Assembly: GCA_964016885.1 (NCBI GenBank)
Contig: OZ024745.1
Location: 80,476,001 to 80,540,000, forward strand
DNA from: Eledone cirrhosa
Lineage: Eukaryota
Length of the DNA: 64,000 bases
Reading direction: 5' to 3'
This document shows, piece after piece, positions 1-64,000 of the stretch. How positions within the stretch are numbered: the stretch's first letter is position 1; the number at the start of each line of letters is the position of its first letter. The notes beneath the pieces are model-generated. The model did no database searches. It was not told the origin of the DNA and worked only from the letters and a program-made list of their open reading frames with translations. The position numbers were made by a program, and so were the translations under genes.

Positions 1-72
1 ATAATATATATATATATATATTATATATATATATTATATATATATATTATATATATATATATATATTATATA

Positions 73-120
<48 letters not shown>

Positions 121-304
121 ATATATAATATATATATATATATATATATTATATATAAATTATATATATAATATATATATATATATAAATTATATATATA
201 ATATATTATATATAAATTATATATATAATATATTATATATAAATTATATATATATATATATATAATATATATAAATTATATATATATATATATTATATAT
301 AATT

Positions 305-344
<40 letters not shown>

Positions 345-1090
345 ATTTATATATAATATATATATATATATATATTATATATATAATTTATATATAATAT
401 ATATATATATATATTATATATATAATTTATATATAATATATCTATATATATTATATATATATAATTTATATATAATATATATATATATATATATAATTTA
501 TATATATATATATATATTATATATATATAATTTATATATATTATATATATATATATATATAATTTATATATAATATATATATATATATATTATATATATA
601 TAATTTATATATATTATATATATATATATATATAATTTATATATAATATATTATATATATAATTTATATATATATATATATTATATATATAATTTATATA
701 TAATATATATATATATATATTATATATATAATTTATATATAATATATATATATATATATTATATATATATAATTTATATATAATATATATATATATATTA
801 TATATATATAATTTATATATATTATATATATATATAATTTATATATAATATATATATATATTATATATATATAATTTATATATATTATATATATAATATA
901 TATATATATAATTTATATATATTATATATATAATATATATATATATAATATATATATATATAATTTATATATATTATATATATAATATATATATATATAA
1001 TATATATATATTATATATATAATATATATAATATATATATATTATATATATAATATATATATATATAATATATATATAATATATATATAT
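1..1090. repeat. (TA)n-rich low-complexity tract with recurring TATAATTTATATA-type interruptions
   Basis: Almost pure A/T dinucleotide sequence for about 1.1 kb. Confidence 0.95.
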
Positions 1091-1163
1091 TTATTTATTT
1101 ATTTATATACACGCTTACACACACACACATATTTATATGTGCGTGGTTTTGTTTACCTATGGT

Positions 1164-1623
1164 AATAAAGCAATGCAGATATCGGATAAGAAGCACTCTA
1201 CAGTTTGTAGGACTGGAGTATACATCATATATAAGAACGAAAGATGGTTAAAAGAGGTCCATGTATTTTATTATGCGCATTTGAAAAACAAATATCATCA
1301 TGCAATAATATGTGTTTTCATCAGATAAAACAGGAAGACATAATATGAAGGTTAAAAAACACTTGTGGATAGTGCAGTTTTAAATCAACATAAATATGTT
1401 GATTTAAAACTGCACTATCCACAAGTGTTTTTTAACCCTCATATCATGTCTTCCTGTTTTATCTGATGAAAACAAATATTATTGCATGATGATATTTGTT
1501 TATGAAATGCGCATAATAAAATACATGGACCTCTTTTAACCATCTTTTGTTCTTATATATTATGTATACTCCAGTCCTACAAACTGTAGAGTGCTTCTTA
1601 TCCGATATCTGCATTGCTTTATT
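1164..1623. mobile_element. Fold-back (palindromic) element, ~230-bp arms, with hammerhead-like motif; probable Penelope-like terminal repeat
   Basis: 1164-1392 is the near-perfect reverse complement of 1395-1623; flanked by TA-rich microsatellite. Confidence 0.75.
1456..1522 (+). ncRNA. Degenerate minimal type I hammerhead ribozyme motif
   Basis: GTTTTAT-CTGATGA-14 bp stem II-(extra AT)-GAAA-TGCGCA-TA-ATAAAAT; stem I pairs, palindromic stem III. Confidence 0.55.
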
Positions 1624-1663
1624 GTACTACAATAAAACTCACCTCCTACATATATATTATATG

Positions 1664-1708
<45 letters not shown>

Positions 1709-1941
1709 GTCATTTAACATCTGTTTTCCCTATTAGCAAGGGTTGGACATGTCATCACAGAACCTTTGTCCTCCAGGTGGGCCGGGGCCTGACATACGAT
1801 CCTGCACTCAACTGAATGCAAAGCCTTAAATCGCTTAAAAAAAGCTTCAGGCACTGCTTGATATGTGACATTTTTTGTGATGTGATGTGTGTGTGTGTGT
1901 ATATATTTATGTATATATATATATATAATATATATACATAT

Positions 1942-2623
1942 ACTAGCTAAACTACCCGTCCTTTGGACGGTACAAGTAGCTTTCGATGTAGCTCATTAAA
2001 CTAAACAAAGTAAATTTGAATACACAGAAGAAAAACGTACTTTATGTAAACATGAAACCCTTAGGCACTATTCCAGCGAAATAATTATGTGAGCTCGATG
2101 TCTTTTTTGACAACAGTAAAAGCGCATCATGAAATAGAGAAGTCAAGTGAATAATAGACATTATTATGTACGAAGCATAATATTGTAAAAGTTATGACAT
2201 CACTTAATGTATGTGCAAGGATAAGCTCTGTAAAAAATTATACAATGTCAAATCTATAACTTAACTTAGTAATCTGTTAGAAATTGCTGGTTGTGAAATA
2301 TACAAAATGATATTGTTAGTCTCAAGGAAGCGTACCTTTTGTTTCAAGTACAAAGAGTAAATTAAAATCCGAATGAGCCGAATTACGAAAGATAACTCTT
2401 GTCTTACTTAATCACCAAAAATTCACACAAATAACCAAAACTTTTTTAATGTCTCCAAAGGCCCCAATATTGATTTTTGAAAGCCTTAGTAGGTCATGTA
2501 CAGGTTTTGTGCAAGGATAAGCTCTGTAAAAAATTTCACAGAAATCGCATGAATGGTTTAGAATATGAGCCCACATTAAAAATTGTCCACACACACATAC
2601 AGAAAACTTAGTCTTTATATATA
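1942..2623 (-). mobile_element. Non-autonomous Helitron-like element
   Basis: Minus-strand 3' end has CCGTCC-AAA-GGACGG hairpin followed by CTAG; other end is ...CTTTATATATAT. Confidence 0.6.
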
Positions 2624-2666
2624 TTGTGTGTATATATATATATGTGTGTGTGTGTATATTTATGTA

Positions 2667-2697
<31 letters not shown>

Positions 2698-2712
2698 GTG
2701 TATATATATATA

Positions 2713-2795
<83 letters not shown>

Positions 2796-2826
2796 ATATA
2801 TATATATGTGTGTGTGTGTATATATC
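2624..2826. repeat. (TA)/(TG) compound microsatellite
   Basis: Direct inspection. Confidence 0.95.
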
Positions 2827-4225
2827 TGTTAGAACACGAAAAGTGTGAAACACAGAATGTTCACTTTTCGTGTTCTAACATATATGCCTAGCTTCTTTAA
2901 AAATTTTTCGGGATAGCCGTGGTGGTGGTGATCGTATGTCATTGGCTAATTTTCAACCAATCAGAGTACCTCTCTCTATATCTCTTCCACTGTTACTTAC
3001 GCCTGTTTCTCTCTATCTGTTCCGTCTCTATATATATCTCTTACTCTTTCGCTTTGCACTCCTCCCCTTATATCTCTTACTCTTTCGCTTTGCACTCCTC
3101 CCCTTCAATACCATCTCTCCCCCTCTCTATATATTTGTTACTCTATCGCTGCACGCTCCTCTCCTTCAATATATCAATTACACACGCTTTACACTCCTTT
3201 ATCCCCAGCGCCCCTATATATACACCCCCCTCTCCCGCATCTATATTTTAATGTACCGTTGCACCGTGAATATATGTGTCTATATATATATACATATATA
3301 TTGTATATACACATTCATGTATGTGTATACACATTCATGTATGTATATACACTGGTTTTATGTGTGTATTGTAAATTTGTACTGTTAAAACACGAAACTA
3401 ACATTCGATTGACACTTTGATTACCTGTACAGGCAATAGTTATTAGAATGCTGTTGAAGTGTGTATATATTTTTGGGGGACATCCTGTATATACACACAT
3501 TATATATAATACAATAAACAGATAAATACACACATATATATATGAGCTTATTTAATTATAAATATTGTGAATTTTTAACTCAGTTCAATTATATATATAA
3601 ATGGCTTCTACAGGACTAGAACTGTTTCATTCGAAAGAAATCATCATAATATTGAGAGGGGGGACTAGATAAAATATTTCAAATCAAATGTGTATAAGTT
3701 ATAAGTTAAAATGTATAAATAGAGACGATAGTGGAGGTATATCTGTTTAATGAAACAGCAGACGATAGAATTAAGGCAATTTAAATTTTAAGCATTTGCA
3801 TTTTTGCCTTTCATCGTTACGGGGTCGATAAAATAAAGTACCAGTAATACACTGTCACTATAAGTAGACGACTTTCAAATTGAATTGTTGGTTCCATTTC
3901 TTTAGTATTTTCAATTGTAGTTATCTACTTAAAAAGCGTTACACGGTTAGAGACATAATTGGTAAGTTATATCTTCCCTATTAAACCATTGCATTATTTC
4001 GCCTACAATAGAACAAAAATGAAATGTTCTTTAAAGAAACAGGAATATAACTTTATAAAAAAAAAAGTTGCATCCGCTTCTTTTATCATTGATAATTTTT
4101 TCGTTTTAATATTAATTGTTTTTTGTAGTTGTTTATATTAAAAATCTTACTGTAATATTTATATTTACTTAAACGAAGGCAAACATCTAAACTTATAGAT
4201 TAATCTTGAGCGAAGGACTAGATAA

Positions 4226-4226
4226 A

Positions 4227-4323
<97 letters not shown>
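4226..4323. repeat. (TC)n microsatellite
   Basis: Direct inspection. Confidence 0.95.
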
Positions 4324-4324
<1 letters not shown>

Positions 4325-5441
4325 AACGAAGAATGATAAAATTTCAAGCAAAGAGTTTAATTAGGTATATTTTGTAATATTATTAACTAATTATTATAAT
4401 TAACGCGCATATTTTGCTATCCTCAAACACGTTTACACATGGCATGAAATATAACTAATCCGAGATGGCTAGGTTTCATCTTCTAACTGGATAAACGAAA
4501 TCCATTATGTCTTGACAACAACATGAGGTAACATTATGTTATTCACAGACACACTTTGTACACTGTTCCATATCAGAATGTATTTCCTTCGTCACATTCA
4601 CAAACAGTATTGAAAATATGTTCTTCGGCAAATAAAAATGTTTTGTTCATAATATTTCAACTAGCGATTGCTCTACTTCACGCACGACCACCATAAATTA
4701 ATGACCAGCTCAACACAAGTATTGGTAGAGCGTCAGACACCATGCTTTGCAGTATTGTTATGGTCCTTTGCATTCTAAGTTCAAATCCTGCCGAGGTTAA
4801 CTTCGACTTTCATACTTACTAATTCGATAAAATAAAGTACCAGTAATGGACTGCCGTAATGGATTTGTGCCGAAAAATAGAAACACTATTAATGTGCAAT
4901 AAGAGCAAAATATAACGACATTGCTCAATTATTTTATCTAATGTTGTAATAACACAAGGAAATGTTGTTTGTGTATTTTTTTTTATATTTGCTCATAGGC
5001 TTTTACAATTTCGCTCAGCCAACAACTATTAAAAAGTGAGTTGCTTAAGATAACAATTTAATCACAAATTGTTGCTATCTTTTAATACACTCCAACAAGT
5101 CATCAAATTATGTACAATAAAAACAAATCTTATTAATTTGCTCAGGGAATATAAAGAAAATGTATATACACTGATAATTGCAAATGTATGTAAATATTTT
5201 GTTTTTGTATTGTATATTTTATGTTTTCTATTATGTATAATATATTGATTTAATATTGATTGTTTTTTGTAGTTGTTTATATTAAAAGTCTGAAAATATT
5301 TTTATACATCTTACACTAATATTTATAAGATAATTTATAATAACAATTACATAATCTAATTACATTACAACGATAATTTATTATTAATATATATCCTGTT
5401 TAACTAGAGTTATTACAAGCGTTGCCTTAAAAAAATATTAA

Positions 5442-6388
5442 ACTAGACATGAAAAATGCGCAAGCTCAAAAGTGCCACAGAATGTTATAATAAACCTTCA
5501 AAAGTGTGGGACTAGAGTTGTTGCTAAAAAATATTGTAATCATTATATATCGTACATTCTGTGGCATCCTTTATAAAAATAGCTTAAACCAACGAAGCCT
5601 TTATTTTTACGCTATTTCACTTAGTTAATTCTTAGAGTGTAACATATAAAAATAAATACATCTATGTTTAATGTAATAACAGCTATAAATAATTACGTAA
5701 TATTATTATCATATACTCATAGTAACAAAATAATTGTGTTGAAACTTAATATGATGCTTATATGAACGATCAAATCTATAATGATAATTTCTAATAGTAA
5801 AATAATTTAGTTATCTATTGTTACATTTTCATAGAACTATAATATTAACAATCGTATTGCATTATCAAATTTTTATCACTACAAACTTTCATATTGGAAT
5901 TACCTTAAGCCACTTATTATTACTTCGCTTTCGTACTTTTACAGCTGTAGATATTGCGCTGTATCTTATATCTAATATCAATATCTCGTGGTAATTTGCA
6001 TGAAGTGTAAAATAGGTTTATTAATAACTTTAATATGAAATGTATTATACAGGGCTGCGGAGTCGGTCAAAAATTGACTGGCTCCAACTCAGGATCCGAT
6101 ACTCCATTATTTCCTAAATTTCAGCTCCGCAGCTCTGTTATTATATTAATTAATTTATTTTATAGTTGTAAATCATATTTTTATATGTTACACTCTAAGA
6201 ATTAACTAAGTGAAATAGCGTAAAAATAAAGGCTTCGTTGGTTTAAGCTATTTTTATAAAGGATGCCACAGAATGTACGATATATAATGATTACAATATT
6301 TTTTAGCAACAACTCTAGTCCCACACTTTTGAAGGTTTATTATAACATTCTGTGGCACTTTTGAGCTTGCGCATTTTTCATGTCTAGT
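5442..6388. repeat. Essentially perfect 213-bp inverted duplication (5442-5654 / 6176-6388)
   Basis: ACTAGACATGAAAAATGCG...CATATAAAAATA is matched by its reverse complement, which ends next to the RTE 3' end. Confidence 0.9.
6050..6137. mobile_element. Small hAT-type MITE
   Basis: TIRs CAGGGCTGCGGAG / CTCCGCAGCTCTG; 8-bp TSD GTATTATA/TTATTATA. Confidence 0.65.
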
Positions 6389-6785
6389 ATATATATGTGT
6401 GTGTCATCATCATCTTCATCGTTTAACGTCCATCTTACACGCTTGCATGGGTTTGGACGGGAGTTTTCCCACTTGAGGCAAGATTGGTTGTCCTGCTCGT
6501 ATAGGACTGTCTGGCGGGTTTTCTACGGCTGGATGCCGTAGAAAACACCAACCACGTTTACAGTGTGGACTGGGAGGTTTTTACTGTGTTACCTACACGG
6601 CCAAATTACAGCGTGGACTGTGTTTTTTTTGTCGTGACACCTACACGACCTCATTTGTTTCGGACTGGATGTTGTGGTACCCACATAACTTTACATTTAA
6701 GGGGGTGGTGTGGATGGGGTGGGGGTAGTGGGACGGAGGTGTATTTTGTTAGAGGTGCCTACTGACTGTAGGTTTTGCTTTGTAC

Positions 6786-8223
6786 TTAGGCAAGGCGGGT
6801 CTTCTGTATAACTGTGTAGCGCCAAAGATCTCGGTCCAATGACATCGTCTTGGAGAGGTGTAAGTGTGTGAGGTCGGAATTTATCAAGTCGTCCCAGGTC
6901 TTTCTGGGTCTGCTTACTCCGTGGCTACCGTCTATTTTTATCGCCCTGCACTTTTTTATACAGCTGTCGTCTTTCATGCGCATCACGTGACCGTACCAAC
7001 GTAGTCTTCTCTCGAGTAAACAACATCTGATCCCTCTTATTCCTAATTTCTCCCTTAGTTCGTTTATGCTTTGCCGTTCATGTATATTACTATTACACAT
7101 CCAGCGGAGCATGCAAGCTTCGTTTCTCTCCAGTCTGCGTATATCCTCTGCACACAATGCCCAGGTCTCACTGCCATGTAACATTGCTGTTCGTATGCAG
7201 ACATCATACAGCCTGCCTTTCATTTTTAGAGAGTACCTTTTAGCGGCCAATAGTAGTATAGCTAGTATTCTGTGGGCACTTGCTGCTATTTATTGCACCA
7301 GAGCACTGGCCACATATAAAATCTATATTCTTAGTTAGCTTACCTGTGATCTCACTACATCTTTTATGCACCCATACTTTGCATTTGGGACATAAAATGG
7401 AGTTTCTGTCTACTCCTTTCCTACACACTGAGCATGGCCATTTCCCAGATGGGACCGGTGCCCTATTTTCCTTCCTACAAACTAGATCTTTAGTCTTAGA
7501 CAAGTTAACTTTAAGGCCTTTTGATTCTAGGCCATGCTTCCATGTTTGGAATTTCTTCTCTAGTTCAGCCATTGATTCAGCTATGAGCGTGAGATCATCT
7601 GCATATAGGAGTTCCCATGGGAAGCCGGTCTTGAACTCCTCTGTTATAGCCTGAAGGGCAATAATAAATAGTAGGGAGCTAAGAACGGAGCCCTGATGAA
7701 CACTAACTTTTACACTAAACTCTTCACTATATTCGTTGTTAATTCTAACCTTGCTGACTGTTTCTTTATACATGGCTTGTATAGCTCTCACAAGCCATTC
7801 ATCAACACCTACTTTTCTAAGGGCCCACCAGATAATCGAGTGGGGTACTCTGTCAAAGGCTTTCTCCAAGTCAACAAAAGCTAAGTATAGGGGTTTACTT
7901 TTAGCTAGGTACTTCTCCTGTAGTTGTCGTACAATGAAAAGAGCGTCTGTTGTACTTTTACCTGACACAAACCCGAACTGCATTTCATCTAGATCAATTC
8001 GCTCTCTGATTAGTTGCCCTATTACTTTTTCTGTGACCTTCATGACCTGGTCAATTAATTTAATGCCTCTATAGTTTCCCCTATCTAGGGCATCTCCTTT
8101 ACCCTTGTAGCAGTTAATGATGATGCTGCTACGCCAGTCCTTCGGAACGATCCCATTCTGTATGACTTGGTTTAGTATCCGGGTGACCATAGTGTGTCCC
8201 ACCGTTCCAGGTGCTTTCAGCAT
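6786..8223 (-). pseudogene. RTE ORF C-terminal part: reverse transcriptase, C4HC3 (PHD-like) finger and C-terminus
   Basis: NYRGI, QFGF, FVDLEKAFD, HQGSVLS, LYADD, RLRWYGHVMR; ~135-bp deletion near 7258 relative to copy 2. Confidence 0.93.
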
Positions 8224-8224
8224 T

Positions 8225-9661
8225 TCAGCAACTATTTCTGAAGGCCTTGCCTGTCTTCATATCTTTGATCGCCTTACTTATTATACTAACTTCAACTTGC
8301 ACTGCTAGTCCCTCTATTGGATCAATGTGGGGGAGACTGTCTTTCTCCCAATTATTCTCCTCATTTAGTAGCCTTTCGTAGTGACACTTCCAAGCTACCT
8401 TCTTATCAGCGTCAGTGATGGCAAGTACACCATCATCTTTAAGGACACACTTCTCCCCGACAATATCACGGTTTTCCTTGACACATTGCCTAGCAATCCT
8501 GAACACCTCACGTTTTTGGCCCTCGCATTGTAGAACATGCTTGAACTTTCTTTCCTCTGCTTCCCTTCTTGCGAAGTACACTTGTCTCCTAGCTTCCCTC
8601 CTGGCCACTTGATAATCTTCTCTACTTCCCCCATCCTGCCATGCTTTCCAAGCCTGCTTTTTGGCCTTGATTGACTCCTCCACCTTACTGTTCCACCACC
8701 AAGTTACTCTCCTCCTGCCTATAAGTCTGCTCCAGCCACAGATTTCATCTGTCGCCTTCAGCAGGTTAGCTTTCAGGAATACCCACTGTTCCTCTATATT
8801 ATACGACTCTAATTGCTCTTCCTTACTATCAAAAGCATCAAATAATATGCTTTTAAATTTATTACTGGCTGTGGGGTCCTTTAGCTTCCATAGTTTTCTC
8901 CTGAAGATAGTCCTCTTCTTTTGTCGAGTACGTCTCGTCCTGACTATGAGGTCGCTAATTATGAGTCTATGTTGAGAGGTGCATTCTTCATGGGGGAGGG
9001 ATTTAGTGTTTACAACAGACACTCTGTCACGTCTTCTGGTAAGGATATAATCTACCTGGCTGGTGTGTTCCCCTGATCTATAGGTGATCAAGTGATTGTC
9101 TCGTTTTTTGAAGTTAGTGTTACAGATAGTTAGGTTATTTGCGTCACAGAATTCTAGGATTCTGGAGCCTTCCTCATTTCTAGTACCAAACCCATAGCCT
9201 CCATGGATTCCGTCATAGCCGTCACAATGTTGTCCAACGTGACCATTTAGGTCGCCAGCGATAACTATGTAGTCACTGTCGGTTATTTGGGAGGTAGTGA
9301 GCATTAACGTCTCATAGAATCTGTCTTTTATAACGCCAGGCAGACAGGATTGTGGTGCATATGCAGATATTATTGTCACAGTAGTTCTATTGAGGACAAG
9401 TCTTATTTTAATTATTCTGTCGTTCACTCTATTTACGTCTATTATCTTATCTGCCCACTTTTCTGCTACCATGATTCCTACTCCACCCAGCCCATTGTCA
9501 TTTCCCACCCAGAAAAGCTTATAGCATCGTTCTTTACCCACAATGAATCTAGCAGACCCACCCCTCCACCTGGTCTCTTGAATACAGCAAACATCGACCT
9601 CCTTACGTTCAAGCATTTCTACAACCTCGTTAGAGCGACCTTTTAAGGTGCCCACATTCAT
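8225..9661 (-). pseudogene. RTE ORF N-terminal part: apurinic-like endonuclease and linker
   Basis: NVGTL, CIQETRW, SAYAPQ, AGDLNGH, QVDYIL, SQHRL motifs; an 8-bp deletion near 8245 shifts the frame. Confidence 0.93.
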
Positions 9662-10520
9662 GGTACCAACTTTGAAGTTTTGGATTGCGTTTGGAGGGTG
9701 GGAACGGTGGGGCGCAGGGTGGGGTTAGGGAGATGGGGTTATGTTAGCCATCTGCGGCCGAAATAAAGAGGAGGAGTCCTTGAATTCTCGTCCGGCAGCA
9801 TGAGGTGAATTTGTCTTTATCTTTGGCATTGTCATTGAGTGTCCAGATTTTTTCTTTTCAAACTCTCCAGAATTCCATAGTCCATCCATCATATCGAAAG
9901 GCAACGAGGTCTAAACTTAAGAAGTGATAGCATAGGCCGTTGACTTATGATTGGCCCACGTAATAATGGTGGTGAGTGGGGGCGGGTGGGAAGGGTAGTT
10001 AGCGAGACGGTTTAAATAAAATCCTCGAATTTTGGGCATAATTTAACAAGCATACATAACAGTAATAAGAGAAGAATTATGGGAATTTAAAAAAAATACA
10101 AGATTGTTTTGTACAATCCGATAGAATTATCGAATAGCATTGAAAAAGCAAAGATTGGATTCTGGGCGAAATGATACAGATAGATGAATGGACCAGGGAA
10201 TAAAAAATGAAGAGAAGATTGAAAAAATAGCATTAGTACGTTACATTTCACCGAGCGAGCAGCCTAGTCTGAAAAGGGGTTGACGAATTCTGAGTTTTGT
10301 ACTTGCAAAATATTTATTTTATATTTAGAAAGAGAGGAAGGGATTGAGAGAGAACCAGCATGATATAGAAGGAGGGGGGGGGGGTGAAGAATAGGAGGGA
10401 GCAGAGAAGGTTAGGTTTAAATAAAATCCTCGAATTTTGGGCATAATTTAACAAGCATACATAACAGTAATAAGAGAAGAATTATGGGAATTTAAAAAAA
10501 AAAATATACAAGATTGTTTT

Positions 10521-10545
10521 ATGTATATATATATATGTATGTGTG

Positions 10546-10614
<69 letters not shown>

Positions 10615-10873
10615 ATGTATGTATATAATGTATGTGTGTGTGTATGTATGTATATAATGTATGTGTGTGTGTATGTATGTATATAATGTATGTGTGTGTG
10701 TATGTATGTATATAATGTATGTGTGTGTGTATGTATGTATATAATGTATGTGTGTGTGTATGTATGTATATAATGTATGTGTGTGTGTATGTATGTATAT
10801 AATGTATGTGTGTGTGTATGTATGTATATAATGTATGTGTGTGTATGTATATGTGTGTGTATATGTATATATA

Positions 10874-10910
<37 letters not shown>

Positions 10911-11174
10911 ATGTATATATGTGTATGTATGTATGTATATATATATGTGTATGTGTATGTATGTATATATATATGTGTATGTGTATGTATGTATATATAT
11001 ATGTGTATGTGTATGTATGTATATATATATATATATGTATGTGTATGTATGTATATATATATGTATGTGTATGTATGTATATATATATGTATGTGTATGT
11101 ATGTATATATATATGTATGTGTATGTATGTATATATATATGTGTGTGTATGTATGTATATGTATGATATATATA
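10521..11174. repeat. (TA)/(TG)/(TATG) compound microsatellite with 29-bp higher-order units
   Basis: Direct inspection. Confidence 0.95.
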
Positions 11175-11659
11175 ATTGTTTCTACTTTTTTGGCACAAGG
11201 CCAGCAATTACCCAGTGTATTACTGGTACTTTATGATATATATATAATGAGTTGGAGCGAGGTGTTAACATTTTGTTTATTCACGTGTGGCGCGCGTTTC
11301 ATCAGTTAGAGGTACAATCATCATTGATCGCACCTGACTCTGGAATCAATAGTTCACTAGATTTGTGGTTTTCTTAATGATGGTTGATATTTACATACAG
11401 CTTTAAATTACCTACTACTTATTATTAATATCATTAACAGCCTGCTTATGAGGGAGACCGACTATAGTATAATACCAAATGTCCAATAACACATACTATA
11501 CCAGACCCACTTAATGCATCGACTGCTCAAACTGGTGAACTGATAGTAATGTAAAGGATAAAGATCCCATAACACCTTGTGGAGTTGTAGAGGCACCGTC
11601 ATACAGCGTGTCAAGGGCACTTTAAAACCTGGTGGAGCCCAACCCTCTCTATGTCTGAA

Positions 11660-11850
11660 CACGGCCGTTTTTTTCTATAGCCGAAGAATCGACTCCAGTA
11701 CTGGACTGGTATTCTTTTTATCGACCTTGAAAGGAGGAAAGGCAAAGTTGACCACAGCGGGATTTGAATTCAGAGTGTGCAATGATGTGGGACGAATACT
11801 GTAAAGCATTCTATTCGACATCTTAACGACTCTGCCAATTTGCCGCCTTA
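11660..11850 (-). mobile_element. tRNA-derived SINE (family A)
   Basis: B-box-like TTCAAATCCC plus central ACTTTGCCTTTC..TCGATAAA..TACCAG motif shared with many copies in the window. Confidence 0.75.
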
Positions 11851-12477
11851 ATGTAAAGTTAGAAATCATTAAATTATGTGTGTATGTATGAGGTTCTAAA
11901 TTTTAGAATTCTATAAGCTTATCATTAATAAACTTTTTTCTTACTCTGATTCTCAAGATAAATCAGTTTCTACTCTGATTCTCAAGATAAATCAGTTTCT
12001 AGTTGATTAGTCTTTAAAATATTAAGGTTTTTGACTTGCTTTAGGTATGATATTGAATTCAATTCAAGAAGTACCAGCAAAAATTTATATATGTCGGGGT
12101 GTTTACAATGTCATCTTGTAATTTATGAATAAACTTTGGGGATGTAACTAAGCTGGTGCTAAATCTGATTTGATAATATTCCTTAAGAGCCTCAACTTTT
12201 GGGGATTTTACCAAAAGTGGCTGTGGGCAGTAGAATGCTTTTCAGGTTGTGACTTTTTTCCTATCTGATTGACATTAGTCATTGTAGTTTTGATGCCATT
12301 TCCGATCTGCTATGACAGATTTATAATATTTTGTATTTGTAGCATGCTGCACTGTTAGTGTGTGTGTGGGGGTGGTGTGGGGCGGGTGTATTGCTAGTGC
12401 TCCTGATTTTTTTTGAGCCCTCTGAAATTGGTGAGAGGAGGAAGGAAGGAAGTTGTCTTCAAACTAAAGACCTGACC

Positions 12478-12640
12478 CAGTGCTCGATTTAGGACTAACG
12501 AGACCCTGTGTTAAGTTATGAGGCCCCCTTACTTGGACCCTGAAGGAGTTAAAAAATCGTTTTGGCAGGGAGATGGCCTCCCCATTGCCCAACAGTCCTG
12601 TGCTTAAGCAAACCTAAACACAGTGGTAAATCCGGCACTG
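12478..12640. mobile_element. hAT-type MITE
   Basis: TIRs CAGTGCTCGATTTA / TAAATCCGGCACTG; perfect 8-bp TSD ACCTGACC (12470-12477, 12641-12648). Confidence 0.85.
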
Positions 12641-13394
12641 ACCTGACCTCTATGCTTGCAATAGACTGGACTCTGCTAAAGTTATCCAAGGACCAGGTGA
12701 CAGTGTTAAACCTGAAGACAGATTAAGTTGATTACCAAAGTAGGCCACTGTGAAATGTGAACTCAGGACACAACAAATGCCACAAGATATCTTACCAATT
12801 CCACTAATCCACGGCTCTTGACTGATGTTTTATTTTATCAACTTTGAAAGGATGAAAGTCAAAGTTGATGTTGGCTGGATTTGAACTCAGAACATATCTC
12901 ACAAGATTGTCTCATCTGATCCTCTCCATGGACTGGACTTTATTTTATTGACCTTGCAAAGTTGATCTCAATGGTCAACTCTGGTGCCTATTATCTTTTA
13001 GTTTTCAAATTCAACATTGAAATTATTATACTGCCTTCTTTCACACTTTACTTTCATATATATTTATGCTTTAGCTTTGCTTGCACTATTAGATTTTCCT
13101 TATACATTATTACTATATTTATTTGTTCATTTATGTATAATGTGTGGTGAAACTCATGAAGTGGTAGTAAATTCTTTCTGAGCATAGACCAGAGGATAGT
13201 TCTAATTATTGATTAGAATTATTCCACTGCACTTACAGTATATTGCTAATAATTACGGCTGTATCACAATATCTATTTCTCATAACTCTGAAATCAATAT
13301 GTAATCATCTTCTGATAGCTAACTACTACAGAATATAAAAAGTTTTGGAGAGATATTTGTCATACTTCAGTGAATTAAATTAATTATAATAATA

Positions 13395-13860
13395 TTTGTT
13401 TTTACTTTTGGCACAGGGCCAGCAATTTGAATGGTAGGGGAAAGTCGATTAAATCAACCCCAGTGTGTTTACTGGTACTTTATTTTATTGACCCCGTAAG
13501 GATGAAAGGCAATACTAACCTTGGCGGGATTTGAACTCAGAACATAGATGCATAATTATATGCTGCAAAGCACGTTGTCTGATGTTCAATGACTCTGCCA
13601 ATCTACCACCCTTCATGATTATAATAATGAAATTAATAATTAATGCAATAAGAGGGAGGTGGATTAGCAGAATTGGTTGAGCAGTGGATAAAATGCCATT
13701 GTGGTATTGTTCTGGCTCTGTTAAAATCCTGCCATGGTCAACTTTACCTTTCATCCTTTTAGGGTCAATAAAATAAAGTAGCAGTCATCTACTGACATTG
13801 ATTTAATCGACTTTACCTTTCTTCAAATTTGCTGGCCTTGTGCCTAAATTAGAAACCAAT
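13395..13860. mobile_element. Head-to-head pair of family A SINEs (13395-13615 minus; 13655-13860 plus)
   Basis: Same SINE body and tail (GCTGGCCTTGTGCCTAAA) in opposite orientations. Confidence 0.75.
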
Positions 13861-13911
13861 AAGTTCTATTGGCTTAAAAGCTCAGATATTTTTCTTGTTT
13901 TTCTTTTATAG

Positions 13912-14040
13912 GTATTTGTACAGTATTTTATGTAAAAATCAAACAGTAACTGAAAATAACCGGTGCCTGTTGGTGGAGACATTGAGATCTATTTCTGAAA
14001 TACTTATATGGGGGGATCAACATGACAGTTCTGTGTTTGA
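13912..14040 (+). CDS. CLEC16A: CLEC16A exon (YLYSILCKNQTVTENNRCLLVETLRSISEILIWGDQHDSSVF)
   Basis: Matches the CLEC16A N-terminus (LLVET.RSI.EILIWGDQ.DSSVFD); ttatag/gtaagt. Confidence 0.96.
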
Positions 14041-14189
14041 GTAAGTATTATCCTAACCTGTTTTATTTATACTAAACACTACAGATGACTGTTTAGCAAT
14101 TATTTCTATATGCCACTGCCAGTGCATTAAAATGAAATTTCAATGCAAACTTATCTGTATAATGAAATAATTTCTTTGTTTTCAAACTA

Positions 14190-14565
14190 GTGTGGACACA
14201 AATAGCATCACTTTGGAGTAATGTTACTCGATAAAGTGCGTAGCTCAGAGTTCAGAGAGTCTCTCGAGGTAGAGTCCCTACTGCTCTGAATTGAGAGCTC
14301 ACAGCTCCGATACTATGAGCATGTAGTTAGAATGTCTCGGGAAAGAATCGCTGGACAGATTTTACAGGCAAAACCAACCGGCAAGAGACCCAGAGGTAGC
14401 CCCGAGGAAGATGGTTGGATAACATCCATGAACTTGGCTGGTCACACTTGAGGATCCAGCCTGATCAGTTGGAGACGGTTGCTTCTGACAGGACCTGCTG
14501 GAAGGAATGTTTGAGGACTCTGCCCCCACGACTCTCTTTGGAATAAGTGGGCAAAGAAGAAGCGT
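14190..14565 (+). mobile_element. 3' fragment of a second RTE family
   Basis: Encodes degenerate HVVRMSRERIA..ILQAKPTGKRPRG; same family as 49725-50140. Confidence 0.75.
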
Positions 14566-15518
14566 AATAGACGCTAGAATTAAGGTTTAGGGTTATGTTG
14601 AGGAAATTGACTATTTTATTGTTAGTTCTACTTCAAATGACAAAATGAAAACTATTTACATATTATACATAGGTGAAATGTAAAATTTCACATTCTCAGG
14701 AGAAAAAAAACTGTCTTTTGTTAGTATTTTACCAACCATTGAACAGCTATGCTTAACACTAGCTGGTGTAGGTTGACACATAAATAGGAAACACATGCAC
14801 TCATACATACATACATACATACATTTAACTAAAAAGAATTAATATTGCAATTAATATTTTCAAACTCAATGTATTTGTCATTATAGATAGAAAATTTGTT
14901 ATACTGTTGGAGGACTACATTTTTTAATGTAATTTCCAACGGTACTACAATCTTTTTCTTGTGGATTTGCTGATTACCAGCTCATTGTAGAATCATTTAT
15001 ATTGCTTCTGAAGATGTAATGTATAATATTTAATAATAATTTGTTTTTCCTACTATATTGTAATAACATAAGAATTAGTTAAATAACATGTATTGAAGCA
15101 ATGCTTGTAAGGCTATTAAATGATTTAAGAAATCCATTCCATCATTATATATATATATATAAGCAAAGGGTTTAGGCAGAATGTATATTTTATTAGTTTT
15201 CGAAAATCTATCGATAATGATGATTTAAAAAAAAAAAAAATTTCCTTGGACAACAATGGTGGCATGTATAGACGACTGCTGGTTTTCCACAAAAGCACCT
15301 TGCCTGGACTTGTGCCTTGGAGAGGAATTTTCTTGGTGCAAAACCCATAGTTATTCATGATCAAAAGGGGTTTATACCCTTTACCTTTATAATATTCAAT
15401 ACTATTTTATGATTGGAAGTTTTCTCTCATCTGTCTACCATTTTGTAAACAGTTAAATGCATCATCCTTTCATTTACTTTTAGTATAATATCAGTTTTGT
15501 TTGATAAATTTTTTATAG

Positions 15519-15652
15519 CTTTTTCTTGGAAAAGAACATGCTGTCATTTTTTTTACGTTATCTACGCCAAAAATGTGGTCGCTACATCTGTGTTCAGTTA
15601 TTACAAACTTTAAATATTTTGTTTGAAAATATTAGTAATGAAACCTCACTGT
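15519..15652 (+). CDS. CLEC16A: CLEC16A exon (FFLEKNMLSFFLRYLRQKCGRYICVQLLQTLNILFENISNETSL)
   Basis: FPL-domain sequence; ag/gtaagt; phase 2 to 1. Confidence 0.97.
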
Positions 15653-16085
15653 GTAAGTATAAATATCCTAGGTCTTTCATTATCTCATATATTTTTATGA
15701 ATAATATATATTTTATTGTTAAATGCTTACATGTTCAATCTTTACTCTTTTCTAATCTAAAGACATATTGTAATATCTTAACACTCTAATAGCTTGTAAT
15801 ATATTATTAACACAGTTATTATTATATTGTAATATATTATTGATATAGTAATATCTAGTAATATATTAGCTTGTAATATATTATTAACACAGTAATTGTA
15901 TTGTAATATATTAACACTGTAATATCTTGATATAGAAATTATACCCAACACTTTGAGCTCATCTTACTTTGGTCCTTTTTCTTAAGTTTAGTATACTTAG
16001 CAATTTATAACCTCAGAACAATTAAGGTAGTTTGGAATTTTTGTCCAAATGATTTTATCTCTAAAGAGATGTGATAAATATTTTC

Positions 16086-16313
16086 AAATGATTAGAAAAT
16101 GTAGAAAACCTTGAATGCAGAAAATAATTATACACAATTGACTGCTGTAAATAATGGCTTAGAAAACGAGGTAAAATAACCCTATAGATGGAAAAAGGGG
16201 CCACTTTTTCTATTGATAGGAGTATTTTAACTAATTTTCTAAGCTATTTATAGCAATCAACAGTATTTAGTTATTTTCTGCATTTGAGATTTTCCGTATT
16301 TTTCTAAGCATTT
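16086..16313. repeat. Imperfect ~110-bp-arm hairpin (fold-back element)
   Basis: TTAGAAAAT..AATGCAGAAAATAA..CTTAGAAAA is mirrored downstream. Confidence 0.6.
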
Positions 16314-16401
16314 CAACTCTTTCAATGCTCTGTTTATTTACAAATGTTGTTACATTTTCATGTGAATTGTAATTATAATTAACTTTAAAAATATTTTTCA
16401 G

Positions 16402-16469
16402 ACTATTTACTTTCAAACAACCATATCAACTCTATCATTGTTCATAAATTTGATTTCTCAGATGAAGAG
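16402..16469 (+). CDS. CLEC16A: CLEC16A exon (YYLLSNNHINSIIVHKFDFSDEE)
   Basis: Conserved peptide; cag/gtaaga. Confidence 0.97.
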
Positions 16470-16974
16470 GTAAGACAGCAAACCAAACAAGGTTTTAGTT
16501 TGGCTAAATATATTGTCATTTTATTTAACACTTAAATATATTGTCATCATTTCATCTAACACCTAAATATATTGTCATTTCATTTAACACTTTTATTAAA
16601 AAAAAAAATGACATTTTATTGTTTTTGTGGGGGGTTATAGGGGTGGTAACATATGTGGAAGGGGATTAGTGAAAGGGCCTGCTTCTTGGACAGTGTGGAT
16701 CTCTTTTTCATCATCTGTGGATGAGCTATAGGTAGTCATGTGAAAATTACTTTCTAATACAGTTAAGAATATATAAATAAACGAAAACCAAAGGGAATAT
16801 AATTTTATATGTGAGTTATATATATCGGTTATATGTGAGTGGCTCAAATGTAAATAACAAAAATCCTTCTTAACTACTTTTCATTACTATACTTTTATAG
16901 GTAATCTGAGCTGACCATGTTGATATGGTGTTAATCTGTCCATTGGCCATGAGATCCATAGTTTATATCCCAAT

Positions 16975-17200
16975 GCACTCAGTCCACCCTGTTAGGTTGT
17001 TGTGCTGATACCATGAGAAAAACACTCAGTCCATCCTGTTAGGTGGTTGTTCTGCTGCCACGATAAAAAGCACCCAGTCTACCCTGTTAGGTGGTTGTTC
17101 TGGTGCCACGATAAAAAGCACCCAGTCTACCCTGTTAGGTGGTTGTTCTGGTGCCACGATAAACAGTACCCAGTCTACACTGTAATGTGGTTGGTGTTAG
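16975..17200 (+). repeat. 48-bp tandem repeat (~4-5 copies) derived from RTE/SINE 3' UTR
   Basis: CACCCAGTCTACCCTGTTAGGTGGTTGTTCTGGTGCCACGATAAAAAG repeated. Confidence 0.8.
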
Positions 17201-17652
17201 GGCATTCAGCAGTAAAAACCAAGCCAAAATACAAATTCGTATGAACATGTGGTCACCTGACCTGACTTGTCTCATAACGTGACAATCCATCTAATCTATA
17301 CAAGCATGGAAAATAGATTTTAAATGGTGATGATGATTATGATGATCATGATGCTGAGTTACATGGGTCAGTGATCTAGATATATTAACATTCACTGGCT
17401 CAGTCTACCTAGGTACCACAAATAGGTATAGTTCACTACAAAAATAGCATGAAGACTTTAGATTTAACACATTTTTTAATGAATTTGAAGTACTGAAATC
17501 AAATCTGTCCACAAGGGTAGTTTGAAAAGGGAAGGGGTTTACTAGGTTGATATCACATTACATGATTTATTATTCATGACTTCTTTTGATATTTGGTATG
17601 AACATCTTTATTGTAAATTTTTGTCAAAACCTGTTAATTCTTTTTTTGGCAG

Positions 17653-17733
17653 GTGATGGCCTATTATATTTCATTCTTAAAAACATTATCTTTGAAATTA
17701 AACCGACATACCATTCACTTTTTCTACAATGAG
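17653..17733 (+). CDS. CLEC16A: CLEC16A exon (VMAYYISFLKTLSLKLNRHTIHFFYNE)
   Basis: Conserved peptide; cag/gtaagt. Confidence 0.97.
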
Positions 17734-19246
17734 GTAAGTATCATTTACTAAATTATGAATTGTTTTATATAATTATGCCAACTCAGCCAAAACAGACTTT
17801 GGTCCTATGAAACAAACCCACCCATTTTAAATGGTTCTTATTTAAATAAAAAGTTCCCAACATAATTTATACAACAACCATATGTTGTTATTATTTTATT
17901 AACAAAAAAATTAATTCTTCATTCATTAATAAATAGTGTATTTAATTAGAAATATGGTCACAAGAGGATTAAATAATTTGAGACCTACTCGTGAGAGTAT
18001 TCTGTTGATATTTATTCAGAATTTTAGTGAAAATAATTATATACAGTAATTAAGGGAGCCATTTAAATAATTATGTAATCTTTCAGCTTCTTTACATCCT
18101 ATGTAAATCTGTTGTTTTGATTCTCTTTTAGCTACTTGGTATTGCGCTTTACTGCCCCCATTTTCCCATTTGTTTTGTACCTGTGTCTTAGTTTAAATGC
18201 TGTGTCGACAGTACTGTTCACCCTTTATTTGGCTGGTACCTTGCTTCAGCTGCATATCTTGTTAGTGGCTTGCATTAGGCTTCCTGAAAAATCTTTCAGT
18301 TGCCTCTTATATTGTATATTTTATTGTGTCACCAACACTAGAAAGGTTGCCATATCCTTAATGTGACTAGAGTCCTGTCTACTCCAAATTGCCTTTGTTT
18401 GATTGCTAAGTATGCTAACTACTTGGCATACTTGGGTAGATTTTATTAGTGCAGCAATGCTAGAGTGGTTGTCTTGTTCATTTGAAACAAAAGAATCCTC
18501 TTCTCTATGTAGTCTCCATTCTTTCAAGGCGAACATGATTGCAAGTGTATGAATAGTAGAGGAGTGATGAACCATGCTATGAATAATGGTTAGTGGTAGA
18601 GGATATGAGTAGTTAATACTGAATATAAGCAGATCTGATGGCATCTCTTATTGCACAAGCTGTATGATAGAAAAGAGGAAGTGATTGAGGGATGATGGGA
18701 GTGGGATTTACAGACAAGTAGCATGGTACAGTGAATAGTATAGAGGATGCTGGATGAGCAGTTAATGAATATGAAAGAAAATGCAAACTTACCACGAATG
18801 TACTGAGTATACTGAGAGACATTGAAATTTATTATACATCCCAGACTTCATTACCATCACCATTATTTAACAACTGTAGTATGAAGATCTGGATCACCTT
18901 CCTGACATCATATACATATGCTGGGTTCTTTAATTTTTTTTTTGTAAACAACATTGTAAATATGAAGTATCAAAGTGTTTGATTAGATTTGAAATCCTTA
19001 GATGTTAAAATCCTGAACATGGAAAATAACTAGCCACAGTTGAATGTTATGAATAATTGCTTAGAAAATCGACTGTGGCTGCAGCTATTGAAGCATTTGG
19101 TTAGATTTGAACTTCTTTGATGAAGGAATCCTAAATGCAGAAAATAACTGTAACCAGAGTTCATTGTATTTGGGATTCCCACATTTTCTAAGAATTTCTA
19201 TTTTTTCTATAATTATTTTCCCTCTTTACTATATTTTCTTTTGCAG

Positions 19247-19352
19247 CATACAAATGATTTTGCACTTTATACAGAAGCCATAAAATTTTTCAATCAGCAT
19301 GAGACTATGGTCCGGATTGCTGTCCGTACTATTACTTTAAATGTCTATCGAG
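19247..19352 (+). CDS. CLEC16A: CLEC16A exon ([35 protein letters not shown])
   Basis: Conserved peptide; tgcag/gtgagt. Confidence 0.97.
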
Positions 19353-19785
19353 GTGAGTGATGATGTAGCTTTTATAATATTAATTGAAATTTAATTAATT
19401 TAAATGTATTTAAAGCAAGTGATGATAGTAATTGTACAATGAATGTAGAGTTTAAAAACTAGAAACTGTGCTACTTTTAGTGCTCTATCTATCTGAAATT
19501 TTCAAACATTTATCTAATTATATTTACTGCATGGATTTTATTGTGGCACCAACACAAGAGAGGTTGCATTGTTACTGCAAAGCTAAAGAGTCCTCTCCAT
19601 TTTTACAGTCTTCATTCTTTCAAAGCAAACATTATCAAAAGACTAATTAGATAGGGAGTGATGGCAATATATTGAATGATATAATTGATTTTATTGTTGA
19701 ATAGATTAAGAAGGAATAATAAAGTATAATGTTTGATAAGAATGGACTATTAATGTAAATATTTCTGGAATTTGATAATTGAAAA

Positions 19786-19972
19786 TAATTGTTTCTACTT
19801 TAGGCACAAGACCAGCAATTACCCAGTGCATTACTGGTACTTTATTTCATCGACCCCGTAAGGATGAAAGGCAAAGTCAACCTCGGCGGGATTTGAACTC
19901 AGATCGTAAAGGGATGTAACTCTATGCTTCAAAGCATGGCGTCCGACCCTCTACCGATACTGCCAATCCACT
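19786..19972 (-). mobile_element. tRNA-derived SINE (family A), young copy
   Basis: A-box TGGCAGTATCGG and B-box GTTCAAATCCC on the minus strand; near-identical to 23100-23282. Confidence 0.85.
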
Positions 19973-20355
19973 GAAATTCAACCATTCAGCATATTATTTA
20001 GAGACCCCTGCCAGTTATAGAAAATATTTTCCAAATATAGAGAAGATTCATAAAATATTTGGAGATTTTTTACTTGATTAATATTATATAGCTGTGATTT
20101 TGAGTGCAGAAGTATATTTCAGTCTAATCTAGCCTTCCTGGAGTTTATAAAAAATATGTTCTTAAGATGGTAATGGTTGAAGCTTTTCTTGTCTTATATG
20201 CTATTGTGGCATGTAACTATTACACCACCATCTAGTATCTATGTTGGAATTTACTTGCTAATTTCCCATTCAACCTAGAAAACTTCAAGCTAACTTCTCA
20301 AAGTATCCTACCTCTCTTTGATTCATGAAGATGTCAGGATATATAGTTTCTGATA

Positions 20356-20526
20356 TTAGAAATGTTGAAATCCAAATGCAGATTCATTACAATAATAATA
20401 ATATTAGAAAATAAAGTAAAATACCCTTAGAGACAGAAAATAGTGGCTTTTGGCTGTTTATTTTCTGTCGCTAAGGGTAATACTATTATCATTGTAGTGA
20501 ATCTGTTTGGATTTCAACATTTCTAA
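20356..20526. repeat. Imperfect hairpin (fold-back family)
   Basis: TTAGAAATGTTGAAATCCAAA...TTTGGATTTCAACATTTCTAA; inner CCCTTAG..ACAGAAAATA is mirrored. Confidence 0.7.
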
Positions 20527-20960
20527 TTTCAAATCGTCCAAACACCTCAATAAATCATAAGAGTTTCTTATGTTTTCTGTTTAGGAATTCATCATTGTTA
20601 CTTCATATGAAAATTCTGCAATATTTAATTTAATTAATAACTAATAAATTTTTTTTATTTTAGTAAATTTAAGGTCAAGTGCAATGGTAGGATTAAAAGA
20701 ATGCCATACTTAATGTGTGGTATCTTATTTGGTGCCTCATAATTCTTAGTTTAAATTATTCTGAGGTCAACTTTGCCTTTCATCCTTCCAATTAAATAAA
20801 TACCTGTAAAATACAGGAATAAATCATTCAAAAATTGTAATTATTGATGAAAAATTTACTTTGAACAAATTTAGCTCTGAATTTTGACATATATTCTAAA
20901 ATGTCATTTGTAAATCATTATATTCTTTATATTGACGTATAACACTAAATTGTTTATATA

Positions 20961-21411
20961 TCATCATCATCATCATCATCGTTTAACGTCCGTGTTCCAC
21001 GCTTGCATGGGTTTGGATGGGGGTTTTCCCACTTGAGGCAAGAGTGATTGTCTTGCTCGCATAGGACTGTCTGGCGGGTTTTCTACAGCTGGATGCCCTT
21101 CCTAACACCAACCACATTTACAGTGTGGGGCTGGGAGGTTTTTACCGTGTTGCCTACACGGCCACATTACAGCGTGGACTGTCTGGCGGGTTTTTTACAG
21201 CTGGATGCCCTTCCTAACACCAACCACATTTACAGTGTGGGGCTGGGAGGTTTTTACCGTGTTGCCTACACGGCCACATTACAGTGTGGACTGTGTGTTT
21301 TTTTTGTCGTGACACCTACACGATCTCATTTGTTTCGGTCTGGATGTTGTGGCACCAACATAACTTTACATTGAAAGGGGCGGTGTGGATGGGGTGGGGG
21401 TGGTGGGACGG

Positions 21412-21414
<3 letters not shown>
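20961..21414 (-). mobile_element. 5'-truncated RTE copy (3' UTR only)
   Basis: Near-identical to the reverse complement of 37915-38373, including the 117-bp internal duplication and (GAT)n tail. Confidence 0.9.
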
Positions 21415-21471
<57 letters not shown>

Positions 21472-21487
21472 CTTTTTCTTTTTCTAG

Positions 21488-21611
21488 TGGATGATAAAGC
21501 AATGTTGAGATATATTCGGGATCGGACAGCAGCTCCTTATTTTTCAAATCTTGTTTGGTTTATTGGTAACCATATCTTAGATCTTGACTGTTGTGTACGC
21601 AATGATGCAGA
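21488..21611 (+). CDS. CLEC16A: CLEC16A exon (DDKAMLRYIRDRTAAPYFSNLVWFIGNHILDLDCCVRNDA)
   Basis: Conserved PYFSNLVWFIG; tctag/gtgagt. Confidence 0.97.
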
Positions 21612-23099
21612 GTGAGTACCTTTTTTATTTTTTTACACCGTTTCCAAAATACCCCCACCCTCCATACCTTTTAGTCTTCGAGGCCTTTATTTAACACATA
21701 TCTTAGACAAGGCATTCATAACCTAGGGTAATTTTCCCTGATGGAGGTAGATTTTTACTCAGAGCATAAGTTTGTTGATTCTGAACTTGAATGTAACTTT
21801 TTCAATTATAATTAAAAACAATATGTAGTTGAAAATAAAATTAGAAGTAGGCCTATTTTGTTTATTAAAACACCAATTTATTTTCTTTCTACCATTTTGG
21901 ACTTAACCATCTGTATTTTACAGATCTTAATTATTGTGTTGCCAATGTAGTAATCTAATTCAGAGAAGAATAACTTTTGAAAGGCATAAATGATAGAGAA
22001 GAAATAAAACATCAATATGGCAGAATGCTTGCCTGTCCATTCTCTCTGTATTTTAAAATTTACTCTTTGTCTGTTACTGTACTGAACAAAAAGAGTGTGT
22101 TGGGTGGGTGGGTTCTGGAGTAAATTCACTTTCAGAAAGTTACCACAGGATTAATGGGACAAAAAAACAAAAAAAAAACAACCTTTCTTAATACTTTGAT
22201 ACCAACCCATCCAAAACTGGCTCTGGTTCTATGAAAGAAAAGGACCCATTTTAACGGGTTCCTATATAAATTAAAAAAATCTTCCGACATAATTTTATAT
22301 AAGAATTATATGTTAAGTTACTATCTTATTCTCCATTAATTAATTGAAGTAGTGTATTTCATTAGAAATATAGTAAGAAAATGCTTCTCCTGTCATTCTC
22401 TATTATTTTAGTTCTTGCATTAAATTTTGCAAATCTAATATTAATAATTGCATATGGACTAAAGAATACTGTTTATATCCTGCTGGGATATTATTGGCTA
22501 TTTGAAAACATTTTGTTTAGCTTTTGACTTTCTGGGTGAAATCCGAAGTTATAACAATCATTATTTTACGTTCATTTTTTCATGCTGGTATGGGATAGGT
22601 GGGCCATTACAGACCAGATTAATACTTGAACAAATCTACTGTCTTCTTAGACCCATCAAATAACCAAGTGTCAATACATTCCATTTTTCGCATGGTTTCT
22701 ATGAACTTGTAGCGTGGAAAATGGACGTTAAACGAAGATGATGATGATGATGATGATGTAGGGCATCGAATAAAATACTATTGCACTATTTGTTCTACTC
22801 TTTACATTCTGACTTCAAGTCCCACTGAGGTCAACTTTGCCTTTCATCCTTCTGAGGTTGGTAAAACAAAGTACCAGTGAAGTAATGGGGTCGATATAAT
22901 CAACTTTAGCTCCCCACAGATAGTTGGCTTTGTGCCTAATTTAGAAATCGTTATTGTAGTAGCTCTATGGCATATAGTTATGTCCTTTTATGTTCCGAGT
23001 TCAAATCCCGTCGAGATTAGCTTTGCCTTTACTTTCACCCTTATGGGGGTCGATTTAATTGACTTCCCCTTCCCCTAAAATTGTTGGCCTTCTGCCTTG

Positions 23100-23282
23100 G
23101 GTTGGCAGTATCGGTAGAGAGTCGGATGCTATGCTTTCCAGCATAGTTACGTCCCTTTACGATCTGAGTTCAAATCCCGCCGAGGTTGACTTTGCCTTTC
23201 ATCCTTACGGGGTCGATAAAATAAAGTACCAGTAATGCACTGGTTAATTGCTGGCCTTGTGCCTAAAGTAGAAACAATTATT
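23100..23282 (+). mobile_element. tRNA-derived SINE (family A), preceded by older tandem copies from ~22760
   Basis: A/B boxes and central domain. Confidence 0.85.
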
Positions 23283-23289
23283 TTAATAG

Positions 23290-23327
<38 letters not shown>

Positions 23328-23631
23328 AGACACAGACACAGACACAGACACACACACAGATACAGACACACACAGACACAGACACACACAGACACAGACA
23401 CAGACACAGACACAGACACACACACACACACACACACACACATATTTATGGTATCAAAACATCAAATATGCTTGATTTTTGTGCTTCTCAATAAAAAAGC
23501 TCAATGGACGTTTGTCTAGCGCTATAATAATTCAAATTAAAAGATATGTGTTTATATCTTTTAATTTGGATTATATATATATATATATGTATATATAAAT
23601 GTGGTTAATGCAATGTCATGTTATTTTCTAG

Positions 23632-23821
23632 TCACCAAAGCCGAGATAGACTGGCTGATCTAGTTGCTGAACATTTAGATCACTTGCACTACCTCAATGA
23701 TATCCTCTCTCTCAACATAGATGAACTGAATGAAGTACTTGTTGAGCATTTGTTGAATCGACTACTTATTCCCCTTTATGTGTACTCTTTAACAAAGAGG
23801 AAAAAGTATTCTAACAGACAG
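23632..23821 (+). CDS. CLEC16A: CLEC16A exon (HQSRDRLADLVAEHLDHLHYLNDIL...LYVYSLTKRKKYSNRQ)
   Basis: Conserved DLVAEHLDHLHYLNDIL; tctag/gtaaga. Confidence 0.97.
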
Positions 23822-24269
23822 GTAAGATTATCAAGTGTGATGAACAAAATTCTTCATTCACTTCACAAACTTAACAAAATACTTCAAATTTTAATTACTT
23901 TCCATTTTCTTATGTTACCCTTTATTTTTATTTATATATTTTTTAAAGTATAGGTCCAGGAAATTTATTTGCAACTGTTGGTAAAATAAATGTTATACGT
24001 CATAAGAAAATCAAGACTATCATAGTATAAGGCAAAGCAGTTTATGTAACTTTATGTTTCAAATGTTATATACATTTCTCTAAAATATTTATATATAACT
24101 TTGTATATTGTTTCATTGCTTGTTTTTTATGTCAGATAGGACAGACAGGGCCATTTACAGGTCCACACAGATGTAGTTGATGTCTCTTGAAAAAATGCTA
24201 CTATGACCAAATGTGTGTATGTATATATATATGTATGTGTGTATGTGTATATATATATATATATATATT

Positions 24270-24579
24270 TCTACAGCTGGATGCCCTTCCTAACACCAAC
24301 CTCATTTACAGTGAGTGCTGGGTGCATTTTTTCCGTGGCGCCTACACGTCCACTTTACAGTGTGGGCTGGGTGCTTTTTTGCCGTGACACCTCCACAACC
24401 ACTTTGCAGAGGAATGATGGGGACCCCTGTCCTATCATCTCATTTCTACAGCTGAGTAAACTGGAGCAATGTGAAATAAAGTGTCTTGCTCAAGGAAACA
24501 ACACATCACCCAGTTTGATAATTGAACTCACAACCTTTCGATTGCAAGGCCAATGCTCTAACCACTAAGCCATGTGCCT

Positions 24580-24581
<2 letters not shown>
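24270..24581 (-). mobile_element. tRNA-derived SINE (family B) with RTE-like 3' region
   Basis: Reverse complement of the GGAGGCACATGGCTTAGTGG...CCTTGAGCAAGACACTT head seen at 57717. Confidence 0.85.
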
Positions 24582-24621
<40 letters not shown>

Positions 24622-24700
24622 AGCCGAAGGAAATGTGGTAAGGAGCCAGGTGGACCATAACGCACCAAAGTACTCAATACTTAGGGTATTAGAGTGGGTA

Positions 24701-24828
24701 ATAGGAACGAGTAGGACCCCGATGGCTGAGCTCAAGCCGTTTCGACAACTAATTCTGGACTAAATTTAGTCCAGAATTAGCCGTCGAAACGGCTTGAGCT
24801 CAGCCGTCGGGGTCCTACTCGTTCCTAT
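24701..24828. repeat. 128-bp GC-rich palindrome containing the 3' half of a hammerhead (GAAA-stem III-GUC)
   Basis: 64-bp arms, no loop; GTCGAAACGGCTTGAGCTCAGCCGTC; flanked by (TA)n. Confidence 0.85.
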
Positions 24829-24855
24829 ATATATGTATATGTGTGTGTGTATATT

Positions 24856-24892
<37 letters not shown>

Positions 24893-25058
24893 ATGTGTAT
24901 GTATGTATGTATGTATTTATATTTATATATATGTGTATGTATGTATGTATTTATATTTATATATATGTGTATGTATGTATGTATTTATATATATATGTGT
25001 ATGTATGTATGTATTTATATTATATATATATGTATGTATGTATTTATATTTATATATA

Positions 25059-25089
<31 letters not shown>

Positions 25090-25254
25090 TTATATTTATC
25101 TATATATATATGTGTGTATGTATGTATGTATTTATATTTATATATGTGTGTGTATGTATGTATGTATTTATATTTATATATATATATGTGTGTGTATGTA
25201 TGTATGTATTTATATATATATGTGTATGTATATATATATATATATATATATATA
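24829..25254. repeat. Compound microsatellite
   Basis: Direct inspection. Confidence 0.95.
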
Positions 25255-25839
25255 ATCATCATCATTTTACGTCTGCTTTTTCCTGTGTGTGTATGTAAAT
25301 TATTTATTTATGTTCATACACAGAACAAAAGTGATACCTAAGGTTTCAAGGCCCAATATTGACGATATCTCTAGAATGGAAGAGGGATCAAAATTGTGAT
25401 TTAATTTTTAGGTTCCTATATGAATTTTTATGAAAGCAGGTGTGTTTAGAAAATGTTGAGCAGATTTTGAAAATTGAATTAGATTTTGCCGAATTTTTGA
25501 CTAAATAAAATAGTTTAATAATGAGGTGTGTAAGCCCACTGAACAGAAAAAGATGTGTGCTAATGTCCATCTTTTTCCACTTAGTAGGCTTATACACCTT
25601 GTTATTAGACTCTTTAGTCAAAAATACAGCGAAATCTTCTAAATCAATCTATATATATTTATACTTATTTTATTAAACATTTAATTATTCGGTAGTTAAT
25701 TGCATTTGCATCGCTCCAATTAATACAGGTGTAAGCAGGATTAAGCTTTCCACATTATATGCATATTTTCAACTATGATATGGAATCACTTGGGTAGCAC
25801 ACAGTGGAGTATAGGTATAAAAATGAAAAAGTTGTCTTC

Positions 25840-25881
<42 letters not shown>

Positions 25882-28800
25882 ATCTACTGAAAGATAATAT
25901 GATTAATTCAAAAGTATATTTATCTATTTTTTGATATTTCATATTTAAGTTCTTAAACAATAATACTTCCATCCATAATTTCTATCCTTTAAAGAATTTT
26001 TTGAATCATCGGTCTTTGTACAAAGGTTTTCTTAAATTTTCTTATTCTAAAGCATTACATATTAATCTGTCTTCTTTTTGAATGATATAAGTTTTCAAAC
26101 TCTTGCCACTAATTCTGTTGCAATTTTGTACTTTGTTAATTTTGATATATTGATATATTTATCCATTTGAAAGTGTATCAGATTGAATTCTATAATTAGA
26201 TCAGCAGTACTTGAGTTTCAGTTGACATTTTATCTGTTTCATTAAAATGTTTCATAAAACCTTTGATAGAAACCATATTTTCTGATTAAGGTGTGAGTGA
26301 TGTTTAGCTAAAGTGTTCCATTTTGTATTTGCCGGCTTTTGCAGCAGTCTGTTGAATCTCCCGTGAAATGTTTGAATCTAAATGTTGCCATGGACAGTTC
26401 AGAAAAGCCACAGGTCAGCTTTAGTGCACAGACAGCCATTTCTTGTCCGTTTCTTTTTTTCCTTTTCAATCATAGCTTTAGTTTTACTTGGTTGTTGTTG
26501 TATGACATTTTCTCTTTGAGTCTTTCATATAAACATTTTGTTTATTCATTTTTTTGTTTACATATCACCACATTCCCAGCACAAATAGACATAAAAAAAA
26601 AATCTGGATTACACCTGTGGGAGGTGGGGGAACCTCTGCTGTTGGATTGGCAGAATTATTAGAGCATTGGACAAAATGCCTTGCAGTATTATGACCATCT
26701 ATGTTGTGATTTCAAATCCCACTGCAGTCAACTTTACCTTTTATTCTACCAATAACATAAATACCAGTCAAGTATTCAAGTAGTTTGAGTCAACTAAACC
26801 CTTTCCCCAAAAATATGTGGCTTTGGGCTAAAGTTAGATATCAATATTTGTTGTTATCATCTCACAACATTTACATGTTTCATTTGGAAGTAAAAAGAAC
26901 AACAACATATCTCCGTCTTTTAGTTTTTTTTCATAGATGTCTTGATAGTTAGTATTCATCCATCTCTGTATTAATAATAATAATTGTTTCTACTTTTGGC
27001 ACAAGGCCAGCAATTATCCCAGTGCATGACTGGTACTTTATTTTATCGACCCCGTAATAATAATAATGAAATTATTATGTAAAGTGCTCAGGTGCACTAC
27101 AACTCGTCAAAGGTGCATGTATAGTACATAGAATAATATACAAATGTCAGGGAAGTGAATAGTGTATGAGTCATGATATACATGTGTGTATGTGTATGGA
27201 GGGGGAACATTAGGTGTAGTGTTGGCGAATCTCGGGAAGCATGGAGGTTTTATTACTCTGGGTTAACTAGATGTAGCAAAAGTTGTTTACTAAAATATGT
27301 GCATCAATTAATCTCTTGATGGTTTGAAACATTGGAATTTGAACATGTTTTTCTCTCCCTGGGGTATTTTATCCAATTTTTTAACACTATTATCATTTAT
27401 AGCAATTTTGAGTTTGGATACCAACATTTCAATTTTCAAATCATCCAAACACTTCAATAAGTCCTAAGATTTGTTTACTTCAGTCTCTAGCCACTAAAGC
27501 AATTATATATAGTTCTTAAATTGGACAGAAACTGTTATCAGCTGTCATTTGGTATAGTGGTTAACATGCCAGGCCAGAATTCAAGAGATACAGAGTTCTT
27601 TGTAGTGGCTGTTAGTCATTTTTTTCTCTTTAACCCTTTAGCATTTACATTATTCTATATTTATTATTGTATTTTCATGGTAAACACTTTATCTCACATA
27701 ATATTGAATCTATGAGATTTTAATATTATTTTTTTTTGAGAACAATACCTCAACATCAGGATGAGCAGCCGGTTACGGCCAGTTTGAACAGAAAGAGGTG
27801 AGAGAATTCTGGCTTGATACGGCCAGTTTAAGTGCTATTATAATCTATAATGATTTTGTGTTGAAATTTGAAAACGTTGAAATTCAAAATACCTTGATAA
27901 ATCACAAGATTTGTTTTGATAGATAGTTTACACACATCTCTGTATTGCTCTGGGTAAAGTAGATCTAGTAAAAGTTGTTTACTAAAATATCTACGCCAGA
28001 TCACTCACAAATGAATAATAGCTTTTTGTTTTTTATAGGTATTAATTTTTTTATAAAATAGTGAAGCTGTGTTTTTTTGTTCCGAAATTTCAAAGACACG
28101 GTAACGATTGATCAAATACCAACATTGATTAAAGTAAACACCATGGTTTTTAAAAGTATATATTGGTTGATACGTTGGTTATGTAGCTAATAAAACTTCA
28201 TAGTATTATTGGTTTTGTTTCAATGTTGGTTAAAGTTAGGTTTCTTGACTGGTTGTGAGTTCTTTTTAAACAGCTTTGCAGTCAAAAGAATACATTTCTC
28301 TGTTTACTTAGGTACTATTGTAGGTGTATTGTTGATTGGTTCAATATCAGATATATTGTTGGTTTATATTTGTTTTATTCTACAAAGAGAAACTGCTTTG
28401 GTTGGGGTGTAGTGGGGGAGTTAATATCATGTATAATTTTTGTCATTGTCTTCTCTCTCACTGTGTAAGCAGTCAATATTTAATATACTGTATAACGTTT
28501 GTCATTCTCGCTCTTTCTCCTCTCCTCCCCTTTCTCTCCCTCATCACACATGCACACTGTGTAGCAAGCATTACAACGGACAATATTTTTGTACTGATGT
28601 TATTTGATAAGAGGATTTTCCCTTCCTTTCCACCCCCCTATCTCCCACCTCCCCACCTTCTCTTATCCCTCTCTTCCCCTCTATTTATGACTGTTTTATA
28701 ATTGTTTTCTGAATGTTCTACAAAGATGAAAAACAACCAAACAAAACCTGGTGTAATTGGAAGAGTGGAGTAGTGATTATTTCTCTAGGCAAAACCTCCA

Positions 28801-29019
28801 AAATACTCACTTAAAACAAATCTTGGTTTGATTTTAGAAAAAAACAAACATTGTCAGTTTAAACTTATTGTTTAGAATCTTTTCCTAAACATCAGTTTCA
28901 CTGGCAAGTAAATTATTGAATTTGTTTAGAAATTTATGAGAAAGTTAGAAGATTCATCAAATTTGTTTCTGTTGAGGGGACTTATATACACTATTATTTA
29001 AACTTTTTTTCTATTTTGA

Positions 29020-29460
29020 AATCTTCAAATACCTTGGTGCATACACCAACTTGTCAAATGATATAAACAACAGTATAGCACAAGCATGGTCAATTGTGAA
29101 CTTGTTAGATAAGATGTGGAAATCTAACATAATGACAAAAATAATAGTTAGATTATTCAAAGCTACAGTGGAATCAATCTTGCTGTATTCCAGTGAATCA
29201 TGGTTAGTGACAATACCTATCACCAAAGTTTTAGATGGTTGCTACACACAAATGTTAAGAAGGATAAAAAATATAAAACCTCTTGACTGTTACAAACAAA
29301 ATTCTCTATGGCAACCTCCTGCCCATTAGCCATGCAGATTATGTCATGAAAGGCAACAAACCTGATACATGACTTTTACTATGGGAGCCCACTAATGTGA
29401 AAAGTGGAAGACCTCTCCAGACATTAAAGAGAATTGTTGAGGAAGGTACAGAATTATCTG
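29020..29460 (+). mobile_element. Decayed RTE-like LINE 3' fragment
   Basis: FKATVESILLYSSESW...LDGCYTQMLRRI motif. Confidence 0.7.
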
Positions 29461-30202
29461 GTGAGATGGAAAGGTTTTATCATGTCACCACAAAGTAAAA
29501 AAAATCTATAAAGCTTCTTTTTCATAAATTTCAAATTTTGCTCATCACATTTATTTGTTAATTGTTTAAACTTTTCCTAAACATTAATTTGTCATCCTCC
29601 TCTTCACTGTTCATTAGTTAGACGAATTGTCACATTAAGTTTTGCTGACTAATAAATTATTGAATTTGATTTGTCAGTCTAAACTGATTATTTAGAAATA
29701 TGAAATATTGAAATCCAAACACAGAATCATGATAATAATAGCATTAGAAAATCAGGTAAAATACCTTTAGGTACTGAAGAACTACATTCAAGCGTGTTAA
29801 CTATTACGCCAAATTAGAGACTAGATATAATAGCTTTAGTGGCTAGAGCTGGAAGTGAACAAATCTTATGAGTTATTGAGGCTTTGAATGATTTCAAAAT
29901 TGGAAAACATTGAAATCCAAACAGTCATTACAAATCCTCCAAACACTTCAGTAAATCATTAGATTTAATTAGTCATTTCCTAAACATTACTAAGTTTCAC
30001 TGACAAGTAAACTGCTAAATTTAATTTGTCACTCTAAACTAATTGTTTAAAGTCTTTTTCTTATTCTAAATATTTAATTTTCACCAGTTTTATCCTAGTA
30101 ATCATAAACCACAATATTCCAATGCAGATATGAATAAATTATTTAAATTTATAAAATAAGTATTTCAATGAAATATATATTTTCTTTTTTTCTATTATAC
30201 AG

Positions 30203-30256
30203 CCAGAAGAAAGAAAACATGTTAGTTCAGTGGTATCTTTGTTTCTCTTGTCACAG
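30203..30256 (+). CDS. CLEC16A: CLEC16A exon (PEERKHVSSVVSLFLLSQ)
   Basis: Matches VSL.LLSQ; tacag/gtaaaa; phase 0-0. Confidence 0.93.
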
Positions 30257-30724
30257 GTAAAAGTAATTTATTAAATTGACGTTTCTTTTTTTTTTTTTTT
30301 TACTGACAAACAATTCAAATTTATTTCTCAGAATGGCAGCAATCATCATTATCACCATCGACACCACCACCACCACTACCACTACAACCATTATATTATA
30401 TTTCCTTTCCATTTTGGCATGGGTTGGATAGATTGTCATGGTTCTTATTTAGAATTACCTGCCTAATTGTATGAGAGGCCCACATCTCTTGCCCACACAT
30501 TTTATTTCTGGCATGGTTTCTACCACTAGACACTCTTCCTAACACCAACCACTTGACTATGTGTTCTGGATGTATTTTATTAAGGTGCTGGCACTAGAGA
30601 AGTTATGTCCGTGTTATGACTAAAGGGTCCTGCTGACACTACCTTATCAACTTAGAATTATTATCTTATAACAAAGATTTCCATTCATTTTCTAATGTTG
30701 ATGGTTTTAAATTTCAGCACATTT

Positions 30725-31160
30725 TGACTATTATCTATATAAGTGATATTTAAAGTGACTAATTATCAAGACAAGTGATATATAGTAGCTATTATGTAGG
30801 CAAGTGATATATAGTGACTATTATCATGGAATATGATATATAGTGGCTATTATGTAGGCAGGTGATATATAGTGACTATTATCATGGAATATGATATATA
30901 GTGGCTATTATGTAGGCAAGTGATATTTAAAGTCACTATTATGTAGGCAAGTGATATTTAAAGTGGCTATTATCAAGGAATATGATATTTAAAGTGGCTA
31001 TTATCTTTGCAAGTGATATATGAAGTGGCTATCATCAAGGCAAGTGATATATAAAGTGACTATTATCAAGGCAAGTGATATATAAAGTGACTATTATCAA
31101 GGCAAGTGATATATAAAGTGACTATTATCTTCGTAAAATGATATATAACATGACTTGTCA
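30725..31160. repeat. ~28-31-bp minisatellite (GTGACTATTATCAAGGCAAGTGATATATAAA)
   Basis: More than 10 tandem variants. Confidence 0.9.
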
Positions 31161-31336
31161 AGTGATAATGAAACAACATTCTTCCATCTTGTACATTTTC
31201 TCTCAGTAGGCCTCTTTCCTGCTATAAATAAATCTACCTTCCAGTATCCCAGTCTGTCTGGTTATTGAATCAGAAAATTAAATTAATAAACTTGTTCATT
31301 TTAACTGTATTTGTATTTTCCACCCCAAATTTCTAG

Positions 31337-31447
31337 GTGTTTCTTATTATTAGTCATGCTCCTCTTGTTCGTCAACTGGCAGAAATCATATTCCAAGGAA
31401 ACATTTGTCTTACAAGGGTTGATGCCCGAGAGGATTCTCCAAAATTA
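31337..31447 (+). CDS. CLEC16A: CLEC16A exon (VFLIISHAPLVRQLAEIIFQGNICLTRVDAREDSPKL)
   Basis: Matches VFLII.HAPLV..LAE; tctag/gtaagt. Confidence 0.95.
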
Positions 31448-32796
31448 GTAAGTCCAATTGATTTCTTCTATTGCTAGTTTTTACCTCATTGCTTGTGAGA
31501 ACTTTTAGGTTTGATCAGATTAGGTTTGATCAGTTTACATATAATTACTCAATTACTCTCCATTGCTAACATTTAAAAAAAATGTAGGCAGAATATCTAC
31601 TGTGTAATAACTTGAGTTTTAAAGCCTGTAAATATTTTTTCAAACAGCCTTTCTTAAAAGAAAAGTAAAACTTACAAAGATCTGTATAATGTTTAAATAC
31701 ATTTATTTCAGTTTTAATCAGTGTGGTTTAGCAATCAACAAAACAACTACATTATACAGGCATTGATGTTGCTGTGTATATAAGGGATGATAGACTTTCT
31801 ACTTTAGATTAAATGCTTTTTATTTACTTAATATAATTATAAGATAGATTGTCCTGTTTACATCAGAGGAAATAAATTTAGGAGTTTTGAAATTTCAGTA
31901 ACGTAGCTTCTGTTGGATCATCTTTAATGTTTTATTTGGAAATCTGTTTCAATTACTGTTGTAAATGAATAGTTTAGGGCCAAATAATTTGTTGGCTTCT
32001 GAAAACTGATTACAGAAATTTATACAGTGCTATGACTGGGCACTCCTTTAAGTTATGCTGACAACCTACATAATTACTAATGAATACTTATGTGTCTGTG
32101 TGTTATCATCATCACTGTTTAACATCCATTTTGTATGTTAGCATGGGTTAGATGAGTTGGGCCATTGAGACAAGTCAGATCAGGTGTCTGTGTCTTGCTC
32201 ATACAGAAGTGTTTTTGGTTTGGTTTCCATGGCTGGATGCCCTTCTGAACGGCAACCACTTTTCCAGCTTTTTGTTGTGACACCAAAATGACTGACAAGT
32301 TGGACAAGGTACTTTTCTATTGTCATTAGCCAGATTTCCTTAAAGGGTGGACCGGGTGCTTTTTGTTGTGTCACCAACATGACCACTTTACAGGGTGGGT
32401 TGGCTGCTTTATGTTGTCACCAAGACGGACTGGGTGTTTATTTGTCATGTCACCAGCACATGGAATCTATTTGCCAAGTTTAGACACCATCCCAACTTCC
32501 TGAAAATGGCAATGGACAGTTGATGATGCTGAATAAACCTTTTCTGTTACATGAGGACTTTTTTCAATTGCAGCTTTCAACATATCATTATCAAAAGAGA
32601 CAGGGCACCCAGAATGGTGGCTGCTTTCCAAGTCAAATCATCATCATCATCGATTAACATTTATCTTCTACGCTAGCATGCGTTAGACAGGTCCCATTTA
32701 GAGGCAAGTTGGGTCGGGTGACTGTGTCTTGCTCATATAGGGGTGTTTCTGGCTGGTTTTCTACAGCTGGATGCCCTTCCTAACGCCAACCACATT

Positions 32797-32920
32797 AAAA
32801 AATTTATTGGACCATTGTCTGCACTTACAAACTTTCAAAACACCTTCACCATACAATTTTTGCACATTTTTTATAGTATTCATAGCACTATTACCTTTTT
32901 TGAACTTGTAAAGTATGATG
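32797..32920 (-). mobile_element. Mariner transposase N-terminal HTH fragment
   Basis: IILYKFKKGNSAMNTIKNVQKLYGEGVLKVCKCRQWSNKF resembles the mariner HTH domain. Confidence 0.7.
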
Positions 32921-33252
32921 GCACACGGCTTAGTGGTGAGAGCATTGGGCTTGCAATCGAAAGGTTGTGAGTTCAATTCTCAGACCGGGTGATGTGTTGT
33001 TTCCTTGAGCAAGACACTTTATTTCACATTGCTCCAGTTTACTCAGCTGTAGAAACAAGATGATAGGGACTGGGGTCCCTATCATTCCACTGCAAAGTGG
33101 TTGTGGAGGTGCCACGGCAAAAAAGCTTCAGCACTCACTGTAAATGAGGTTGGTATTAGGAAGGCCATCCAGCTGTAGAAATCAAGTCAGCATCAGTTCC
33201 CGTCCCACCCTTGCAAGCAGGGAAAAGCGGACGTAAAATGATGATGATGATG
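32919..33252 (+). mobile_element. Family B SINE with RTE-type GGACGTAAAA(TGA)n tail
   Basis: Near-identical to 57717-58048. Confidence 0.85.
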
Positions 33253-33455
33253 TCTTGTGTGCTCTTCTGTGACTTCCATTTTCATGATGGATTATTAAAG
33301 CAACAGATTAAAACTCATGTGCCTGCAAGCCTGAAACTTTCTGATTGAAGCTTTTCTTTCTCTGCAGTATTTATACTGTTGTGGAAGAATCTTGTTTAGA
33401 CATGCTGGAAAATGTTTTAACAAATACTATATAAAAAAAACTTACCTATGGAATG

Positions 33456-33497
<42 letters not shown>

Positions 33498-33636
33498 TTA
33501 AGTTGTTAAACAATATTCGATGATTATGTCAAAGAATGAGTTTTACAGTAGATTGGAAGCACTCAACTGAAAATAATTTTCAGGAGTTATTAATATTAAA
33601 ATATAAGTATTAATAAAATAGATGTTCTTTTGATCA

Positions 33637-33699
33637 ATTACATTTTATTATACATATTTCGGATGTACAACAGTACGTCCTCATCAGACAAAATATAAT
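33637..33699 (-). ncRNA. Minimal type I hammerhead ribozyme (antisense to CLEC16A)
   Basis: Reverse complement of 39372-39434. Confidence 0.8.
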
Positions 33700-34520
33700 G
33701 ATACATGACATACCCTGAGATATTAAATGGTTAAGATTTAATCAAGGTAGTGATTACCCCATAGAAAATTTTGCTTATATACTATCTGTGTGAGAGTGCG
33801 AAAACGTAATGAATTCATTAGAGAATGTGTGAGTAAGAAAAAAATATTGCATACTTAAAGTGTTCTAAAATTTTAAATTGTATGATACGATAATATCTAG
33901 GGAAACGTCTCATGAATCATAACAGCCAGTGATAGCCACTGGAAAAAGATTTATAAGGAGGGAAAGATAAAGTGTGGGTTTTTTTTTTCGAAAGTTAAAC
34001 GGTTAGAATTTGGAAATATTTAATTTATAATATTAATGTGAAGACTCCAGATTTCAGGATTATTTGCTATTTAATTATATATTATTTATATAAATTCGAT
34101 AAGTGTGTTATCATTTCTAAACTTCTGAATTGTGAGAATAACATTTTAAAGGATTTAGCTGGCACGTAAAGAATGAAATATTATACTGTTGATTAATTAC
34201 CTAACTTTAAACTTTAACAAATATCTCAACATATTAGGTATGTAAATCTTTTGAAGTACTTATTGTTATAAATATTTGAATAACTATTATGTATATAGGT
34301 ATATATTAATGAGTCAGTATATATAAGGTAAAAATAAAATAAAATATGTTACAGATAAAATTTATACATATGTATAATTATTCTTCAACCAAGATATCAA
34401 CGTATTATTAGATATAGGGATGTATATATATAGATATATATTAGGTATTATTAATGTAGTATACTTTAGGTAAATGTTAACAGTTATACTCTTAACAACA
34501 TTACATTTAAATATATATAT

Positions 34521-37500
34521 AGGAACCAGCATGATGTATGGGTGGGGGGTAGAAGATGGGATGGAGCAGAGAGGTTAAGAGTTTAAATAAGTACTCGAAG
34601 TTTTGCGTAAAACTTAGCAAGTTTAACAAAATATATTTAAAAGAATATATAAGAGTGATTTGTTTTGTTATGAAAATACGACAGAATTAAGAAAATGTAA
34701 GGTTTAAGATAAGATCCCCGTATTTTGGGCATAATTTAACAATAAAGGAAAATACAAGATTTGTTTTGTTTCAGAAAATACGATAGAGAAAATATTTTTC
34801 TCGATTCTTCTCTCCATTCTAATCCATTAGTCATTCATTCATTCACCATTCTATATCATATTTTTTCTCTAAAATCATATTTTCTCTATCATCGCATTTT
34901 CTCTATCGTATTTTCTAAAACAAAACAAATCTTGTATTTTCGTTTATTGTTAAATTATGCCCAAAATACGGGGATCTTATCTTAAACCTTACATTCTCGC
35001 TAACTACCCAACATCCCTCCCTCCCGCCCCCATGCACCACCATCCCTCCCTCCCGCCCCCACGCACCACCATCCCTCCCTCCCGCCCCCACGCACCACCA
35101 TCCCTCCCTCCCGCCCCCACGCACCACCATCCCTCCCTCCCGCCCCCACGCACCACCATTATTACGTGGACCAATCATAAGTCAGAGGCCCATACTATCG
35201 CTTAACTGATTGCTTTTCGATATGATGGATGGACTACGGAATTCTGGAGAGTTGAAGAGAGAAAAATCTGGACGCTCAGCGACAATGCCAAAGATAAAGA
35301 CAAATTCACCTCGTGGACGAGAATGCAAGCACTCCTCCTTGTTTCGGCCGAGGATGGAATTCTGTGACACAAATAACCTAACTATCTGTAACACTAACTT
35401 CAAAAAACGAGACAATCACTTGATCACCTATAGATCGGGGGAACACACAAGCCAGGTAGATTATATCCTTACCAGAAGACGTGACAGAGTGTCTGTTGTA
35501 AACACTAAATCCCTCCCCCATGAAGAATGCACCTCCCAACATAGACTGATAATTAGCGACCTCATAGTCAGGACGAGACGTACTAGACAGAAGAAGAGGA
35601 CTATCCTCAGGTGAAAAATATGGAAGCTAAAGGACCCCATAGCCAGAAGTAAATTTCAAAGCATATTACTTGATGCTTTCGACAGTAAGGAAGAGCAATT
35701 AGAGTCGTATAATATAGAGGAACAGTGGGAATTCCTGAAAGCAAACCTGCTGACGGCGGCAGACGAAGTCTGTGGCTGGAGCAGGCCTGTAGGTAGGAGG
35801 AGAGTAACATGGTGGTGGAACAGTAAGGTAGAGCAGTCAATTAAGGCCAAAAAGCAGGCTTGGAAAGTATGGCAGGATGGGGGAAGTAGAGAAGACTATC
35901 AAGTGGCCAGGAGGGAAGCTAGGAGACAAGTGTACTTCGCAAGAAGGGAAGCAGAGGAAAGAAAGTTCAAGCATGTTCTACAATGTGAGGACCAAAAACG
36001 TGAGGTGTTCAGGATTGCTAGGCAATGTGTCAAGGAAAACCGTGATATTGTCGGGGAGAAGTGTGTACTTAATGATGATGGCATACTTGCCATCACTGAT
36101 GCTGATAAGAAGGTAGCTTGGAAGTGTCACTACGAAAGGCTTCTAAATGAGGAGAACAAATGGGAGAAAGACAGTCTCCCCCACATCGACCCAATAGAGG
36201 GACCAGCAGTGTTAGTCGAAGGTAGTATAATAAGTAAGGCAATCAAAGATATGAAGACGGGTAAGGCGGCTGGGCCTTCGGAAATAATCGCTGAGATGCT
36301 GAAAGCATCTGGAACGGTGGGACACACCATGGTCACCCGGATAGTAAACCAAGTCATACAGAATGGGGTTGTTCCGAAGGACTGGCATAGCAGCATCATC
36401 ATTAACTGTTACAAGGGTAAAGGAGATGCCCTAGATAGGTGTAACTATAGAGGCATTAAATTAATCGACCAGGTCATGAAGGTCACGGAAAAAGTAATAG
36501 CGCAACTAATCAGAGAGAGAATTGATCTAGATGAAATGCAGTTCGGGTTTGTGTCAGGCAAAAGTACCACAGACGCTCTTTTCATTGTACGACAACTACA
36601 GGAGAAGTACCTAGCTAAAAGTAAACCCCTATACTTAGCTTTTGTTGACTTGGAGAAAGCCTTTGACAGAGTCCCCCGTTCCATTATCTGGTGGGCTCTT
36701 AGAAAACTAGGTGTTGACGAATGGCTTGTGAGAGCTATACAAGCCATGTATAAAGAAACAGTCAGCAAGGTTAGAATTAACAACGAATATAGTGAAGAGT
36801 TTAGCGTAAAAGTTGGTGTTCATCAGGGCTCTGTTCTTAGCCCCCTACTATTTATTATTGCCTTTCAGGCTATAACAGAGGCGTTCAAGACCGGCTGCCC
36901 ATATGAACTCCTATACGCAGATGATCTAACGCTCATAGCTGAATCAATGACCGAACTAGAGAAGAAATTCCAAACATGGAAGCACGGCCTAGAATCAGAA
37001 GGCCTTAAAATTAACCTGGCTAAGACTAAAGTTCTAGTTTGTAGGAAAGAAAATAAGGCGGCGGTCCCTTCCGGGAAATGGCCATGCTCAGTGTGTAGGA
37101 AAGGCGTAGGTAGAAACTCCATTTTATGTCCCAAATGCAAAGTATGGGTGCATAAAAGATGTAGTGAGATCACAGGTAAGCTAACTAATACATAGATTTT
37201 ACATGTGGCCGGTGCTCTGGTGCAATAAGTAGCAGCAAGTGCCCACAAAATACTAGCTCTTTCAATTGCGCAGAGGGTTCTATAGAAATAGTGGACAGCT
37301 TCCGTTACCTGGGTGACAAAATCAGCAGTGGGGGAGGGTGCTCTGAAAGTACAGTAGCTAGAGTCAGAACTGGATGGAAAAAGTTCAGAGAGCTTATACC
37401 ACTATTAGCCGCTAAAGGGTTCTCCCTAAAAATGAAAGGCAGGTTATACGATGCCTGCATACGAACAGCAATGCTGCATGGCAGTGAGACCTGGGCATTG

Positions 37501-38373
37501 TGTGCAGAGGATATACGCAGACTAGAGAGGAACGAAGCTTGCATGCTCCGCTGAATGTGCAATAGTAATATACGTGAACGGCTAAGCATAAACGAACTAA
37601 GGAAAAAATTAGAAATAAGAGGGATCAGATGTTGTTTACTCGAGAGAAGGCTACGTTGGTATGGTCACGTGATGCGCATGAAAGACGACAGCGTTATAAC
37701 AAAGTGCAGGGCAATAAAGATAGACGGTAGCCACGGAGTAGGCAGACCCAGAAAAACCTGGGACGACATGATAAATTCCGACCTCACATGCTTACACCTC
37801 TCCAAGACAATGTCACTGGACCGAGACATTTGGCGGTACTCAATAATAGAGAAGACCCGCCTTACCTAAATATACAAAGTAAAACCTACTACAGTCAGTA
37901 GGCATCTCTATCAAAACCCACCCCCGTCCCACCACCCCCACCCCATCCACACCGCCCCTTTGAATGTAAAGTTATGTTGGTGCCACAACATCCAGGCCGA
38001 AACAAATGAGATTGTGTAGGTGTCACGACAAAAAAACTGTCCACGCTGTAAATGTGGCCGTGTAGGCAACACGGTAAAAACCTCCCAGCCCCACACTGTA
38101 AATGTGGTTGGTGTTAGGAAGGGCATCCAGCTGTAGAAAACCCGCCAGACAGTCCACGCTGTAATGTGGCCATGTAGGCAACACAGTAAAAACCTCCCAG
38201 CCCCACACTGTAAATGTGGTTGGTGTTAGGAAGGGCATCCAGCTGTAGAAAACCCGCCAGACAGTCCTATGCGAGCAAGACAACCACTCTTGCCTCAAGT
38301 GGAAAACCCCCGTCCAAACCCATGCAAGCGTGGAACACGGACGCTAAACCTTGATGATGATGATGATGATGAT
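34521..38373 (+). mobile_element. RTE-clade LINE, copy 2 (disabled, inverted 5' segment)
   Basis: RT ORF 35903-37195; ~590-bp deletion of the APE N-terminus near 35355; frameshifts near 35610 and 37190; TGA at 37552; (GAT)n tail. Confidence 0.93.
35012..35156. repeat. Five tandem 29-bp C-rich units in the RTE 5' UTR
   Basis: CATCCCTCCCTCCCGCCCCCAYGCACCAC x5. Confidence 0.95.
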
Positions 38374-38732
38374 ATACATATAAGAAAAACGAACAATGAG
38401 TGCATGTATAAAGTTCAAAATAATGTCTATAATAATCTTTAGTTTGGATATTTTTTCTATATTTGAATCATGTATACAAAAATATATAGAATACAACATA
38501 TAACTACATATATATTATAAAACATTATATTATAAAATAAGAGATCGAAAGTACAGCGAAAAAATTCACATTTATATATAAGTTTGAATCCGTCTCAAAT
38601 TTAGATATTATAGTGCAGTAAGTATATTTAAAAGAAATATATGCTATATTATACTATAAATAAACATTTGGAGTTATAGATAAGTTTCGTAAAAATTTTG
38701 GGATTGGGTATTAAAACTAAAATTTAAAAGAG

Positions 38733-39215
38733 ATTACAAATGTATTAAAAATTCACTGTTAAATAAATTCAATAGATATGTAAGGATTAGGTATTGCACT
38801 AAATTATAGATAAATGATGGTGTTGATCAAAGTTAACAAATAAAGTTGTGTGTATCAATGTTTAGGCATGCTAATTGAAATATTGTCATTCATTCAAACG
38901 TTTTTTCTATAGATATCCATAAAATAAAGCAATATTAAAGGCCATTGATGTTTTTTACTGTTGATTATATATTCATGGTAACCGAGTTGTTATTGGTACT
39001 TTTTTTCTTGTTTTAGATTACAAATGTATTAAAAATTCAGTTAAATAAATACAATAGATATGTAAGGATTAGGTATTGTACTAAATTATAGATAAATGAT
39101 GGTGTTGATCAAAGTTAACAAATAAAGTTGTGTGTATCGATGTTTAAGCATGCTAATTGAAATATTGTCATTCATTCTAACGTTGTTCTTTCTAAAGATA
39201 TCCATAAAATAAAAT
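38733..39215. repeat. ~200-bp direct duplication (38733-38930 / 39015-39215)
   Basis: GATTACAAATGTATTAAAAATTCA...GATATCCATAAAATAAA repeated. Confidence 0.85.
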
Positions 39216-39371
39216 AAAGCAAAACGTTTTTTTCTTACTCACACATTCTCTAATGAATTCATTATGTTTTCGCACTCTCACACAGATAGTATATAAGCAA
39301 AATTTTTTATGGGGTAATCACTACCTGGATTAAATCTTAACCATTTAATATCTCAGGGTATGTCATGTATC

Positions 39372-39434
39372 ATTATATTTTGTCTGATGAGGACGTACTG
39401 TTGTACATCCGAAATATGTATAATAAAATGTAAT
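39372..39434 (+). ncRNA. Minimal type I hammerhead ribozyme (sense to CLEC16A pre-mRNA)
   Basis: 12-bp stem I (39372-39383/39423-39434), CUGAUGA 39384-39390, stem II GGACGUAC/GUACAUCC, GAAA 39411-39414, short self-complementary stem III, AUA cleavage triplet 39420-39422. Confidence 0.82.
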
Positions 39435-39469
39435 TGATCTAAAGAACATCTATTTTATTAATACTTATA

Positions 39470-39517
<48 letters not shown>

Positions 39518-40480
39518 AAATGTGGTTGGTGTTAGGAAGGAGGGCATCCAGCTGTAAAATCCAAATTTACAGTCCCATCCGGGAAGGTACGGAGTGGCCA
39601 ATTCTGGCCAGACTTGTCTCCCGATGTGGAAAACCTGTCTAACCCATGCACGCATGGAAAAATGGACACTTAACGGTCATGATATATATATATATATTGA
39701 CAGTCAATCGACAAGATCCCAGACCTCATTCGCTTAATGAATGAGGTGGAGCTCATCAAATCGGACAGAGGAAACAATGTTTCCATTGATCTTTCCAATT
39801 GCCAATACCATCTGTCGGTCGCAAATCAAGGCAGAAGGAGTAATGTGAAATAAAGTGTCTTGCTCAAGGACACAACGCATCGCCTGCTCAGGGAATCTAA
39901 ATCATAACCTCATGATTGTGAATCCAATTCTCTAACCACTCAGCCACTTGCCTATATATCATAATCTATAAAGCTCAGTGTGTGGTCATGCTCCTTTCTT
40001 ATAGAAATCTACGATATAGAATTTCTTCAATTGAAATTTACAATTCAGTATTTAAAATAGTTTCGATTGCGTCTTGGCACATCTCATTTTTTCAATTTCA
40101 CCTACAATTACGCAAAAAATAGATAAAACTCAATATTTTACGATTTTTCTCTGTCATTTAAACTGCTAAACTCTTTCCACTACCATTCAAAATCTATACA
40201 ACTTCATACTTTCTGCTACTTTCTCTTTCCAAGCTTGATGGTGATACTGTCCGTATTACTCTGTCATATCATCTGCTTACCTCTATCTACAACCCACACA
40301 TTTTGCTACTTTCTCTTTTATACTTCAAATTATTACATTTCATACGAAACGACAATTATTCAAAAGCAACAGATACATTTATTCAACAACAAGCGATAAA
40401 TCTTTTTTAAAACCTCTTTTCCAAACGCATACAAACACACACTCACTTCAACAACAACAACAATCTGCCTTTTATAGATA

Positions 40481-41516
40481 ACTAGCAGTAAAGCCCGGCG
40501 TTACTCGCGGTTGCTCAGTAGCTGTGTTAAAGTTACAATGTTAAGTTTCTTTTTGGGCTTAAAGTCTGTCTGCACGACTGTCTGTCTGCACGCCTAACGA
40601 AATTTACAGATACATATATTTTAAATAAACTTATATAATTTTTGCTTTTTTTTTACGAAATATTTGCTTGTTTTACGTAGTCTTTAAATAGACTTGTTTT
40701 CAAGTAAAAATATTGTTTTAAAAGGCTTTTAAATGGAAATGAAGCAAAACGGAAGCTTAGTGTTCGAACTGATGAATTTTGCAGGTCAAAATTTTGCTGG
40801 CTCGACAACTGTTCGTGTATTGTGTTAATGTCATTTTAAACGCTGAGAAAGCCAGCGTAATTTTTTTAATTTTTGCACGCAGTAAGACGCTCAATGTAAA
40901 CAGAACAAAGGGAAATAACTCGTCACTTACGCTAAAAAATCGATACATTAGATTCGATTTCGTCACATAGGGTTGGTCAATTTGAAATATTTTTTTTCTG
41001 ATGTCTTCGCTAGGGCTCAATGTACAAGTATAGCAATTTCGGTGCAATTCCGTCAGAGATTCTAAGAGGATATATGCCAAAAATCGATAGACAGACAGAC
41101 AACCACAGCTTTATATATATAGAACAAAGGGAAATAACTCGTCACTTACGCTCAAAAATCGATACATTAGATTCGATTTCGTCACATAGGGTGGGTCAAT
41201 TTGAAATATTTTTTTTCCGATGTCTTCGCTAGGGCTCAATGTACAAGTATAGCAATTTCGGTGCAATTCCGTCAGAGATTCTAAGAGGAGATGTGTGCCA
41301 AAAATCGATAGACAGACAGACAACCTCAGTTTTATATATATAGATGACATAATCAAAAACAAGAAGTTATTTGAAAATTTATTTGACCGATGGTACCGCC
41401 AGACCTTCATCTATAAGTGTAGCAATTTCACCGAAATTTGAACGTACGGTTTAAGAGATGTGTGCCGAAGGTTTTAGTAGACAGACAGACAACCTCAGTT
41501 TTATATATATAGATGA
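40481..41516 (-). mobile_element. Non-autonomous Helitron (nested, with repeated 5' ends)
   Basis: 3' hairpin+CTAG terminus nearly identical to 42148-42178; TCTATATATATAAA 5' ends at ~41122, 41345 and 41515; ~220-bp internal duplication. Confidence 0.65.
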
Positions 41517-41529
41517 TAAACAATATCCT

Positions 41530-41890
41530 CTATGAGGTCACTAAACCTGCTAGAAACAGCAGCTAACTCTCCCCCATACCACACCCCTCCCTACTGTCTT
41601 AAATTTAGAAAACATATATTCTATGAGGTCACTAAACCTGCTAGAAACAGCAGCTAACTCTCCCCCATATCACACCACTCCCTACTGTCTTAAATTTAGA
41701 AAACATATCTTCTATGAGGTCACTAAACCTGCTAGAAACAGCAGCTAACTCTCCTCCATATCACACCACTCCCTACTGTCTTAAATTTAGAAAACACATA
41801 TCCTCTATGAGGTCACTAAACCTGCTAGAAACAACAGCTAACTCTCCCTCATATCACAACCCTCCCTACTGTCTTAAATTTAGAAAACAC
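41530..41890 (+). repeat. Four tandem ~91-bp units
   Basis: CTATGAGGTCACTAAACCTGCTAGAAACAGCAGC...CTTAAATTTAGAAAAC x4. Confidence 0.9.
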
Positions 41891-42634
41891 ACAGACAACC
41901 ATGCAGAACAACTCCATCGCAGCTCTGTTGTTCGGCTGGCATCGTCTTCGTGCGTGTTGCGCAAGTACTGTGAAACAATAAATTTCAACACTTTTTTGCA
42001 CAGAGATAATATCCATAGGCGAAACTACAATTGTCTCTGCTGGCGCAGCTCCTGCTTCCAGGTCTGCAATTCATTCACCCAGTGCCTGGCAGACAAAAAA
42101 GTGCTGCCATAAAATGGGTGGTGCAACCTAACTTTGGTAACTTAATGACCCCGAGCAACGCCGGGCTTTAATGCTAGTATATATATAAAGCTATAAGTAT
42201 ATGCCTGTTGAGTAGAGTTTGTGACTTTTTCAATTTCCTGTATAAAACCAGATCGTTTATGCTACTATATTAAGAAAAGTGTGTGGCCTTGAGCTTTTGA
42301 AATAAATCAATAAGCATTATTTTGTAGATAATTTCAATCTGATTTTCAGAATAAATATATATGATGATTGTTAGTGTAAAGCAAGTTATAATTCCTTTGT
42401 CATCTGTTTTATAAACATTTTTGTATGCTAGTGTTTTAAACATAAAATGGTAAAATAAAGTGGGTGAGCTCTATTGATAGACTGTCAAAGATAGTTATTT
42501 AGTTAGGTGTACAACACAATGAATATAGTGAAGTTTGAACTGATCATTGTGTGGAGAGCAATCTGCCATGCAGCCATTAATAATCTTGTCTAAATCCATT
42601 TGCTTAAAATTGAAATAATTCAATATTTTGACAG

Positions 42635-42833
42635 AAAGTAAGAGAATTCTCGGCTCCTGAAGAACCTTTGGAGAAAACTCTTGAAGTAAATCGCATGCGG
42701 CGTTTTAGGGTATTACAGATGCCAAATGCTGATGGAGAATTTGAAGTCAGCCAAGAAGGGAATTCTACATTTTATATTCAAACAGAAGTGGCTGTTCAGG
42801 TCGATGACATATCTTCTCCTTCTACTGGTACAG
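42635..42833 (+). CDS. CLEC16A: CLEC16A exon (KVREFSAPEEPLEKTLEVNRMRR...DDISSPSTGT)
   Basis: F..P.E.LE..LE.N motif; gacag/gtaatg; phase 0 to 1. Confidence 0.88.
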
Positions 42834-43464
42834 GTAATGTAATAGTAATTTACAAATTTCATCTGTATTAAAACATGGAAGAGCAGATATAAAAATAGTG
42901 ATAGTGATCATGATGATAATGATAATAAATGTTGAGTTTTACTTGGATTTCTTGAAGCAGATAATACTGGAATGACTTGATGACTAGACTAGTCTGGTTC
43001 ATACATGTATGGAAAAAACACATGATGATTCGTCAAGAGGGATTTTTGTTAATGTAAAACAGTATGTAATTGATATGGTTTAGGTAAATCTTTTTGTCCT
43101 ACTACATATTAATCCTTTTAAAACCATCCTGCCCAAAACTGACTCGGGTTCTATCAAACAAAACCACACATTTCAAAGGGTTCCTATTGAAATTAAAGTC
43201 TTCCAACATAACATCTTAATGAAATAACTAATAATTTTAGTAAATACCTCCAAGCTCTCCATTAATTAATACAAATACAGTGTATTTTAGTAGAAATATG
43301 ACAACAAAAACATTTGATTTGAAATAAGATTTTAATAGGAAAATGAAAGCTAAAAATCTGTGATAAATGTTCCATGGTGATGAATGTTTTGCATTAATTA
43401 AAGATAGACCTTTGATTGCTTTGGGATTTACTAATTTGTAAATCATAATCTTTTATTTGTATAG

Positions 43465-43639
43465 AGGGAGAAGCCTTAAGCCCCAGCAGTGAAGCAATAT
43501 CTGGGGACACAGATATCTCCAGCTCAAATCAAAACTCTACTGATGAAGAAAAATTACTTAGTTCATATGGTTTTGGTCACAGAAGACGGCATAGTGCTAG
43601 TGCTGAACAAAGGCAGGCAGAATTCTCACTGGTGAATAG
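43465..43639 (+). CDS. CLEC16A: CLEC16A exon (GEALSPSSE...NQNSTDEEKLL...EFSLVN)
   Basis: Conserved QN.TDEEK; tatag/gtatgt; phase 1 to 2. Confidence 0.9.
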
Positions 43640-44229
43640 GTATGTATCCTTTGTTGAATTAACATTATATATTTGAAATTTGAAATGTGTGTGTCCCATC
43701 ACAAATGACCTTAACATTAATAATAGTTGGATCATTATAAATGGTAGTTGAGAAAATCGAATGAAGTGTCCCTAGAGATAAAAAAAAGTGGACCGAGGAC
43801 ATCTGCGAGGAAGCAGCATGTGCTCTGTGAGGTTCAGCTGTTTTACTTACACTACTGCATGGCATTGTGGCAAGGGTGTTGGACTTAGATTTATAATGTT
43901 GTGAGTTTGATTACTGGACCACGTTGTGTATTGTGTTCTTGAGCAAAACACTTCATTTCAATGTTGTTTCAATATACTCAGCTGAAAATGTATACCAGCA
44001 GTAGCTGTGGGTTTAACTCTGCAATGAACTGCCATCCTGTTCAGGAGAAGTTTTGTACTCTTAGTCACTTAATGCCAATGAAGCTAGGATAAACACCAGC
44101 CTGAATAGCCTCTGGGCTTGAGACAGACTTTAGACTTTTAGAGAACTCAGTAAATCAAAGAATTCAATTAACCAGAGCATATCTGTTCTGGTAGACTAAA
44201 CCTAGCTTGCTGTAACTATGTTACATTAG

Positions 44230-44436
44230 CCCTTTATCGTTTACATTACTCTATATTTACTATTGTATTTTTGTGGTAAAGGCTTTATCTCAAATAACCT
44301 CAAAATCTCATAGCTTTGATATTATGTATTTTGAGAACAATACCTTATCATTGGTATGAGTGGCCAGTTAGGGCTGGTTTGAATAGAAAGAGGTGAGAGA
44401 ATTCTGGCCGGATATGGCCGGTTAAATGCTAAAGGG
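44230..44436. mobile_element. piggyBac-like MITE (related copies at ~27634-27840 and ~45384-45545)
   Basis: CCCTTTA.C.TTTA / TAAATGCTAAAGGG termini flanked by TTAA/TTAG. Confidence 0.7.
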
Positions 44437-44774
44437 TTAAATCTGTGGTAATTATATTGGACTGGTTTACCAATGCCTTTTACAGATATATACAAAGATG
44501 AATATCATTAAGAGAGAAAAGTTGTGTGAGGTGTCAGTCATTACTAATGTAAAGTGAACTAATAAACTAATAAGAAACTGTGTTAAACTGATTGTTAGTT
44601 TAGTTTACTGGAAGGTTATCTTCTATTCAATGTTATTTTAGGTGGGTGACGAGTGCAGAATTTGTCTAAATGCCTTTCATAATGAACAACCACTATACTA
44701 ATTTAGGCTTTAAGAACATTAATTTATGCTGTATGAAAAATATTTGATTATTAGTTTTAATCTTTTTAGACAGC

Positions 44775-45080
44775 CATTCCACATAGCCACACCACCATAC
44801 ATGCACCTCCACACAGCTACACCATCATATCTGCACCTCCACTCAGCCACAACTCCACGCAGCCAAACCTCCACACCACCATACATGCACCTCCACACCA
44901 CCATACATTCACCTCCACACAGCTATACCACCATACTTGCACCTCCACACCTGCACTTCCACACAGCTATACCACCATACTTGCACCTCCACACAGCCAC
45001 ACCTCTACACCAGCATACATGCACCTCCACACAGCTATATCAGCATACATGCACCTCCACTCAGCCACACCTCCACACCA
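44775..45080. repeat. ~30-bp CA-rich minisatellite
   Basis: GCACCTCCACACAGCTAYACCACCATAC variants. Confidence 0.85.
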
Positions 45081-45184
45081 AGGTTGGAATATAGGGTGGA
45101 GGGGTTGTTGTAAAATTCTGAAAAATTAATAAGCGAGACCCGAAAGTAACCCTTTAATTTAATAACTGTATTTCTGTATTTCAG

Positions 45185-45285
45185 GCCATATTTGGAAGCC
45201 ATATTCAATGCGTTAGAATGCAATGAAAATGACTATGAGACATTATTTGCGTTGTGTTTACTATATGCTATGGGCCACAATGAAG
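45185..45285 (+). CDS. CLEC16A: CLEC16A exon (RPYLEAIFNALECNENDYETLFALCLLYAMGHNE)
   Basis: Conserved LF.LCLLYAM.HN; ttcag/gtaagt. Confidence 0.96.
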
Positions 45286-46397
45286 GTAAGTAGATTCCCT
45301 TTAAAATATTTTAATTTTCTTGTATAACATTAAAAGGCAAAAAAAAAACATTTAGTTAAATGTAGGGAAAACATTTTTCTTAACCCTTTAGCATTTACAT
45401 TACTCTATATTTATTATTGTATTTTCATGGTAAAGGCTTTACCTCACATAATTATCTCACATAATATTGAATCTATGAGATTGTGATATTATTTATTTTG
45501 AGAACAATACCTTAACATCAGTATGAGTGGCTGGTTACATTACTCTTAAATTTCTGTTACATTACTCTTAAATTTCTGTGATATCTAGTTAAATATTTAG
45601 CAACGATAACAGAATTGTTAGAGAAAAGCACCTTGTAGTATTTGTTCCGATTCCTTCATTTGAGTTTAAATGCTGTTGAGGTTTACTTTGCCTTTCATCA
45701 TTCTGGGGCTCAATAAAGTAGCAATTTAGCATAGTAGACTGGCAGAATTATTAGAATTGTATTTATTTTGGCTTTTTGTTCTCTGAGTTCAAATTCAAAT
45801 TCCATTGTGGCTTACCTGGATGATTGATATAATCTGTCACCTGGTTTAACACTGCCACCTAGCCCTCAGGTGCCTTCAGCAGAGTCCACTGTGGCTTACC
45901 TGGGTGATTGACTTTATTGACTACCTGACCCTTGGGTACCTTTAACAGAGTCCACTATGTTGCTGGTATTTGGGTCGGGCCTCTGGTCTGAAGATAGCTT
46001 CCCTCTCTATCTCCCAGCAGTCTCAGAAGCCCTGAACAAAGTATCATGGATTTTACTCTTTTTCCTGACTAAATAATTAAACAAAACGTAGATAAAATAG
46101 ATGTAAGAACATTACAGTGTCTTTAAATTTTGACGGAAAAATTCTTAAATTAACATTCAAAGCTTATCTCTTAAGTCTTTCAAGGAAATTAATAGTTACT
46201 ATTGAGGAGAATGTGTGTGTGAAATAATCAGAAAGATTCTAGGATTTGAAAGTGTAACAGTGCTGCTGCTTACGTAGTGGTAGTGATAGTGGTAGTAGTA
46301 GTACACTTTTGTTGTGTATTTTTACAATAGATTGGTACTTCTCAGTGTTGATTGAGTGGGGTTTACTTTTTATGGAATGTTTCTATCTGAGATTTTA

Positions 46398-46640
46398 TGT
46401 TTTTATTTAACCACAATTAAGGTGTTTTATTTAACCACAATTAAGGTGTTTTATTTAACCACAATTAAGGTGTTTTATTTAACCACAATTAAGGTGTTTT
46501 ATTTAACCACAATTAAGGTGTTTTATTTAACTACAATTTAGCTACAATTAAAGGTGTGTTAATTAACTACAATTAAGATGTTTTAATTAGCTACAATTAA
46601 GATGTTTTAATTAGCTACAATTAAGGTGATTTATATAACT
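46398..46640. repeat. 24-bp minisatellite (TTTTATTTAACCACAATTAAGGTG)
   Basis: Tandem copies. Confidence 0.9.
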
Positions 46641-48203
46641 ACAGTTGATTAAGGCGTTTTAAAAAAAGAAATGCTTAACTGTTTTGTTGCTCTGTTTCTA
46701 ATGAAACACACTGCTTGTGTGTATTAATTAATTTTTAAAATTTGAAGAATTTAATGAATCATAATAATCATTTTAATATAAGTATATTAAAATGAACAGC
46801 TGTGTATCATAAAACTAGAGCAGTTTCAATTTTGTTGGTCTTTAAAGGATTAAAGCTACTGAATAAATCAACATGGTTAGAACAGTTTTTTTCAAAGTAT
46901 TTCAGATATGTGTAAAAAAAAAAAGGGTTTTGGGATTCAATTTTGTAATTTTTAGTAAGGTTGTTGTAGACTTAAGATTGAGAATGTTGAAATCTTATAG
47001 GTATAACTTCAGTATTTAATGTTAATTAGTAAATTCACAAATATAGAAGAAGCATGTTTAATATTTTCTTAAAACATAACATGGAAAGGAACACTTTAAT
47101 CTATATACAACATGAAAAATGTGAAATAATAAATTGCGAGGTTGCTTTGTTTGAACTTTTTTGTAAGGCAAAAGATAGAATGTTAATGCATAATGGTTGT
47201 GACTTAGGTCCTTTTTTTAAAATCACACTGCAAGCCACAAGCATGTTATACAAATTTGGCATGAAATGATTAGAGATTTGTAAGTATGGAGTATTTGAGT
47301 TGCCATAGGTAGGCAATAAGAAGGAATATTGTTAATTTGACAAATATTGTAAATTAATGATTTTGTTGTTAGTACTAAAGAATAATGTGAAGATAAATCT
47401 GTCTAACCTAAGCAGAGAACTGCAGGATACAGAATATATCTAGTATGAAATAGAGGAAAATATTTTAGTTAATGTCAAAGTTGCCTTATTAAAATATTTG
47501 CCTACAATTCATGTCAAGGGACAACTTTTTCTGGTGATAGTTCTTGTCTTTTTTTTTTTAATCCCTCTGATATCCCAGATTTAGAATAGGTTCACTGTAT
47601 CCTTGCATGTCATAAGAGATAACTAAAAAGCCCATCCAACCCATACCAGTGTGGAACAGCAGACTTTTATCATTGGTGATGTCACCAGCACTAGGTGTTG
47701 TCACCCACTGTTTGCATCATCATCCATCATCATCATCATCACCTGATGTCATCCATCACTGTCGTTATCACTCACTGCCAGTAATGTCGTCGCTGATGAA
47801 AGTAGATGCAGTTTCTGATTTTATTTTCATAATGGCACAATTTTAGGTTTCACTTTTATGATAATAATCCTTGATTATTCTATAATCTCTAATTATGCCA
47901 ACACATTCTTTGATTGTACTTTGAAACTGCAACCTTCGAACTATCATTGGTTTATGTAGGACTATTACTGAAAAAAGAAATGCTGGTTATCTTTTGTGTA
48001 GAAATTCTCTATCCACATATCTATAGAACATTAAAAACTGCAGGTTATTTTTAATTAAGGACATTTTAATCAAACATTTATAATAATTGTTTCTACTTTA
48101 GGCACAAGGCCAGCAATTACCCAGTACATTACTGGTACTTTATTTTATCGACCCCGTAATAATAATAAGACAATGTAGTTTGCTTGAAACATTGTGTAAA
48201 GTT

Positions 48204-48409
48204 TAGAAAAATAGTGTTTTGTTTGAAGGTTACCACATTGTGAATTGAATGGTAAATGTTAAAAATGATAATTTTGGGGTGTTACCTTACAAATAAATAT
48301 AAGGATCTATAAAGAACTGCAAGATAACACCCTAGCATCATTGTTATATTTTAAACATTTACTCTCTGATTCACATTGTGGTAACTTTCAAACAAAACAT
48401 TATTTTCTA
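48204..48409. repeat. Imperfect fold-back hairpin
   Basis: TAGAAAAATAGTGTTTTGTTTGAAGGTTACCAC is mirrored by GTGGTAACTTTCAAACAAAACATTATTTTCTA. Confidence 0.7.
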
Positions 48410-49724
48410 TTTTTATAACAATAATATAATTTTTATAATTACAAGTAGAAATTAATTAATAGATGTTAATATATTACAACATTTAAAAAATGGGTATGGG
48501 CTTCAGTATTTTTTTTTCTTAAATTAATTGAAAAATGAGTATTTTCATTTGCAACTTCTACATGTTTTTTTTTTCTTTAGTTAATTGTAACATTTAATAT
48601 TGAATCAGTTGTTAAAAGAAATTTTCTTTCAGGTTAAATTTTGAAAGTGAATATTTTATTTCAGTTGTTAACATTTTATTATTCTGAAATATTCAATCTG
48701 TATTATTTCCATGTCTTGACACTTGGCTAATGATGTACAGATGGTAGGGAAACCTTTTAGCTCTTGTCTTGAATTCAGTTTGTCATTTGTAGTCGTCTGT
48801 CTGCCTGTTTGTCGTCACTGTGTTTTCTGTCTTGCTCAATATTTCACAATAAAAATCCATCTGCTTTAATAACTGTAGGTATGCTTTCCAGTTTTGAAGT
48901 TTAGATTCTATTTTTTGGTATTTGCTGTTTCTATCTTACTTTTGTCCTTATGCACGTTTTTGTGTATAATGTAATTCAGGTATTCCTAAAGACTTTCTCA
49001 AATTATCATTTCCTGTCTATACCTGACAGAAGTTGATGTCTCCTGATATTTAAACAAAATTTTGTCGATATTTTCTATGAAACCTTTGTAATCAATATAG
49101 TTGTTTCATTGCTGTTTTCCTCTGTATTAAATGATTGAGGGAGACAAATGTTCTGAACGCACTGACAGGCTGTTGGTAAGGCTGGTATTAAATAACTAAG
49201 GGGGAAACAACTGTTCTGAACAAACTGACTGGTTATTGCTTGTAGCAATGTTATTAATATCAAATCATATGGGTGCTGGATTGGCAGAATCCTTGGAGCA
49301 TTGGAGAAAATGCTTTGCAGCATTTACTTATGACCCTTTATGTTTTGAGTTCAAATTCCGCCAAAGTCAATTTTGCCTTTCATCATTCTGGGGTGATAAA
49401 ATAAAGTACCAGTTATGTACTGAGGTCAATATAATCAACATCTCTCAAATTGCTGACCTTGTGCCTAAATTAGAAATCAGTATTAAATGCTATATACAGT
49501 CCAGTCCTTGTAAGAAAGTTTCTCCCAGCTCTCAAATCTATTAGCAGAATCTATGATTACTTGAGATGATTTTTGCTAGAATTATGGAGATTGAGATGGC
49601 TGCAAAAACTAGCACACTTTATATTTCTCTAATTATGAGGAAATTAATTGATTTCAGTTAAAAAACTGGTTTGAGCCAAATGTAACACGTTTTTATATGG
49701 TACAGGATATTGAATTAAACTTCA

Positions 49725-50140
49725 CTACTCAGTCTCTGGGAGTGTCATGGTGGCAGTCCTCAAGAACGCATTCCAGCAGCTCCTGACAGAAGCAACTGTC
49801 TCCAGTTGATCCGGCTGGATCCCCAAGCAAGACCAGCCGATGTTATCCAACCATCTTGTTTGGGGTCTACCTCTGGGTCTCCTGTCAGTTGGTTTGGTCC
49901 GTAAAATCTGTCTAGCAATTCTTTCCTCAGACATTCTAACCATATGCCCATAATATTGGAGCTGTGATCTCTCAATTCGGCGAAGTAGTGGCTCTACCTG
50001 GAGTGACTCTGAGCTCTATTGAGTAACGTTTCTCCAAAGAACCCTTTGGAGGAACCCCATTTCGGCCACTTGTATTCACAATCATATTCTTTTGATCATT
50101 ACCCAAGATTCATGACCATTGGTAAGGGTTGACATGAATA
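49725..50140 (-). mobile_element. 3' fragment of the second RTE family
   Basis: MVRMSEERIARQILRTKPTDRRPRGRPQTRWLDNI. Confidence 0.8.
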
Positions 50141-51354
50141 TCAAGTTGATAATTGAATAACATGTTGTATAACTAATTAGAAAATTTATGTGTCATAAAA
50201 AAAAGTATGTTCCAAGAACTGCTTACTTTTACAGTCACATTAAACTGTAGTCTTTATTATCCTGATCTTAAGAATTGAATAATAGTCTTTTAAAAACAAT
50301 GAAAATATTTAAATCATTCATTTAAAACTTTACAAAGATTCTTACACACACACGTTTATTTCTTCAAGAAGTATGCTCTTATGTTGGCACTTGCATCATA
50401 TTATTGATAGGTTAAATAAATAATTAATCTTGGGATTCTTTTCACTTCATTATATTTTAACAAGTGATCTGTTCAGCTAATTGGTGTTAGTATAGCTAGT
50501 ATATATCTAAGTACAATGAAAGGTAGATCTGGGGAATCAGAAAAAATTATAGCATGTAGATGTGGTATATATGGGTGGAGGTGAAGTGAAGATGTATTAT
50601 TTAAACTGATATTGAGGAAATTCTATTTGGTGGATACTTTTAGAAGAGAAACTGAAAGAATTGATGTATTTAAATAAAATGATATTGATTAGGCTATTTA
50701 AAGGTAATGTGACATCTATTGAAAGATATACACAACCTATAAGAGGGATTTACAGATAAACAAAAGGAAGAGCTTTATAAAATATTTGTGTAATCCTATT
50801 GAAGGGGAAATAGTAAAGATATTATTAAAGCAAGGACTACTGTATTTGAGAAACCTTTCTGTGTGTATAGAGGCTATGGCAGCTGTGATACAAACTTCAG
50901 TGAGGTTTATCTGTGAGTTTAGTAGGACATTGAGCAAGATTTACTTTGGTTTGGAGCAAAGATGCAACAGATAGATAATTCTGAATTGAAAAATGTTAAT
51001 TAGCAGGCAGATATGAAAAGTGTATATTCCCTGTTGCTTTCCATTCTATTAACATTTGTTTTACATCATGACTTTGTATTATGTGGGTGTAATATTTAAC
51101 ATTAAGGCTGTGAATGATAGTCATTAGAATATAGGTTAGAATGCTTTGTGGTATGTGATCCAGTTCTCTGTGTTCTGTCAAAATTCTGCCAAAGACAATG
51201 TTGTCTTTCATCTTTTCGAGAGTGATAAAAAGAAACTACCACTCAAGAACTGGGGTTGTTTCTTCCTCTATATCTCATTCTTACTTTTCTCTTTCTCACT
51301 TCCTCTGTCATTCTCTCTATCTCTCCTTTACTTGAAGAAATCTGTTGTGTTCAG

Positions 51355-51447
51355 ACCTGGAGAGGAGTTGGGTTCTGCTAGGTTTAAAATGCAGAAGAAA
51401 CATTGCATGTCACTTCAGCACCCCTACAACTCTTCCAAGAGTTACAG
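51355..51447 (+). CDS. Candidate 93-nt frame-preserving alternative CLEC16A exon
   Basis: Long pyrimidine tract upstream, ttcag/..CAG|gtacat; open in phase 1 (DLERSWVLLGLKCRRNIACHFSTPTTLPRVT); no homology recognised. Confidence 0.3.
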
Positions 51448-51614
51448 GTACATACATACATACATATATACATATATATATATTTAACATTATAGGGAAT
51501 ATATAATACTATTATTTTTCTTTACTACATATTTACAAAAAAACTCCTTTTTTTAATATTATATAAGACCATTTCTGTGTATTTAACTTTCCACTCTGCA
51601 CTTATTACTTTCAG

Positions 51615-51623
51615 GTCTCCACC
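51615..51623 (+). CDS. Candidate 9-nt microexon GTCTCCACC
   Basis: ttactttcag|GTCTCCACC|gtaagt; upstream TTTAAC branch point and TGC motif. Confidence 0.5.
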
Positions 51624-53499
51624 GTAAGTGGTAGTTTCTCTTGGTATTCTTTTCTTTCTCTTCTCTCAGCTGCTATTGCAATCATCTTCATGTGAAGCAT
51701 GAGTTATTCACATTATTTTTCAGAAATAAGACATGTTTTTGCATGCTTCAGAGCAATATTAGGGAAATTTACTTTTTGTTTCTATTTTTATTTTCATTTT
51801 CCTATCATTTTTTTCTCCTTATAAACGCATTTAAGATATTTTTGTTTTGTTTTGTTTTGTTTGTTTTTCCCTCCTCTGCCTTTGATGCAACTGCTTTATG
51901 TGAAGCTTGTTTATGGCCATCTTTTGAAATCAAAATGTTCTGGATCTACAGCTGTACCAGTTGATATATATATGTGTATATGATTATTGAAAATATGATG
52001 TTAGTGTTTTAAAGAAGTTAATTCTTGTTCTTTTTATGTGAAATCTTTTTCGTAATAGTCATAAAACAGCAACAAACAAAATAAAAATAACAAAACAAAA
52101 ACGGGAACAAATGATATTTAAGCATGAATAAAGGTGTATGAAATATTTAGCTGGTTGTGGTGAATGGTTATTGTGCCTAGACAATATTTATTATGCAAGG
52201 TCTTAGAAATTGAAAAGTTCTCATGACCATCTGTTTACATTGAACATTTTGAAGCAAAATATAAAAAAAGATCCTTTGATTTCTTTTAAATTGTTGAAGA
52301 CAGAATTAACAACCAAAATGGTTGAATAAAACTTCAACTAAACATAATTAATAAACAAAAAGTATACATTATCTTTTTCCATGTTCATGCTCTCTTCTCA
52401 TTTAGACGCTTGGCCTTCACTTTCCTTCAAATAACACTCTCAGGCATCCACTACACTCTGTAAAGTGGTAGGTGATAAGTGAGGTATCTAGTTGTAAAAC
52501 GCTTGAACAAAAGGTTGGGAGGACCTCTCAGTTGTGCCAAGGACATGGCAATCTCCCTAGTGTTGATGATCTACATAATAAATGCACTCAGTACATACTG
52601 TAAAGTGGTTGATGATAGGAAGGACACCTAGCTGTAGAAAGCTTTCCAAACAAAGAGTTGGGAAGAGCTTTCACTTGTGTCAAAGCCATGACATCCTCCC
52701 TAGTGCTGGTGCCATAATGAAATGCACTTGGTAGAGTGTGGGACTGTACGTAAGCAAGCTGCAGATGTCCAGTCTATCTCAAAGTTCAGTAGCATTGCAC
52801 GAATACAGACTTGGACTGTGAAGGCCATCTAACCCTTGCTAGCAGGGAAAGCAGACATTAAATGATAATGATGATGATGGTACATTGGTCTTGAAAGAAC
52901 TGAGATCACATAGTGGAGAAGAGTCTTTTGACATGTTTAGGAAGACAAGCTCTCTAGTGTTGGCACCATGATAATATACATTTGGTACATTCCAAAGAGG
53001 TTGATGATTGAACTGAGAAAACATCAGGTAGTGAGTGCTCTTTAGTTTTGTGGAAGATATAACAACCTCGCTAGTGCTGGTCCTACAATAAAATGCACCC
53101 AGTACACTTTGTAAAGTGATTGGTGTTAGTTAGGGCAAACAGCCATAGACACCATGCCTAAAATGGAACATATGACATACACCATCCTCTGATCCATCTA
53201 GGAACACAGTAACTCTGAATAAGAACCAACTCAGACCATAACAATCTATCCAACCCATGTCAACAGGAAAAGTGGATGTAAAATAATGATGATATTAGCA
53301 CTAACATGTACATGGTATAGTTATTTTGAACTGATTTCACCAACACTATTCTTTGGACATGATATTTTAATCTCTTTCCTGATATCTTATCAAACTGTCA
53401 AATTGGTATGTTCAATTTTACGCATCCCCCAAGAAAGCACCTCTTTTCATCTTTGTGATGTGACATTTTCTACTAATTTGAACTGGATTATTATATAAC

Positions 53500-54105
53500 A
53501 TTGATTGCCATATCCGCTGTCCAGAAAGTCGGTTCACTTTGTTGTCTGAAAATTTTCCATGCCTGAAAATATCTTATATCTATATAAATCTACCATTCAT
53601 CCTTGTATTGAGTACTGTTGCCACATCTGATCTGGTCTCTTCCTCCTCTGTGCACCTTGAAAGTATAGATAAGATCATAAGAAGAATCATCAACATTATT
53701 GGTCCTGACTTATATCAGCTTCATTCACTATCACACTGTTGAAATATTGCTTCTCTATGCCTTTTTAATAAATGAATATTTTCATGGGAATTGTTGCTTC
53801 ATTTTCACGAGTTTAAACTGAGCACCAGATTTGCAGCTAGGTCTCATCTGTTTACAGTTGAAGTTCCTAAATGTAATTGTAAATTCTGTTCTGATAGTTT
53901 CTTCTCTTGTACATCTTGCCTATGGAGTTCTCTTCTGGCTTCTTGTTTTCCTGACCACTACAATTTACAAACATTCAAAAGCAACATCAATCATCATCTC
54001 TCTCCTTGGATTATGTTCTCTCAGTCTTGCCCTTTTTCATTTCCAGTAGCCCCATGCCTTTTTGTGGCTTTATCTGGAGTGAGTAAATAAAAAAAAAAAA
54101 GAAAA
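53500..54105 (+). mobile_element. Decayed CR1/Jockey-group LINE 3' fragment with poly(A)
   Basis: IYKSTIHPCIEYCCHI-like motif, ..FFS.TS.LW.SL..FKS.IN, A-rich tail. Confidence 0.7.
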
Positions 54106-54939
54106 GAATTCTAAATAAAGCAACTCAGTGGTATTTTCTATGTCTTCTTAAAGTTTATATTAATAATTGTTAAAAGTCTAGTATATTTGGCATTGTTTAG
54201 AAGTAAGCTTGTGTGGAGGAAAACAGCAACATATTTTCCAGTTGGAGTTATTTCTTGTTTTGCTGATGTCCTTAGGATAGGCATCATCATATGTTCATTA
54301 TCATCATCATTAATTAATGTTCATTTTCCCTGCTATCTATAGTTGTAAATCCAAGCTATATATCCCTGAATATTATAATTTCTTTTTGTCTTTTTTTTTG
54401 TACATTATATATATGAAAGCTAGCAGTACAATAAGGTTGATAGTCAGAGAAGGTTTCCCTTTAGACAAGATATTAAAGACATAAAGTAGGAGAAGAAAAA
54501 ATAAAGCACAAGAAGTGATAGTAATAAAGTCCGGAAAACGAAGTTATGTCTTCTCTGTGATATCAAAGTTTAGTTTTCAACTGGGCTTTCCATTTTCTAT
54601 TTTTAATTTTACCTCCATTCATTGTATCAGGATATGTAATGTGATTCTAATTTACAATACTTGTTCTCAAAAATTGGATTTTGGTCAAGAGAATTATTAT
54701 ACATAAGTTGCCAAAGCCTGAAGAGCTGAAAAAAGTGCAGCATAATTACAGATAAATGGAATCATTTTGTGCTGGCACTGTTTGATAAGTTTATTTATGG
54801 TAGCTGAAAAGTTGGAGTTAATTCTTATGTTATTTTATTTCTTTATTTTATGTTGAATGTTTAGAAGTTAAGATATTGATTATAGAACAGTCATTTTTAC
54901 ATTCAATATTGGATTTAGATATAACCATTCTGACTTTAT

Positions 54940-55420
54940 TATATGTTGGTTTAGCTATGGTCATTCTACCTTTACTCTGAGTATGTTTGTTTAGCTATGG
55001 TCATTCTATCTTTATTGTATGTTGGTTTAGCTATGGTCATTCTATCTTTATTGTATGTTGGTTTAACTATGGTCATTCTATCTTTACTGTGAGTATATTG
55101 GTTTAGCTATGGTCATTCTACCTTTACTGTATGTTGGTTTAGCTATGGTCATTCTGCCTTTATTGTATGTTGGTTTAGCTATGATCATTCTATCTTTACT
55201 GTATGTTAGTTTAGCTATGGTCATTCTGCCTTTATTGTATGTTGGTTTAGCTATGGTCATTTATACCTTTACTGTATGTTAGTTTAGCTATGGTCATTCT
55301 GCCTTTATTGTATGTTGGTTTAGCTATGGTCATTTATACCTTTACTGTATGTTGGTTTAGCTATGGTGAGTCTGCCTTTATTGTATGTTGGTTTAGCTAT
55401 AGTGAGTCTGCCTTCACTGA
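54940..55420. repeat. ~34-bp minisatellite (TATGTTGGTTTAGCTATGGTCATTCTRYCTTTAYTG)
   Basis: More than 10 tandem copies. Confidence 0.92.
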
Positions 55421-55804
55421 GAATATGCTATCCTAAAAGTGATGATTTTAAAATATGCGCTTGTAGAAATTTTATTGAAAGATGTTATTGCTACTTATCA
55501 CAGGTTAAGTGATTAAGAACCGTACTATTTAACTCATTAGACAAATCATTAATTTATTTGCTTTAACTGTGTTGAAACTTATTCTAATTTTAACACAGGG
55601 GTATACATTTAAAGAATGATGCATAGTTGATTTTAATTAACTCCAGTATATATATATATGGAACTTATTTTAATAACTCTGAAATAGACTGGACAATGAA
55701 GAGAGAGAGCAGAGTCAACTGCATCAATCTCACCAGTCCAGGACGGCTTGCAAAGATAATAGGCACTGCTCTTCTTTCTCTCATTATTGCACTGAATCCT
55801 AGAT

Positions 55805-56094
55805 CAGGAGTCTCAAACTCAAAAGGGCCATTATATCCTGGGGAAGAGGCACAGCGGGCCACAAGTGAAATGTGTGTGAAGGTATAATTTCCACCAGTTA
55901 TAATGCTAATCTGCAATGCAGCTGATAGGCTGTTATTATTTTTTTTTCTCATAAAATGAATACACACACAATAATTAAGTAGGATATGTTAATTAGTACA
56001 AAATGTAAAGGGATAATTTTCCATTTCAAATTTTCTTTTGTTCTGCCTTGCGTCATAGAAAAGTAGTTTGTTGGCTGAATGTTTGAGACCCCTG
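55805..56094. mobile_element. hAT (Charlie-like) MITE
   Basis: TIRs CAGGAGTCTCAAAC / GTTTGAGACCCCTG; 8-bp TSD TCCTAGAT/CCCTAGGT. Confidence 0.75.
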
Positions 56095-56535
56095 CCCTAG
56101 GTGATTAATCACTGCATGTTAGAATGCACCATGTGGCCCCCAGTTAAGATGTATAGTAATTCTGGATTGCACCCAGTCATTCAACTGACTGTACATATGT
56201 GCCATAGTTCTGTTTGATAGGGGCTACACAACTGCAGTTGGTTAACAGTTGACTATGGTGGAACTAGAACTCAGAACATAAACATAACTACACACTGGCA
56301 CTCCACTGTTTTTACCATTCCTCTACTCTAACTGTACTGAAAATAAAACACCACATCCTTTCATATAGCTATCAATAATACTTGTTGTATTCTAGTTTAT
56401 ATATATAATTTCCAAACTAAGCAAGTTTAGGAAAAGGGATTCAAGATATTTATGGAAAAACCTTCTGCTGGTACATCAAAATACTGATAATAGCTGTATA
56501 ATGATAACAAGAACAACAATTATTATTATTTCCAG

Positions 56536-56676
56536 GTGTTCAAATCCTGCTGAGGTTAGCTTTGCCTTTCATCGTTACAGGGTTGATAAAATAAAGTACC
56601 AGTAATGCACTGGAGTCAATTTAATAGACTTTCTCCACCCCTAAAAATTGCTGGCCTTGTGCCTAAATCAAAAACC
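56536..56676 (+). mobile_element. 5'-truncated family A SINE with TSD, inserted inside a fold-back element (~56408-56828)
   Basis: TSD ATTATTTCCAGG on both sides; flanking arms TTCTGCTGGTACATCAAAA / TTTTGATGTACCAGCAGAA. Confidence 0.75.
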
Positions 56677-57635
56677 ATTATTTCCAGGGTATGTAGAATA
56701 ATAATAATAGTAATAAAGCTATTAGAAATATTTTTTCATGGTTTTGATGTACCAGCAGAATTAAGAGAACACTTTTTTATATGAATATTTTAAATCCATT
56801 TTTCTAAACTTCCTTAGTTTTGAAAATTTGTTAAGTGTTGTGACTGTTATATATATATAAAAAATAAAAAAATATATATATATATATTTAAACACTTCCA
56901 GTGTAGATAAATTAAAATACCAGTAAAGTACTGGGTTTGATATAATTAACTTCACTGCTCCACAAATTGCTGGCTTTGTCAAAATTATCATTATCATCAT
57001 TATATTGATTGTTTAGTCAAACTTCTTCACACTTTCATCAATTAATGTAAAGAAATATTTGTGCTCTATTGAGCTTGTTTTTTGTTTTTTTTTAAAGCCT
57101 CATATCTATATATGGCAGGGCAGAAAATTGGCAGCACTATCAGAGGAATTGGATTTAAAATGCCTTAGTATTGATCTGACCCACTGGGAAATGATGTCAA
57201 CTTTATCTTTCATCCTTTCGAGGTCAATAAATATGTGAGAAACATTGACATAAACGTCAGTGAAATTTGAACTCAGAATACAGAGATACCGAGCCAATAC
57301 TGCAATTTGCATCCTAATAATAAAATTTGATGGTATATTATTGGTATAATGAGTATATTTGTTCATAAAGATAAGATATATAAAGGACATCCAACCAAAG
57401 AAAGCCTGCCAAATAAAGAGTTGGGAGGACTTTTCAGGTGTGTCAAAGTCAACTTTCTGTGAGATCATATGTAAGCTAGATGCAGAGCCCCAGCCTGTCT
57501 AGGAGAGCGGTAACCACCGCTTCAGTTCTGTCATGGTTTTTCTGAGAATCCAGGAACACTATATATATATATATAGTATCTGTATGTCTCTTGCGTTGGA
57601 AAGGAGGTCATGAATGTATACAAACATTAAATAAT

Positions 57636-57680
57636 GCTCCGAAGACTCCAAGCCTCGGTTTGGATGAAACAATTGTAAGC
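57636..57680 (+). ncRNA. Hammerhead-like motif with variant core CCGAAGA
   Basis: GCT-CCGAAGA-C-TCCAAGC/GTTTGGA-T-GAAA-CAATTG-TA-AGC; stem I only 3 bp. Confidence 0.45.
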
Positions 57681-57716
57681 TAATAAATAAATATATATAT
57701 ATATATATATATATAT

Positions 57717-58048
57717 GGAGGCACATGGCTTAGTGGTTAAAGCATTGGCCTTGCAATCGAAAGGTTGTGAGTTCAATTCTCAGACCGGGTGATGTTGTTT
57801 CCTTGAGCAAGACACTTTATTTCACATTGCTCCAGTTTACTCAGCTATAGAAATGAGATGGAATCTTTGCAGTGGAATGATAGGGACCCCGGTCCCTATC
57901 ATTCCACTGCAAAGTGGTCGTGGAGGTGCCACGGCAAAAACCACCCAGCACTCACTGTAAATGAGGTTGGTGTAGAAATCAAGCCAGAATCGGTTCCCGT
58001 CCCACCCTTGCAAGCAGGGAAAAGTGGACGTAAAATGATGATGATGAT
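57717..58048 (+). mobile_element. Family B SINE, full length
   Basis: tRNA-like head TGGCTTAGTGG..GTTCAATTC, central CCTTGAGCAAGACACTT, RTE-type tail. Confidence 0.88.
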
Positions 58049-58524
58049 ATAGTGAAAGATTGAAGAATAACATGGTCGGCTGTACAAAAAGGGTTTTATT
58101 TCAAGTATTAACAATTGTTTCATTGATCAGGTGAGTCTAAAGGCTGCTAATCACTCGAAGTTGCGTCACTTGACCTTAAATACAGTGTTTACCTCTGATC
58201 AAATCATCGTATTCCGTACTTATTATATTTTTTTTTTTACTTCTTTTTTACATCTGTAACTTCTTTACCTCTTTATCATTATCTCTTATTATTGATGTTA
58301 TTGTTTTGATTCTCTGTTGTATCTCTATAAATACCAATGGCATATGTAAAACCTCTAGTATTCCGATGATTTGGTCAGAGGTAAACACTGTATTTAAGGT
58401 CGAGTGCTGCAACTTCGAGTGATTAGTGGCCTTTAGACTCACCTGATCAATGAAACAATTGTTAATACTTGAAATCAAACCCTTTTTGTACAGCCGACCA
58501 TGTTATTCTTCAATCTTTCACTAT
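58049..58524. mobile_element. Inverted-repeat element, 161-bp arms (58049-58209 / 58364-58524), with 3' extension to ~58680
   Basis: Arms are reverse complements; followed by (TA)n. Confidence 0.8.
58357..58469 (+). ncRNA. Hammerhead-like motif with variant core CCGAUGA and long stem II
   Basis: AGTATT-CCGATGA-T-TTGGTCAG...CTGATCAA-T-GAAA-CAATTG-TT-AATACT. Confidence 0.6.
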
Positions 58525-58754
58525 TATTACTCCAAGTATATATAACCTGCATAGGAATTCTCGCGAAGTCGCTACCTAACTATGGAAACCTCTTCTTGAG
58601 TCAAACAAAGCCGTATGTTAAAACTATCCACAATACAGAGTACTCACAACCTATAACTTATTACCGATAACTTATCCCATATATATATATATATATAATA
58701 TTATTTATACTTATATATACACTATATATAATTATAAACAGGAAAGGTCAGTAA

Positions 58755-58801
<47 letters not shown>

Positions 58802-58833
58802 TTGTAGTTTGCTTGAAGCATTGTGAATAAGAA

Positions 58834-59123
58834 ATACAAATTTAACTATGTTTAAATATTTGAAAGCCTGACAATGCATGCAAGATTAAAAGTGGCAAGG
58901 TAATAGGAGTTATAGAGAATAAAAGACTGAGAAAAAAGTGAGGACCCTAGAATTTTACCGTAGCAATTTTATTGATCTCAAAATATTTTTGGATTAAGGT
59001 AAAATTCTGCTGTCTTCACTCTTTTCTCAGTCTTTTATTCTCTATAACTCCTATTACCTTGCCACTTTTAATCATCCATGCATTGTCGGGCTTCCAAATA
59101 TTTAAACTTATTTAAATTTGTAT
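58834..59123. repeat. Long hairpin, ~125-bp arms
   Basis: GATTAAAAGTGGCAAGGTAATAGGAGTTATAGAGAATAAAAGACTGAGAAAA is perfectly mirrored. Confidence 0.88.
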
Positions 59124-59160
59124 ATATATATATATATAGCATGGAAAAACAGATATATGA

Positions 59161-59205
<45 letters not shown>

Positions 59206-59247
59206 TATGTCTTTGTATAAATATTTTCTTTTCTTTCCTGTGTTTAG

Positions 59248-59300
59248 GAATACATCAAGGCCTTTTGGACACTGTACTTATGCCAACAGAACGATGTGAG
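59248..59300 (+). CDS. CLEC16A: CLEC16A exon (GIHQGLLDTVLMPTERCE)
   Basis: Phase 1 to 0 fits neighbours; tttag/gtaatg. Confidence 0.88.
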
Positions 59301-59417
59301 GTAATGAATATGCAACATTAGTATTTTATTAATTATTCAGTTAATTTGTAATTTGTTAATTTCAATAATTTAATTCTTGTGTGAAATTTTCACAAACCAA
59401 TTTTCTTTTCTTATCAG

Positions 59418-59487
59418 ACTAAAGAATATTATAACATAGCATTAGTAGAAAAATTGATCAAGATCATTACTTTAGCCTGCCAACCAT
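59418..59487 (+). CDS. CLEC16A: CLEC16A exon (TKEYYNIALVEKLIKIITLACQP)
   Basis: Matches YN..L.E.LI.I...A.QP; atcag/gtgagt. Confidence 0.93.
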
Positions 59488-59849
59488 GTGAGTATTTACT
59501 TCAATTTTTATATTCTAGAATTAGTATTTGTATTTACCTTAGTTTCTGCATTTTCTGTTGATCTCATGTATTTTAGCATTGAGATATATTGACCATTTAT
59601 TAAACACATACAAAAACACCTGCCCTCCAGTACAAGCACTGCAACACAAAAAGTAAATGTAGTATTATTCATTTATTTATTTAATCAATTTAAACGTCCA
59701 TATAGAGCTAGTGAGCCATGACAGACAAGGGGAAGTATCTAATACTTCTTACAGTTGATAAACAAACAAAAAACAAGATAGACAGATAAGTGAATATAAA
59801 AATAAAATTAAAAGACATTTAAATAGAGAAGACCAAGCATAAAAGAAGA

Positions 59850-60470
59850 TAAAGAAACATGGAACGCAAGGGAAACTGTAAATCAACTAGGAGCTTCTGT
59901 TGTTGAATCTTTTCGTAACCTCTATGTACTCAAACATTTTGTTTGTAGTTGGTAGATATTTTACAATATATTGTCTCTAATCTTGGTAGTTTGTTAATGA
60001 TCAGCTTCAATATGTCCTCTCCCTCAGACTGGTAGTTTTTACATTGGAACAAATAGTGCCAAAGAGTCTCTGGGAAGTCACCACAAGAACATAGAGGTGA
60101 TTCTCTATGACCTGTTTGTGATAAAATGTAATTCAATGGTATATGTCCAGTTCAAATCCAGTATAGGCTTTAAAAAAATTTTTTTTATTAACATTGCTCA
60201 GTGTCTGATATGTTGTAAATGTTGGACAGATCTGCTTAAGAAAGTGGAGGATTGAAATTTGGGAGCTTATCTTTAGATTCTTCCCCCAAATTTTCCCACA
60301 CTTGACTAATTATATTTACTAAATGATTTCACTTGCGATGTACTCCCTCCTTTGTTAATTCATCTGCTTTCTTATTTCCTTTAATATCTCTATGGCCTGG
60401 TATCCAAATCAATATTATTTGTTTACTCTTAGTAGAGCACTCTCAATATCTCTAACCTGACCCCTTTTTT
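59850..60470 (-). mobile_element. RNase H-containing (I-group) LINE 3' fragment
   Basis: WIPGHRDIKGNKKADEL (RNase H C-terminus) and C-x-C-x8-H-x4-C knuckle (LCSCGDFPETLWHYLFQC). Confidence 0.75.
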
Positions 60471-60799
60471 CTTGTTTGATACAGTTCTAGGTTCGATAAA
60501 CTATTTGTAAATAGAAAACCTTTTCCCCATGGCATTTCATTAGTGACCTGAAGTTATTGTTTGGTTATTGAACAGAGATGATACAAGGTTTGAGAGGATA
60601 CTTTAATCTGGAGTATGTCCAAACTTCTCTAGTGCTGGTGCCATGTTAAAATGCACTCAGTACACTCTATGAAGTATTGTTTTTATTACTCCAAGCTAAG
60701 CAATAAAGCCACTAAAATGTAAGGAGTTACTGAGAAGACAGAAAATATAATTCAAGGAAAGGGATGATGACATTTGATGTTGCTTTTAAATTTATGACT

Positions 60800-61340
60800 G
60801 ACTGACATCTGACCATCTACGAGAGGCATTGGTGCAGCATTCAGAGATGTATTCACCTGCACTTTCGTGAGTGACTGAACAATCCAATACTCTACTCAAA
60901 TGGTAGTTTCTACTGTGTTTGCTGCTGTTGAAGCTCTCATTGTTCTCCTTCCTTCTCGCTCTTTTGTCAGCAAGGTCTTCATTCTTTGTCTTCTCTGCTG
61001 TTTGTATGCCCTTTCTGACAGCAAAGCACCAAGCTGCATGGTCACCTGCACATCACTCCCAGGTAGTGACATTGATGTTGTACAGTTTCATGTCTTTTTT
61101 GCTGACATCTTTGTAGTGCTGGTGTGGCTAACCTGAAATTTGTGAGCCCCCAGCCAGTTCGCTGTACAGTAAGTGTTTTGAAAATGTGACCTGAGGCTAT
61201 TCTGACGTGGCTGGGCCAATGAAGATGCCTCTCACTGAGAATGGTGAAAATGTTGCTCATCTTTGCACATTTCAAGACCTCTGTGTTTAGATGTGGAAAA
61301 TGTGTCTGAGGTACCTCAAGTGATTGTCATTGAGTTTCTT
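60800..61340 (-). mobile_element. Old RTE/BovB-like LINE 3' fragment
   Basis: NIFTILSERHLHWPSHVR-type motif. Confidence 0.6.
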
Positions 61341-61804
61341 CTCATGACTTACATATGTATACATATATATTTACTCACTCTAAGCAAGGTAATAAAGCCA
61401 CTAAATTGCAAGGGGGTTACTAAGAAGGGAAAAAGGACAAGGAGAGAGATGGCAACTATTTGCAAGTTATAATGACCAGAAAAGCAAGAAGAGAATTTCA
61501 TAGGCGAGATGTACTAGGGAAGAAACTGTTAGAATAAAATTAACAATTTGCGTTTAGGAACTCCAACTGTAGTTGCAAATCTGGTGCTCTGTTTATACTA
61601 TTAATACCCTGATTAACATATATTTTAAAAATATCTAATACTCAACAATTAAAGAATAAATGAATGTATTCTTGTTATATATGTATTTTAGAAAACTTTT
61701 TCTGTAAAATATGCACAACTTACTGTTTGTTTGTTTTTTTTTCATTTGATGTTAGATGATTTAAGAAAAACATTTTTTTTCCTTCTATTTTCGGATATTT
61801 TTAG

Positions 61805-61959
61805 CTGCCAAATTACGATTAGCTACATTAGAATTAAGCATAAAATTATTAAAACAATTGGTGTACAGAAATGGAAGATCATTTTTGCAAGACAGACATT
61901 TGGCATGTGTTGAAAATGCACGTGAATGCAGTAATCAATTGTTGCGTAACTTCTATAAG
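61805..61959 (+). CDS. CLEC16A: CLEC16A exon (AKLRLATLELSIKLLKQLVY...HLACVENARECSNQLLRNFYK)
   Basis: Conserved RLATLELS, HLAC.E.ARE, FYK; tttag/gtttgt. Confidence 0.96.
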
Positions 61960-62341
61960 GTTTGTAACATATTTTTGTTATGCTTATCTATTTGATGTAT
62001 TTTGTCATATGATAGTACATCATCATTTCATTTTACGTCTTTAATTTGGTGTTTGTGCCAACCCTCACCTATGATTGTATTCTTTTGATCATTACTCAAG
62101 ATTTATGATTGTGAATAAAAGCGGATGAAATGGGGTTCCTTCGAAGGGTCTTTAGAGCAATGTTACTTGATAGCGTGTAGCTCAGACTGAAAAAGGTTGT
62201 AATTAAATATAATTACTTATCACCTCAACATAATTCTCTGAGTTTTAATCTTGTTCATTTCTTTATTTTATTATTTATTATTCTCTAATACATTTCTTGA
62301 TATCAAATATCTTAGTTTTATTATTTTCTTTATTTTCACAG

Positions 62342-62392
62342 AGTGAAGAAATTTTTCTTGATATGTTTGAAGATGAATATAGAGAAATGATG
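62342..62392 (+). CDS. CLEC16A: CLEC16A exon (SEEIFLDMFEDEYREMM)
   Basis: Conserved IFLDMFEDEY; cacag/gtatta. Confidence 0.96.
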
Positions 62393-62474
62393 GTATTATA
62401 TTATTTCAATATTTTTTTATTGTCAATTTGTGTTTTTCTTTTCTTTCCATAAAAAAAAAAAAAAAAATCAAAAT

Positions 62475-62877
62475 CTTCATCATACATTGGCTTGACCTGC
62501 CTCACATAGCTGTTAGCACCAAGGCAGAGGTCATCAGGGACGAACTTAGGTGTCCTGGTGACGTCAGAGCGCTGCTTATGAGTCTTGAGTTCTGGCCTGA
62601 TATTGTCCTTGTCGCCTGAGGCCTGTTTGCAAGGTTGTAGACCATGGGTTTAGGGTATTTAAACCATTCAATGATTTCCTTGTGTTTGTGGCCGGCACGA
62701 AGGCTCTCCATAACAACAGCTCAATAATCGTATTCTGAAGATATGTCGATTACTAAACACCTCGTGCATCAATGGCCACACAGCTACTGAGGTGCAGTAC
62801 TTTCTAATGCTGCTACACTGTGACATCATGGCGCTGTTGCGATGTAAAAATTCCAGATTTATCTGTGCCACACTGTA
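62475..62877 (-). mobile_element. Tc1/mariner-superfamily remnant (left end and N-terminal HTH)
   Basis: TA-CAGTGTGGCACAGATAAATCTGG terminus; AVVMESLRAGHKHKEIIEWFKYPKPMVYNL HTH-like peptide. Confidence 0.55.
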
Positions 62878-63090
62878 TGTATGTATGTACACACACACTT
62901 AATATATATTATGCATTTTCTCTTCTGAAGAGCACCCAACGTTGCTACTCCAGTGATATGAGCCTGGATGGTGTGGGGGAACCTTAATTTTATTCAACTG
63001 AAAGTTTATAATTTTGTTTCATTTGTTAACTCAAACTTGTTTGTTTTTCTGTTGTTCCTTTAAAAACTGACCTGGGAAATTTTATTTCAG

Positions 63091-63219
63091 GAGCGGCCTT
63101 TGAATGTGGAGTACCTCACAATGGATGCCTCAATATTACTACCTCCCACAGGGACACCTCTTACTGGTATTGACTTCAACAAACGACTTCCCTGTGGTGA
63201 GGTAGAAAGAGCCCGACGG
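63091..63219 (+). CDS. CLEC16A: CLEC16A exon (ERPLNVEYLTMDASILLPPTGTPLTGIDFNKRLPCGEVERARR)
   Basis: Highly conserved MDASILLPPTGTPLTGIDF.KRLPCG; ttcag/gtaaaa. Confidence 0.98.
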
Positions 63220-64000
63220 GTAAAACCTGATACTTCTTCTTTTATTATTGAAAATGTACTAGAAATATAGACTTAGAAACATTTCTCTCTCTCTTTCTCT
63301 TGTGCACACTCACATAACATGTGTGAGTGCATACGCATATATAACACACACACACAAAACACCCACCCACATACATGCCAACACACACAAAACATACTGA
63401 TACAAACATACAAAACATGCTGACATTTGGTATAGTTTCTACAGCTGGATGCCTTTCCTATCATCAATCACCTTACAGGGTGTACTCGATGCATTTTATT
63501 GTGGTACCAGTTCTAAGGAAGTTGTTGGGTATTGACTCAACTGAAGAGACTTCTTTACCCTATGGGGCTGGGGGTGGATATGTATGATGTAATTGGTAAT
63601 AATGGGATGGAGTGGGGAAAATGACTGTATAATGTCAAAAGTGGCACCAACACTAGAGAGGTTGTTGCTTGTTCATCTAGATTGAAGAAAGTGAACTGCT
63701 GAACTGGACATTTGACACAGTGTGAATGGAACTGGACTGGACATTGGATACAATCACAATGGTGCTGGACATTGGACACACTATGAGGTCAGCCCCAGCA
63801 CAATGTCACCAAACTGGAAAAGAAGGGATATATGTTTCATAATGAATAAAGAAAATATGGAAGAAAATTATCATAATTAATTTAAATGAAAGTAAGGTTA
63901 AATACAGCAATGACTTTAAATCTCTGAAAACTAATTTGTGTTTGTAAAACTGTTCACATCTAAATTAAAATCTCAACCATTTTTATTATATGAAAAAAAA

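What the first reader, a model, noticed from the sequence alone, without database searches (positions are those of the whole stretch)
57636..58469. Two dissimilar hammerhead-like motifs share a non-canonical CCGANGA core
Seen: 58357-58469 reads AGUAUU-CCGAUGA-U-[8-bp closing stem II with long insert]-U-GAAA-CAAUUG-UU-AAUACU. 57636-57680 reads GCU-CCGAAGA-C-[7-bp stem]-U-GAAA-CAAUUG-UA-AGC. Stems I and II are unrelated in sequence. Both nevertheless have U4 replaced by C, a pyrimidine-U mismatch at the 10.1/11.1 position and the same palindromic CAAUUG helix III. Established: U4 is near-invariant in active hammerheads, and methyl-CpG decay runs CG to TG, opposite to this change. Inference: this may be a conserved variant hammerhead class (possibly dimeric, or a non-cleaving recognition structure) that standard descriptors would miss.
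Basis: partly seen in the sequence, partly recalled or inferred. Interest (0 to 1): 0.8.

Follow-up and report, generated by a model that had tools for sequence, protein, structure and literature searches.

The report
Hammerhead ribozyme variant in jumping genes
Both motifs are tails of two abundant Penelope-like jumping-gene families in which most copies carry C at a normally fixed U of the hammerhead RNA core, so thousands of copies likely encode a slowed self-cutting RNA, although cutting has not been tested.

Summary
Both motifs are real and not chance. Each is the hammerhead-fold motif in the 3' repeat of a Hydra-clade Penelope-like retroelement; the window holds only ORF-less remnants. 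C4 is the family state, not decay: 98 of the first 100 listed copies in family B (1,246 matches), 68 of 100 in family A (151), 91 of 100 in a wider short-stem group (7,245) and 91 of 100 in family A3 (1,195). The stems covary between subfamilies, and the rest of the catalytic pattern is kept, including a non-G cleavage base. But it is not a separate class. The U-U/Y-U mismatch and the palindrome are already printed for Hydra hammerheads, and a 7,828-copy family has the same palindrome with canonical U4. B's closest protein relatives have U4, and family A has an expanded U4 subfamily. U4C is known from one viroid, with reduced activity. Best reading: an attenuated, dimer- or protein-assisted hammerhead, tolerated because cleavage is not needed for insertion. 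No RNA or cleavage data were obtained. I found no report of lineage-wide C4 in these elements, but one key paper (Lunse 2017) was unavailable.

The parts
57563..57688 (+). Family B remnant: 3' UTR/pLTR fragment of a Hydra-clade Penelope-like element between TA repeats; cut 11 nt after the predicted cleavage site, so the rest of the family tail is missing
   Evidence: 93-95% identity to the repeats flanking the ORF in L061; family copies
57636..57680 (+). Motif B: type I minimal hammerhead fold with core CCGAAGA (C4 at 57640), 7-bp stem II, palindrome ACAAUUGU; predicted cleavage between 57677 and 57678
   Evidence: sequence, descriptor, fold, family counts
57726..57783 (+). tRNA-like head of a SINE-type repeat lying between the two element remnants (not part of the motifs)
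   Evidence: Rfam tRNA 29.3 bits; the surrounding repeat matches other loci
58049..58209 (-). Inverted, 5'-truncated second copy of the family A repeat; carries stem II, GAAAC palindrome and tail but breaks at C4
   Evidence: 161-nt inverted repeat, 96%
58211..58680 (+). Family A remnant: 3' UTR, hammerhead motif, tail and start of the next unit, ending in a TA repeat; no ORF
   Evidence: blastn to family A loci L013, L019, L063, L064; no Hydra RT/EN hit in the window
58357..58469 (+). Motif A: type I hammerhead fold with core CCGAUGA (C4 at 58364), long stem II insertion, palindrome ACAAUUGU; predicted cleavage between 58463 and 58464
   Evidence: sequence, descriptor, family counts, covariation

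Best explanation
The two motifs are the hammerhead-fold RNAs in the 3' repeats of two Hydra-clade Penelope-like retroelement families in which C has replaced U4 in the active source lineages, and they likely still cut RNA, slowly and only as dimers or with help from the element's protein. Shown: both sit downstream of (and, in tandem copies, upstream of) Hydra-type RT/GIY-YIG ORFs; C4 is the majority state across thousands of copies and many subfamilies; stems covary; G5, A6, G8, A9, GAAA, a free N7 and a non-G base 17 are kept. Inferred: the 8-nt palindrome pairs between two repeats of one tandem transcript to form helix III; U4C lowers but does not abolish activity, as in the viroid precedent; the change could fix because insertion uses uncleaved RNA, so slow cutting costs little; position 4 goes back to U in some lineages (a CpG transition) without sweeping. 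The window copies themselves are ORF-less remnants and are probably inert.
For: Element identity: ORF motifs RWR, ADKT, CxCx5C, CxxC, CxH and TA targets match the Hydra definition. C4 state: 98/100, 50/51 in copies sampled by the tail only, 91/100, 91/100, 68/100. Covariation: 13 and 11 double changes, 0 of 500 shuffles as high. Catalytic pattern: base 17 is G in 0 of 141 short-type and 1 of 84 long-type held copies while taking A, C and U in different lineages; N7 takes all four bases; A and B RTs are only 52-54% identical yet keep the core. A third Hydra family keeps the known compensated U3-A8 core. Dimer: ACAAUUGU duplex -6.4 kcal/mol; the B dimer minimum (-27.6) contains it and the double hammerhead is 1.8 kcal above. 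Literature: U4C lowers activity in vitro yet supports viroid infectivity (PMC3088659); catalytic mutants do not affect insertion in vitro and the ribozyme is protein-assisted in a Poseidon element (PMC11167929).
Against: No cleavage was measured and no RNA holder was listed. In a deep mutational scan of another hammerhead, changes in the CUGA turn other than the C3-G8 swap had low activity (PMC9901934). No DNA trace of cleavage: 8 breaks at the site against 2,111 read-through copies in B, and 7 at a control position 5 nt upstream, though the U4 family shows none either (0 against 773). G10.1-C11.1 is absent and stem I of B is only 3-4 bp. Many held copies were fetched with patterns that fix positions 3, 5, 6, 8 and 9, so those tallies are biased. 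In young family B, C4 is no more conserved than other CpG sites, so selection on C4 itself is not shown.
Confidence: 0.58

Rival explanations
1. The motif no longer cuts. It is kept as a folded signal (RNA dimerisation, binding by the element's protein, positioning the start of reverse transcription), and C4 marks the loss of catalysis.
For: Cleavage is dispensable for insertion in vitro (PMC11167929); no excess of insertion ends at the site; CUGA-turn mutants had low activity in PMC9901934; 5' truncations cluster in stem II, which suggests the hairpin forms in the template.
Against: Only position 4 changed, and almost only to the other pyrimidine; base 17 avoids G across lineages and N7 is free, which is the catalytic pattern; family C shows a compensated U3-A8 core.
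Confidence: 0.2
2. C4 is a compensated or tuned state: it works well only when stem II and helix III are both strong, and acts as a brake that makes cutting depend on a tandem partner and the element's protein.
For: C4 dominates in groups with a 7-9 bp stem II plus an 8-bp helix III. U4 is in 99/100 of the sister group with a 7-nt helix III (duplex -1.6 to -2.3 kcal/mol) and in 98/100 of family G with a 2-bp stem II. C4 occurs in two protein lineages that are not sisters.
Against: Only two or three independent contrasts, so shared ancestry explains the pattern equally well; U4 lineages with both helices strong exist and expanded (U4 subfamilies of A and A2, A3b).
Confidence: 0.14
3. C4 copies are substrates only: their cleavage strand is cut in trans by U4-bearing siblings through the shared palindrome.
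For: U4 subfamilies with identical palindrome and stem I arms exist inside families A and A2.
Against: Family B proper has about 1% U4; other U4 families have different stem I arms or a 7-nt helix; both repeats of one insertion usually share the same state.
Confidence: 0.05
4. The two motifs are decayed copies of canonical CUGANGA families, or chance matches.
For: Neither monomer folds better than shuffles.
Against: Family majorities are CCGA; descriptor hits exceed shuffles; reversed-pattern controls give 0 matches.
Confidence: 0.01

Closest known systems
Hammerheads of Hydra-clade Penelope-like elements (Craig et al. 2021, PMC8557442, File S2)
   Same: 3' position in the element, type I topology, palindromic stem III beginning AC and ending GU, U-U at 10.1/11.1 in 14 of 25 listed families, TA targets, Hydra protein motifs.
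   Different: All 25 listed families (26 rows, of 27 Hydra families) have CUGANGA; that table was made with a canonical descriptor. Here C4 is the majority in several families, and the A group has a 76-95 nt stem II insertion.
Minimal hammerheads (min-HHRs) of metazoan PLEs (Cervera and De la Pena 2014, PMC4209133)
   Same: Long stem II, short stem I, palindromic loop 3, predicted dimer action, low activity in vitro, inverted pairs nearby; the U3-A8 variant they describe is the core of family C here.
   Different: The only core variant named in the parts read is U3-A8; no CCGAUGA or CCGAAGA in the two supplementary files searched (file 1 not searched).
Natural U4C viroid hammerhead (Ambros and Flores 1998, seen only as cited in Perreault et al. 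2011, PMC3088659)
   Same: The same base change; reported to lower activity in vitro yet allow infectivity.
   Different: A single viroid variant of a canonical hammerhead; here it is the lineage state of thousands of genomic copies in a minimal, dimer-type fold.
Poseidon element PAc of Anolis (Frangieh et al. 2024, PMC11167929)
   Same: Insertion ends lie at fixed sites downstream of the ribozyme, not at its cleavage site.
   Different: Canonical core, different PLE clade; activity was measured there and not here.

Membership tests
Hydra-clade Penelope-like element | RT followed by a C-terminal GIY-YIG endonuclease | tested here: met
   L061 (B) and L062-L064 (A); the Pfam GIY-YIG match is weak (E 0.016, below cut-off)
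Hydra-clade Penelope-like element | RWK and DKT motifs in place of GxKF and DKG | tested here: met
   B: RVRWRTF and ADKTNN; A: ADKTSN, RW region not held intact
Hydra-clade Penelope-like element | CxCx5C linker, CxxC and CxH motifs, no CCHH | tested here: met
   alignments
Hydra-clade Penelope-like element | Insertion into TA repeats with tandem and inverted 5' copies | tested here: met
Hydra-clade Penelope-like element | Placement inside the published Hydra clade on a tree | not tested
   published sequences compared by eye only; trees hold this genome's copies only
Hydra-clade Penelope-like element | Canonical CUGANGA hammerhead in the 3' repeat | tested here: not met
   C4 majority in A, A2, A3, B; met in sister groups H and G
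Hammerhead ribozyme (PLE minimal type I) | C3, G5, A6, G8, A9 and free N7 | tested here: met
   tail-sampled B copies; cross-family alignments; partly fixed by search patterns
Hammerhead ribozyme (PLE minimal type I) | U4 | tested here: not met
   C at 57640 and 58364 and in family majorities
Hammerhead ribozyme (PLE minimal type I) | GAAA, A15.1-U16.1 and non-G base 17 | tested here: met
   G17 in 0 of 141 and 1 of 84 held copies
Hammerhead ribozyme (PLE minimal type I) | Three helices with covariation | tested here: met
   related sequences can exceed shuffles, and R-scape was not run
Hammerhead ribozyme (PLE minimal type I) | G10.1-C11.1 pair | tested here: not met
   C-U and U-U here; U-U is a published exception
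Hammerhead ribozyme (PLE minimal type I) | Palindromic helix III able to pair between two copies | tested here: met
   computed only
Hammerhead ribozyme (PLE minimal type I) | Tertiary contact between stems I and II | not tested
   no analysis made
Hammerhead ribozyme (PLE minimal type I) | Site-specific self-cleavage | not testable with these tools
   no RNA holder listed; DNA ends are uninformative

The most novel reading that the evidence does not exclude
C4 is a selected, tuned hammerhead core that arose at least twice in Hydra-clade elements: it works only where a strong stem II and an 8-bp dimer helix stabilise the fold, and it turns self-cleavage into a switch gated by a tandem partner and the element's protein. 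It would be the first genome-scale natural class of U-turn-variant hammerheads.
Probability: 0.15. Interest if true: 0.78.

Novelty: new variant of a known kind. Interest (0 to 1): 0.48.

Why it matters
What hammerheads do in Penelope-like elements is an open question (stated in PMC8557442; cleavage was dispensable in vitro in PMC11167929). This genome offers a natural series: related families that expanded to thousands of copies with C4 or with U4, including a U4 subfamily inside a C4 family, so the cost of the core change can be measured on matched pairs. It also shows that CUGANGA-based surveys skip roughly 7,800 or more motifs in this genome alone (extrapolated from first-100 proportions), and it moves U4C from a single viroid variant to a lineage state.

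Tried and rejected
Rfam found no hammerhead in the window or in 8 loci with canonical U4 relatives, so it is uninformative. Family C was first read as a broken CUUGAGA core; the correct register is UUGAGAA, the known U3-A8 variant, so it is not evidence of decay. Low variation at C4 against high variation at neighbouring sites was rejected as proof of selection, because the neighbours differ between the two copies of single insertions. An obligate link between C4 and the 8-nt palindrome was rejected. A shared origin of A and B as sister families was rejected by the RT tree. A productive A-B heterodimer in the window was rejected on sequence: stem I arms do not match, and the two A copies lie on opposite strands. 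Ends at the cleavage site: no excess; single-A loss at base 17 in 3 copies against 1 at a control AA is too few to use; one search was a mis-designed control and is discarded. Sequencing runs: no RNA holder listed. Literature: 9 searches gave one U4C paper (PMC3088659); for 'CCGANGA' 10 of 17 listings were seen and none concerned ribozymes. Lunse 2017, Ambros and Flores 1998 and Nelson and Uhlenbeck 2008 were not held.

Full report
Observation. Both motifs are in the window as described: B at 57636-57680 and A at 58357-58469, each with CCGANGA, a pyrimidine-U opposition at 10.1/11.1, GAA and the 8-nt palindrome ACAAUUGU. My descriptor gives 2 hits against a mean of 0.05 in 100 dinucleotide shuffles. 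As monomers they do not fold better than shuffles. A third, inverted copy of A (58049-58209, 96%) breaks at C4. Rfam finds no hammerhead here, nor in 8 loci holding canonical U4 relatives.

What they belong to. The window is G000:C5:80476001-80540000 in a 3.0-Gb genome, probably a cephalopod (inferred by eye from likeness to Hydra-1_Obim and from recalled SINEs; not tested). Each motif is part of a repeat family with about 2,700 first-look candidates, 40 scored. Longer copies carry an RT followed by a GIY-YIG-type endonuclease with RWR, ADKT, CxCx5C, CxxC and CxH motifs and sit in TA repeats, often with an inverted 5' copy. These are the features given for the Hydra clade of Penelope-like elements (PMC8557442 section 11). 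Pfam support is weak (GIY-YIG E 0.016). The window has no ORF remnant, so its copies are probably inert.

Is C4 the family state? Patterns left position 4 free; reversed-pattern controls gave 0 matches (3+3); letters were counted in the first 100 listed places only. Family B: 1,246 matches, CG 98, TG 1, CT 1; 50 of 51 copies sampled by the tail alone have C4. Family A: 151 matches, CG 68, TG 22, CA 5, other 5. Wider short-stem group with an 8-nt helix III: 7,245 matches, 91 C and 9 U. Family A3: 1,195 matches, 91 C and 9 U. Family A2: 22 C (20 with an intact core), 8 U, 3 A of 33 top-scoring copies.

Position 4 switches between lineages. In family A, TG exceeds CA (22 against 5, p 0.0015). In a sample I enriched for TG copies (65 rows), 17 of 18 fall in one clade nested among C4 copies, and U4 is linked to six other diagnostic sites: a U4 source lineage expanded inside a C4 family. 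U4 lineages also occur in A2, A3b and A'. On an RT tree of 19 single hits family B groups with the H families (support 100, 65-69% identity), whose motif has the same stem I but a 7-nt helix III and U4 in 99 of 100 (4,387 matches); the A group is separate (52-54% identity to B). C4 therefore arose at least twice, or was ancestral and lost several times, or moved by exchange of 3' ends; the trees cannot choose.

The other two shared features are not new. In File S2 of PMC8557442 all 25 listed Hydra families have a palindromic stem III and CUGANGA (found with a canonical descriptor), and 14 have U-U at 10.1/11.1; PMC3088659 section 8 also notes U10.1-U11.1. In this genome family G has ACAAUUGU and U-U with U4 in 98 of 100 (7,828 matches). 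Within the C4 group 10.1/11.1 takes many states.

Structure is conserved. Ten long-stem subfamily representatives: 90.6% of cells paired, 13 double changes, 0 of 500 shuffles as high. Twenty-two short-stem representatives: 91.8%, 11 double changes, 0 of 500; the number of pairs with a double change alone is not above shuffles (117 of 500). I picked these representatives by hand, and related sequences can beat such shuffles. Base 17 is G in 0 of 141 short-type and 1 of 84 long-type held copies and is A, C or U by lineage; N7 takes all four bases. A third Hydra family (C) has the published U3-A8 core, UUGAGAA, in the majority of 33 copies. The 8-nt palindrome gives a -6.4 kcal/mol duplex against -1.6 to -2.3 for the 7-nt forms; the B dimer minimum contains it and the double hammerhead lies 1.8 kcal/mol above.

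Cleavage. Untested. No RNA holder was listed. Insertions do not end at the predicted site: in B, 8 breaks against 2,111 read-through copies, and 7 at a control position; of the 8, about 4 are junctions at the site, 3 lack one A and 1 is a microhomology junction. The U4 family H1 shows 0 against 773. This fits the finding that uncleaved RNA is the template and that catalytic mutants still insert in vitro, the ribozyme being protein-assisted (PMC11167929, parts 1-2 of 4); it says nothing on whether C4 motifs cut. For activity, a natural U4C viroid variant has much lower activity in vitro but stays infectious (passage in PMC3088659 citing Ambros and Flores 1998); against it, CUGA-turn mutants were low in a deep scan of another hammerhead (passage in PMC9901934).

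Mechanism. Most likely (0.58) a slowed, dimer- or protein-assisted hammerhead whose U4C change was tolerated because cutting is not needed for insertion. Rivals: a non-cleaving signal (0.20), a tuned core that needs both strong helices (0.14; C4 groups have strong stem II plus 8-bp helix III, while U4 groups H and G each lack one, but contrasts are few and U4 lineages with both exist), substrate-only copies cut in trans (0.05), decay or chance (0.01).

Novelty. New variant of a known kind. Nine literature searches gave no report of lineage-wide C4 in Penelope-like elements. Seen: PMC4209133 parts 1-2 of 4 and a search of two supplementary files (file 1 not searched); PMC8557442 passages, section 11, supplement parts 1-2 and searches; PMC3088659 passages and section 8; PMC11167929 parts 1-2 of 4; passages of PMC9901934, PMC6765202, PMC6155905 and bioRxiv 2026.07.22.740005. 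Not held: Lunse 2017, whose large variant set could contain C4 forms and is the main risk to the novelty claim, and Ambros and Flores 1998. Nothing is known outside this genome. An unchecked note from this scan mentions a C4-containing core beside Penelope-like elements in another genome; it is a lead only.

Noticed in passing
family B motif, window 57637 and 57646-57648 equivalents: These sites differ between the two copies of single insertions in 7, 9, 6 and 5 of 19 pairs while subfamily-diagnostic sites agree; in U4 family H the 10.1 site differs in 1 of 14 pairs (p 0.02). Looks like per-insertion copying errors beside the core; cause unknown.
   Followed up: partly
L178, L183, L191, L195, L222, L229: 5' truncation and inversion junctions of family B cluster in the 3' arm of stem II, as if reverse transcription stalls at the hairpin.
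   Followed up: partly
L064:670-725 (-), L138-L167: Hydra family C carries the U3-A8 core UUGAGAA with palindrome ACGUACGU and only a 2-bp perfect stem I; no U3-A8 row is in the published Hydra table.
   Followed up: partly
window 58371-58450; L066, L112, L240, L248, L135: The long stem II insertion (76-95 nt) is kept across A, A', A2, A3 and A4 with shared motifs and folds as an extended hairpin; role unknown.
   Followed up: partly
window 58205-58215: The junction between inverted and forward family A copies appears to use a short identity between the core and a GTATTCCG stretch of the 3' UTR.
   Followed up: no
L418, L420, L422: Three copies lack one A exactly at base 17, against one such loss at a control AA.
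   Followed up: partly
L239, L242, L245, L250: Family G (7,828 matches) has only a 2-bp stem II and very often occurs as tiny head-to-head inverted pairs.
   Followed up: partly
window 58834-59123: 129-nt arms, 91% complementary, 32 nt apart; MITE-like.
   Followed up: no
window 57726-57783 and 32927-32983: tRNA-like heads of a SINE-type repeat.
   Followed up: no
L012, L019, L025, L034, L038, L052, L055, L066 flanks: Many other hammerhead families with canonical CUGANGA or UUGAAAA cores lie in the flanks; the genome is rich in them.
   Followed up: no
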